This document shows, piece after piece, positions 1-45,885 of a stretch of 45,885 nucleotides of DNA. The notes below the pieces were generated by a model. That model did not search any database. It saw nothing but the letters and a program-made list of their open reading frames with translations, and had not been told where the DNA came from. Made by a program: the position numbers and the translations under genes. Source of the DNA: a phage; NCBI GenBank assembly GCA_021146325.1, contig GCA_021146325.1_4321.1; one strand, written 5' to 3'. Position 1 is the stretch's first letter; each line of letters starts with the position of its first letter.

Positions 1-64
1 CGTTGTAGAGTTCGATAACCAAAGAGACGCTTTAATATTTACCAACTCAAGGATGGCGCTTCAA

Positions 65-97
65 TAAAAAAAGCCCCGAAAGGGGCTTTATCTTTTA
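65..97 (-). terminator. rho-independent terminator downstream of ssb (hairpin AGCCCC-GAAA-GGGGCT with flanking A/T runs; may work on both strands)
   Basis: GC hairpin 72..87 followed on the minus strand by TTTTTTTATT. Confidence 0.6.
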
Positions 98-517
<420 letters not shown>

Positions 518-537
518 TTTATTTCTCTCTTAATGCT

Positions 538-557
538 GTGGCCGAAGCCCCGTTAAA
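538..557 (-). other. conserved 16-mer GCCGAAGCCCCGTTAA with weak UUCG-loop hairpin upstream of the ssb start
   Basis: identical 16-mer also at 10881..10896. Confidence 0.4.
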
Positions 558-1250
558 TTAGAATGTATCGATTTCTTGAGATTGTACTTCAACTTTTTCT
601 TCTTGAGCGGGCTTTTGTGCAACCTGCTTAGGTTTTGCTGGGTTAAAGCCGCTAGTTGCATTGGCCTGAATCTCTGCCTTGCGCTCGATAATGTGAGGCT
701 CAAGCACTAACCAGCCGGCTGAATCAAGTGACTGCTTCGCCTCTTTGTAAACATCACGGAGGTCATCAAGAGTACTGCACTTAGCCAAGTCTTTCTTGAA
801 TGAGTTGATGCCTTTAACTGCTAACTGACCATCATCATCTGCCTGGCTTAAACCTAACGCCGCTGTGATTGCGTAACGGCGAGCGTATGTAAGTGATGAC
901 CCATAACCTTGAGCATCTTGCTTACTGATTGGGACTATGGTCAGGAAACTAACCCACTCTCCAGATTCTGCATGGTAAACTGTTGTTTCAACCTTAATAC
1001 GAGTGCTTACATCATCATCAATCATCGACTGAAACATCACCAGTCCGCTATCAGCCAAGCCTGGCTCTACAGCTGCTAAAACATCATCTAAAGTAGCGTA
1101 CTTGTTCTTGAGGTGCGAGTTCTGCTTTGACTTTTCAGCCTTTGCAAACTTTGATTTAGCCTCGAATAACGCCTTCAATACTTGCTTGTTTTGCTCAGAA
1201 GTTTTCATTCCCCATCTCTCTTTCGTTTCGATGGGGTAATGATACCCCAC
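558..1250 (-). CDS. ERF-family single-strand annealing protein (recombinase)
   Basis: motif GYGSSLTYARRYAITAALGL resembles the P22 Erf core; true start is probably ATG at 1208 (MKTSEQ) because the -10 element of the upstream promoter cassette lies inside 1209..1250. Confidence 0.7.
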   Translation of the reverse strand: MGYHYPIETKERWGMKTSEQNKQVLKALFEAKSKFAKAEKSKQNSHLKNKYATLDDVLAAVEPGLADSGLVMFQSMIDDDVSTRIKVETTVYHAESGEWVSFLTIVPISKQDAQGYGSSLTYARRYAITAALGLSQADDDGQLAVKGINSFKKDLAKCSTLDDLRDVYKEAKQSLDSAGWLVLEPHIIERKAEIQANATSGFNPAKPKQVAQKPAQEEKVEVQSQEIDTF

Positions 1251-1284
1251 CTGTTAATTTTGTCTTTAGCAATTAGTGCTATTT
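1239..1284 (-). promoter_or_regulatory. promoter cassette copy (IR TAGCACTAATTGCTA, 22 bp, TATCAT, CATCGAAACGAAAGAGAG leader) driving the ERF gene
   Basis: IR core 1267..1281; TAG of the motif is the stop codon of the exonuclease gene. Confidence 0.6.
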
Positions 1285-2250
1285 TAGAAGTTCTTGATAC
1301 TGCTTACTTACCCACTCAGGAATCATCAAATCTTGCTCTGTAATTCCATTACTGTATCCAGGCCACTCATCAAGTTCCTTGCACTGCTTGTAAACAGCCA
1401 GAGCCTCTAAATATTGTAAGCGCCCAATGCGAAGCTGCTCATCTGTAAGTGTGTAGCACATAGGTAAGTAGGGCTCTGTTTTCTCCTGAGCCAGAAGTCG
1501 AACCACAACCTTACGCTTTTCGTTGAATGCTTTAACAAACAAATCGCGCTGAAGTGCCATCTTACACAGGTAACCATGGTCATAAGCTGACTTACCAAAT
1601 CCTCTAGGGCTTGCGTCTGCTGTTGTTTTATAGTCAGTAATGTAAACCACTCCATTAACAACATCCACGTGGTCAAGCCGAACCTTAACGCCGCAGCCGA
1701 GAATCTCACCAAAGATTGACAGCTCTTTCTGTGCTATTGGTGAATTAATTACCGCATCGTAAGCCGGAATATTGGTCAGAACTTCTCGCATTGCGATTAC
1801 CTTGTCGTAATCTTTAGCACTAACCAGCTCCTTGCCACTAATTAACGCCTCAGCGCTCTCCTGCTGCTCAATTAACCATTTAACCGGCCAATCCTCGCCA
1901 GACTTATACATCATCTCCACAAGCTCGTTATAACCCTTCCCTGACGTGCCGGAAACGCCAACTTTTTTAAGCGCTGCCGATAAAGCTGTTTGGCTAGTAA
2001 TCAATCCTTCCACTTCGTCAAAGTCAGTAGCTCGCATGTAAGTGGAATCGAACACTTCACGTTCTAGCATCATCGTATGTCCCAAAGTGCCAAACTTTAG
2101 TGCTGCACTTGAGTTGCTGCGCTGCTTAAATTTCCATTTTGCTGGAGAAGTAGCAAGAATCTCAGCCAGCGAAGAGCCAGAGATATGGTCTTTCTCTTCG
2201 TGATAGGATTCATTTGTTAGCTCGTCGTTCGTATAAACTTTAAATGTCAT
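1279..2250 (-). CDS. PD-(D/E)XK family exonuclease (RecB/Cas4-like), recombination partner of ERF
   Basis: 323-aa ORF with VYITDYKTT D-x-K nuclease motif; sits in the exo-SSAP-SSB module. Confidence 0.65.
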   Translation of the reverse strand: MTFKVYTNDELTNESYHEEKDHISGSSLAEILATSPAKWKFKQRSNSSAALKFGTLGHTMMLEREVFDSTYMRATDFDEVEGLITSQTALSAALKKVGVSGTSGKGYNELVEMMYKSGEDWPVKWLIEQQESAEALISGKELVSAKDYDKVIAMREVLTNIPAYDAVINSPIAQKELSIFGEILGCGVKVRLDHVDVVNGVVYITDYKTTADASPRGFGKSAYDHGYLCKMALQRDLFVKAFNEKRKVVVRLLAQEKTEPYLPMCYTLTDEQLRIGRLQYLEALAVYKQCKELDEWPGYSNGITEQDLMIPEWVSKQYQELLK

Positions 2251-2253
2251 GGC

Positions 2254-2448
2254 TCAATCCTTAATTTTAACAATCTTAACAGCTTTCAAATCTTCCTCAG
2301 TGAAATATCCGGTCAGAATAGATTTTGCCTCTTTCTTGCTATCGAATCGGTCCGCTTCAGATTTGTGAACTGTATATCCAGCGGGGCCACCAAAGTAGCA
2401 ATCGCCGAACAGTGCGTTGTTTTTCTCTTTAATAATGAAGTATGGCAT
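2254..2448 (-). CDS. hypothetical protein
   Basis: 64-aa ORF; GAGAGA-rich leader upstream. Confidence 0.45.
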   Translation of the reverse strand: MPYFIIKEKNNALFGDCYFGGPAGYTVHKSEADRFDSKKEAKSILTGYFTEEDLKAVKIVKIKD

Positions 2449-2584
2449 TTCTCTATCTCTCTATTGTTGCGTGCTTTCGATTAGTTAATGATGCCGTACG
2501 CACAACGCATAGTCCAATTGGTATCACCTATTAATTAATCAAGTATACGCGTATAATTTTGTAACTACGTGTAGACATTGGCAT

Positions 2585-2880
2585 GAGTTACGTTTTTAGC
2601 CACTTAAGCCAAGCTATAGCTCAATGTAAATAGTGAGTATACCGTGTATACCGATTTTAGCGGAGGGTGCATAGGTATAGGTGCTGCGCAATACTGTATA
2701 AAATCACATGGTATAAAAATTATAAGCGGAACACTCAAGAACAGTAGTTACATGATATACAAGATATACATATATAATAATAATAATAAGAGTAAAAGGT
2801 TGATATATATAGATATTATAATGTAACTATGGCGTAAACTGGCGTAACTGGGCGTATACGATTTCCAGCGGATGCATATG
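2585..2880. repeat. AT-rich non-coding element A, homologous to element B at 28650..28935
   Basis: palindrome AGCTATAGCT at 2612..2621, (ATA)n core, near-identical 62-bp block 2766..2827 matching 28815..28879. Confidence 0.8.
2831..2860. repeat. three tandem 10-bp iteron-like repeats GGCGTAAACT / GGCGTAACTG / GGCGTATACG
   Basis: perfectly phased direct repeats read from sequence. Confidence 0.7.
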
Positions 2881-2912
2881 GTATACATGGAGTTACATTG
2901 GTTACGCGTAAA

Positions 2913-2958
2913 CAATAGCACGAATAGCTAAAACTAATACGCAAAACCCTGTATAGTT
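2913..2958 (+). promoter_or_regulatory. promoter cassette copy (IR TAGCACGAATAGCTA, 22 bp, ATAGTT) upstream of the methyltransferase gene
   Basis: IR core 2916..2930. Confidence 0.5.
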
Positions 2959-2989
2959 GGTCACACAAAAAACGAGAGAGGATTTCAAA

Positions 2990-3679
2990 ATGGTTATTTG
3001 GTCTTTATTTGATGGTTCAGGGCTGGCTGTGAAAGATTGGGCTGAGGCTTGTCACGAGTGCTACTGTTTCAACTTTGATGAGTCTGACCACGGTAGTTAC
3101 GGGGATTTAAATGCAAAATTTGAACATGAGAACATCACCTACGTTAATGCCTGGATAGATGGCAACTTCGACTTTGATGTGAAGCCTGATATCATTTTAG
3201 CGTTCCCGCCGTGTACGGATTTAGCCGTGAGCGGGTCAAGGCACTTTGAGCGAAAGCGACTGGTTAACCATAACTTCCAGATTGAAGCTGCGGAAACATG
3301 TAAAGTTGCTTTTAACTTGGCTAATAAGTACGAAGTCACATACATGATTGAGAATCCAATCAGCGTACTGTCATCACTCTGGAGAAAGCCTAATAAGACT
3401 TTCCACCCATATGAATACGGAGGCTATTTGCCGGAAGATGATTTACACCCGTTTTTTAGCGACCTAATAAAGCCAAAAGACGCATATCCCAAGAAGACAT
3501 GCATTTGGTATGGCAATGGGTTTAAATGGCCAGAGGCGATTCCTGTGGACGTTAACGATGGATTCTCTGACCAATACAAGAAGCTTGGTGGGAAGAGTAA
3601 GAAGACAAAGGTAATTCGCAGTCTAACTCCTCGCGGTTTTGCAAAAGCAGTCTTCATAGCAAATAGCACGAATAGATAA
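2990..3679 (+). CDS. DNA (cytosine-5) methyltransferase, short orphan type
   Basis: motif I LFDGSG, motif IV FPPCTDLAVSG, motif VI-like ENP, C-terminal LTPRGFAKA; ATG at 2990 has RBS GAGAGG (the ORF track began at TTG 2957). Confidence 0.7.
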   Translation: MVIWSLFDGSGLAVKDWAEACHECYCFNFDESDHGSYGDLNAKFEHENITYVNAWIDGNFDFDVKPDIILAFPPCTDLAVSGSRHFERKRLVNHNFQIEAAETCKVAFNLANKYEVTYMIENPISVLSSLWRKPNKTFHPYEYGGYLPEDDLHPFFSDLIKPKDAYPKKTCIWYGNGFKWPEAIPVDVNDGFSDQYKKLGGKSKKTKVIRSLTPRGFAKAVFIANSTNR

Positions 3680-3706
3680 AGACAAATCCCAAGGATGAGA
3701 TATCAT
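3661..3706 (+). promoter_or_regulatory. promoter cassette copy (IR TAGCACGAATAGATA, 22 bp, TATCAT, CATTGAAACGAAA) overlapping the methyltransferase 3' end
   Basis: IR core 3664..3678; motif supplies codons NSTNR and the stop. Confidence 0.6.
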
Positions 3707-3717
3707 TACTCCATTGA

Positions 3718-3977
<260 letters not shown>

Positions 3978-3978
<1 letters not shown>

Positions 3979-4913
3979 TGGCTCAGGGTATCTATATAGA
4001 CCTTAATGACGGAAGGAATCCAATGACAATTACCTCAGGGATGAGGGCGTTAAGCTTCGCTGGAAACTTTAACGTTAATAGTGGTGGCTTTAGTAAGACA
4101 TTCTCAATTAAGGGAAATGAAGGTGCATCACGTTTTTTAATTCCTAATAATGGTGCCTTCAGCTTCGAGCTTGACAGGGGTGTTGAGCTTTATTATATAA
4201 GTGGATTTTCATCAACACCTACATCTGGGACAATCTCAATAGGTTCAGTGAATGGATATTCTGACAGGGTCACGTCATTTTCAGGGACTGTTGTTGAGGT
4301 CTTGAGGGCATCAAGCGGCCATGGCATATACGTTGCTGATAGTAGTGATTTTGCATCAATAACAACTGCTGACAGGTTGCTAGTATGCAAGTACTCTAAA
4401 AGGGTAACTTTTACAGGTTCATTCAATCTCCCTATTTATGGAATACCGTTCGGTAAGTGGGATAATGGTGGAGTTTCAGTTGAGTACAACGGAAGCAACC
4501 AGCTTATTTGCACAAACATAAACACAGTAAATACTGGGAACACTCCTGGAACTGTTACACTTGACTTGCTAATATTTCAGTTGGTTACACCAACGCCTGG
4601 GCCTGGCATAAACATTTTCAACTCTAACAATGTTTGCACATTCTCAACATTGACAAGACCATTGGTTGTGTCTGGATTTATAAGTCTGTCAGGAAGCAAT
4701 CAATACATAGGTAGTTCATACTTCCCAATACTTAGATGTGGGTTTAACACAAGGGCGATACGTGCTTACAAGGAGTTGCGAAATAAGGGAATTGTTATGT
4801 CCGGTGGATACGTTAGATCTGGTACTGGATCAAGGATTTTGAGATACGTTATTGGTAATAGACCAGATGTAACCATATCAACTCCATTGCCATACTTGCC
4901 TGATATGTATTAA
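3978..4913 (+). CDS. hypothetical Gly/Ser/Thr-rich protein of unknown function
   Basis: 312-aa ORF from ATG 3978 (RBS AAGGAG); opposite strand to the tail module. Confidence 0.55.
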
Positions 4914-4915
4914 AG

Positions 4916-4941
4916 ATAAAGCCCCTTTCGGGGCTTTTATG
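4916..4941. terminator. bidirectional rho-independent terminator (GCCCC-TTTC-GGGGC)
   Basis: hairpin 4921..4934 with T-run on plus and A-run upstream; between convergent genes. Confidence 0.7.
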
Positions 4942-7900
4942 TTAGAACGTTCCTACAATTACTTTTCCTCCATTAGGTAGGTTAACTGTGATTCCGTTTC
5001 CGTTAATCTGAACCGTATTGTTAGTTCCGTTAAATGCAAAGTTACCACTATCTGCGTAAAGCCTTCCATGAATTTCTGCATTACCAGACTTCTCAATCCT
5101 CCACCCAGCACTTCCTTGAACAAAGTTGTTTGATTGAATCGAGTTACCAATCTTCGCGTTAGTGATTGAACCATCCTGAATCACTGCGCTTTGAATGAAT
5201 ACCTGATTACCTTCAACTACGAAAGGCAATGACCACTGACCGGATCCAGAGCTAATGCCGTTACTGATTGCTAACCTGTTAGCATCAAAGATGACCTGAC
5301 TACGAACATTGCCATCAGAACCAGTTAGCTCCATACTCATGCCAGAACTGTACTCAACGCCATTGTATTTGAGGCCAAGTTTAATCCCGTACTGAGCACC
5401 AATTGAATCGGCAGTAACGTAAGTGTCCAACTTCTCATTTAACGCAGCCTCATTATCACCTAGCCTTGCAGATAAAGCAGTGTCCGCAGTGGTCCTTGCT
5501 TGCGTCTCTTCCGCTAGCGCCGTATCAATCCTTGTCAATGAAGCTACAATCTCGTCATCAATCTGCGCCTTAAGCTGCGTCAGAGCCTCTACGCGAGCCC
5601 TTTCTTCATCGGCGATAAGATTCACAGCCTGAACAAATTCGGCCCTCCTCTTGCCGTTTTCCTTCGTCATTCTACGCACGTCACCATCATTAGCCAGGGC
5701 GTTCTCAATTATTGATTCCGCTTGCGCCTGAATAGCTCCGTTTGACTCAATGGCATTCTGTTGGAGATACTTGAACCCATCTGAGTTTTCTATATCAACC
5801 TTAATATCACCAATGATTGACGACACATCATCGCTTGCCATACCCCTTACAAAATCAGTCCATGGTGAGACGTTACCAATCTTGTCAATCAGTCGCGCCC
5901 TGTACCAGATGACCTTTCCAGCAGGAAGTGTAGTATGCCAGTACTCGTAACTCGGGTAAGGCACCAGAGTCAGAAGGCTAGCATTCTCTGGTGTATAAGT
6001 ACCATCACCATTGTCGGCTACTTGCTGCAATTCAGTGTATGACGTATCGGCTGAGTTTTCAGGAAATCCCCACTTAACCCTAATGCCGAATATTTCATCA
6101 TCTGAAGCGGTGATTACTGTAGGTGAAGAGGGGGTCCCAATCTTGCCTGTGAGGCTTACTGAAACAATGTCAGACCATGCGGATACGTTTTCAGTATCAG
6201 AAACGGCCCTTACGCGAACCTGGTAAATTCCGGCATAGATACCTTCAATATCAACCTCTGTGCTTGCTGTGCGCGGCACGTTAATCCAGTTTCCGTTCTC
6301 CTTGCGCCACTGGACCGTGTAGGTTTTCGCGTACTGAACCTTGTCCCACGTGATTACCATTGTCTCAACTGATAAACCCTGAACAACCTTACTGTAACTG
6401 CTAACCTGAACATTCTCGGGTGCCAGTAATGTATCTGGCTCCACGATTGAAGTTGGCCTGTCCTGAATGTTTACGCCGTAATCAATCTCGTCGTATTTGT
6501 TCGGGTCGTACTCAACTGCGGTAATCGTGTAACCAAACGCATCATCTCCATCGCTGTCTGCTTTTTGAATACCGGTCACAACATATTGCTGAAGAGCAAG
6601 ATTTTCCTTATCAATCGCAAATACTGTGTCAGGCTGAGGAGTAAAGCTAAACGCTGTATTAAGTTGCAGCGTCATACCATCTTCAGATACAGATGCAATG
6701 GTCCTGTACTCTGGCATTCCATCAGGCTTGTTTATTAGAATCCTGTCGCCAGCAGTAGCATCAATCTTAAATGGCACAAAAACTTGCAACCCACTTACTG
6801 ACTCGATACGACCAGAAAGGTTAAGGGTGTAGTTGCTAGACCATGCCTGGTCATTAACTGCAATAACCTCACCAATCATTGGAATCATACCTTCCAGACC
6901 AGTAGTGAAACTAATAGTCTCGCTGCGAATGTTCGTCTTTAATAACCAGCGCCCGCGGCGGTTTGCCTCACTCCTGCGAGTACATCCAATAGCTGTAAGG
7001 TCGACCGGGTTGTAACCAAAACGCCTTGTTGCCTCTAACTCGAATACTTGCTCAACATCCTGTTGGTATGAGTTTTCAGCGTCATCAAACTGAACGTTGG
7101 CAACCGTGTAAAGTGACTTATCGCTACCAAATGTACGGTTGAACAATCCATCAACAACGTTGTCATTGGTGAATACGTACGATGGTTGACGCGGCTTATC
7201 GACAACAATCCCTATCTGCTCGCCGTCATAGAATGTCAGCCCACGGAAGATAGAGCAAATATCACGGATTAACTGATATGCTTCAACTTTCTGCTGAATG
7301 ACAACATCACACAGGTAGCGCGGCTCAACTCCACCCTTACCATCTGGAACCATCTGGTCACAGAATTGCGCCGCCTCATACAGACCCCACTTATCAATAG
7401 TAATGCCAAGCTCTCGCTGGTCAAGTCCGTAACGCTTATTCGTCACCAAGTCGTAAAGAACCCACGCCGGGTTATTGGAATACGCCATCTTAAAGGTGCC
7501 GTTCCAGGTTCCGCTGTAAGTCCTTGTCTCTGGGTTGTAGTTAGTTGGAACGCGAATCAACTTCCACTTCTTCTTGATTGAAATCGTCGGGATTCCGTTA
7601 GGGAAGAGGTCAGAACTGAACTCAACGTAAACCAGCGCTGTAAGTGGGTAGCGGAATTTAGCATCAATTACTTCCTGATAGGTCGTAATTTGCATGTCGT
7701 TAACCAGCGTCGAACTTTCTGAATCTGCCGTGATCTTACGAACCCTCACCAACGCACTCGAGAACTCAGCAGGAAGGTTAACCCTGATACTTCTGTCGTA
7801 CCCGCTAGTTGTCTTGCCATTAACTACTCCGCGCGTGTACTCAGTGTATGTAGCGCCATCAACGGACAGGTCAATCGCATACTCGCAAGTGGTACCGTTA

Positions 7901-8352
7901 AGATCTCCGTTACTTTCCTGATTAATCAGACGAGGCCAAAACAGCTTAACCCTAATCGCTGATAGCTGGGTGTTATTAACAGCAATGATGTAAGGAGTTG
8001 AGTTTTTAATCTCCCTGTTCACTTGCACTTCCGAGTTAGCACCCTCTAGCCCGGCAATGTAATCCTGACTCTGTGTGCCAGGGCGAAACTCTGCCGTTAC
8101 ACCCTCGTAGTTGTATGTGCCATTCTGGTTCTGTACAGGAACGTCAGCAAGGTAAAGGTCCTTTAGGGAGAATGAGCTATCAACCTCACCATCAGAAACA
8201 GCTAGCAAAACCTTAACCTTGTTTACTGATATCAGGTTATCAGGCTGCTCTACAGGTTGGTGCGGCTTTGGCTGTCCGCCCTTACTTCCATAAATCTTAA
8301 TTTCTTCCGCCATATCACATAGCTCCGCATTTGTTTTGACCATTTGTGCCAT
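4942..8352 (-). CDS. host specificity protein J-like central tail fiber
   Basis: 1136-aa ORF at the lambda J position after I/K/L/M; size and fibronectin-like C-terminal region. Confidence 0.85.
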   Translation of the reverse strand: MAQMVKTNAELCDMAEEIKIYGSKGGQPKPHQPVEQPDNLISVNKVKVLLAVSDGEVDSSFSLKDLYLADVPVQNQNGTYNYEGVTAEFRPGTQSQDYIAGLEGANSEVQVNREIKNSTPYIIAVNNTQLSAIRVKLFWPRLINQESNGDLNGTTCEYAIDLSVDGATYTEYTRGVVNGKTTSGYDRSIRVNLPAEFSSALVRVRKITADSESSTLVNDMQITTYQEVIDAKFRYPLTALVYVEFSSDLFPNGIPTISIKKKWKLIRVPTNYNPETRTYSGTWNGTFKMAYSNNPAWVLYDLVTNKRYGLDQRELGITIDKWGLYEAAQFCDQMVPDGKGGVEPRYLCDVVIQQKVEAYQLIRDICSIFRGLTFYDGEQIGIVVDKPRQPSYVFTNDNVVDGLFNRTFGSDKSLYTVANVQFDDAENSYQQDVEQVFELEATRRFGYNPVDLTAIGCTRRSEANRRGRWLLKTNIRSETISFTTGLEGMIPMIGEVIAVNDQAWSSNYTLNLSGRIESVSGLQVFVPFKIDATAGDRILINKPDGMPEYRTIASVSEDGMTLQLNTAFSFTPQPDTVFAIDKENLALQQYVVTGIQKADSDGDDAFGYTITAVEYDPNKYDEIDYGVNIQDRPTSIVEPDTLLAPENVQVSSYSKVVQGLSVETMVITWDKVQYAKTYTVQWRKENGNWINVPRTASTEVDIEGIYAGIYQVRVRAVSDTENVSAWSDIVSVSLTGKIGTPSSPTVITASDDEIFGIRVKWGFPENSADTSYTELQQVADNGDGTYTPENASLLTLVPYPSYEYWHTTLPAGKVIWYRARLIDKIGNVSPWTDFVRGMASDDVSSIIGDIKVDIENSDGFKYLQQNAIESNGAIQAQAESIIENALANDGDVRRMTKENGKRRAEFVQAVNLIADEERARVEALTQLKAQIDDEIVASLTRIDTALAEETQARTTADTALSARLGDNEAALNEKLDTYVTADSIGAQYGIKLGLKYNGVEYSSGMSMELTGSDGNVRSQVIFDANRLAISNGISSGSGQWSLPFVVEGNQVFIQSAVIQDGSITNAKIGNSIQSNNFVQGSAGWRIEKSGNAEIHGRLYADSGNFAFNGTNNTVQINGNGITVNLPNGGKVIVGTF

Positions 8353-8360
8353 TCTACACT

Positions 8361-8386
8361 AAATAAAAAACCCGCACTAGGCGGGT
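8361..8386 (-). terminator. rho-independent terminator (CCCGC-N5-GCGGG then T-run on minus)
   Basis: hairpin 8371..8385. Confidence 0.5.
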
Positions 8387-8392
8387 CTTAAT

Positions 8393-8968
8393 TTAAGCGA
8401 TATCTTCTGAGTAACTCCCAGCACTAAATACAGAGCCGCCAACACTTCGATAACCGTATGGCAAACATATTGGGTATCCAGCAGCTACAGTGTTAACAGC
8501 CGACCCGAATGCGTATGAAGCCCTGTTTTGCGCAGACTCCTGCGTCTTTAATCCAGTTGCTTGTGGGGAAAGTAACTGAGCTACACCGCCAGCAGCTAGT
8601 GAGATACCAGCACCAAGAACAGCGGTTGCAATACCACCAGTAAGGAAGAAGCTAGCACCAATGAGCGCCGCACCTAGTACTGTCTGGAATAACCCTCCGC
8701 TTTTTCTTCCTTGAGGTATTGGCATAATACGAATCTCACCAACTGCCTTAAAATCCTTGATACGATGTTCATTAAGGTTCTTCCCGTCAGCAAATATTGC
8801 GAACCTAGTCCTTTGTCCAGCATGGCTTTGCATGAACTCTTTAAATGCTGGAATGTTTACCGATAATGCTCGAAGTGCTTCCGGTACAGACTCCACGCAC
8901 AACTCATGGACTTTCCCGTACCTTCTGCCAAGTGACAAGCCCAGCTTAACCTTAATCAGTCTCTGCAT
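8393..8968 (-). CDS. tail assembly protein I-like
   Basis: position after K; Gly/Ala-rich hydrophobic C-terminal half; likely start MQRLIKV at 8968. Confidence 0.65.
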   Translation of the reverse strand: MQRLIKVKLGLSLGRRYGKVHELCVESVPEALRALSVNIPAFKEFMQSHAGQRTRFAIFADGKNLNEHRIKDFKAVGEIRIMPIPQGRKSGGLFQTVLGAALIGASFFLTGGIATAVLGAGISLAAGGVAQLLSPQATGLKTQESAQNRASYAFGSAVNTVAAGYPICLPYGYRSVGGSVFSAGSYSEDIA

Positions 8969-9710
8969 TGTAATTTGCTCCTTCTGGTAAATCTTTGTGG
9001 CGAACGATTCGAACGGTACGCTCACGCCAGTAATCACTATAGGTATCCACTTTACTCATCTTGCCGTAAAGATGGTGCAAGAACTTATTGTCTCCAATGT
9101 AGATTCCTGCGTGGTTTGTGGCCTCACTTTGAATCTGCATCATAATCATGGAGCCAACTGGAATATCATCAGTTTCGACTAGCTCAAATCCTTCCTTAAT
9201 CCAGTTGTCATCATAGATATTTTCTCCATACTCCTTGTTCCACCATGGGTAATTAACGCGGTAGTCAGCCAGTTTGACGCCGTGCTTTGCGTGGAATGAC
9301 ATTATCAATCCCCAGCAATCGAAGCTACCCAAACCCCACGGTCTTCCTGCTAGCGGCATATCAACTGGTTCAAGGATTCGCAGATCTCCTTCCGGGTAAC
9401 TAACGATGACATATGGAATCTCGCACTCATTGCAACTGCATATGTCTGCCGGGCTAGGCCTTGTAGTTGCACCATCTCCAGTGTGTGAGTGAACTACGTA
9501 AACAATTGACTCGCTGTAGCCAAGATTAAAGACAATATTCATGTACTCACTGGCGTCAAGAATGAACTCATTTTCAGGGTCTTTCGATGCGTTGGTGATT
9601 CTATGGTATTTTTGTGCCATGCCTTTTTGGGTGACTACGCCGCAGCACTCGTTTGGGTAATCCTCTTTTGCGTGGCGCATGATTTCTAGTTTAACTTTTG
9701 GTGTAAGCAT
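8952..9710 (-). CDS. tail tip protein K-like (JAB/MPN plus NlpC/P60 domains)
   Basis: H-x-H metal motif VVHSHTGDG and downstream Cys/His; likely start MLTPKV at 9710. Confidence 0.75.
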   Translation of the reverse strand: MLTPKVKLEIMRHAKEDYPNECCGVVTQKGMAQKYHRITNASKDPENEFILDASEYMNIVFNLGYSESIVYVVHSHTGDGATTRPSPADICSCNECEIPYVIVSYPEGDLRILEPVDMPLAGRPWGLGSFDCWGLIMSFHAKHGVKLADYRVNYPWWNKEYGENIYDDNWIKEGFELVETDDIPVGSMIMMQIQSEATNHAGIYIGDNKFLHHLYGKMSKVDTYSDYWRERTVRIVRHKDLPEGANYNAETD

Positions 9711-9720
9711 TTTAGACTCC

Positions 9721-10476
9721 TTAGTTCTGGTTATTCTTGGCTTGCAAGCTAGCAGAGGCACAACCTCCAAATGATAGCTGGTTGTTTTCACCAAACCTTA
9801 ACTTACATGCATCAACAGTTCCGGCGCAGAAATCCAGGCCAGGGTCATCAACCGGATTATTGTCTTTATCAAAGTATCGATTCCCGGCATAATCACAACC
9901 GTTACCACTACGATACCAGCCACGGGAAGCGAAGTAGCATACTGACTGGACTAACCTCGCTGGAATATAAATGCCATCCATATCAATTGGGCTAGATAAC
10001 TCAAAAGAGGCAGTTTTGTAGTCAACCTGCTTTGGACGCTCAATAAAGTAAACCATCTTACGATAATCACCATCTGCAATGCTGCCGTCCTCATTGATAT
10101 TATCCCTGATAGTAACCCAAATTGTCACCTTAGCCTGAACCATGCCATTATACTGACGTATTAGCGCGGAAACAGCCTGGTCTACGTTTGATAAAATTAG
10201 CGTGAGCTTGTTTGCTTTGCCGTCAGAAGTAAGATTAATGCCGCTAATACCGAAAGGCCTGGCTCCATACTCTTCTCCACGGAAAGTGATTGTCTTGGAT
10301 GGTAGTGGCTGGCCGGACGCTTGGGCTTGCATGATTTCTTCAGGCGTGTATGAGATGCTCTCCCCATGAAACCTGTAAACACTTGCCCCGAATTTACTTC
10401 CGTCAACCTCAATAAGCGTAACCACTTCACCAGGAAAAAGTGATTGAAGCTGGTTTTCAAACTTTAAACTTGCCAT
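9721..10476 (-). CDS. minor tail protein L-like
   Basis: 251-aa ORF with C-terminal Cys cluster, between M and K. Confidence 0.75.
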   Translation of the reverse strand: MASLKFENQLQSLFPGEVVTLIEVDGSKFGASVYRFHGESISYTPEEIMQAQASGQPLPSKTITFRGEEYGARPFGISGINLTSDGKANKLTLILSNVDQAVSALIRQYNGMVQAKVTIWVTIRDNINEDGSIADGDYRKMVYFIERPKQVDYKTASFELSSPIDMDGIYIPARLVQSVCYFASRGWYRSGNGCDYAGNRYFDKDNNPVDDPGLDFCAGTVDACKLRFGENNQLSFGGCASASLQAKNNQN

Positions 10477-10514
10477 ATTCTCTCCAATAAAAAAGGCCCT
10501 CTATGGGCCTTAGT

Positions 10515-10865
10515 TTAACTCATTGAAGTAAAAACTTCAGTAAATTGCATGCTAACAGTCTGGACTTCTTTTGTGCTAGGAGTGACGCTGATACTATCCT
10601 GCTGAATAACAAACAGCTTTAATTCACCCTGTGGCGTAGTCCATGCGAAAGGTTTTACAATGTGATCAAAGCAGAAGTTCATTACTGCCTCCCACTCACG
10701 ACCAACGTAGCTAACCGTATACGTCCTTTTGTTTGTCCTGTATCCTCCAGTACCCCTTTGTTCAAAGCCGTTGCCAAAGGATACAATTCTAACGTTGTTC
10801 TTGTTACTAAATAATGATCCACCGTTGAGAACGTTCAAGCACCAGTTAAATGTTTGCAATGCCAT
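10515..10865 (-). CDS. minor tail protein M-like
   Basis: 116-aa ORF directly after the tape measure gene. Confidence 0.7.
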   Translation of the reverse strand: MALQTFNWCLNVLNGGSLFSNKNNVRIVSFGNGFEQRGTGGYRTNKRTYTVSYVGREWEAVMNFCFDHIVKPFAWTTPQGELKLFVIQQDSISVTPSTKEVQTVSMQFTEVFTSMS

Positions 10866-10876
10866 TTAAAATCCTT

Positions 10877-10891
10877 AGGGGCCGAAGCCCC
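10877..10891 (-). other. RNA hairpin GGGGC-UUCG-GCCCC (on the minus transcript) between tape measure and M genes
   Basis: perfect 5-bp stem with UUCG tetraloop; embedded in the shared 16-mer GCCGAAGCCCCGTTAA. Confidence 0.5.
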
Positions 10892-10896
10892 GTTAA

Positions 10897-13878
10897 TTAG
10901 TTGTAACCCCTCAGATAAGCAAAGGCTCTTCCGCCCTGCTGGAATGACTTGCTGATTTCCTCAGCAACGATAACCTTAACTCCAGATTCTATCGCCTTGG
11001 CATCATTTCCGCCACCAATTCCAGAGTTTACGTTAACCGTCACGCCGCCAACACTGACATTCGTGCCACCAACAACTCCACCATTAGCATAGCCAGAGGG
11101 CCCACCAACAGCGCCGCCATTTGCATAACCTCGCATTAGCTTGTACAGGTTCTTAACGCCAATCCTGCTTGTAGCTTCTTTTGTGAATACAAACTCACCG
11201 CGGTGCACAGTTCCAGCAGGTTGATACTTCCCGCCGTCTCCAGTGTAGCCGCCACCAGCAAAGCCAATTGCTGACTTTATTGACTCAAAGGCACTACCTG
11301 CTCCAGTGTCACCACCAAAGCTCTTAATTGTAGATTCAATAGCCTTTACCAAAAGTAGCTGAGTTGCAATTTTCGCAATCATTTTCAGTATGTTTGCCGT
11401 GAACTCCCTGAAATTAGTCTCTCCAGTGGTTACAAGGTTTGTAATCTGGTAGGTAATTCCATCAAAAGCTGCGACAGTCAAATCCTTAGCAATTTGGTTG
11501 AAGTCAGTATACTTCTCAGTTAAGTCAGCAAGCGTTGAAGTTACACCAGCTTGCCAGTCTGACCTTAGGTTATCTTCCTGCCTGTAGTATTCTTTTCTTG
11601 CTTCCAGCAGATTTTGGAAATCAACATCATCTACAGAGCCACCCTTGTTTACCTGATTGGACTCTAGCGCCTGAAGTTCTCCTGCCCTTTGCCGCTCCCT
11701 TTCGGATAGACCCGCAGCAAGTGAAACATTCTTCGCCTCATTGGTAATCTGTATTGTCTTCTTAAGGTTGTCATCAAGTAACTTGTTTGACTTCTCCTGA
11801 AGCACAATCTGGTCACCAAGTTCAGCCTTCTGTTTAGCCTGTTCAAGAATGATATTCTTCTGCGCAAGTAGCTTAGCCTGTGATTTTGTAAGCGTACCAT
11901 CCGCTTGTCTTTGTTCAAGTATTGCAAACTTCGCTTCTTCCTGGAATAACTGCTTTCTTTCATTGCTTATTACATCATTTATCGTTCTGTGCTCTTGTAA
12001 GACCTTTAACTGAGCCTGAAGTGCAAGAACGCCAGATTCATAAGATAAAGTTAAATCCCTTTCTTCTTTTACAGCCTTTTTCCTCTCACTCCTTGCTTTC
12101 TTTATCGTATCATACTCATCGGCAAGAGCCTTCTTCCTTGCTGCAAACTCCTTATCGGTTGATGCATTATTGCCGCTAAGGTTGGTGTTATTGTTGTTCT
12201 CGACATAACCAAGCTCACCCTTCCTGATTCTCGCATCTCGCTCAGCTATGCTTTTTGCTAACTCCTCATTTTGCTTCTTAGCTGCATCAACAATCTTTTG
12301 CTGCTCAGCGATTGCTTCATTGCCTAAATCGCCAAGTCCAGGTATTGACTGAAGTGTCTTGGTTGCTGCTATTGCAAACTCGCCCAATAGGATATCACCG
12401 GAGTTTATTAACGACCTTATCTGCTCAATAGTCCCAGCAACAACGTCAGTTATTAAGTTAAGCGCCCCAAGCGTCCTTTTGCTTATACCATCCCAAATCT
12501 CACTTACAAACTTCCTGAAGCTATTCCATGCGCTCTCAAGAGGGTTAAGGCTTAGTGCTACGTCTGCTAGCCTGTTTTCCATAACGTTAGCGAATAGCTC
12601 AGTAGCTGCGGTTACAGCCTCTGTTTCTCCAGCCGTCTTCCTGATATTCTCAATGTATTTCAATTGCCCAGACTGAAGGAAGTTGAACTGCTTATCGAGT
12701 GCAATCAGACCTTGAATTGGGTCCTTTGTAATCTGATCAAAGTATCCAAGAATAGTTTTCGAGTCTGTTGATGTTACAGTTGCCCATTGTGCTGTCGCCT
12801 TGGTTATCTTATCTATCTGCGTAAGAGTCAGATTACCGTTTGCTACCAGGCTGTTAGCTATCTCCTGGATAAGTCCGCGCGTGGCTAGTGTTGAACTCTC
12901 AATGCTATCAACAACCTGGTTTATTTGCCCTGTTGATGTGATTGTTGAGTTTCCAACCAGCGTTATTGTTGCTGCTAGCTCTCGTGCGTTCCTATCAGCC
13001 TGATAAGCAGCAATACCCAAGGCCCCAAGAGCCAGACCCAGAGTCCCAACAACCGCCGTTAATGGGTTAATGGCTGCCAGTGCAAACCTTGCTGTATTGC
13101 CGATACCACCAAAACTATCCTTAATCTGACCGCCCTGCTGGACTGCTACAAGCCAGATTGGCATGCCGCTAGCAAGAGATGTAACGATATCTGTAATCTG
13201 CGCTGGAAGCTGTCGAATTGCTTGCTTGTATTGACCGGCACTAAGCCCAGACTTAACAAAAGCGGAGCTTTGCTTCTGCAATTGTACCGCAGATGCCTCG
13301 GCAGCCTTTCCAATCCTGTCGATAATCGGTGCAGCCTGGTCACTAACTCCTAGCTGAGCAGCCTTAAGCTGAAGAAGTTCAGTCCTTGTCAGGCTTGCTG
13401 CATTCGCCTCGTTCTCAAGAGATTGAATGAACTTTTGCGCTGCTGTTGTTGCTTTCTCTTTATCTATTGATGCCTGTAGTGCAGCCCTGCCTTCTTCGCT
13501 AAGAGCGGCTTTAGACCTGTTTAGCTTATTGATTTGAGTTTCAATAACAGAGCCAAGCCTGAAGAATTCATCATCAGGAACTATCCCGGATTCAAATGCT
13601 TTGTCCAAATCTGTTGCTGCTTTCTGCAACTTCAGGAATTTAGCAGCGGTTGGGTCTATGGCTTGCTGAAGTGATGCGAAAGATTTGCGCTGCTCCTCAA
13701 GATGCCTTGCAGTGTCCCTTGCTTGAGTCTTGGCTACAAGTTCGGCGTTGACGAAGCTATTAATGCCTGTTGCAGCTTGCTCGTTTGCTTGCCTGAATTT
13801 CTGTAAGGATTGCGTACCCTTATCGACCTGAGCTACGTCGACGGCTAGCGTGATACCAGCAATTTCGTTAGTTGCCAT
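10897..13878 (-). CDS. tail tape measure protein
   Basis: 993-aa ORF, coiled-coil rich, Gly-rich C-terminus, downstream of the G/GT chaperone. Confidence 0.9.
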   Translation of the reverse strand: MATNEIAGITLAVDVAQVDKGTQSLQKFRQANEQAATGINSFVNAELVAKTQARDTARHLEEQRKSFASLQQAIDPTAAKFLKLQKAATDLDKAFESGIVPDDEFFRLGSVIETQINKLNRSKAALSEEGRAALQASIDKEKATTAAQKFIQSLENEANAASLTRTELLQLKAAQLGVSDQAAPIIDRIGKAAEASAVQLQKQSSAFVKSGLSAGQYKQAIRQLPAQITDIVTSLASGMPIWLVAVQQGGQIKDSFGGIGNTARFALAAINPLTAVVGTLGLALGALGIAAYQADRNARELAATITLVGNSTITSTGQINQVVDSIESSTLATRGLIQEIANSLVANGNLTLTQIDKITKATAQWATVTSTDSKTILGYFDQITKDPIQGLIALDKQFNFLQSGQLKYIENIRKTAGETEAVTAATELFANVMENRLADVALSLNPLESAWNSFRKFVSEIWDGISKRTLGALNLITDVVAGTIEQIRSLINSGDILLGEFAIAATKTLQSIPGLGDLGNEAIAEQQKIVDAAKKQNEELAKSIAERDARIRKGELGYVENNNNTNLSGNNASTDKEFAARKKALADEYDTIKKARSERKKAVKEERDLTLSYESGVLALQAQLKVLQEHRTINDVISNERKQLFQEEAKFAILEQRQADGTLTKSQAKLLAQKNIILEQAKQKAELGDQIVLQEKSNKLLDDNLKKTIQITNEAKNVSLAAGLSERERQRAGELQALESNQVNKGGSVDDVDFQNLLEARKEYYRQEDNLRSDWQAGVTSTLADLTEKYTDFNQIAKDLTVAAFDGITYQITNLVTTGETNFREFTANILKMIAKIATQLLLVKAIESTIKSFGGDTGAGSAFESIKSAIGFAGGGYTGDGGKYQPAGTVHRGEFVFTKEATSRIGVKNLYKLMRGYANGGAVGGPSGYANGGVVGGTNVSVGGVTVNVNSGIGGGNDAKAIESGVKVIVAEEISKSFQQGGRAFAYLRGYN

Positions 13879-13915
13879 GTTGTCTCCATAATAAAAAAGC
13901 CACCCCGAAGGATGG

Positions 13916-14544
13916 CTATTTCTTGGCGTTCATCATATCTAAGGCTTTAGCCTCAAGTATTCTGATGTCGTTAAGTACCATTTCGTCATCATCTATTTTA
14001 TAGACTTTGAACAAGAATGGAAGGCAATTATAATCAAGGCCTGTGGCACCGCAAGCCCCTACTCGCCATTGAGTTGACATGGCACAGTACACATCCCAGC
14101 TTTGCATCATTGTTTCATCGAAGTATAACTCTTCAGGCTCATCACCTTCATAATCGGAACGTTTCATTCCGATAGCTTCGAGTTCAGCATCCGTTGGCGG
14201 TGACTGGTATTGTAAGTATACTGCGCGTTTTAGTTTTTTACTCGCTGACCCGCAAGTGCTTTCATGTAGCTATCCATCAACGATGGCACGGCTCCCGGGA
14301 AAAGGTTGGCAAACTCATCTACGTTATCATCGTTAAATGGCTCTTCTAAATCCCAGTCAGAGCAGATTTCGTTAATCAATTCTTTAGTGCTGAAGTTTTC
14401 ACGGTTAAGAATCTCCTGAAGTTCAGATGATTTCTTGTGCTTAACTGTTAGTACCACCTCTGCATCTTCACCATTCGCTAACTGAAACTTAACCGGAAGT
14501 TTAAAGTCAGGCAGCGCCTTAAGTGAAAGTTTAAATTTTGCCAT
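13916..14544 (-). CDS. tail assembly chaperone GT fusion made by programmed -1 frameshift
   Basis: slippery A AAA AAC at the end of the G frame; the -1 frame stays open into ORF 13916..14167. Confidence 0.6.
14230..14544 (-). CDS. tail assembly chaperone G-like
   Basis: 104-aa acidic ORF between major tail and tape measure genes. Confidence 0.7.
   Translation of the reverse strand: MAKFKLSLKALPDFKLPVKFQLANGEDAEVVLTVKHKKSSELQEILNRENFSTKELINEICSDWDLEEPFNDDNVDEFANLFPGAVPSLMDSYMKALAGQRVKN
14233..14239 (-). other. -1 frameshift slippery heptamer A_AAA_AAC
   Basis: minus-strand AAAAAAC just before the G stop codon. Confidence 0.6.
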
Positions 14545-14579
14545 CTCGTTATCTCCTTTGTTTGTGTTGAATGATTATA

Positions 14580-14828
14580 TTACTTTGATTCGTTTTTTAC
14601 AATGTTGTGAGCAACTTCGGTGCACACCTCGCGACCATAATGCAGAATCTGATTTGTCTTATCGCCAGCTACTTTTTCACAATGAGAATATGCACTATTA
14701 AATTCATGTTCATACTTTATTGCATCAGAGTTAGCGGTTGCGCCACCAGTTGGGTTGACAATCTGAATTGCCAGGTAGAAAGCACCAAGAGCAGCAGCAA
14801 GTTTGATGATATTTTTAACGTTGTTCAT
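14580..14828 (-). CDS. small secreted or membrane protein, moron-like insert in the tail module
   Basis: 82-aa ORF with hydrophobic N-terminus; own promoter cassette and upstream terminator. Confidence 0.5.
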   Translation of the reverse strand: MNNVKNIIKLAAALGAFYLAIQIVNPTGGATANSDAIKYEHEFNSAYSHCEKVAGDKTNQILHYGREVCTEVAHNIVKNESK

Positions 14829-14861
14829 TTCATTAATCTCTCATTTCTTTTCGATGAATGA

Positions 14862-14907
14862 ACTATACAGCAATCCGCGACTTAGCCTTTAACAAAAAGT
14901 GCTATCA
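14862..14907 (-). promoter_or_regulatory. promoter cassette copy (IR TAGCACTTTTTGTTA, 22 bp, TATAGT, CATCGAAAAGAAA)
   Basis: IR core 14890..14904. Confidence 0.55.
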
Positions 14908-14933
14908 ATAAAAAACCCTCCGAAGAGGGTTAA
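14906..14933 (-). terminator. rho-independent terminator after the major tail gene
   Basis: hairpin CCCTC-CGAA-GAGGG then TTTTTATTG on minus. Confidence 0.6.
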
Positions 14934-14945
14934 TTTTTATGCCAG

Positions 14946-15596
14946 TTAAGAAGCTACAGAACTCATCCTGCCGCGAATAGATACCGCAATGGATACCGTT
15001 TCGATTTCGTTAACACCAATGCTCGGCGTGTCGTTGAAAGAGATACTGCCAGACTGGAGACGCATCTCGCTAGCTCGAGGCACGAACAGACGGATAGCAA
15101 CAACAGTACCAGCTTCGTCATAGTTACGCAGAATCGGATATATCGGGTTGGTGTATTCGTGCGCGAAAGTGTAGGTATTAGTTACCGCAGATTTATAAGT
15201 TGGAATCTGTTTCTCACGCTCATCGGATAAACACTGGAAGTTAACGAACTGCTGTTCGCCGCCGTCAGTTGATACGTCCTGAACGCAAGGAACCTCAAGC
15301 CAGCTAAGAATCTTAACCACTTCACCAGTTAAACCGGCCGGGAACTTGGTGGTGTTGGAGGTATCAATACCTTCAACAGTTACCCTTGAACCAGATACAT
15401 TGGTAACGCGAACTTGCTTATCAGCCAGCAGGGTCGAAGTTGAGCTGGTAAATAGCAGGTAATCACCTCTTGCAATATTATCAGCGCTGGACAAAGTTAA
15501 AACAGGAGTAACAGCATTGGAAATTGCAGTTACGTCAATAGTATTTCCCCTGGAGCCTTCTACGAAGACCTGAGTGCCATTACTAAGATGGGCCAT
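14946..15596 (-). CDS. major tail protein
   Basis: 216-aa ORF at the V position just upstream of G/GT. Confidence 0.7.
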   Translation of the reverse strand: MAHLSNGTQVFVEGSRGNTIDVTAISNAVTPVLTLSSADNIARGDYLLFTSSTSTLLADKQVRVTNVSGSRVTVEGIDTSNTTKFPAGLTGEVVKILSWLEVPCVQDVSTDGGEQQFVNFQCLSDEREKQIPTYKSAVTNTYTFAHEYTNPIYPILRNYDEAGTVVAIRLFVPRASEMRLQSGSISFNDTPSIGVNEIETVSIAVSIRGRMSSVAS

Positions 15597-15607
15597 ATAT
15601 TTTCCTT

Positions 15608-16006
15608 TTAGTCAAGACGAACATAGAAACGAACTGGAATAAACCAGCCAGATTTTGACTTCACTACTGGGTGAACCACGCCGCCCTCATAAATGTAGCC
15701 TGTGTCAAGCATTGTACCATCAGTCATGGATTCTGCCAATTGATTAGCAACCCTCCTTGCACTGTCGACACCATCACCTGGTGAGAAAAAGACGGATACC
15801 TGAACCATGCCAACATAGTACTTACACTTGCGACTCAGGCTGTAGGTTACGGTATCTGCCTCTGTGTAATCGTATTTCAGCCACATACCACCATTATTGG
15901 GAGGAGAGAAGGCTACGTTTTCATAGGAAATTGGATACCTGACTGGAAACGTTTTAACCAAATCAGTCACAAACCTCCTTGCTGCTAAGGATAGCTCATA
16001 CTGCAT
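15608..16006 (-). CDS. tail terminator or completion protein (putative)
   Basis: gene order only. Confidence 0.45.
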   Translation of the reverse strand: MQYELSLAARRFVTDLVKTFPVRYPISYENVAFSPPNNGGMWLKYDYTEADTVTYSLSRKCKYYVGMVQVSVFFSPGDGVDSARRVANQLAESMTDGTMLDTGYIYEGGVVHPVVKSKSGWFIPVRFYVRLD

Positions 16007-16452
16007 TATCTTTTACTCCTTGCTTCGGCAACTGCCTCTTCGAAGTATCTTCCTAACCTGATATTCACAACGCCAAGGACACCTGCTGGAGCTTGTCGTG
16101 ACGCTCCATACTCAAGGTCATAGGCGTAATCAAGCCTGTTAGTTATGTAGATAACCTTTGTCGCTGGTGAATTAGCCACAGCTCGAGCTTGCCTTGCCAG
16201 ATACCTTTTTGTATCTCCACCTGTTTTGTCGTAATCATTCAGAGACTGGGCGGCTGGGGAGTTCGCTGTAATCTGCCAGTTAGCCTTAAACCTACCAGTA
16301 TCAACAGGCGATAAATCAACGATGGCGTTAGCAGCCTTAATTACAGTGCCAGAAACAATATCAGAGAAGTTATCATCAGCTCTATCAATCCAATCAGCAA
16401 TACTATTCGTAAATGTAGCCAACCCACCAATATTTCTAGCCATAGGTAGCAA
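16006..16452 (-). CDS. head-tail joining protein (putative)
   Basis: gene order only. Confidence 0.45.
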   Translation of the reverse strand: MLPMARNIGGLATFTNSIADWIDRADDNFSDIVSGTVIKAANAIVDLSPVDTGRFKANWQITANSPAAQSLNDYDKTGGDTKRYLARQARAVANSPATKVIYITNRLDYAYDLEYGASRQAPAGVLGVVNIRLGRYFEEAVAEARSKR

Positions 16453-16819
16453 CCCTCCTTAGAATTGGTCTGTAAGCCACTATAGTTCCTGTTGGTTTGA
16501 CTGGCCTCGGGTCGACTACAGTGTAAGTTTCATCGTCAACTATAATCCTGTAGCCCTGCAAGATTGGGACTTCAGAAGTGAAAATTCCACGCTTGTCACC
16601 AAACTGGATATATTCGCCATCAATATCTCTGGTTTTAATCTCCCTCACCAGCCCCTTGATTAATGCAGTGCCGCCAGCTACAGGAACCTCAACGCCGTCA
16701 ACAATTTCGACACCACCTTTACCAGTATTCATCGTGAATGTACCATCGCCATCACTAAAGATATTGATGCCCGTGCGCATTAATGATTCTACTTGGGAGT
16801 AATTCATTGGCAACCGCAC
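16436..16819 (-). CDS. head-tail adaptor or head closure protein (putative)
   Basis: gene order only. Confidence 0.45.
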   Translation of the reverse strand: MRLPMNYSQVESLMRTGINIFSDGDGTFTMNTGKGGVEIVDGVEVPVAGGTALIKGLVREIKTRDIDGEYIQFGDKRGIFTSEVPILQGYRIIVDDETYTVVDPRPVKPTGTIVAYRPILRRVATYG

Positions 16820-17214
16820 TCACGCCCAGCGGACGTAATCAAGCCAAATCCGCCGCCTTTCTTGCGCAGGAGATTCCAGTAAAGTCTGCCCCACGGCGTA
16901 GCTGTCAATGATGATTGAGTTTGCGAGGTGGATTCATAGCTGATAGAAAATTCACCGCTCAGGGAGTAACTTGCCACCTTCTTGCCATAATCATCCAGCG
17001 ACTCATTCTGCTTAAGCGCGCCATCAAGAAAGGCAATGTGCAGAGTGTATAGCGACAGCGCTTTATAAGCATCATCACCAAACTTACTGGTGCAGATGTA
17101 TAGCTTAGCTAACTCAAGCCATACGTCCAGCGTTTCATCTGGAATATTCTTAAGAGCAGGAACCAGCGACTTCATAAAGGCTAATGCTTGTTCGTTCATA
17201 AAACCTCCATACAA
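16804..17214 (-). CDS. head-tail connector protein (putative)
   Basis: gene order only. Confidence 0.45.
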   Translation of the reverse strand: MYGGFMNEQALAFMKSLVPALKNIPDETLDVWLELAKLYICTSKFGDDAYKALSLYTLHIAFLDGALKQNESLDDYGKKVASYSLSGEFSISYESTSQTQSSLTATPWGRLYWNLLRKKGGGFGLITSAGRECGCQ

Positions 17215-17240
17215 AAACGGACGCCTAAGCGCCCATTTGG

Positions 17241-17486
17241 TTATTTATATTCCTGACCAGTCTGAGCTTCGTCAATGGTCTTCGGTTCTTTGCGTTTTTT
17301 CTTACTGTTGATTTCCTGCGCCACTTCTTTAGTTGCCTCGTAGTCACCTTCAATAGCGAGCTTGTTTTCAGCAATCAGGCGCTTAAGTCCATCACAAAGT
17401 TCATTTGCTTCAATTGTGTCGCCTGGTAAGTATTTGGCACCATTATAAACAATCATGCATGCGCCAGTGTGTTCTAACTTAATCAT
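17241..17486 (-). CDS. hypothetical protein
   Basis: 81-aa ORF between capsid and connector genes. Confidence 0.4.
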   Translation of the reverse strand: MIKLEHTGACMIVYNGAKYLPGDTIEANELCDGLKRLIAENKLAIEGDYEATKEVAQEINSKKKRKEPKTIDEAQTGQEYK

Positions 17487-17550
17487 TACTTGCTCCTTTG
17501 TTTATCTGATTTAGTGATTATAACCCAACAGTTCCATTTGGTACAGACGT

Positions 17551-17574
17551 AAAAAAAGCCCTCCTAAGAGGGCG
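17551..17574 (-). terminator. rho-independent terminator after the major capsid gene
   Basis: hairpin GCCCTC-CTAA-GAGGGC then T7 on minus. Confidence 0.65.
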
Positions 17575-17579
17575 ATTCA

Positions 17580-18527
17580 TTACGCAGTAAAGGTAATGCC
17601 TTTGATTACTGCGAAAGTTAGAGGCCTATAAATAACCAAGCCTGTGGACTTGGAAGTTACAGGGAATCGGAAGTGCAAGTCGCGCGGCTGAGCAGGTAAC
17701 ACGTTAGTCGCTTCTGGAATCTCAATACTAGCATTTAATGCGTTCTTCTCAAATGCCAGTGCAGCTTTTCCATTTGCGCCATCGTAGTTATCCAGGAACT
17801 GCATGTAGCGCAAGGTGATACCTGGGTTATTGCGAGTAAATAACTCACCATAGCTTAAGGTTGTATTATCAACCAGTCGCTGCATGTAGCGGCGAGCAGA
17901 TGCTGGCAACAGAATGTCAGTTACATGGTGGAATCCTTTAGTACTGCTCTCAACCGCGTCAATCATTGCGGCAATGTCGTTAACTGCGTTTTGCGGAACG
18001 CTCCAATTAGGGGTTGCAACTACGTTGTTAATATTCGGATGCTTAAAAACACTTACGATTCCGTGCGGAGAAGAGCCGGACCATACCAGTTTATCGAGCA
18101 GGTTGTCGTGAGCCTCGAAAGCCAGAGCCTGTTTACGAGCAGACAATGACTGACCAGTAGCTGCGCCAACTTTAATCTCATCAACTGAGATCATAAACGC
18201 GTTACCAAAGCGGAATACTTTACCCTGCTTCTCTGTCATGAGCGCATCAACCAACGGCAGGTCGTCAGAGTAATCAGAGATAATCTGAGCAATACCAACA
18301 CCATCAAACTCTGGATACTCGAAGTACTTCGCGTGACCAGGGATTTCATTGGTTACAGGAAAGATATTAACAACTGAGTTATCTGAGTATTCTTGTTCGT
18401 AAGCGCGATTCAGTGATGCGGTTAACTGCTTAACGGTCCAGATACCAGCAGCATCAGCCTTATCTACACCCATTTGCTCAAGGTGAGCGGTGATTTTTGC
18501 TTGTTCTGCATCAAATTTAATGGCCAT
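17580..18527 (-). CDS. major capsid protein
   Basis: 315-aa ORF, position and size; strong terminator downstream. Confidence 0.8.
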   Translation of the reverse strand: MAIKFDAEQAKITAHLEQMGVDKADAAGIWTVKQLTASLNRAYEQEYSDNSVVNIFPVTNEIPGHAKYFEYPEFDGVGIAQIISDYSDDLPLVDALMTEKQGKVFRFGNAFMISVDEIKVGAATGQSLSARKQALAFEAHDNLLDKLVWSGSSPHGIVSVFKHPNINNVVATPNWSVPQNAVNDIAAMIDAVESSTKGFHHVTDILLPASARRYMQRLVDNTTLSYGELFTRNNPGITLRYMQFLDNYDGANGKAALAFEKNALNASIEIPEATNVLPAQPRDLHFRFPVTSKSTGLVIYRPLTFAVIKGITFTA

Positions 18528-18621
18528 TCTTGCTTATTCCTTTTCAGTTAGGTATGTACGAGTCAATTATACACTAGTTTGAGGCCCGCGCAATGATTCT
18601 ATCATGACCAAGCCGAAGGCA

Positions 18622-18650
18622 ATAAAAAACCTCCAGAAGGAGGCTTGTTT
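18622..18650 (-). terminator. rho-independent terminator
   Basis: hairpin CCTCC-AGAA-GGAGG then TTTTTTATTG on minus. Confidence 0.6.
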
Positions 18651-18664
18651 AATTAATGATAATC

Positions 18665-19165
18665 TTACTTCTGCTTAACCTGAACTTCTACCAGAGGACC
18701 ATCAACGCTATCACCTTGAGTTGGTGGCATTGCGTCAGCTGCGGTTTTTGCGGGAATGAATCCGCCAGCGAATGTCCAGCCAGTTGCCACGCCGTCATCT
18801 GCTGTGCTTGCAACAACTACGCCATCTGAATTCACCAAAACGGCAGTACCTAAGCTTGGCGCTACTTTAAGGTTAGTGCGCATCCAGATTCGGCCAGCGG
18901 TCATTACGTTAACAGCCTCTTTCGCTTTAGCGGTGCCATCTTGAGTCTCGTAATGAGAACGAACAACTACGCCATAAGCCGAGTTTGCAGTAATACCAGT
19001 TGCAGTAACGGATTTGTGACCATCAGCTAACGGTTGTAGCGTAGATACTTTAACAGCTACACCAACAGGAATTGCAGTGTCACCGCCAACTACACAAGCG
19101 CCATCGATATTGTACAGGGAAGTATCAGCCACCATACCTGCCAGTGCTACAGAACGAATTGCCAT
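18665..19165 (-). CDS. putative head decoration or stabilisation protein
   Basis: 166-aa Ala/Gly/Val-rich ORF just upstream of the capsid gene. Confidence 0.45.
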   Translation of the reverse strand: MAIRSVALAGMVADTSLYNIDGACVVGGDTAIPVGVAVKVSTLQPLADGHKSVTATGITANSAYGVVVRSHYETQDGTAKAKEAVNVMTAGRIWMRTNLKVAPSLGTAVLVNSDGVVVASTADDGVATGWTFAGGFIPAKTAADAMPPTQGDSVDGPLVEVQVKQK

Positions 19166-19176
19166 TATCTATCTCC

Positions 19177-20301
19177 TTACTTTTTAATTTTTGCTAAACG
19201 AGCGCGCGGGTCTAATTTCTTAGGTGCGTCGGCAGCATCAGATTTGTCGGAAGCTGCGATTGCCTTGCGAACTTCAGCCATTTTATCAGAATCTTTGGCA
19301 ATGTCGAACGCTGCATCGATGTATGCGTCGGACTTCTCGGAAACATCAAGGCCGGAAACTTCTTTAACGTATAATACCTTAATGCCTTTAGCATCCAGGC
19401 CATCAGTCTTAACACCAGCTTCATTGGCTACAGTAACCAGAGCGGCAAGTGCTTCAGCGTCAGCTTTGGCAGCTTTGACTGCTTTCTCGATTTCAGCGGG
19501 CATTGCGTCTACTTTGGCTTTCAGTGCGTCACGCTCAGCTTCAATGGTATCAGCTTTAGCTTTGGCGTCATCTGCGTCTTTCTTGATAGTTGTAATGTGT
19601 GCGGCAACTTCTGGAGCGATTTCGAACTCTTGAGCGCCATCCAGTTTAATCTTAACCATTTCTTTAACATCCTCTTTAATAGAATCAACGTTGTCAGTAT
19701 ACGGGTTTTCTTGCTGCCCGTCCATATTTAGCTTAGCAATTCCAGCCCTACCCCTGAACACCATGGCTAAGTGGTTTACCTTAATGTCTCGCTGGATTGC
19801 GTCGAACTCTTGCCAGTCAGGAGGTATGTCGAGCCCCTGCGTGTTGTCAGTCCTAAGAATGTACTTACCAGTTGCCGGGTCACCCCAACCTGGAGTTTCA
19901 TCAAGAACTGCCGAGTAACCTACAGATAATTCCTTAGCGTTACCTGAGCGAGCCTCGTCAATAGCTTCTTGAGAGTATACGACAATTGGCGCAATTACCG
20001 TACTTCCTAGAGCCTCAGCTTTACCAGTTACCGAGCCGACCACTACGTCTTTAGCGTTATCGGAGTTTACAAAGACGTGGTCAAGAGTCATTGGCTTACC
20101 CTGGTAACTGGCTAGCGACTCCTCTTTGAAGACTTCTTCTGCTGGCCTGAACTCTCGAACAGTCGAACCGTCCTCTGTGAAATAAACCTGCACACCAACC
20201 CTTGCTACTACTGGCGTATCGACGAGAAAACCATTCTCGTCAATGGTGGCTTTGAATGTTGCTGTATCAAAGCGATTCTTATACATCCCAATTCTCCTCA
20301 C
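19177..20301 (-). CDS. putative scaffolding or prohead protease-like protein
   Basis: 374-aa ORF with Ala/Lys-rich coiled-coil C-terminal third. Confidence 0.55.
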   Translation of the reverse strand: MRRIGMYKNRFDTATFKATIDENGFLVDTPVVARVGVQVYFTEDGSTVREFRPAEEVFKEESLASYQGKPMTLDHVFVNSDNAKDVVVGSVTGKAEALGSTVIAPIVVYSQEAIDEARSGNAKELSVGYSAVLDETPGWGDPATGKYILRTDNTQGLDIPPDWQEFDAIQRDIKVNHLAMVFRGRAGIAKLNMDGQQENPYTDNVDSIKEDVKEMVKIKLDGAQEFEIAPEVAAHITTIKKDADDAKAKADTIEAERDALKAKVDAMPAEIEKAVKAAKADAEALAALVTVANEAGVKTDGLDAKGIKVLYVKEVSGLDVSEKSDAYIDAAFDIAKDSDKMAEVRKAIAASDKSDAADAPKKLDPRARLAKIKK

Positions 20302-20334
20302 TAAAATCCATCGAATTCATCTTTCATCCTCATG

Positions 20335-21063
20335 TTATGACTCCCAATCCGGCACAGCCCAACAACGACAGCCGTATTCCTGACCAGGGAAGAGATCGTT
20401 ACCGCTCAACCTGAAGCTTAGGCCCTCTTTCTTGAAATGGGTCATTCGCTCCCTTTCATCAAGCATGCCGTGCCAAATGTAATGGGTAACACCAGCATCC
20501 TCTAGCCTCCTGCGCATGAACGTAGAGTTAATACTGGACGTGATGCCTGAGGCTATATTAGCAGTTCTCTTGCGGTAAATCTTGTACCTTTCGTTAATCT
20601 TAAGGTAGTCACCACTCTGTATGATTGATGCAGACTGAATAAAGTCGTCCTTGATATTGTTGAGTAACTTTTCAACGGACTTATTTGATGTGTAAAGCCA
20701 CTGGTTTAAATCCGGCTGATACCAATCTTCATCTCCATTTATACCGTTAAGTCTCAAGTCCATAACTGACTGAACCGAGCCGCCACCGGTCTTGATTGCC
20801 AGCACAAGAAACTGCGATGAATTATACCTGTATATTGACGCTCCAATTGCCGGAAGTGTAGCTACAACAGAAGCTATAAGCGCTGCTATGATTGCGTCGA
20901 GATAATTATCTTCCTGCTCTAGCTCCTCGGCAGTGTCAATCTTAAGCCGCGTAGCTGATTCTTTCATTGCAGATATTAGCTCAGTTACCGCAACGCTAAG
21001 GTTGCGGTTTACCTGATTCTCAATTGTCTGCGGGTACTTCCAGCGGGTCTTCACTGGTTTCAT
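20335..21063 (-). CDS. minor head morphogenesis protein
   Basis: 242-aa ORF directly after the portal gene. Confidence 0.6.
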   Translation of the reverse strand: MKPVKTRWKYPQTIENQVNRNLSVAVTELISAMKESATRLKIDTAEELEQEDNYLDAIIAALIASVVATLPAIGASIYRYNSSQFLVLAIKTGGGSVQSVMDLRLNGINGDEDWYQPDLNQWLYTSNKSVEKLLNNIKDDFIQSASIIQSGDYLKINERYKIYRKRTANIASGITSSINSTFMRRRLEDAGVTHYIWHGMLDERERMTHFKKEGLSFRLSGNDLFPGQEYGCRCWAVPDWES

Positions 21064-22324
21064 TGATTGTTACCTCTGTCTCAATTGAACCTTCACCAAT
21101 CTTAACCTCAGGGGCTAATGCGCGCAAGGTATCTCGTGCTTCGTCTGCATCCATCACGCCGTTAGTGATAAGAGCAGTAATTGAATCAACGTTATTCTTC
21201 AGTATTTCAGCGCGGTCTTTCTTCGATTCCTGAGCTAGAGGGTTAAACTCAACTGACCATTCTTGCTCGGTTGTGATGAACGGGATTAAGAACCCAAGAA
21301 CTGGAAGTAGCTCTTCGTTACGCTTGCGGTCAATCAACTTGTGGAATGTCTCTAGCGCTGTGTTTTGGCTAGATGATAACCCGCCAACGTTACGACCTTT
21401 GAGAATGATTTCATGGATACCGCTCAGAGCAACAATTCTGTCGAACTTCTTATCGAGGAATCCATCAATCCCACCAATATCCGAGTTAAGAACGCTGTAC
21501 TCTTCAGCTTCAGCGTCGATACCAATCGCGCGACCAACGCCAGAGTTATCATCAACCTGGGCAAGCCTCAACCTGGCCGCACCAAAACCTTCCGCGTCGT
21601 CACACAGTTCAGCAAGGCCTTTAGCCTTCCACACCGCCTGCTGCTTGCGGCGCAATAACTGAGTTGCCAGTTTCTCACACGTCTGATAATCCTTGATTGA
21701 TTCAAGCAGGTCAGGAACCAGAACGCTAGCACCCCACCCGTCATTACCGCGACGCAATGAACTAGGAATCTTCTCGCCATCCATAATGTGAACTCGCGAG
21801 TAGTGCACATCATAAAACATGGCGCCACCTTCTGGCGTGATGCGGTACGTTAATGGCTTACCGAATCGCACATTGCGAGGGTTTTCCTCCTTAGTCTGAA
21901 CTCTTACCTGGCTACGCTCATAAACGCGAAGTGATTCAAGTTCAGCGCCTTCACGTACCGGGCTAGTTAGCGCACGATTGTCCTTAACGATAGCCACAAT
22001 TGCAGAGCCGCCAAATAACCTCGCCCATGACCATGCGTCAGAGATTGACTCGTTAACCCTCAGGTAATCCCACCTGGACCAGAATTCACCTTCGTCATCA
22101 ATACCATCGATATGGAAACCTGCGGCGATTGCTGTCTCCGGTATGGTGTCGACGATGCGGCGTACAATTGAGTTTGATGCGTACAGTGAATCAGCGAAAG
22201 GAGGTGTAAGATACGTGTTGCCAAAGTGCCCGTAAATCTCGCTACCATCACTGGGGCCACCAAGAAATTGCGTGGCGTATGAATCTGCTTTTACCATTTT
22301 ATTTGCTCCAATAAAAAGCCCCAT
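21020..22324 (-). CDS. portal protein
   Basis: 434-aa ORF after TerL; probable start is ATG 22297 (MVKADSY, RBS GGAG) because 22317..22332 forms a terminator hairpin. Confidence 0.8.
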   Translation of the reverse strand: MGLFIGANKMVKADSYATQFLGGPSDGSEIYGHFGNTYLTPPFADSLYASNSIVRRIVDTIPETAIAAGFHIDGIDDEGEFWSRWDYLRVNESISDAWSWARLFGGSAIVAIVKDNRALTSPVREGAELESLRVYERSQVRVQTKEENPRNVRFGKPLTYRITPEGGAMFYDVHYSRVHIMDGEKIPSSLRRGNDGWGASVLVPDLLESIKDYQTCEKLATQLLRRKQQAVWKAKGLAELCDDAEGFGAARLRLAQVDDNSGVGRAIGIDAEAEEYSVLNSDIGGIDGFLDKKFDRIVALSGIHEIILKGRNVGGLSSSQNTALETFHKLIDRKRNEELLPVLGFLIPFITTEQEWSVEFNPLAQESKKDRAEILKNNVDSITALITNGVMDADEARDTLRALAPEVKIGEGSIETEVTINETSEDPLEVPADN

Positions 22325-22333
22325 TTAGGGGCT
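22311..22333 (-). terminator. rho-independent terminator closing the small gene 22356..22709
   Basis: hairpin AGCCCC-ATTTA-GGGGCT then TTTTAT on minus. Confidence 0.55.
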
Positions 22334-22355
22334 TAGTTTAGCATAGCTTTTATGG

Positions 22356-22709
22356 TTACTCGAATTTTACTTCGAACTCGATTGATGATGTTTTCACTCC
22401 ATTAAGTGTTAACTGGCGAACCTCCCTTCTGACTTCATAAAATGCCTCTTTAGTTACTATGTCTTTGTTGATGAAGTATTTAATCCCAGCCTTTTCAACT
22501 TTAAAATTATCACCTTTAACGACAAAATCGGTAGGCTCTATAACTTCGAAATCATAAACACTAAGATTAATTACGCCCAAATAGCCTTTATCATCCTTAA
22601 CTTTGACGTATTCATTATTACTTCCAGGCGTTCTTGATAAGTCATAAATCTTACCAACGGTAAAATCAAAATAACCAGCTTTTTTATACCCTTTAAATAC
22701 TGCTTTCAT
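22356..22709 (-). CDS. hypothetical protein, moron-like unit between TerL and portal
   Basis: 117-aa ORF flanked by its own promoter cassette and terminator. Confidence 0.55.
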   Translation of the reverse strand: MKAVFKGYKKAGYFDFTVGKIYDLSRTPGSNNEYVKVKDDKGYLGVINLSVYDFEVIEPTDFVVKGDNFKVEKAGIKYFINKDIVTKEAFYEVRREVRQLTLNGVKTSSIEFEVKFE

Positions 22710-22738
22710 TTTTTACTCCTCTCGTTTGCGTGAAGTAA

Positions 22739-22784
22739 CTATAAGCCATCCTTGGCGGCGCGTCTTTAGCAAAACGTGCTATTT
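22739..22784 (-). promoter_or_regulatory. promoter cassette copy (IR TAGCACGTTTTGCTA, 22 bp, TTATAG)
   Basis: IR core 22767..22781; its TAG is the TerL stop codon. Confidence 0.55.
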
Positions 22785-24398
22785 GATGCCAGCGAGGCGC
22801 ATCATCCTCGATTTAGGGTCTTCTGCAATGTTCAGTACCAGGTTGACAGCCATTGTCAAACAGTCTATCTGGTCATCGTGAACATGTGAATCATCTGCCG
22901 TGAATGCCGCAATCTCCGTTAGCAAGCCATTAAGCCAAGTAGCAGACTCCGGAAGGATTACGTTACCAGCTTTAATCTGCGGCAATGCACTCATTACGCG
23001 AGTCAGCTTATCGTTATCCGGAACGTACGGCTCGATAGGCGTTCGCATAACCCTTCCGGCTGATTGAATCAGGCCAATACCAGAGGCTTTCTTCTCGATG
23101 ATGATTTTACGAAGGATGCCATCTATCTGATTGGATGCCCTAGCCATCTTCTCGAAATCCAATAACTCAGCCTCGAGCTCAGGAGCTTCAAATTTACCGC
23201 GCCGCTGGTCAAGAAGATAAATCTTCCCATCCTTATAACCCCATAGCTGCATGACGCTAAAGTCGCTGTAACTTTTGGTTGTCATCGCAGTATCAAGGAC
23301 CATAAACCTGTAATCGTACTTAGCTGGCGGTCGCAGAGTGTCGCTAATGCGTTGAAGCCAGTCTACGTTAATCAGGTTGCCGCCAAGTGCTACTGGTTCT
23401 TGCTGATACTGGCTAAGGAATGTATAGCTATCAGAATCCCACATTGCAACTAGGTCGTGAACAGATTCCTTGCCAGGGAAATAGCTATAGTACCTAACAC
23501 CATCACGCTCAATATATTCGCTTGATAGAACGTCATCAATGAATTGCTGCTTAATCCAGTCAGGAAGCGTGTCGACGTAATCCTCAGTTACGAGCGCCGG
23601 TATCTTAATCAAGTCGAAGCTAATACCCATACCGCCATTCATCATGAACCACGTACTATCGTTCACATGAAGGCGCTGTTGGATAGAGATAATCGGCGTC
23701 GCCTTTCCTTTTACGGAGCTCGCCCTACGAGAGCGTATTGTATTCTTTAGCATCACGTGATTGTTAGCGCGAAAAACAGCAGAAAGCATGTCGGCTGGTT
23801 TGTCAAAATCATCTAACAGTACCGCACCACTATACGAATCGGTTATATATCCACCCCTCGCGCCTGTAATTTGGCCGCCAGTGGCTTTAGAGATTGACTC
23901 AAACCTGACCTTGCCATAGTCATCCAGGACCTGTAGCTCATCATCCTTACACGTACCAAACTTACATGGGAACAACTCCTGGAACTCAACAGACTTAATT
24001 AAGTCGCGCACACGCTTGGAGTTACGCTTAACCAGTGAGTCAGCATACGATATATTCAGGTTCCTTACCTTTCTCAACTTAACCATTGAGTAGGCTGGGA
24101 AGTGAATTGAGGCAATCTCTGTTTTTCCGCTACCAGGTGCTATGTTGATGATGGTATCTTTACGCTCACCCGCAATAATCTCATCAATGATTCTGCAAAG
24201 GTATTTATGATGCCAGTTTGGGATGTACCGCTCTCCCTGAGTTACCTGGAACCACACTCGCAAGAATCCCTCGAAGCTATGAGTGGATATCGCCTTAACC
24301 GCCATCTTTTCTGCTGGCGTCATTTCCTCCCAAACTAAATTAGCCATAATTTCACCAATCCAACCATCACGCCAATTAAGAATCCAGTTGTGAAGCAT
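22779..24398 (-). CDS. terminase large subunit
   Basis: 539-aa ORF with ATPase-like N-terminal region, at the head of the morphogenesis block. Confidence 0.85.
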   Translation of the reverse strand: MLHNWILNWRDGWIGEIMANLVWEEMTPAEKMAVKAISTHSFEGFLRVWFQVTQGERYIPNWHHKYLCRIIDEIIAGERKDTIINIAPGSGKTEIASIHFPAYSMVKLRKVRNLNISYADSLVKRNSKRVRDLIKSVEFQELFPCKFGTCKDDELQVLDDYGKVRFESISKATGGQITGARGGYITDSYSGAVLLDDFDKPADMLSAVFRANNHVMLKNTIRSRRASSVKGKATPIISIQQRLHVNDSTWFMMNGGMGISFDLIKIPALVTEDYVDTLPDWIKQQFIDDVLSSEYIERDGVRYYSYFPGKESVHDLVAMWDSDSYTFLSQYQQEPVALGGNLINVDWLQRISDTLRPPAKYDYRFMVLDTAMTTKSYSDFSVMQLWGYKDGKIYLLDQRRGKFEAPELEAELLDFEKMARASNQIDGILRKIIIEKKASGIGLIQSAGRVMRTPIEPYVPDNDKLTRVMSALPQIKAGNVILPESATWLNGLLTEIAAFTADDSHVHDDQIDCLTMAVNLVLNIAEDPKSRMMRLAGIK

Positions 24399-24465
24399 GT
24401 AGCTGCTATCATGTAATACGCCAATAATGCCTTAATCAATTATATCATACCAACCCGCCATGTTC

Positions 24466-24990
24466 TTACAGTTTGCTAATCACAGACTCCAGAGCTTCCT
24501 TCATCGTTTCGACGTCGTTAGCAGAAGAGTTATTGCTTATAGTGATCTCCTGCGGTTTGTCGATTCCAAGCTCCTTGGAAATCATGCCAGGGTTAACAAT
24601 GCCAGATGCTGCAAGCTGGTATTTCTGCTCGCGAATCACGGAATCAATGAATGCAATCACCTCATCATAACCAGCCGACTTCCTCCATTTCTCGATGGCG
24701 CTATGGGTGACACCGCAGTAAAGGCAGAATCCGGTTAGCGTGAAGACTCTTGGTTTGTGCACCAGGCTCTCTTTTACCACACCCTGGAAGCTGGCTGTCT
24801 CGATTGCCTTGATTGCCTGGTCCTCAGCCCATGAGAAGTATTTCACGGCGAATTCAAATAGCTGTTCGGGTGTCATGCTTCTGTTTTTGGCTAGCGTTGT
24901 AATGTCTGAGTACTTTTTATTGTACATGGCTTTAAAGTTGCCAGAGCGGACCTTTTCTTGCGCCTGACTGGTGAAGTTTTCGTCTTTCAT
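24466..24990 (-). CDS. terminase small subunit
   Basis: 174-aa ORF immediately upstream of TerL; strong RBS AAAGGAGG. Confidence 0.7.
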   Translation of the reverse strand: MKDENFTSQAQEKVRSGNFKAMYNKKYSDITTLAKNRSMTPEQLFEFAVKYFSWAEDQAIKAIETASFQGVVKESLVHKPRVFTLTGFCLYCGVTHSAIEKWRKSAGYDEVIAFIDSVIREQKYQLAASGIVNPGMISKELGIDKPQEITISNNSSANDVETMKEALESVISKL

Positions 24991-25017
24991 TTTGTTACCT
25001 CCTTTGTTTAGAGATGC

Positions 25018-25026
25018 ATTATATCA
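25018..25026 (-). promoter_or_regulatory. extended -10 promoter (TGATATAAT) for the packaging/structural operon
   Basis: TGnTATAAT match on the minus strand between terminator and TerS. Confidence 0.4.
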
Positions 25027-25035
25027 TATAGCAAA

Positions 25036-25062
25036 CGAAAAAAAGCCCTCAAGAATAGGGCG
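25036..25062 (-). terminator. rho-independent terminator ending the accessory operon
   Basis: hairpin CGCCCT-N7-AGGGC then T7 on minus. Confidence 0.6.
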
Positions 25063-25114
25063 AAGTATCGAACAACAACGAGAGATATGAAACAAACAGA
25101 GAGTAGAACTTCTT

Positions 25115-25303
25115 TTACTTTCGCTCACGAACGTAAGCTACTAGGAATTTGTGGTAATCCGGGTCGGCACCAGACATTACCTTAACTTTCGCTACTGCTT
25201 CCTCTGAGGACTTAGCAGTAACCGACGCGATAAATTCTTGAGTGCAACTTTTGCAACTACGACCCATTAATCGGATTGAAAGCTTAACATCCCAGAGCTG
25301 CAT
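25115..25303 (-). CDS. hypothetical protein
   Basis: 62-aa ORF. Confidence 0.4.
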   Translation of the reverse strand: MQLWDVKLSIRLMGRSCKSCTQEFIASVTAKSSEEAVAKVKVMSGADPDYHKFLVAYVRERK

Positions 25304-25496
25304 TTTTTATCTTCCCGCTCTGATTGCTATAGTTTTGAGTTTCTCTTTCAAGCTCGAGATAACCTTTAATATCCGCGCTAACTGAAACCCCGCCAATCAC
25401 ACCCTTTAAGCATTTATGTTCACGGTCAAGTGTTGCGTTGAATTTTTGGGAAGTGCCGCTTTCAATATCTTTTACGATGATTGTTACTTTTTTCAT
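25284..25496 (-). CDS. hypothetical protein
   Basis: 70-aa ORF; overlaps the next ORF by 20 nt. Confidence 0.4.
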   Translation of the reverse strand: MKKVTIIVKDIESGTSQKFNATLDREHKCLKGVIGGVSVSADIKGYLELERETQNYSNQSGKIKNAALGC

Positions 25497-25527
25497 TTAA
25501 TCCCCCAGGATTATTGGTTTCTTAATT

Positions 25528-25603
25528 TGGTGTTCCGCACTGGACTCGAACCAGTAACTAAGACTTAGGAGGTCTTTGCGTTATCCTGTTACGCCAGCAG
25601 AAC
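25528..25603 (-). tRNA. tRNA-Arg (anticodon CCU)
   Basis: 76-nt cloverleaf folded by hand: 7-bp acceptor stem, D-arm GCGT/ACGC, anticodon loop CUCCUAA, T-arm ACTGG-TTCGAGT-CCAGT, 3' ACCA. Confidence 0.8.
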
Positions 25604-25772
25604 AAATCCTTGAGTAGCGATTGCGCTATTGAAGGATTGCTGGTTACGCTTCCAGCGTCGAGTTTCTCGACCGATTTCGCCATATACGCTGCTTAGTGAG
25701 TTATGGACTTTGTTGCCACTTGGTGGCCTCGTCTGTCTACAGTTGTTAATGTACCAGTCAGGGTTAGATGTG

Positions 25773-25970
25773 TCAACTTACTCTTTCGAATTTCCCATAA
25801 TTCTGGTCATACGGGTAGTCAATGCTCACCAATTCGCCATTATCGCTGTAGCAGAATGCGTGGCCAGTCTTCGATACCTTTTCGACCTGGTAATCGCATC
25901 CATCCATGAAGTCATCCGATGCCGCCTTTGTGCACTTGATAGCATCGCCTTTCTTAATAATCTTACTCAT
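25773..25970 (-). CDS. hypothetical protein
   Basis: 65-aa ORF. Confidence 0.4.
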   Translation of the reverse strand: MSKIIKKGDAIKCTKAASDDFMDGCDYQVEKVSKTGHAFCYSDNGELVSIDYPYDQNYGKFERVS

Positions 25971-26185
25971 TAAAACTCCTCAGTGATAAGCATCTTGCCA
26001 CAATATTTGCACTCGTAAAATGAGCAACTCTCACCGATTGATAGACCCTGTTTTGTTGACTCATAATACCCAGCATTTAGCGCTTTAATGTCAAAATCGT
26101 TAATGATTGACGTGAACGCGTAAACGTATCGATGTTTTTGGTTATTCTCATTCCCATTCATACATGGAGCTCCCGCTCTTATCAC
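25970..26185 (-). CDS. hypothetical Cys-containing protein
   Basis: 71-aa ORF with C-terminal CxxC. Confidence 0.4.
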   Translation of the reverse strand: MIRAGAPCMNGNENNQKHRYVYAFTSIINDFDIKALNAGYYESTKQGLSIGESCSFYECKYCGKMLITEEF

Positions 26186-26272
26186 CAGCTCATTACAAGC
26201 AAAAGCATACCTACACCCGTTGCAATAGCAAGACCAACAGCAATAAAAGTTAACACTAAATCAATGATAATG

Positions 26273-26509
26273 TCATTCATAAAGGCTATTCCCATTCTCA
26301 TCATGACCCACACGCCCTCGACGATAGCCCGCTATCCACACAAACTTATCACGTGCGATTATCGTGGATACCGGCCCCCATATCTGAGTGATAAGCGCCG
26401 CAACAACCTTATCATCTTTCTTTTTTGCGCCCAATTTGCCGTATTCGTCATTCAGCTTGTCAGCCTGTCGCTTAACTGCGTTAAAGTATGCGTCGTCTAA
26501 CCCGAACAT
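26273..26509 (-). CDS. hypothetical protein
   Basis: 78-aa ORF downstream of a promoter cassette. Confidence 0.45.
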   Translation of the reverse strand: MFGLDDAYFNAVKRQADKLNDEYGKLGAKKKDDKVVAALITQIWGPVSTIIARDKFVWIAGYRRGRVGHDENGNSLYE

Positions 26510-26538
26510 TTTCTACCCTCTAGCTGTTTGATATATAA

Positions 26539-26584
26539 ATTATATGGCATCCATGCCTTTGGTGTTTAGCTATTCGTGCTGTTT
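26539..26584 (-). promoter_or_regulatory. promoter cassette copy (degenerate IR CAGCACGAATAGCTA, 22 bp, TATAAT)
   Basis: IR core 26567..26581. Confidence 0.45.
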
Positions 26585-26706
26585 ATTTTATCTTCACGCT
26601 CCTTCCATAGATTCATCAGCTCGAAGTACATCATGGCAACCTCGCCAGTCTTAGCCTCATCCATCATCCGTTTAGCCCACTGGCTTGGTGTTTCGTAGTT
26701 ATCCAT
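26566..26706 (-). CDS. small hypothetical protein ending INSTNS
   Basis: 46-aa ORF not in the ORF track; last codons are supplied by the promoter motif. Confidence 0.35.
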   Translation of the reverse strand: MDNYETPSQWAKRMMDEAKTGEVAMMYFELMNLWKEREDKINSTNS

Positions 26707-26867
26707 TAGTAAACAAGAGCCTCGTGGTTTGCTATGTAAATCTCCTCATCGTGCTTGTTTTTAATGAAGTACCCATTGCCATCTTCGCTAGGCTCTGCAT
26801 AGAATACGTCGCCATGCTTTAAGCGCGCCATATAATCATCCTCACCAATATATACGATCTTAATCAT
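26706..26867 (-). CDS. small hypothetical protein
   Basis: 53-aa ORF with RBS GAGGTG; not in the ORF track. Confidence 0.35.
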   Translation of the reverse strand: MIKIVYIGEDDYMARLKHGDVFYAEPSEDGNGYFIKNKHDEEIYIANHEALVY

Positions 26868-26885
26868 GCAATCACCTCACTTAAA

Positions 26886-27020
26886 TTATAGTTCGTTAGA
26901 ATCGCTTTTAGCGTCATCTACGGCTGCTGAAATCATGTAAATAATCATGAAGCCCAATAACCAGAGTAACCATGGCAATGCTTCAACCAGAACTTCATCC
27001 ATCATTAACCCAGTATTCAT
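26886..27020 (-). CDS. small single-pass membrane protein
   Basis: 44 aa from Met MNTG, TM segment LPWLLWLLGFMIIYMISAAV (ORF track extended it to 27074 across the HNH end). Confidence 0.4.
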   Translation of the reverse strand: MNTGLMMDEVLVEALPWLLWLLGFMIIYMISAAVDDAKSDSNEL

Positions 27021-27030
27021 TTCTCTATCC

Positions 27031-27453
27031 TCAGATTTTGTTAATTTGCTCAAACTTCTCAAACCAGAAAACAACTGGATCCTCCACTATGGAGATGAGG
27101 CCGAACCGCTCTGCCGTGCGAAAATTCATGCTGCTCTTACGCCCGCGAGCTACTTGAAGAGACACCTGTTCCCTGAACATTTCAAGGGAATAGCAATTTT
27201 TCATGAGGTTGCATGGAGCACATGCAGGGTAAAGGTTTTCCATTCGATCAGCTTGTGGTCGATTAAACTCACCTGTCGCCTTCAGCTTGAAAGTTCCTTT
27301 CTCCGCTGCCTTCATGCATACCTCAGATTTACGTAGCACCGGTTCAACATGGTCAGCATGCCAGCCTTTCTCAGGTAGTTCACACCCACAATAAGCGCAG
27401 CGACCACCGAACTTGCCCTTCAACTCTTCCCTTTGAGATTTGCTTAATTTCAT
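27031..27453 (-). CDS. HNH homing endonuclease
   Basis: CAYCG...HADHV...CAPCN zinc-finger HNH signature, 140 aa, intact. Confidence 0.8.
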   Translation of the reverse strand: MKLSKSQREELKGKFGGRCAYCGCELPEKGWHADHVEPVLRKSEVCMKAAEKGTFKLKATGEFNRPQADRMENLYPACAPCNLMKNCYSLEMFREQVSLQVARGRKSSMNFRTAERFGLISIVEDPVVFWFEKFEQINKI

Positions 27454-27463
27454 TTTATAAACC

Positions 27464-27643
27464 TTAAATTTTATTCAATTGATCAAGAATCTCGAAAGCC
27501 AGTTCTCGAGCTTGCTCTTCATTTAAGTGGATAGTATGAACCTTAGGTTCATCATGCAAACCGAAAGCCTGGGCGATGATAAATGTTGTGTAACCATCGA
27601 AGTTGTTAGCCTGGAGCTTAGGGTTACTTTGCTGGAATTTCAT
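27464..27643 (-). CDS. small hypothetical protein
   Basis: 59-aa ORF; start overlaps the upstream stop (ATGA). Confidence 0.35.
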   Translation of the reverse strand: MKFQQSNPKLQANNFDGYTTFIIAQAFGLHDEPKVHTIHLNEEQARELAFEILDQLNKI

Positions 27644-27852
27644 TCTTCGACCACCTTGTACTCGCCTTCTTCAAAACTAACCATCTGTCCTATTGATACA
27701 AACTCAGTATCACGAATCGCTAGAGCTGATAAGCTACCGCACCTGTACCGACCGGTTACTTCTAATACGTCACCAACCTTAAACCCGCATTCTTCAAGTG
27801 TCAGAACGCCTTCTTCTGGTATGTAGTTCACGTCGATAATTTTAATTTTCAT
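27640..27852 (-). CDS. hypothetical protein
   Basis: 70-aa ORF directly downstream of a promoter cassette. Confidence 0.5.
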   Translation of the reverse strand: MKIKIIDVNYIPEEGVLTLEECGFKVGDVLEVTGRYRCGSLSALAIRDTEFVSIGQMVSFEEGEYKVVEE

Positions 27853-27883
27853 CTCTATACTCCATCTCGTTGTTGGTGTGGTA

Positions 27884-27929
27884 ATTATGCCATCCTTGGC
27901 GTCATATCGTTAGGCAAAAAGTGCTATTT
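27884..27929 (-). promoter_or_regulatory. promoter cassette copy (IR TAGCACTTTTTGCCT, 22 bp, CATAAT)
   Basis: IR core 27912..27926. Confidence 0.5.
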
Positions 27930-28001
27930 CCCACTCAGTAGTAATTTAGCTTTCCGATATAAATCCATAGCCACCTCAACCTCATCCTCACCGTACCGAA
28001 A

Positions 28002-28029
28002 GTGGTATGGTAGTAGACTACCATACCAC
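28002..28029. repeat. perfect 13-bp inverted repeat GTGGTATGGTAGT-AG-ACTACCATACCAC at the 3' end of gene 28029..28550
   Basis: read from sequence; on the minus strand the poly-U tail after it is short (UUUCGG). Confidence 0.7.
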
Positions 28030-28550
28030 TATTTAGTCTCCTTAATCATTTCTTGGTATGCGTTAATCATTGATACTGCACCCTTAAGTTCATCACCTTC
28101 AAGACCAGCGACGCTTGGTGATAGTTTCAACAATCGAGCCTTGAACCTTTCAATGGTAGCCGCCTCCTTCTCTTGCTCTGCCTTGCTTCTTGAGCCGGAT
28201 TTTACAGCGCCAGGAACCAGGCTAAGTGATGCGCAGTATGTCTCACTCTCGCCCTCAAAGTCGGTAAAACTAAGTGAGAACCTTGAGCGCACGTCAGCCG
28301 CCTTAATCTCAGGCATTCGGCTTACGGTGTTTGAAACGTATGACGCTTTTAGTTTTGGCATGTGGTATTCACCACCAGGTAGAACCTCCTCACCACTTAG
28401 CGATACGAACGTCTCACGACTCATGCCGAAGTATTGACGAGCAATCATGGTCACAGGGACTGTGCACACTTTGTCTTCTGACTTGAGCGCCTGACTCGCC
28501 ATGTATCGAATGATTTCACCCAAACTTACTGCTTCTTTATGTTCTGACAT
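28029..28550 (-). CDS. hypothetical early protein, first gene of the leftward accessory operon
   Basis: 173-aa ORF. Confidence 0.5.
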   Translation of the reverse strand: MSEHKEAVSLGEIIRYMASQALKSEDKVCTVPVTMIARQYFGMSRETFVSLSGEEVLPGGEYHMPKLKASYVSNTVSRMPEIKAADVRSRFSLSFTDFEGESETYCASLSLVPGAVKSGSRSKAEQEKEAATIERFKARLLKLSPSVAGLEGDELKGAVSMINAYQEMIKETK

Positions 28551-28649
28551 ATTCGTTACTCCTGATTGGTTGCTCTTCGTTAAGATGAAACCATGGTATC
28601 ATGAATATACGCGTTATCAAGTGTTATGTTGTGTTTATATCTGCATTGG

Positions 28650-28935
28650 TTACGCTTTTTGACCTCTCAGCCCAGCTATAGCTGGTGTAATTACCCTGTG
28701 TAAGATTTTACGCGGATTCGCCGGGGGTATGCATATGTATCTATATAGATAAAATTAGTAGTTTTCATAGAAAAACTATCGACCCATCCATACGACCAAT
28801 CTACACCATATACATACATATATATAATAATAATAATAATATAGTAAAAGGTTGATATATATAGATATTATTATGTAACCATTGCGTAATCTAGCGTGGT
28901 AGGCGTGTATGATTCTTCGGAAGCGCACCTCATAT
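28650..28935. repeat. AT-rich non-coding element B, homologous to element A at 2585..2880
   Basis: palindrome CCAGCTATAGCTGG at 28672..28685, (ATA)n, 65-bp block 28815..28879 nearly identical to 2766..2827. Confidence 0.8.
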
Positions 28936-29036
28936 ACACACCATAACTTCGATAACGTGTATATCCAAATTGGCTCAGCAAGAATCAAAATCAACTTGTA
29001 TGGTAGTTCATCCACCATTTATTCACCCTCACATCA

Positions 29037-29136
29037 ATCATTGCAAATCCCGCAACAATCAAAAACATCATTGCATTCGATGCAATATTGTTATATGTGC
29101 AATAGTAAGATTAATCATTGCAATATCTGCAATAAC
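29037..29136. repeat. iteron-like array: three ATCATTGCA and four TGCAATA copies, with perfect palindrome ATTGCAT-TCG-ATGCAAT at 29070..29086
   Basis: read from sequence; directly upstream of the first rightward promoter cassette. Confidence 0.65.
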
Positions 29137-29149
29137 ATATAAATCCAAC

Positions 29150-29195
29150 GAATAGCACTTTTTGCTAAAGACATTTAGGTATTGCGGAGTTATGG
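29150..29195 (+). promoter_or_regulatory. promoter cassette copy (IR TAGCACTTTTTGCTA, 22 bp, TTATGG)
   Basis: IR core 29153..29167. Confidence 0.5.
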
Positions 29196-29222
29196 TTCAC
29201 TCATCAACAACGAGGAGAGAGA

Positions 29223-29409
29223 TATGAAACTTAAAGACGAAGCATTTGAGCAATTAAAGCAGGAATGTGCGCTGATTGGATTGAACAATGACTATACTGA
29301 TATGGTTTTACGCGGACGCATCGATATCGACCTTGCTAAGCAATTCCAGTCAGATGATGAATATATGTGCTGCGATGGCCTCGGCTGCGACGAATGTTTA
29401 CCATGGTAA
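29223..29409 (+). CDS. hypothetical protein with C-terminal Cys cluster
   Basis: 62 aa from ATG 29223 (RBS AGGAGAGAG); ends CCDGLGCDEC. Confidence 0.5.
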
Positions 29410-29420
29410 GGAGCCGAATA

Positions 29421-29612
29421 ATGAAAGTTAAGTGCTTAAATAATCTTAATGATGGAACCTGGGAATTCAGTAGTTGAAAGCATTACAGTTATGATGAAAT
29501 TTATGGTTACGTAGTTGGTGATAACTTCAAGCCAGTTTACTGCTACATTGAAAATGGCCTTGTTATTGCCGCTGTTAAGCGTCGATTGATTTTTGAAATT
29601 TTAGAGGATTAA
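29421..29612 (+). pseudogene. small ORF with one in-frame TGA at codon 19 (29475..29477)
   Basis: the frame is open for 18 codons before and 44 codons after the TGA; no start codon after it. Confidence 0.4.
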
Positions 29613-29613
29613 C

Positions 29614-29817
29614 ATGAAACTTCTTTGCACTAACATAATTGAAGACTTTAACGACGCCTTCAATAAGGGCTCTGAATACAACGCTACCGAGTTTAAAAAT
29701 GATATGTGCCTTGTTACCGGCGAACGTCCACACAAGCATCACGACACGTTCCAGGCGCTTAAATGCCTTGATTACGTAATCATCCACGGCATCGCAACTT
29801 TTAAGGTGATTGAATAA
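29614..29817 (+). CDS. hypothetical protein
   Basis: 67-aa ORF with RBS GAGGA. Confidence 0.5.
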   Translation: MKLLCTNIIEDFNDAFNKGSEYNATEFKNDMCLVTGERPHKHHDTFQALKCLDYVIIHGIATFKVIE

Positions 29818-29981
29818 TGCTTTTACCATCTGAGATAAACTATTTCGATCTGGAAATGATTAGTGCTTACAGCGGAAAGGGTTGGCCTTGCGGGGACTGG
29901 TTTAACGAGGACCTGCTTGAGTCTCACGAGATTATGTTGAAGGCAATTGAGAAGGCCAGAAGAAATAGCACTAATTGCTAA
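29817..29981 (+). CDS. small hypothetical protein ending RRNSTNC
   Basis: 54-aa ORF; 3' end lies in the promoter motif. Confidence 0.4.
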   Translation: MLLPSEINYFDLEMISAYSGKGWPCGDWFNEDLLESHEIMLKAIEKARRNSTNC

Positions 29982-30008
29982 AACTCACCGCCACGGATGG
30001 CGTATATT
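29963..30008 (+). promoter_or_regulatory. promoter cassette copy (perfect IR TAGCACTAATTGCTA, 22 bp, TATATT, CATCGAAACGAAAGAGAG)
   Basis: IR core 29966..29980. Confidence 0.6.
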
Positions 30009-30040
30009 TACTCCATCGAAACGAAAGAGAGCAAGAGATC

Positions 30041-30202
30041 ATGTTCGACAACTTTTATGACGCGATGGAAGAGGCGGTTTTCAGGGCGTCGATAGATGGT
30101 AAGATTTACGGTTTAGTTCAGAAGTTTGATAAGATTGTTGTGCGTATTGTGCGCAAATCAGTACCAAACAAATTCATGTGGACAACTAAGAGATTAAAAT
30201 AA
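30041..30202 (+). CDS. small hypothetical protein
   Basis: 53 aa from ATG 30041, downstream of the cassette leader. Confidence 0.45.
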   Translation: MFDNFYDAMEEAVFRASIDGKIYGLVQKFDKIVVRIVRKSVPNKFMWTTKRLK

Positions 30203-30591
30203 TGACTACTACGATAACCAAAAATTTCATTAGCAACGACAACAAGCTATTTAAAGCTCGCGTTAAAAAGATTCACCAGTGGGTTAACGGTGTCGCTGAG
30301 GAAGTTGAATTTGAGCAAATCAAAAAAGACGGCAAATGGATCAACCTGGAAGAACGTGGAAAATACATTAAAACCAAAACTCTTTACTGCACAAAGGTTA
30401 ACCATAAGTCTGGCGTTAAGAAAGACTTCAAAGAAGGTAAGCGATACCAGGTCAACATGCATAGCTTACTTGGTCAGTCAGCTGGATACATTTACGATGA
30501 AGATGGCAACGCCTGGCAGCTATATCGCAGCGAAGATGTTGGCTTTTATACGTTGTGTGAAACTTACCACTTTGAGGCTCAATACAAATGA
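30202..30591 (+). CDS. hypothetical protein
   Basis: 129-aa ORF. Confidence 0.5.
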   Translation: MTTTITKNFISNDNKLFKARVKKIHQWVNGVAEEVEFEQIKKDGKWINLEERGKYIKTKTLYCTKVNHKSGVKKDFKEGKRYQVNMHSLLGQSAGYIYDEDGNAWQLYRSEDVGFYTLCETYHFEAQYK

Positions 30592-30758
30592 AATTATACA
30601 TTGTAAGTGGTTGCACACACTATGATGGAAGCGAAGTGATTGCCGCTTTCGATGAAGAATTCAAAGCACAGGAGTTTAAATATAACAAAGAAATATCTTC
30701 AGAAAATCACTTTGACTACTACAAGATAGATTGCATCTTACTAAATAGCACTAATTGA
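30588..30758 (+). CDS. small hypothetical protein ending LLNSTN
   Basis: 56-aa ORF; 3' end lies in the promoter motif. Confidence 0.4.
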   Translation: MKLYIVSGCTHYDGSEVIAAFDEEFKAQEFKYNKEISSENHFDYYKIDCILLNSTN

Positions 30759-30788
30759 TAATGCATTATAAGCGGCTATTGATATAAT
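30743..30788 (+). promoter_or_regulatory. promoter cassette copy (IR TAGCACTAATTGATA, 22 bp, TATAAT)
   Basis: IR core 30746..30760. Confidence 0.55.
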
Positions 30789-30817
30789 GGCCGCTCATAA
30801 CAACACGGAGAGAAGTA

Positions 30818-32401
30818 ATGTTTGATTTCAACGAAGATAAACTATCTGTTGAGCAGATTATGGCAATCGCTGCCAATGACAACCTACCACCGCTTCGCGT
30901 GGCTATTAATGCCAATGGCTATCGACAGTCTCAATCGTTCTGGAAAGCACCTGTCGAGATTGATACAGGTAATGATAAGTATCCAGTAATCTCACTCGGT
31001 AATGATATTGATGTTGTTGGTAAGCTATCGGCTAATATCGCTCGCTCGGTTCAGTTCCCTGAGTCGTCAGCTTACATGCACTTTCTTGGTTGTGTTTCTG
31101 CTGCAATGCTTGGGCGTTTTACTGTCGAGTATCATGGAACCCAACAGCCAACATCTTTGTACGTGGTAACAAGTCAGCCGCCTTCAACTGGTAAATCAGC
31201 CATTAACTCGCTATCAATTGCGCCGATGATTGCTGAGACTGAGCGGTTGAATGAAGTACGTAAACGTGATCGAAAAAAGATTATGGCTAAACTGTCCGCT
31301 CTGGCTAAAGAGATGAAGCAGGAAAAATCACCTTCTGAAATGGCTTCACTTTTTGAGGAGAAGGAGGATTTAGAGGAGAAGCTCGAGAAGCTATGCGATA
31401 TAGTATTCCCTGTCTCCGATACTACTCCGGAAGGTCTTGCGCGAATCAACAATCGCCAGGGTAGTTTTGCGGTAATCTCTGATGAGGCTACTAGCGTCAA
31501 CTCACTGTTAGGCATGACTTACGGTGATGGCTCGAAGAAAACGAACAGCGAGCTCGTGCTGAAAGCATGGGATGCAGGTAATGTGTCAATTGCCCGTGCG
31601 AACGCAGAAAATAACATGAGCTTTGTGGCTATGGGATGCATCTCCGTAATTGCTCAGGATGAAACAATCAATGCCATTATGAATGCTGGTGCGCGTGGTA
31701 TTGGTGTATCTGAGCGTTTCCTTCTGGTGCGTGAAAAATCATTTCTTGGCGACCGTGTATTTGTTGATGAAAATGGTGATTCAACCTATGAGGCTATTGA
31801 TGGCGGCCTGAAAGCAGACTATTTCCGTCTTGTTCATGAGATTATGAATGAAGTTGAAGTGAAACTTACTGTAAGCGCGTCATCAATGCGTTACCTTAAC
31901 CGCGCTCGTCAAGAGATGGAGCCTCATCTTGGTGATGGTGGCAAGTATTCTCACACAATGTTGCGCGGTGCTCTTGGTAAGTTTGATAAGCAAGCAATCC
32001 GCATCGCTTCTGTTCTGCACGTAATTCGTAACTGGTTCTCACCAGCCGGATCCAGCCCTCAAAAGTCAAGAGAGATTGAACTGGATACAATGCAGGAAGC
32101 GGTTATGATTTTCAACGAACTAAGCAAGACTTATTTATCATCCGCTAGTGCTGCTGGTCATGCTGGTGACAATGCCGAGATGAACAAGCTGGTTGATATC
32201 CTGATTAAGCAGGGCAAGAATGGTAAAGGTGTTGTTGGTGTTCGCTCGTTGTATGAGGCTGCACGCAAGGTTAAACCTTTTGAAGGTCAGGCTGGAATTA
32301 TGACTCGCATTAAGGACCACTTGATTCCTATGCTTGATGAGAAAAACTACACATGCCTGATTGGTGATAAAATTTACATTAATCCACGATTGCTGGGGTA
32401 A
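30818..32401 (+). CDS. P-loop NTPase-like protein of unknown function, possibly replication-associated
   Basis: 527-aa ORF with Walker A-like SQPPSTGKSA. Confidence 0.5.
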   Translation: MFDFNEDKLSVEQIMAIAANDNLPPLRVAINANGYRQSQSFWKAPVEIDTGNDKYPVISLGNDIDVVGKLSANIARSVQFPESSAYMHFLGCVSAAMLGRFTVEYHGTQQPTSLYVVTSQPPSTGKSAINSLSIAPMIAETERLNEVRKRDRKKIMAKLSALAKEMKQEKSPSEMASLFEEKEDLEEKLEKLCDIVFPVSDTTPEGLARINNRQGSFAVISDEATSVNSLLGMTYGDGSKKTNSELVLKAWDAGNVSIARANAENNMSFVAMGCISVIAQDETINAIMNAGARGIGVSERFLLVREKSFLGDRVFVDENGDSTYEAIDGGLKADYFRLVHEIMNEVEVKLTVSASSMRYLNRARQEMEPHLGDGGKYSHTMLRGALGKFDKQAIRIASVLHVIRNWFSPAGSSPQKSREIELDTMQEAVMIFNELSKTYLSSASAAGHAGDNAEMNKLVDILIKQGKNGKGVVGVRSLYEAARKVKPFEGQAGIMTRIKDHLIPMLDEKNYTCLIGDKIYINPRLLG

Positions 32402-32404
32402 TTT

Positions 32405-32746
32405 ATGTACCTGCTCGACCTGTATAATTTCTGCGAAGGATACAAGAACTTCAACCGCCAGCACCTGGCAAGATTCATCTATAAGCACAAGGATTGCGCA
32501 AGGATGGCCAAGGCTGCCGGGGTTGATGAAAGGTATTTTGCCTCAAGTTGCTCGAAGGAGTTTATGGCGAGAATGCTTACGGCTGGGTATCTTGATGGAG
32601 TTAATGGAGTGTACTGGTGTAAGGGTTCAATTAAGCGACCATTTCAGTTTGAATTCATGAGCCTTGAAGGTAGGTCCAGTGATTACGTCAGTGAGATGAT
32701 GAACATAGCCAACATGAGTGATGACGAATTGTTTGCACAAAAATAG
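32405..32746 (+). CDS. hypothetical protein
   Basis: 113-aa ORF, last gene before a plus-strand terminator. Confidence 0.45.
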   Translation: MYLLDLYNFCEGYKNFNRQHLARFIYKHKDCARMAKAAGVDERYFASSCSKEFMARMLTAGYLDGVNGVYWCKGSIKRPFQFEFMSLEGRSSDYVSEMMNIANMSDDELFAQK

Positions 32747-32772
32747 CCCCATTACGGGGCTTTTTTGTTTTT
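32744..32772 (+). terminator. rho-independent terminator
   Basis: hairpin GCCCC-ATTAC-GGGGC then TTTTTTGTTTTT. Confidence 0.7.
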
Positions 32773-33138
32773 CCTGAATATCATTAAGAGCAGAATGATG
32801 ATGACGCAAAACATGATTCCACTCCCAATCCACGGGATTGCAGACGAATCATTGTTGGTGATTTCAATCTTCTCAGCCGTGATTGTTGATGCCTTGATTG
32901 AGTTATCAGAAGTCTTTTTACCGCTTGAACTATCAAGAGTGTCAACCTTAGAGTTCTTCACTTCAGCCTTTGCGCTGGAACTTGAATCAACCTTATTAGT
33001 TAGCCCTACTCCAACCTTGTTATTCTCCGCACCTGCTTGAGCGCTAATCTCTGGCTTACTACCAATCAACCCGGTCAGCGCAGATGTTGCCGAGCAACCA
33101 GAAAGCAGAATTACCGCAGCAATTAATACAGCCTTCAT
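32752..33138 (-). CDS. unimolecular spanin (outer-membrane lipoprotein with C-terminal transmembrane helix)
   Basis: lipobox LLSGC, C-terminal TM IMFCVIIILLLMIF; follows the endolysin gene as in phage T1. Confidence 0.7.
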   Translation of the reverse strand: MKAVLIAAVILLSGCSATSALTGLIGSKPEISAQAGAENNKVGVGLTNKVDSSSSAKAEVKNSKVDTLDSSSGKKTSDNSIKASTITAEKIEITNNDSSAIPWIGSGIMFCVIIILLLMIFRKNKKAP

Positions 33139-33620
33139 TTACCCACCCCACTTAAGCATAATTTAATCTCCTCGTTGCGCCTGTTAACGAGGCCTTTAAC
33201 AACTTTTAGCTTGCCATTTACTCGAGCTTTATTCCAGGAGGCGAGAGCATTACAACCCTCTTCAATCTTGCCCTGATTAATCAGCTTAACAGCTGTTGAC
33301 TTCCTCATTGCAGAACCGCCAACGTTGTAGCTAAAGCTGATTAACGCAGCCCTTGTTTCTGCAGCAATTGGATATGTAACTGCATCCTGCACATACTTGC
33401 CATGAATCTGAATGTGCTTCTCCAGTAAGTTCCTGCACTCCCTTGCACTGTACTTTTTACCCCACACTACATCAGGACCAGTGATACCTGAACAAACCGT
33501 AGGAATGCCTGCAATGTCCATGTAAGGCTTGTATTCCACACCTTCTACTAGCTCAATAATCGGCGCTGCGATGTATATTGCCGCAGCCGTCGCTGCACTA
33601 ATTAACAGCTTCTGCTTCAT
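33135..33620 (-). CDS. endolysin, lysozyme-like with N-terminal signal-anchor-release-like segment
   Basis: catalytic spacing E-x8-D-x5-T (EGVEYKPYMDIAGIPT) and hydrophobic N-terminus. Confidence 0.75.
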   Translation of the reverse strand: MKQKLLISAATAAAIYIAAPIIELVEGVEYKPYMDIAGIPTVCSGITGPDVVWGKKYSARECRNLLEKHIQIHGKYVQDAVTYPIAAETRAALISFSYNVGGSAMRKSTAVKLINQGKIEEGCNALASWNKARVNGKLKVVKGLVNRRNEEIKLCLSGVGK

Positions 33621-33835
33621 TACTTACTCCTGATATTGATAGCTGTCTTTAAATCACCCGACTCTAGAGCCTTCCTGATTGCCTGACTGTCCTTAAACCT
33701 CCAACATGCTCCCCACAGCCCGAAAACAACAAAAGCCACAGTGCTGATTATTGCTATAGTCATTTGACCAGTTGCGGCACTAGTTACAGCGGCCCCGCCG
33801 GTTGATGCCGTGGCGGCGTTAATTACTTCCCTCAT
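33620..33835 (-). CDS. holin
   Basis: 71 aa from Met MREV (RBS AAAGGTGA) with hydrophobic TM segment and charged C-terminus; first gene of the lysis cassette. Confidence 0.6.
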   Translation of the reverse strand: MREVINAATASTGGAAVTSAATGQMTIAIISTVAFVVFGLWGACWRFKDSQAIRKALESGDLKTAINIRSK

Positions 33836-33878
33836 GTGATCACCTTTAAATCCTAATTTGTCAATACATAGTGCAAAT

Positions 33879-33907
33879 ATCATACATTAGCACTTTCTGA
33901 ATTGTAA
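33879..33907 (-). promoter_or_regulatory. sigma70-like promoter (TTACAA, 17 bp, TATGAT) upstream of the lysis cassette
   Basis: hexamers and spacing read on the minus strand. Confidence 0.35.
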
Positions 33908-33963
33908 GCACAAAAAAAAGGGAGCCAAAGGCCCCCTGCTTGCAAATCTATGTTTTGTATATT

Positions 33964-34137
33964 CTATTCTGCGATAATAAATTCCACCAAAGAGCCATCA
34001 ATTGGCGCCAGGATGTGAGTCATATCGTCTCCGTAAATCTTGTAGTAACCATCTCCAAGCGACTCTCCGCTATAAGGTTGGCTCTCGGTAAAAGGCAGTG
34101 TCTTGGAGTTGTTTTTAACGCAGTATAATTTAGTCAT
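33964..34137 (-). CDS. small hypothetical protein
   Basis: 57-aa ORF downstream of a promoter cassette; not in the ORF track. Confidence 0.4.
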   Translation of the reverse strand: MTKLYCVKNNSKTLPFTESQPYSGESLGDGYYKIYGDDMTHILAPIDGSLVEFIIAE

Positions 34138-34168
34138 TTTTGAACCCTCTGTTGTTTTCGATGTTGTG

Positions 34169-34214
34169 ATTATGCCGCATCTCTACGGCGATTGTTTAGC
34201 AATTCGTGCTATTG
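34169..34214 (-). promoter_or_regulatory. promoter cassette copy (perfect IR TAGCACGAATTGCTA, 22 bp, CATAAT, CATCGAAAAC)
   Basis: IR core 34197..34211; motif supplies the kinase C-terminus INSTNC and stop. Confidence 0.6.
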
Positions 34215-34750
34215 ATCACATCAATTACTATTTCTGTGGTTCTTTTAATATCACCTTCAATAACATCAATATCAATCTCCCTGGCGCAGACACCACTAAG
34301 ATACGACCTACTATCTCCTTCGAAAGTGTATCCATGTCGATGAAGTCTAATTAATGTAACTTCAACACCTTCATCAATTAGTGGCTTAATCTCACTCGCG
34401 AACCCACCATCAGAACAAATGTAGCATCCATCACCAAGTGATTGCGCGAGCCTTTTACCAAAAACATCATCGCCAAAAACTGGCTTCATCACTGATTCGC
34501 TAATCCAAATCATAAATTCACGAACAGTCATTCCACCAAGAAATTCGTGTGGTGATTCTTTGTACCCTCGGTCATCGTAATTATTAATAAATCCATCAAA
34601 CTCATCGCTTGATAGTATTCCTTTTGCAACATTAAACATTGGTGACTTGAATGAAACCTTATCCTTGCAAATTCCAAGATTAACAATGATATCTGCAACT
34701 GTATCTTTTCCAGCACCAGGGGGTGCATTAATGATGATTAACTTTTTCAT
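34196..34750 (-). CDS. P-loop nucleotide or polynucleotide kinase (dNMP kinase-like)
   Basis: N-terminus MKKLIIINAPPGAGKDT resembles T4 dNMP kinase; start taken at Met 17 of the ORF-track ORF. Confidence 0.6.
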   Translation of the reverse strand: MKKLIIINAPPGAGKDTVADIIVNLGICKDKVSFKSPMFNVAKGILSSDEFDGFINNYDDRGYKESPHEFLGGMTVREFMIWISESVMKPVFGDDVFGKRLAQSLGDGCYICSDGGFASEIKPLIDEGVEVTLIRLHRHGYTFEGDSRSYLSGVCAREIDIDVIEGDIKRTTEIVIDVINSTNC

Positions 34751-34751
34751 T

Positions 34752-35225
34752 TTATTCTCCGTGAGATTCGCAGTCTTTTGGTAATTCTTTATATTCACAA
34801 ACTGACATTACAGTATATCCGCAATTCCTTAGGTGACTGATAACATTAGGATTATCCTCAAAGATTATCACACTTGCTTTGTCACCATTACACAAATCAT
34901 TTAGCCACATCTCTTTAATGATATAGTCATTTCTGTTATCCAATCTACTCCTCATATATATTCCATCATAATTAATATTATTATACTGAAGCCATTCAAG
35001 CGTCATACATTCGACTTCGTCACTTCTTGAAGTCATGATGTAAACTGGCGATAACTCAGCTAACGCATTCATCATGTTTATCATTGGAATTATAGGTGAA
35101 TCTCCAGAACAGGCTCTATTGTAATCACCCCAACTTGAAGTCAAGTGAAGGTCACTAGATGGTAAGAGGTAGCTTCTATGTTCATTGTTAGCAATAGTTC
35201 CATCAATATCAAACACGTAAATCAT
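34752..35225 (-). CDS. HAD-superfamily phosphatase
   Basis: motif I VFDIDGTI at the N-terminus; paired with the kinase gene. Confidence 0.6.
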   Translation of the reverse strand: MIYVFDIDGTIANNEHRSYLLPSSDLHLTSSWGDYNRACSGDSPIIPMINMMNALAELSPVYIMTSRSDEVECMTLEWLQYNNINYDGIYMRSRLDNRNDYIIKEMWLNDLCNGDKASVIIFEDNPNVISHLRNCGYTVMSVCEYKELPKDCESHGE

Positions 35226-35255
35226 TACAACTCCTCATCTCGTTATCGTTTATTC

Positions 35256-35301
35256 ATTTTGCCTCAATCCTTTGAGGCTTTATTAACAAAAAGTGCTACT
35301 T
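35256..35301 (-). promoter_or_regulatory. promoter cassette copy (IR TAGCACTTTTTGTTA, 22 bp, CAAAAT)
   Basis: IR core 35284..35298. Confidence 0.45.
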
Positions 35302-36433
35302 AGAACATCTCAGGGCGACAAATAAATCGACCAACCTCACCAAAACGCTTATGGTAAACGATTACCGCTGCTTGACGCATTGAGCGCCATCCTCCATTAG
35401 CTGAGTAGGCATCTGGCGCGCCAAGCTGACCATGAACTTCATCGATACCCAGGTTTGTTTCTGTAATTTTCTGACTATGCCAGTGGCCCGAGTGTGTATA
35501 GACATATTCGCTGTTACCGAATAGTTTACGAAAGTCTGTAGCCATTACTGTAAGTCGAGTTTCAGCTTTTCGCATCTGGTGACCATGAGTATAACCAATC
35601 AATGTTGAGCCGAAGCTTGTCATCAGCATTGCTGCTGGGCTTACGTCGACAGTAATTCGCTCCTCGTCTTCATAGAATGCCGCCAATGCTGCACGCAACC
35701 AAACCATCCCAGCTTCGTCGTGATTTCCACTTATTACTTTAATATCAATGATTTGGTGCTTCTCAAGCATCCTTGAAACCGCACGACGCACTGAGCGGAT
35801 TGCTACGTAAACCAATTTAGCATAGCGACTGTCGCTGTCTAAGATATGTCCTGATGCTGGTGTTTTAGCCTCTAGAGAGTCGTAATGCAGAAAATCACCC
35901 CCCAAAACTAATGTCGCATTTCTTGATTTAGGAGCCTTATCTACAGCATAATCAAAGAAGCTATTCATTACCTTCTCTGCTGTTGCAGTGTCGTAGTTTT
36001 CACCGCACTCATGCTTATGAGCCATTGCGCCAATGTGAAGGTCGAAAACAGGATACATAGCCATAGTGTCATCGTCAAAATCAATGTCTGGGCACTCGCT
36101 GGCAATTGCCTTTGGTAAATCAGAACAGAAGGCTTCACGCGCTTGCTCAAGCAGAATCTCAAGGCGTTCATTATCAACGCTTGTCTTAACCCACCGGATT
36201 TTCTCATTCCCTTCCGCATCAATCATGGTAGAAGTGCCTTTTACCATGTATCCATCTGGCACTAGCTTCTTGATACCTTCATTACCATGCCCAACACCAC
36301 TCTTGGCTAACTTGCTGCGACGAAGCTCAACGTTGCGAATGTTCATGCCGTACTTCTCTGCAATTGCCTTGTTAGTCAGGCCATTCTTCAATTCTTCAGT
36401 TAACTGTTCATTTGTAATCTTTGCTACTGCCAT
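35300..36433 (-). CDS. calcineurin-like metallophosphoesterase with N-terminal HTH-like segment
   Basis: motifs DLH, GGDFLHYD, GNHDE, GHQ, GHWH; N-terminal LTNKAIAEKYGMNIRNVELRR. Confidence 0.65.
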   Translation of the reverse strand: MAVAKITNEQLTEELKNGLTNKAIAEKYGMNIRNVELRRSKLAKSGVGHGNEGIKKLVPDGYMVKGTSTMIDAEGNEKIRWVKTSVDNERLEILLEQAREAFCSDLPKAIASECPDIDFDDDTMAMYPVFDLHIGAMAHKHECGENYDTATAEKVMNSFFDYAVDKAPKSRNATLVLGGDFLHYDSLEAKTPASGHILDSDSRYAKLVYVAIRSVRRAVSRMLEKHQIIDIKVISGNHDEAGMVWLRAALAAFYEDEERITVDVSPAAMLMTSFGSTLIGYTHGHQMRKAETRLTVMATDFRKLFGNSEYVYTHSGHWHSQKITETNLGIDEVHGQLGAPDAYSANGGWRSMRQAAVIVYHKRFGEVGRFICRPEMF

Positions 36434-36456
36434 TTTTAAGTCCTTAGTTCATCACG

Positions 36457-36502
36457 ATAAAATATAAGATAGTAAAGCTAAACAGTGGCACTAATGCTAC
36501 TG
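36457..36502 (-). promoter_or_regulatory. degenerate promoter cassette copy (TAGCATTAGTGCCAC, 22 bp, TTTTAT)
   Basis: weak match, spacing conserved. Confidence 0.3.
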
Positions 36503-36514
36503 GGGCGGCGTACT

Positions 36515-36766
36515 TCATACAACCTCTTTCAGCCAGTAATCAATTAAATCAGCACTAATTGCTAATTTTTGGTCCAGGTCTGTCATGCACAGATTACCGC
36601 ACGCTGGAGAGTAGTAAATCTGTACCCATTTACCGTCCTTCGTCTTCGCGTTAACATCCACATAGTCAGGTGGAAACCAGTCATCAATAGGTATCGCTCT
36701 AAACTTCTTCCCACTATCACTATGCACTAAATTATAATGCTCAGGCTGAAAATCTAATCCCAACAT
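36515..36766 (-). CDS. hypothetical protein
   Basis: 83-aa ORF. Confidence 0.45.
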   Translation of the reverse strand: MLGLDFQPEHYNLVHSDSGKKFRAIPIDDWFPPDYVDVNAKTKDGKWVQIYYSPACGNLCMTDLDQKLAISADLIDYWLKEVV

Positions 36767-36768
36767 AA

Positions 36769-37011
36769 CTAAACCTTCGTTATCTTAAATTTGAATCCCT
36801 TCTCTTTCAGGAACTCATTCGTGTTTATCGTGACGCCAGGTTTAACCCTGACATACTTGCGCGGCCTTTCATCCATGTACGTAAACTTACCGTTGAAGAT
36901 GACACTGATATCTTTTATATCGAAGTACTTAGATATCATCTTAATGTCGTCCTGAATGCCAGCATCTGCGCAGTGGGCCCAGACTGCGGCCCGTCCTGTT
37001 TCAACTATCAT
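36769..37011 (-). CDS. hypothetical protein
   Basis: 80-aa ORF. Confidence 0.45.
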   Translation of the reverse strand: MIVETGRAAVWAHCADAGIQDDIKMISKYFDIKDISVIFNGKFTYMDERPRKYVRVKPGVTINTNEFLKEKGFKFKITKV

Positions 37012-37299
37012 AAGCCGTATGCCATTTTCAGGTATTCTTTAGCACACATCCATGACCATTCTGATTTATTCTTAACAGCATCAATAGCGTAAACCTGTGC
37101 AATATCGAGCATCTCTTTATCTACAATTTTCATCAGTTCAATACCTCACATTCAAAACTAAAAACAATCATATCGTCATAATCAGTTAAGTAGAAAGCTG
37201 TGCCATCAAAGTTCTTCTCAGCCTCAAGCACGGTTTTACCGCCATTGCTTTTAATCCAGTTCGATAATGCCATCGTTGGGTTTGTTATTACGATTTTCA

Positions 37300-37521
37300 T
37301 TATTCAAAATCCCCCTTGCAATCTTTCTTCATCTCTGCAATATCTGCAACCATGCGGTCGCGCCACGTCTCGATATCAGTTCGCAAGTAATCTTCTTCAA
37401 AACTGTAATCAAGGCACCGGGCCAAATCCCAAACATCACCTTTATATCCAGCCTTGTGTAATTCCTGGGCCGCCATCGCCTGAAAGAGTTCCCATTGCTT
37501 GTCAAAAGTTAAAATTGCCAT
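37300..37521 (-). CDS. hypothetical protein
   Basis: 73-aa ORF. Confidence 0.45.
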   Translation of the reverse strand: MAILTFDKQWELFQAMAAQELHKAGYKGDVWDLARCLDYSFEEDYLRTDIETWRDRMVADIAEMKKDCKGDFE

Positions 37522-37526
37522 TACTC

Positions 37527-37721
37527 TTATACCTCATCAAATTTTTCGCCGAATTCGTTTTTAACAGTTTCCAGATCATATTTGTAAGTTGGGCTAACTT
37601 CGAATGCATATGTGCAGTCTTCAATGTCAACCAAAACATAACCATCTTCAGTTACTTGCATCTCGTAGATGTAGCCAGTCTTGCGTGATTCGTAGAATTT
37701 ACCAGTATAGATAGTAGCCAT
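37527..37721 (-). CDS. hypothetical protein
   Basis: 64-aa ORF directly downstream of the cassette leader CATCGAAACGAAACACAC. Confidence 0.5.
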   Translation of the reverse strand: MATIYTGKFYESRKTGYIYEMQVTEDGYVLVDIEDCTYAFEVSPTYKYDLETVKNEFGEKFDEV

Positions 37722-37759
37722 TTTCTTTCTCTCTTTGTGTGTTTCGTTTCGATGAGTTG

Positions 37760-37805
37760 ATAATACACCAACTCACCAATTCGTCTTTGGAAATTCGTGC
37801 TATTT
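37760..37805 (-). promoter_or_regulatory. promoter cassette copy (IR TAGCACGAATTTCCA, 22 bp, TATTAT, CATCGAAACGAAA)
   Basis: IR core 37788..37802; its TAG is the VRR-NUC stop codon. Confidence 0.55.
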
Positions 37806-38219
37806 TCTTATCATCTCTGCGAATGCCGCAAGAAAACCCTCTCTTCCATAAGCCACCGCTGCGAAACCGCCTGATTCACTTACGCTTTTTAGGAATGACT
37901 TTTGCTCATTGCTAACTGGGCTTGCTTGCGTTTTACCAGCCCTCTTTAACTCTATGGCGCCAAATGGATAACCGCCACGCAATGACTCAGGTATCAGAAA
38001 TAAGCAGTCTGACACACCTTTGAGAAGCCCCTTGGCTTGGTCTTTTCTTGCTTGACCAATGCTCTTTTTATTTTCGTTAATCGTGTGCCAGTAAACAATC
38101 TGCGGATAGTTGTATTTCACCCAATCAGAGCAGAAGATTTGTTCATCGTCTTCCTTTGGGCATGACTTCACCGGTCCGCCATAGAACTCGAGGTAATCAC
38201 CTTTGTCTGTGATTTTCAT
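37800..38219 (-). CDS. VRR-NUC domain nuclease
   Basis: SDCLFL...AIELK PD-(D/E)xK pattern; immediately after the helicase gene. Confidence 0.55.
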   Translation of the reverse strand: MKITDKGDYLEFYGGPVKSCPKEDDEQIFCSDWVKYNYPQIVYWHTINENKKSIGQARKDQAKGLLKGVSDCLFLIPESLRGGYPFGAIELKRAGKTQASPVSNEQKSFLKSVSESGGFAAVAYGREGFLAAFAEMIRK

Positions 38220-38220
38220 A

Positions 38221-39930
38221 TCAATCCTCCATCGTAAATGATTTGTTGGCGATAATATCTTGAGACTTCTGGTTTTTACGGTGTGTGATTCTCAATGGGG
38301 CACGGAATAGATGTGCATTTGTCATAATCATTCTAGCATTACGCAATCTGCCAATTCTGAATGCCTCAGTCCTGTTATCGATGTGTGTTGAGCAGAAAGC
38401 CTTCCATTTAACAGAGCAAACGCGATGGTCTGATTCAGGGAAGAATGTTTCATAAGCTCGGAATCTGTCACCACTGTGAGCCATAACCTCATATGAAGCA
38501 ATAATCCCTGACTGGTTCTTTGTTAACCCAATCTTGAAGTCATAAACTCGCAACCAGTCCCCCTTACGATACATTTTTCCTGATAACTTAGCATTCGGGT
38601 CTATGAGCATCTCACCACAGCATCTGCAATTCTTAGCTGCAATATCATTCTTCTCACCGCATCCTTTCTTGATGATAGCTTTGGTCTGTGGGTCCGCTAT
38701 ATCTTCACACAGTCTAAACTGAAAGAAGTGCTCGCAACGCTTACCGTCAATTACATTATTACAACGCCGTGCGAACGGAGAGTTCTCATAAGAACATGCC
38801 GGGCATACCCTAGGTTCATCACCTCCTTTCCTTGATGACTTAAACTTCTGGTCCTGAACTTCTTCTATAATTGGGTCAAAGTAAAGCTCTGCCATATCGT
38901 CAAGCGTTCCGGCGAAATCGAGAACAACATGGTCTTCTTTTACCATCCCTGAATCCTTGTGTTTTTTCTTAAGAATTCGCATACCACGACCAAGCAACTG
39001 AATGAGTAGAGTAATGCTACCAACCTTCCTCAGGATAATGCTTGTATCCCACGGGGGGCAGTTTACGCCAGTTGTGAGGCAACCAATCTGAAATATGAAC
39101 TTATATTCTCCGTTAGCTGCCTTCTCAAGTATCTCTCTACGCTTCTTCTCACCAGTGGAGTTGGTAACTATCGCCCAAGTAACACCTTCTGGAAGTGCGG
39201 CTGCCGCCTCCTCGCAATGCTGTTTGCCAGCGCAAGTTACCAATGCAGCATTCCTTGTTTCCATAAACTTAGCAGCAAATCCCATTATCTTTTGTGTCAT
39301 CGTTTGGTTTTCGTGAATCTTTGCAGCCATCGCATCCATTTCTTTCTTGCTGAAGTCCTTAACCCCATCACTTCCATCAGGAGTGAACTCACTAAGGTCG
39401 TAGCCCAAATCACCAACTTCACCGTAGACAGTAGGAACAACGAACCCCAAGTCAACAAGGTAGCTGGTTGGCACTTGCATTACAGTTTTGCGCCAGAATC
39501 CACGGACATTTGGGTTACTAACTACAATGTGGTCGTTGTTACGGTACGGGCTACCAGTTAACCCAAAGATACGAAGTTCGCGACCGTACTTCTCCTTGCA
39601 TCGACGCTTCATTTCGGTAATGATTAACGTGTATTGCGCGCGACCAGTGCCAAGAAGCCCGGTATTCACACCATCCTTAAAGACCATCTCACCCTTCTTC
39701 GTGCTCATCTGCTCGAATGTTTCCTCATTCTCTTCAGCTTCTACGATATCCATATGGTCCACCATGTGGCAATTATGTGCCACGACCCCGTCAGCAATGA
39801 AATTATGGTGCTCAGGCATCTCTATATCCCAAACAAGTTCCTTGCCAATGGGTGAGATGTCTTTAATTTTGCTTGATTTTGTATTCCACGCCATTTTCCA
39901 TGTGCTTACTAATTCTCTTAAAAAACTCAT
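38221..39930 (-). CDS. SF2 helicase C-terminal gene: C-intein (53 aa) plus C-extein
   Basis: own ATG 39930 with RBS GAGGT; intein block G HNFIADGVVAHN then Cys; C-extein has helicase-like motifs GLTGSP and QLLGRGMR and zinc-finger-like Cys clusters. Confidence 0.75.
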   Translation of the reverse strand: MSFLRELVSTWKMAWNTKSSKIKDISPIGKELVWDIEMPEHHNFIADGVVAHNCHMVDHMDIVEAEENEETFEQMSTKKGEMVFKDGVNTGLLGTGRAQYTLIITEMKRRCKEKYGRELRIFGLTGSPYRNNDHIVVSNPNVRGFWRKTVMQVPTSYLVDLGFVVPTVYGEVGDLGYDLSEFTPDGSDGVKDFSKKEMDAMAAKIHENQTMTQKIMGFAAKFMETRNAALVTCAGKQHCEEAAAALPEGVTWAIVTNSTGEKKRREILEKAANGEYKFIFQIGCLTTGVNCPPWDTSIILRKVGSITLLIQLLGRGMRILKKKHKDSGMVKEDHVVLDFAGTLDDMAELYFDPIIEEVQDQKFKSSRKGGDEPRVCPACSYENSPFARRCNNVIDGKRCEHFFQFRLCEDIADPQTKAIIKKGCGEKNDIAAKNCRCCGEMLIDPNAKLSGKMYRKGDWLRVYDFKIGLTKNQSGIIASYEVMAHSGDRFRAYETFFPESDHRVCSVKWKAFCSTHIDNRTEAFRIGRLRNARMIMTNAHLFRAPLRITHRKNQKSQDIIANKSFTMED

Positions 39931-40910
39931 CTTGTGCCGACCTCGTTGTTATTGATACTGAGTAAAGCTCTCTCTTTTTCTTGCCGCCAATATAGCTTCT
40001 AACCTTAACTCCGTCATTAGCAATAAATGCTATTAGCGCATCAGCTACTGATTGAACTTCACGCCTGCTAAATGATTCGGTGTGGATTTCTACAACCCTC
40101 TTCCCTGAGCTTACAGTGCAATGACCATCATCACCAAAGTAAGCAGCCCAACCAACTGGATCAAGCTCTCTGCATATCTTTCCAATATCGTAACCATCCT
40201 TAGAATTTCCGTACTTATCAGCATATGAATCCAGAACTTTCGTACATGATGTTGATACGCAAAACCAGTTGTCGCCAAATCCAGGGTTTTTCTTCTCCCT
40301 GTATCTAGGGTTTAGTTTTGCAAACCTTTCAACCTTGCTTAGTGCGTGCTCCTTATTTCCAATATTCCAAGATGGCCTATGCGTTCCTTTTCTGTATTTT
40401 TAATCAAGCAACCATCACCAGCCATTGCCGCAAGAATGTTTTGATGTAAAAAGTCATCAACCTCCATTGATGGGTTGACGGTTGAATTATGATGCCCCGT
40501 TCTGTAATCCAAATAGAAATCGAAAGGGTTCTTAAGAAGTACGCCTAACCCCTTGCTTGAATGCGGCATAACTTTTTCACCACAGCCACACTTGCACGCA
40601 GGAGCTTTTTCGTAAATTTGTCCTGCGAGCCGTCTAGCGACAGATTCATCCCAATACAAAGTTTTCCCGCTCCGACCCAGCAGCCGTTCGAATAAAGTTT
40701 GTGTGTACTCGTGCATTTTATTTCCTCTCCGCTTTCTAATTTAATTGATGATACATGTCTTACACCATTAGTAAAAACTCTTTTTGGCTTATGATAGAAG
40801 TAATCACCAGTGCTTTCGTTTATGCATTTTATTTTATGATTGATAAGGTCTTCGCTATCAATCCTCATCATCCCTGAATCGGTGGTTATCATCGTGTCTC
40901 CAGTTAAGCA
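39772..40910 (-). mobile_element. split intein in helicase motif II: N-intein 40548..40910, endonuclease-like remnants, C-intein 39772..39930
   Basis: blocks A (CLTGDTMI), B (IKCTSTHKLY) and G (HNFIADGVVAHN-C); N-intein ends in a stop after 121 residues; intein DNA is 1139 bp, not a multiple of 3. Confidence 0.7.
39863..40740 (-). pseudogene. homing-endonuclease-like remnant split over two reading frames between the intein halves
   Basis: frame 1 ORF 40339..40716 (Cys cluster CKCGCG; ...AMAGDG...), frame 2 open 39863..40399 without a start codon (...IAFIANDG...); family not assignable by eye. Confidence 0.4.
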
Positions 40911-41354
40911 CTCATCTATCGCGATAACAGCAGGAGCATAGTCACCAAGCCCCTTAAACAAGCCGTTAGCAGCCGTTCCCTCACTAGCCACTATGGTTGG
41001 ATAGTAAACTGATTTAACGTTAAGGCCAGCGCAATAGACGCTATTACGGATGCCGAAATTACGAAGTTCCTCTGCGTTCTGGCTGATAATCTCTGACTGG
41101 CGAGATAGGACCATGTAAGGAAGGCCAAGCTGTTCCATTCGTTTCCCAATCATGGCGAGAATAATCGTCTTGCCAGCCGAAACCGATAGGTCTGCTATGA
41201 ATGGCGCTTCGTACTTGCCAATAGCCTTTCCGATTGCGTCAAATGTCACGCACTGGAATGGGTATGGTGTGATTTCTCCGAACTGATAATCATTTTGAAT
41301 CTGCTTGATTTTATCTTGGTCAAAGTTTGCTACTAAGCGTTCTACTGGAAGCAT
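40545..41354 (-). CDS. SF2 helicase N-terminal gene: N-extein (Walker A SVSAGKT ... IAIDE) plus N-intein
   Basis: 269-aa ORF; the extein junction would rebuild IAIDE-CHMV, a DECH box. Confidence 0.75.
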   Translation of the reverse strand: MLPVERLVANFDQDKIKQIQNDYQFGEITPYPFQCVTFDAIGKAIGKYEAPFIADLSVSAGKTIILAMIGKRMEQLGLPYMVLSRQSEIISQNAEELRNFGIRNSVYCAGLNVKSVYYPTIVASEGTAANGLFKGLGDYAPAVIAIDECLTGDTMITTDSGMMRIDSEDLINHKIKCINESTGDYFYHKPKRVFTNGVRHVSSIKLESGEEIKCTSTHKLYSNGCWVGAGKLCIGMNLSLDGSQDKFTKKLLRASVAVVKKLCRIQARG

Positions 41355-41394
41355 TTTAAATATCCTGATAGTTCTTTAGTTCGTTGCATTGATG

Positions 41395-41440
41395 TATAAT
41401 AACAGCCATAGAACCCATTGTTTAACAAAAAGTGCTATTG
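41395..41440 (-). promoter_or_regulatory. promoter cassette copy (IR TAGCACTTTTTGTTA, 22 bp, ATTATA) driving the helicase gene
   Basis: IR core 41423..41437, only 14 bp from the divergent HTH gene start. Confidence 0.5.
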
Positions 41441-41450
41441 AGGTAATGAG

Positions 41451-41924
41451 ATGTGTGAAATTGACAAGCGAACTATTAACGGCAATAACGGGACCGTCCG
41501 CACGCAAGACAAGAAGCAACGCAAGCGACCTTCAGGCTACTACGTATTGAAAGATGAAGTAAAGGCTGGTCTACGCGCGCGTCTGGAAATGATTCTTGAT
41601 TTCTACGGCACGAAAGCCAATATCGCCAAGCAGTTAAATGTATCTCACCAGACTGTAGAACAATGGTTTAATCGCGGGATGATTTCGGCTCGAGGGGCTC
41701 AGAGAGCGCATAATGCGTACAAGCGAAATAAGGAAGGGTTCCGAGCTACATTCTGCCGACCAGACCTGCAATTCGACGGTAACGGAAAGCCGCTAACACT
41801 TCGATGCAAGAAACGCCATATGCTTCGCGTAGTTACCGAGGCAGAACTAGCAATAAAACCACCCTGTCGACCGTGGCGCAAGAATAAGATTGCTAACGAA
41901 GCAGCACGAAAAGCTAAAGGGTAA
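41451..41924 (+). CDS. Cro/YdaS-like HTH DNA-binding protein, putative transcription regulator
   Basis: HTH GTKANIAKQLNVSHQTVEQWFNRG; basic C-terminal half. Confidence 0.55.
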   Translation: MCEIDKRTINGNNGTVRTQDKKQRKRPSGYYVLKDEVKAGLRARLEMILDFYGTKANIAKQLNVSHQTVEQWFNRGMISARGAQRAHNAYKRNKEGFRATFCRPDLQFDGNGKPLTLRCKKRHMLRVVTEAELAIKPPCRPWRKNKIANEAARKAKG

Positions 41925-41930
41925 GTGATT

Positions 41931-41963
41931 GGATGTGCCATAATAGGCACATCCTTTTTTATT
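41931..41963 (+). terminator. rho-independent terminator after the HTH gene
   Basis: hairpin GGATGTGCC-ATAATA-GGCACATCC then TTTTTTATT. Confidence 0.7.
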
Positions 41964-41975
41964 GGAGAGAAGAAA

Positions 41976-42455
41976 ATGAACTGGCATGATTATTTTTACT
42001 ATGTAGATGGCAAATTGCATTGGAAGATTAGCACTGCAAGACGTGTTAAGGTTGGCGATGAGTGCAACTCACTATCTACATCTGGCTATTACAAAGTGTC
42101 TGTTAATGGCTTTAGGACTTATGTACATAGAGTTGTGTGGGAGATGTTTAATGGATAACTTCAAAATGGCGACTACATTGATCATATAAACCATAACAAA
42201 TTAGATAACAGAATAGAAAACCTAAGAGTAACAACAAATCAAGGTAACTCAAGAAATTGCAAGCTTAGCGTTTTATCAACAACTGGTTATTGTGGAGTGG
42301 CAAAGCTAAATCACGGAAAATTTAAGGCTCACATCACGGTTGACGGCAAGCAGCTACACCTTGGTAACTTCGATACTCCAGAACGGGCGTATAAAGTAAG
42401 AATTGAAGCAGAGAGAAAATACAACTTTCACGAAAATAACGGGTTAAGCAAATGA
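41976..42455 (+). pseudogene. HNH homing endonuclease with AP2-like DNA-binding domain, interrupted by in-frame TAA at 42156..42158
   Basis: ...VHRVVWEMFNG [TAA] LQNGDYIDHINHNKLDNRIENLRVTTNQ...GYCGVAKLNHGKFKAHITVDGKQLHLGNFDTPERAY; same frame before and after the stop. Confidence 0.6.
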
Positions 42456-43375
42456 ATTACGATAAGAATGAAGTTATACCTAAGATGGCCGGATTGTGGA
42501 AATCATTTTATGTAAAGGAACTTGGTTGGAATGATAGACACATAAGTAAGAAGCACGGACCATGCCCATGCTGCTTTGGCACTGACAGATTCAGATTTAC
42601 CGACGAAATAGGCAGTGAAAAAGGAAATGGCGCGGCAGTTTGTTCGAAATGCGGAAGTGACTCCGGTATAGGATGGGTCATGAAGTGCACCGGATTGTCC
42701 TTCGCCGATTCAGTAAATTTGCTTGGTGACTGGCTGAACTTAACACCAATTGAGGTTATAGTTAAAGCAAACAAGCAAGCCTCGAGAACTAAGCGTTACA
42801 AAATGGGCGCTCAAGTCGACCATGAGAAAGTCCTGGAGGTTATGGAGAGAACTAAGAGAGTGGAATCGAGTCCACTCACGACATACGAGGGTATTTATGA
42901 CGCGTTTGGTTTTGATGTTGGTATAGCTAAAAATGGTTCAATGATTCACGCAATCCCTTGTTCGATGGTTTATGAAGATGGGCTTAGTGATGAGTTCTGT
43001 AACGTAATGTTTATTGATGAGGATTCAAATGTTAAGTTCCTTGCTGGTGATTACACTCGTGATTCTGTTTCCGTTATTGGTTCTAAGCAGGATGATAGTT
43101 ATACTTATGTTGTTGACAATTATATTGATGGCATACGTGTTCACCTTGCTACTGGTGGGCGCGAAGTGTTTGTTGCTTTCTCCTGTTACAATATGGAGAT
43201 GGTTATCCACCGCGACAAGTCAAGGAAGTTCAGAATTGCTTGCCGTGATTCTGATAGCGATATACTCGCTGTTGCTGACGATAGGGGTGTTGATGTTGTA
43301 GTTCCTAATGACGGTGAGTCATTTAAAACAGGCATACGAAAGAAAGTGTACAAAGCAAACGACTTGCTAAACTAA
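42452..43375 (+). CDS. DNA primase (zinc-binding plus catalytic domains)
   Basis: N-terminal Cys4 zinc-finger-like CPCCFG...CSKCG, 307 aa; upstream of the helicase in the replication region. Confidence 0.7.
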   Translation: MNYDKNEVIPKMAGLWKSFYVKELGWNDRHISKKHGPCPCCFGTDRFRFTDEIGSEKGNGAAVCSKCGSDSGIGWVMKCTGLSFADSVNLLGDWLNLTPIEVIVKANKQASRTKRYKMGAQVDHEKVLEVMERTKRVESSPLTTYEGIYDAFGFDVGIAKNGSMIHAIPCSMVYEDGLSDEFCNVMFIDEDSNVKFLAGDYTRDSVSVIGSKQDDSYTYVVDNYIDGIRVHLATGGREVFVAFSCYNMEMVIHRDKSRKFRIACRDSDSDILAVADDRGVDVVVPNDGESFKTGIRKKVYKANDLLN

Positions 43376-43398
43376 CCTCCTTCGGGAGGTTTTTTATT
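43374..43398 (+). terminator. rho-independent terminator after the primase gene
   Basis: hairpin CCTCC-TTCG-GGAGG then TTTTTTATTG. Confidence 0.7.
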
Positions 43399-43423
43399 GC
43401 CTGAAAGATGGTAGAATGAATTT

Positions 43424-43438
43424 TGGCAATTAGTGCTA
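43424..43438. promoter_or_regulatory. orphan copy of the IR motif (TGGCAATTAGTGCTA) just upstream of the tail fiber gene
   Basis: IR present but no correctly spaced -10 in either direction. Confidence 0.3.
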
Positions 43439-43460
43439 CTTTACAAATGGAGACTTTACA

Positions 43461-45885
43461 ATGGCAATTTATGACTTAGGAACAGCATCACTAGCCTCAA
43501 ATGGCGAGGTTACTGGCGTAGGTACTACATGGAAAGCACCTCTTACACTGATTCGTGTAGGTGCTACTATCATTTTCAAAACCAGCCCTCTGAAAATTTA
43601 CACCATCTCTGAAATCATCAGCGATACTCAGGTTAATGTTTATAATCCAAGTTCTGAAACTGTTCCCGCTGGTACTGGTTACGCAATTCTTGCTCATGAT
43701 GGAATTACTGTTCAGGGGTTGGCGCAGGATGTTGCGGAAACATTGCGTTACTACCAGTCAAAAGAGACTTCTATTGAAAGTCTACTGCAATTTATTGGTC
43801 AAGATACTTTTGATTGGCCTCGTTTTGAACAACTGGCAACTCAGTCAACTACCGGAGCTGCCGAGGCGCTTGCTAGTCAGATCTCTGCCGCTGAGAGTGC
43901 CTCTACAGCGGTAGGTGCTAGCAATAACGCACAAAATTCATATAACAGGACGGTTGCAGCAATAAATGCGGCTGGAAATACAGCGGCTGTTGCTTACTTT
44001 GCTAATCACGGAATAGGTAGCACGACAACGCCATTACTTACCTCTTTAGATTGGCAAACAATGCAATTTTATTCCGGAGGTCGTTATCAGTGCACACTTA
44101 GGAATATGTTAAACACCCCAAAAGAAATTAGTTCAATGTTTCCGGTTTCAACAACTCCTATTTGTATTGATGTTATTGCAACTAGGGGTGTTAATTCGAC
44201 TAGTGTATTAAGGTTATCTCCGTCTACTGGGTCAAACTCAAATTTTAGGATTGCAGATGTCACAATTTCTGGTGCGACTGGATCTAGGGTTTTTTATGTA
44301 AGGGAAGCACTAAGCTTGCCTGGCGGTGATGCTGCAACTGGTGGAGCAAGCGCGTCAAGGGTTAGGGGGTTGCTTGATGTTTACTCAAAATCCGAGACGT
44401 TTCAAAAATCATTGAATCTTTCAGACATTGCAGATAAGTCCGTGGCAAGAACCAACCTTGATGTTTACTCAAAGGGTGAGGTGTTATCAATTTTAAATAC
44501 AGATTCAAAAAGCACATCAAGCTATAGCGACTCAATATCTTCAGCAATAGAAGCCGCTGGCGATGGCGGGTCGGTAGTTATAAGCCCGGGAACTTATGAG
44601 AGTAATAACTACTCCTTTGCTGGCAGGAACATATCAGGCTCTGGATATAATACCGTAATAAGTGTTAAACCTTTTGAAGCCGGACTCACATCAACGCTAT
44701 CGGTTCCGCACTGGAGGCAAAAGCATTTATCGGATTTGCAGTTTACAGGTACTGCAATACAAGGTAATAACGGCTTTCAATTCCCGGATGACCCTTATGC
44801 TGGAAGGGTTGTATTGGATAGGCTTTACTTCAATGACCTGGATGTTGGTATAAGGAAAAATGCTGGCAACATTGGAAATACCTACAGAAACGTAAGTGTT
44901 AGAAATGCGAATTACGGGTATAGAGCAAAAGCTCATGACGAAATGCATATAGGAGCGGACACTTTATACGGATACCACTCAGATACAATCTCTCAATATT
45001 CAGTAATGCTAGATGCGACAAGCACAAGTAGCGCAACGAACCATGGCGCTGGAGGAATTGGTGGGTGGTGGATTAGGGATTCAATAATGGAGGACTCTGC
45101 TGGCGGCGGTATAAGGTTAAAGAATAAACCTGGAGATTGCCCAACATCACCTTGCGGATTGTCTAACGTATGGTTTGAAGCGATAGCAACTGGGGGAGCA
45201 ATTAACGTAGGTGAGGGAGCTGAACTCCCAAGGGTTTTGAAGCTCATCGATACGTCCGTTTTCTTTGCTGAGCATTCTTATATTAATAACATTGAGTTAT
45301 CAAATTCAAACCTTGTAACTTATGGGTGCAGGTTTGATAACGCTGATGGGCACCAAAGTTTCTCTCTTGATTCGAACAGTATTATTTTTGCTAAGGATGC
45401 ATACCTGAATGGATCTTCAACATCAAACGTTATAGTTGAGTCGCTGGTATCACAGACAGCCAAGATAACGGGTACATCTGACTTATCTGTTAGAGGATAT
45501 GTTACTAAAGGTCGAGTTTTTAATCCCGATTCCGGAACTGTTTTAGTCAGGAGGCCTTTTGGTACTGGTGGGAACAACTTTAATGGAACAGCGTCGTCAA
45601 GTGAAGGTTCTGATACAAGGGGTATACACTCGCTATCATCTGGATACTACGAATTGCCTGGTGCGGCTCAGTACGAATTGATAAATGGTGCCTTTAATAT
45701 AACCGCTGGCAAATGGTATGTTTGGGGTATCTCTGCAAACAGAATTCAAGGTGGTGCTGATGGTGTTATCCGTATTTTTGGTAGTGCATCTTTAGGGAAG
45801 GTATTCACTGAGGGCGGTAAGTGGGTTCACACATTTGGAGTTGCTCAGGCTTCAGTCTCTGGCACTGCAAACCTGCATATCAACC
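43461..45885 (+). CDS. tail fiber or tailspike-like protein, 3' end cut by the window
   Basis: open frame of over 800 codons from ATG 43461 with no stop before the window end; Gly/Ser/Thr/Asn-rich repeats typical of fibre proteins; absent from the ORF track. Confidence 0.65.
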   Translation, partial: MAIYDLGTASLASNGEVTGVGTTWKAPLTLIRVGATIIFKTSPLKIYTISEIISDTQVNVYNPSSETVPAGTGYAILAHDGITVQGLAQDVAETLRYYQSKETSIESLLQFIGQDTFDWPRFEQLATQSTTGAAEALASQISAAESASTAVGASNNAQNSYNRTVAAINAAGNTAAVAYFANHGIGSTTTPLLTSLDWQTMQFYSGGRYQCTLRNMLNTPKEISSMFPVSTTPICIDVIATRGVNSTSVLRLSPSTGSNSNFRIADVTISGATGSRVFYVREALSLPGGDAATGGASASRVRGLLDVYSKSETFQKSLNLSDIADKSVARTNLDVYSKGEVLSILNTDSKSTSSYSDSISSAIEAAGDGGSVVISPGTYESNNYSFAGRNISGSGYNTVISVKPFEAGLTSTLSVPHWRQKHLSDLQFTGTAIQGNNGFQFPDDPYAGRVVLDRLYFNDLDVGIRKNAGNIGNTYRNVSVRNANYGYRAKAHDEMHIGADTLYGYHSDTISQYSVMLDATSTSSATNHGAGGIGGWWIRDSIMEDSAGGGIRLKNKPGDCPTSPCGLSNVWFEAIATGGAINVGEGAELPRVLKLIDTSVFFAEHSYINNIELSNSNLVTYGCRFDNADGHQSFSLDSNSIIFAKDAYLNGSSTSNVIVESLVSQTAKITGTSDLSVRGYVTKGRVFNPDSGTVLVRRPFGTGGNNFNGTASSSEGSDTRGIHSLSSGYYELPGAAQYELINGAFNITAGKWYVWGISANRIQGGADGVIRIFGSASLGKVFTEGGKWVHTFGVAQASVSGTANLHIN

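Follow-up and report, generated by a model that had tools for sequence, protein, structure and literature searches.

A free-standing HNH homing endonuclease gene very probably inactivated by a single nonsense codon in a Braunvirinae coliphage

Between a regulator gene and the primase gene of a Braunvirinae coliphage (Drexlerviridae, Rtp/T1-like) lies a frame for an HNH-type endonuclease that is interrupted by one in-frame ochre codon, and the question is whether this frame is a dead gene or still yields a working enzyme. We examined it within the window, the whole 45,885-nucleotide stretch of phage DNA analyzed here, whose structural half is ~89% identical to Escherichia phage ES. The initial annotation, made from the letters alone, had proposed either an endonuclease inactivated by a single nonsense mutation, with the N-terminal fragment alone being made, or low-level readthrough of the stop. 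The positions it gave for the frame (41976-42455), for the TAA (42156..42158) and for the overlap of the final stop with the primase ATG are all exact, as are the peptides it quoted. Of its two proposals, inactivation is the one that our analysis supports, with a Glu codon in place of the stop in all intact homologues and both halves of the frame in one family. Very probably, then, 41976-42455 is a free-standing HNH homing endonuclease gene that was killed by E61*, a selfish element in decay.

The frame opens with an ATG at 41976-41978 and closes with a TGA at 42453-42455, as seen in the translation of 41976-42455. Sixty sense codons, ending ...VHRVVWEMFNG, precede the TAA at codon 61 (42156-42158), and the 98 codons 3' of it (LQNGDYIDHINHNKLDNRIENLRVTTNQ...) stay in frame until the TGA, which overlaps the primase ATG (42452-42454) as ATGA. 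The left flank of the insertion site is a resident transcriptional regulator gene of the HTH type (41451..41924, + strand, 157-aa ORF), whose orthologue in Rtp, rtp52, is annotated as an HTH regulator and which is just 79-90% identical to its counterparts in carriers of the HNH gene. A terminator scan places the intrinsic terminator of this gene at 41931..41964 (+; 9-bp stem within 41931-41954, 6-nt loop, T-run), and the CEB_EC3a record annotates the same hairpin as a terminator. The hairpin is also found in Rtp, which has no HNH gene, and the divergence between the window and Rtp begins directly 3' of TTTTTTATT; the left border of the mobile cassette thus lies immediately 3' of the terminator. 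The Shine-Dalgarno sequence of the HNH gene, GGAG (41964..41967, +), stands 8 nt before the ATG, forms a duplex of -6.4 kcal/mol with the 16S 3' end and is invariant in 8/8 copies. On the right, the DNA primase gene (42452..43375, +) encodes a 307-aa ORF with a Pfam Zn_Ribbon_Prim match and has a weak Shine-Dalgarno sequence of its own.

Both sides of the stop read as one HNH-type protein, as the initial annotation had claimed. The joined translation matches Pfam HNH_3 (PF13392) with 63.7 bits (E=1.2e-17, cut-off 24.8) over model positions 2-46, spanning the stop. When the parts are matched separately, model positions 2-13 fall to the N part and 21-46 to the C part, which reaches E=5e-9 by itself. 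The phrog_99 profile ('HNH endonuclease') aligns contiguously with residues 1-157 (E=1e-56) and also matches the 60-residue fragment alone. HNH_3 and phrog_99 cover both halves, so that the two parts do not belong to unrelated families. The AP2-like C-terminal region is confirmed at the level of the fold, with a sub-threshold Pfam score: the AP2 profile PF00847 gives 13.8 bits, below the cut-off of 33.3, and several homologues have a precomputed PF00847 match. The AF2 model of a 97%-identical intact homologue, P0001 (mean pLDDT 85), has an N-terminal beta domain (residues 7-49), a helix (50-59), a ββα-Me unit (β66-70, β83-87, α88-95) and an AP2 unit made of a three-stranded sheet and a helix (β108-110, β116-122, β125-132, α135-148). 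A Foldseek search with this model returned I-HmuI (1u3e) first, with a probability of 0.99, and plant AP2/ERF domains next, with a probability of 1.0; the AP2 superposition on AtERF1 and TEM1 has an rmsd of 1.0-2.3 Å over 50-58 residues.

The best match among solved structures, in sequence as well as in fold, is I-HmuI (PDB 1U3E), an HNH nicking homing endonuclease encoded in an intron of Bacillus phage SPO1. Both proteins have an N-terminal beta domain, a 'VHR' helix and a ββα-Me core bearing the D-H...N...N pattern, at ~20% identity. [quoted passage not shown] D74, H75 and N96, which are catalytic in I-HmuI (PMC12724721), align with D69, H70 and N91 of the window gene. By this alignment the catalytic-core codons on the + strand are D69-H70 at 42180-42185, N82 at 42219-42221 and N91 at 42246-42248; all four residues are family-invariant, their codons are intact in the window DNA, and all of them lie 3' of the stop. 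The initial annotation had the stop separating the first catalytic histidine from the rest of the motif, which does not hold. Like R52 and G60 in the N-terminal part, H51 of 'VHRVVW' is the same throughout the family, but it lies in the helix preceding the ββα-Me core and does not correspond to the catalytic histidine of the HNH motif, and the stop precedes the core as a whole.

These assignments divide the locus into two remnants. The translated one (41976..42158, +; 60 codons plus TAA) encodes only the N-terminal beta domain and the helix 50-59, with secondary structure taken from the AF2 model of the intact homologue, and its 60-residue product is without any catalytic residue and without the AP2 domain. 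The untranslated 3' remnant (42159..42455, +; codons 62-159 plus TGA) holds the ββα-Me catalytic core and the AP2-like DNA-binding domain (about 42285-42425). An enzyme of the HNH_3/I-HmuI-like family would be encoded by an uninterrupted frame. The frame in the window is interrupted, and judged by its sequence the locus is a pseudogene belonging to this family rather than a working member.

The ancestral state of codon 61 can be read directly from close relatives. An intact HNH gene of 159 codons (480 nt) occupies the same site in eight Braunvirinae genomes, comprising one IMG/VR contig and seven named phages (phiA2-1, TR1, IME542, RobRod40, vB_EcoS_CEB_EC3a, DTL and AugustePiccard, also called Bas01), in which the gene is annotated as an HNH or putative homing endonuclease. 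These copies are like the window gene in site, in length and in their ATGA overlap with the primase, and they are 97.9-98.5% identical to it in nucleotide sequence over all 480 nt. Where the window has the ochre TAA (42156..42158, +), the alignments show GAA or GAG, both encoding Glu61, in 8/8 intact copies. E61* corresponds to one G-to-T transversion at 42156. A sister genome, L011 (GCA_021149145.1), has the identical TAA together with the same five other substitutions that are private to this lineage. Among 22 wider homologues (33-48% identity), position 61 is a sense codon in every one, with a variable residue (E, P, A, S, Q or K). We considered whether position 61 might be a special, conserved residue or a recoding site, and rejected this idea given that variability.

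The five private substitutions that accompany the stop in the window and L011, and that the intact orthologues do not have, are K121T, Q137R, H155N and two synonymous changes. All are 3' of the stop, a clustering that is not significant ((297/477)^5, about 0.09). Counting the stop, six private changes fall in the 480-nt HNH gene and five in the 325-nt linked primase tract, an equal density. The N:S ratio is 3:2 in the window lineage (stop excluded) and 9:4 among intact alleles, and dN/dS is roughly 0.4-0.6, a value that comes from very few events. By private-substitution density and N:S, no relaxed constraint after the stop was detectable. This could mean that the inactivation is recent, or that the gene is near-neutral anyway. 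The stop mutation, shared with L011, is older than the window/L011 split and otherwise undatable.

The distribution of the gene is that of a mobile element. At the same terminator-primase junction the HNH gene is missing from Rtp, CY1, Rao1, ETEP102, CJ19, ES and AN_ECEAS, and in such HNH-less genomes 40-58 nt lead from the terminator to the primase ATG. Among eight carriers (the window and the seven named phages), the mean pairwise identity is 83.8% for the regulator gene, 98.8% for the HNH gene, 98.5% for the first 100 nt of the primase and 76% for the distal (3') primase. The high-identity block runs from ~41940 to ~42780, with 98-100% identity among carriers and flanks at ~80%, and the sliding identity falls to ~80% at 42781-42796 in every lineage. 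Its primase portion, at 42456..42780 (+), is 98-100% identical among all HNH-gene carriers. The window primase is only 63-77% identical to that of the HNH-less CY1 up to ~42690, and 82-100% identical after that point. The endonuclease gene therefore travels with a distinct allele of the N-terminal (zinc-ribbon) region of the primase, about 240-330 nt in length. Presence/absence polymorphism combined with a high-identity tract is the usual signature of homing with co-conversion. Because the HNH gene travels together with a distinct primase 5' allele, these data suggest that the target of the enzyme lies in the HNH-less primase 5' allele, which the intact protein would cut. Free-standing homing endonuclease genes of the T4 SegG type show co-conversion from a distant cut site. 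They are like the window gene in that a fixed tract of a neighboring gene travels with the endonuclease gene, although SegG is a GIY-YIG enzyme and the window gene encodes an HNH protein.

Two further features of the cassette concern its recent history and its junction with the primase. The window and L011 are identical over 1355 nt centered on the cassette (41661-43014) and differ by 0.5-0.9% on both sides. A longest-gap test under a uniform model gives P of about 0.005 for such a stretch, which may reflect recent recombination of the cassette region. At the junction, the primase Shine-Dalgarno duplex in HNH carriers is worth -3.2 kcal/mol, compared to -6.4 in CY1 and -7.1 in AN_ECEAS, both HNH-less. 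The weak primase Shine-Dalgarno sequence and the ATGA overlap suggest that primase translation in carriers is coupled to the HNH ORF, in which case the nonsense codon would uncouple it from the upstream ORF. Ribosomes halt 294 nt earlier in the window than at the normal HNH stop. Since the lineage persists, the supply of primase must remain adequate. It is a possibility that primase synthesis falls measurably once the upstream ORF is no longer translated, and that the nonsense codon is in this sense a regulatory mutation.

Could the frame nevertheless give rise to an active enzyme? If the TAA were an error of sequencing or assembly and the gene really intact, one would expect a single-base difference from all database copies, as is seen, and an exact 35-mer around the TAA had no match in an IMG/VR scan. 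Yet the same TAA is read in L011, a second NCBI assembly that differs from the window in 37 places over 6.4 kb, counting substitutions and indels, among them an 84-nt indel in the tail-fibre gene and a 1-nt indel in the helicase region. Position 42156 likewise opens a TAA and not a sense codon in a Logan contig from run DRR314303, which was assembled by a different pipeline and shows 100% identity with the window across 6183 nt; an exact-sequence look-up has the 60-aa HNH product on record from this contig. The TAA allele was located by searching for exact matches to the 60-aa and 92-aa products, L010 reads TAA at codon 61, and the stop context (AATGGATAACTT) is not a homopolymer. We regard an error as close to negligible. 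Because the same TAA occurs in the non-identical L011 and in the independently assembled Logan contig, the nonsense codon is an inherited mutation of a small lineage, with the caveat that the window and L011 may not be wholly independent of each other as samples. A leaky or suppressed stop, by which readthrough or an ochre-suppressor host would supply enough full-length enzyme for function, is very unlikely. Small amounts of protein suffice for homing endonucleases, the frame 3' of the stop is still open as far as the normal TGA, and the stop is followed by C, a weaker termination context for UAA in E. coli. However, UAA is recognized by both release factors, and we found no suppressor tRNA in the window, whose sole tRNA gene encodes tRNA-Arg(CCT) (25528-25603, - strand). 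The stop is conserved in no relative, contrary to what programmed recoding would lead one to expect, and the private H155N alters a conserved C-terminal HxNHG motif. The readthrough proposed in the initial annotation is therefore unsupported. We give still less weight to a two-piece gene, in which the C-terminal part would be translated separately as an active or partly active nuclease of 92 aa from an ATT at 42177. PGAP called this ORF (P0042) in both NCBI records, and it holds D69, H70, N82, N91 and the AP2 domain, but it is without the N-terminal domain and its family-invariant H51, R52 and G60. Initiation at ATT is very poor, and the in-frame codons between the stop and codon 108 include no ATG, GTG or TTG. 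The first canonical in-frame start, a GTG at 42297, lies beyond the catalytic core. No Shine-Dalgarno sequence could be placed at either site, the best duplex near the ATT being -3.1 kcal/mol and 20 nt upstream. A paralogue or second HNH_3 gene that might act in trans was sought in the window, and none was found.

The remaining alternatives accept the loss of the enzyme and differ in what that loss means. The HNH protein might have a housekeeping role, for example as an accessory of packaging or replication, such that its loss would be a functional defect and not the decay of a selfish gene. Some phage HNH proteins are indispensable partners of the terminase (PMC5304195), and the ATGA overlap links the HNH gene translationally to the primase. 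A housekeeping gene would not be expected to be missing in many close relatives at the same site or to be far more conserved than its flanks along with a linked tract. The HNH gene is also far from the terminase, and an I-HmuI-like protein with an AP2 domain has the architecture of a described homing endonuclease family; a housekeeping role is in our judgment highly improbable. Finally, the dead allele may persist or spread as a 'disarmed' cassette, in which the linked and presumably cleavage-resistant primase 5' allele would confer immunity to the intact copies of co-infecting phages without the cost of a nuclease and the enzyme of a co-infecting phage could mobilize the cassette in trans into HNH-less genomes, or else the nonsense codon may act as a regulatory mutation. 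The one hint of a disarmed cassette is the 1355-nt identity of the TAA genomes around it, given its P value, but we consider either version unlikely.

Taken together, these observations support a model in which the HNH gene would have passed horizontally from one Braunvirinae (Drexlerviridae) coliphage to another, entering the spacer that separates the regulator terminator from the primase and taking along about 240-330 nt from the 5' end of a distinct primase allele. In the window lineage, a G-to-T change at 42156 would then have converted Glu61 (GAA) to an ochre TAA. Ribosomes that start at ATG 41976 would release the 60-residue fragment, and the nuclease would be dead because this fragment is without D69, H70, N82 and N91 and without the AP2 domain; the dead allele should make no active enzyme. 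Such a lesion would be tolerated and inherited because the gene is dispensable. The window allele would represent the degeneration stage in the life cycle of a homing endonuclease, which leads from invasion through fixation and decay to loss.

Comparable genes have been described elsewhere. Homing endonuclease genes that combine HNH with a C-terminal AP2 domain have been described as a family from phages, cyanobacteria and protists, including the 'IPA-HNH' genes of Vibrio phage ICP1 (PMC10448857). ICP1 homing endonuclease genes are located at the boundaries of recombination tracts, and one HNH-AP2 copy, gp115-gp116, was judged to be inactivated by a frameshift (PMC10448857). The ICP1 IPA-HNH proteins are thus like the window gene in their N-terminal HNH and C-terminal AP2 domains and in having an inactivated example. 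They differ in that their atypical HNH domains are missed by Pfam HNH_3, whereas the window protein matches it strongly, and in that the ICP1 copy is frameshifted whereas the window gene has a nonsense codon. In lactococcal Skunavirus genomes, 56/268 HNH genes are truncated remnants (PMC12724721). These genes resemble that of the window in being variable, dispensable, I-HmuI-like and part of the replication module, but the Skunavirus remnants are mostly partial deletions, and the window gene, which keeps its full coding length, is at an earlier stage of decay. For the HNH-primase locus itself, a search of papers on Drexlerviridae or Braunvirinae turned up generic mentions only.

Several observations on the records and on the rest of the genome stand apart from this argument. 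The NCBI records of the HNH gene (HBM2054250.1 / HBM2295317.1, from the window contig and the 34,803-bp L011 contig) give a 92-aa 'HNH endonuclease' with an ATT start at 42177, a call that is probably an annotation artefact of the pseudogene. P0043, which belongs to the 68-member 90% cluster of P0001 and lies on a 45,624-bp NCBI contig, is a 103-aa protein that starts at M57, with E61 intact and an H119Y change; it could represent a separate event that disrupted this HNH gene at its N-terminal end. An identical 159-aa coliphage HNH protein is also filed at NCBI under Nitratidesulfovibrio liaohensis (WP_167124427.1), where phage contamination of the assembly seems likely. In the tail-fibre gene 3' of the primase, the window and L011 differ by an 84-nt in-frame indel (window 44373-44456) and a 3-nt indel (44506).

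The DExH helicase gene of the window (38221-41354, - strand) is split inside motif II (DE/CH), whereas the helicase of Rtp is a single protein of 664 aa. The N-part ORF (40545-41354, -; 269 aa) ends ...AIDE/CLTGDTMITT... and the C-part ORF (38221-39930, -; 569 aa) begins M...VWDIEMPEHHNFIADGVVAHN/CHMVDH.... The two parts carry the N- and C-splicing halves of an intein (CLTGDTMI... and ...GVVAHN/C), and between them lies a LAGLIDADG gene (window 39862-40569, -). Because the N part, the LAGLIDADG gene and the C part are in different frames in four genomes (the window, L011, ES and AN_ECEAS), the locus is a natural split intein or 'fractured gene', in an E. coli phage lineage that can be cultivated, and not a contiguous intein. 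It is laid out like the 'fractured genes' described for split inteins that are accompanied by a free-standing endonuclease gene (PMC2677866), and the helicase would need to be rebuilt by protein trans-splicing. The LAGLIDADG gene is intact in L011, ES and AN_ECEAS, and its 235-aa ORF, annotated or called in L011 and ES, matches Pfam LAGLIDADG_2 (E=4e-7). The window copy has lost 1 nt near 40387, which turns an A5 run into A4 and shifts the reading frame, and the Logan contig has the same deletion. The window genome thus contains two selfish endonuclease genes, both with inactivating lesions.

Inactivated homing endonuclease genes are common in phages, and the window case is an ordinary and well-precedented one. 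The element is already known through the intact copies annotated in several GenBank phages. Its relevance is mainly for annotation, in that the locus should be labeled as an HNH-AP2 homing endonuclease pseudogene, and for phylogenies, in which the HNH-primase region should be avoided as a recombination boundary. For the biology of these elements, it offers a clean natural example of the earliest step in the decay of a homing endonuclease gene, with full length retained, one nonsense codon, and inheritance in at least two genomes. The near-identical intact copies in cultured phages (DTL and AugustePiccard/Bas01) provide a convenient matched pair for studying homing, marker exclusion and coupling to the primase.
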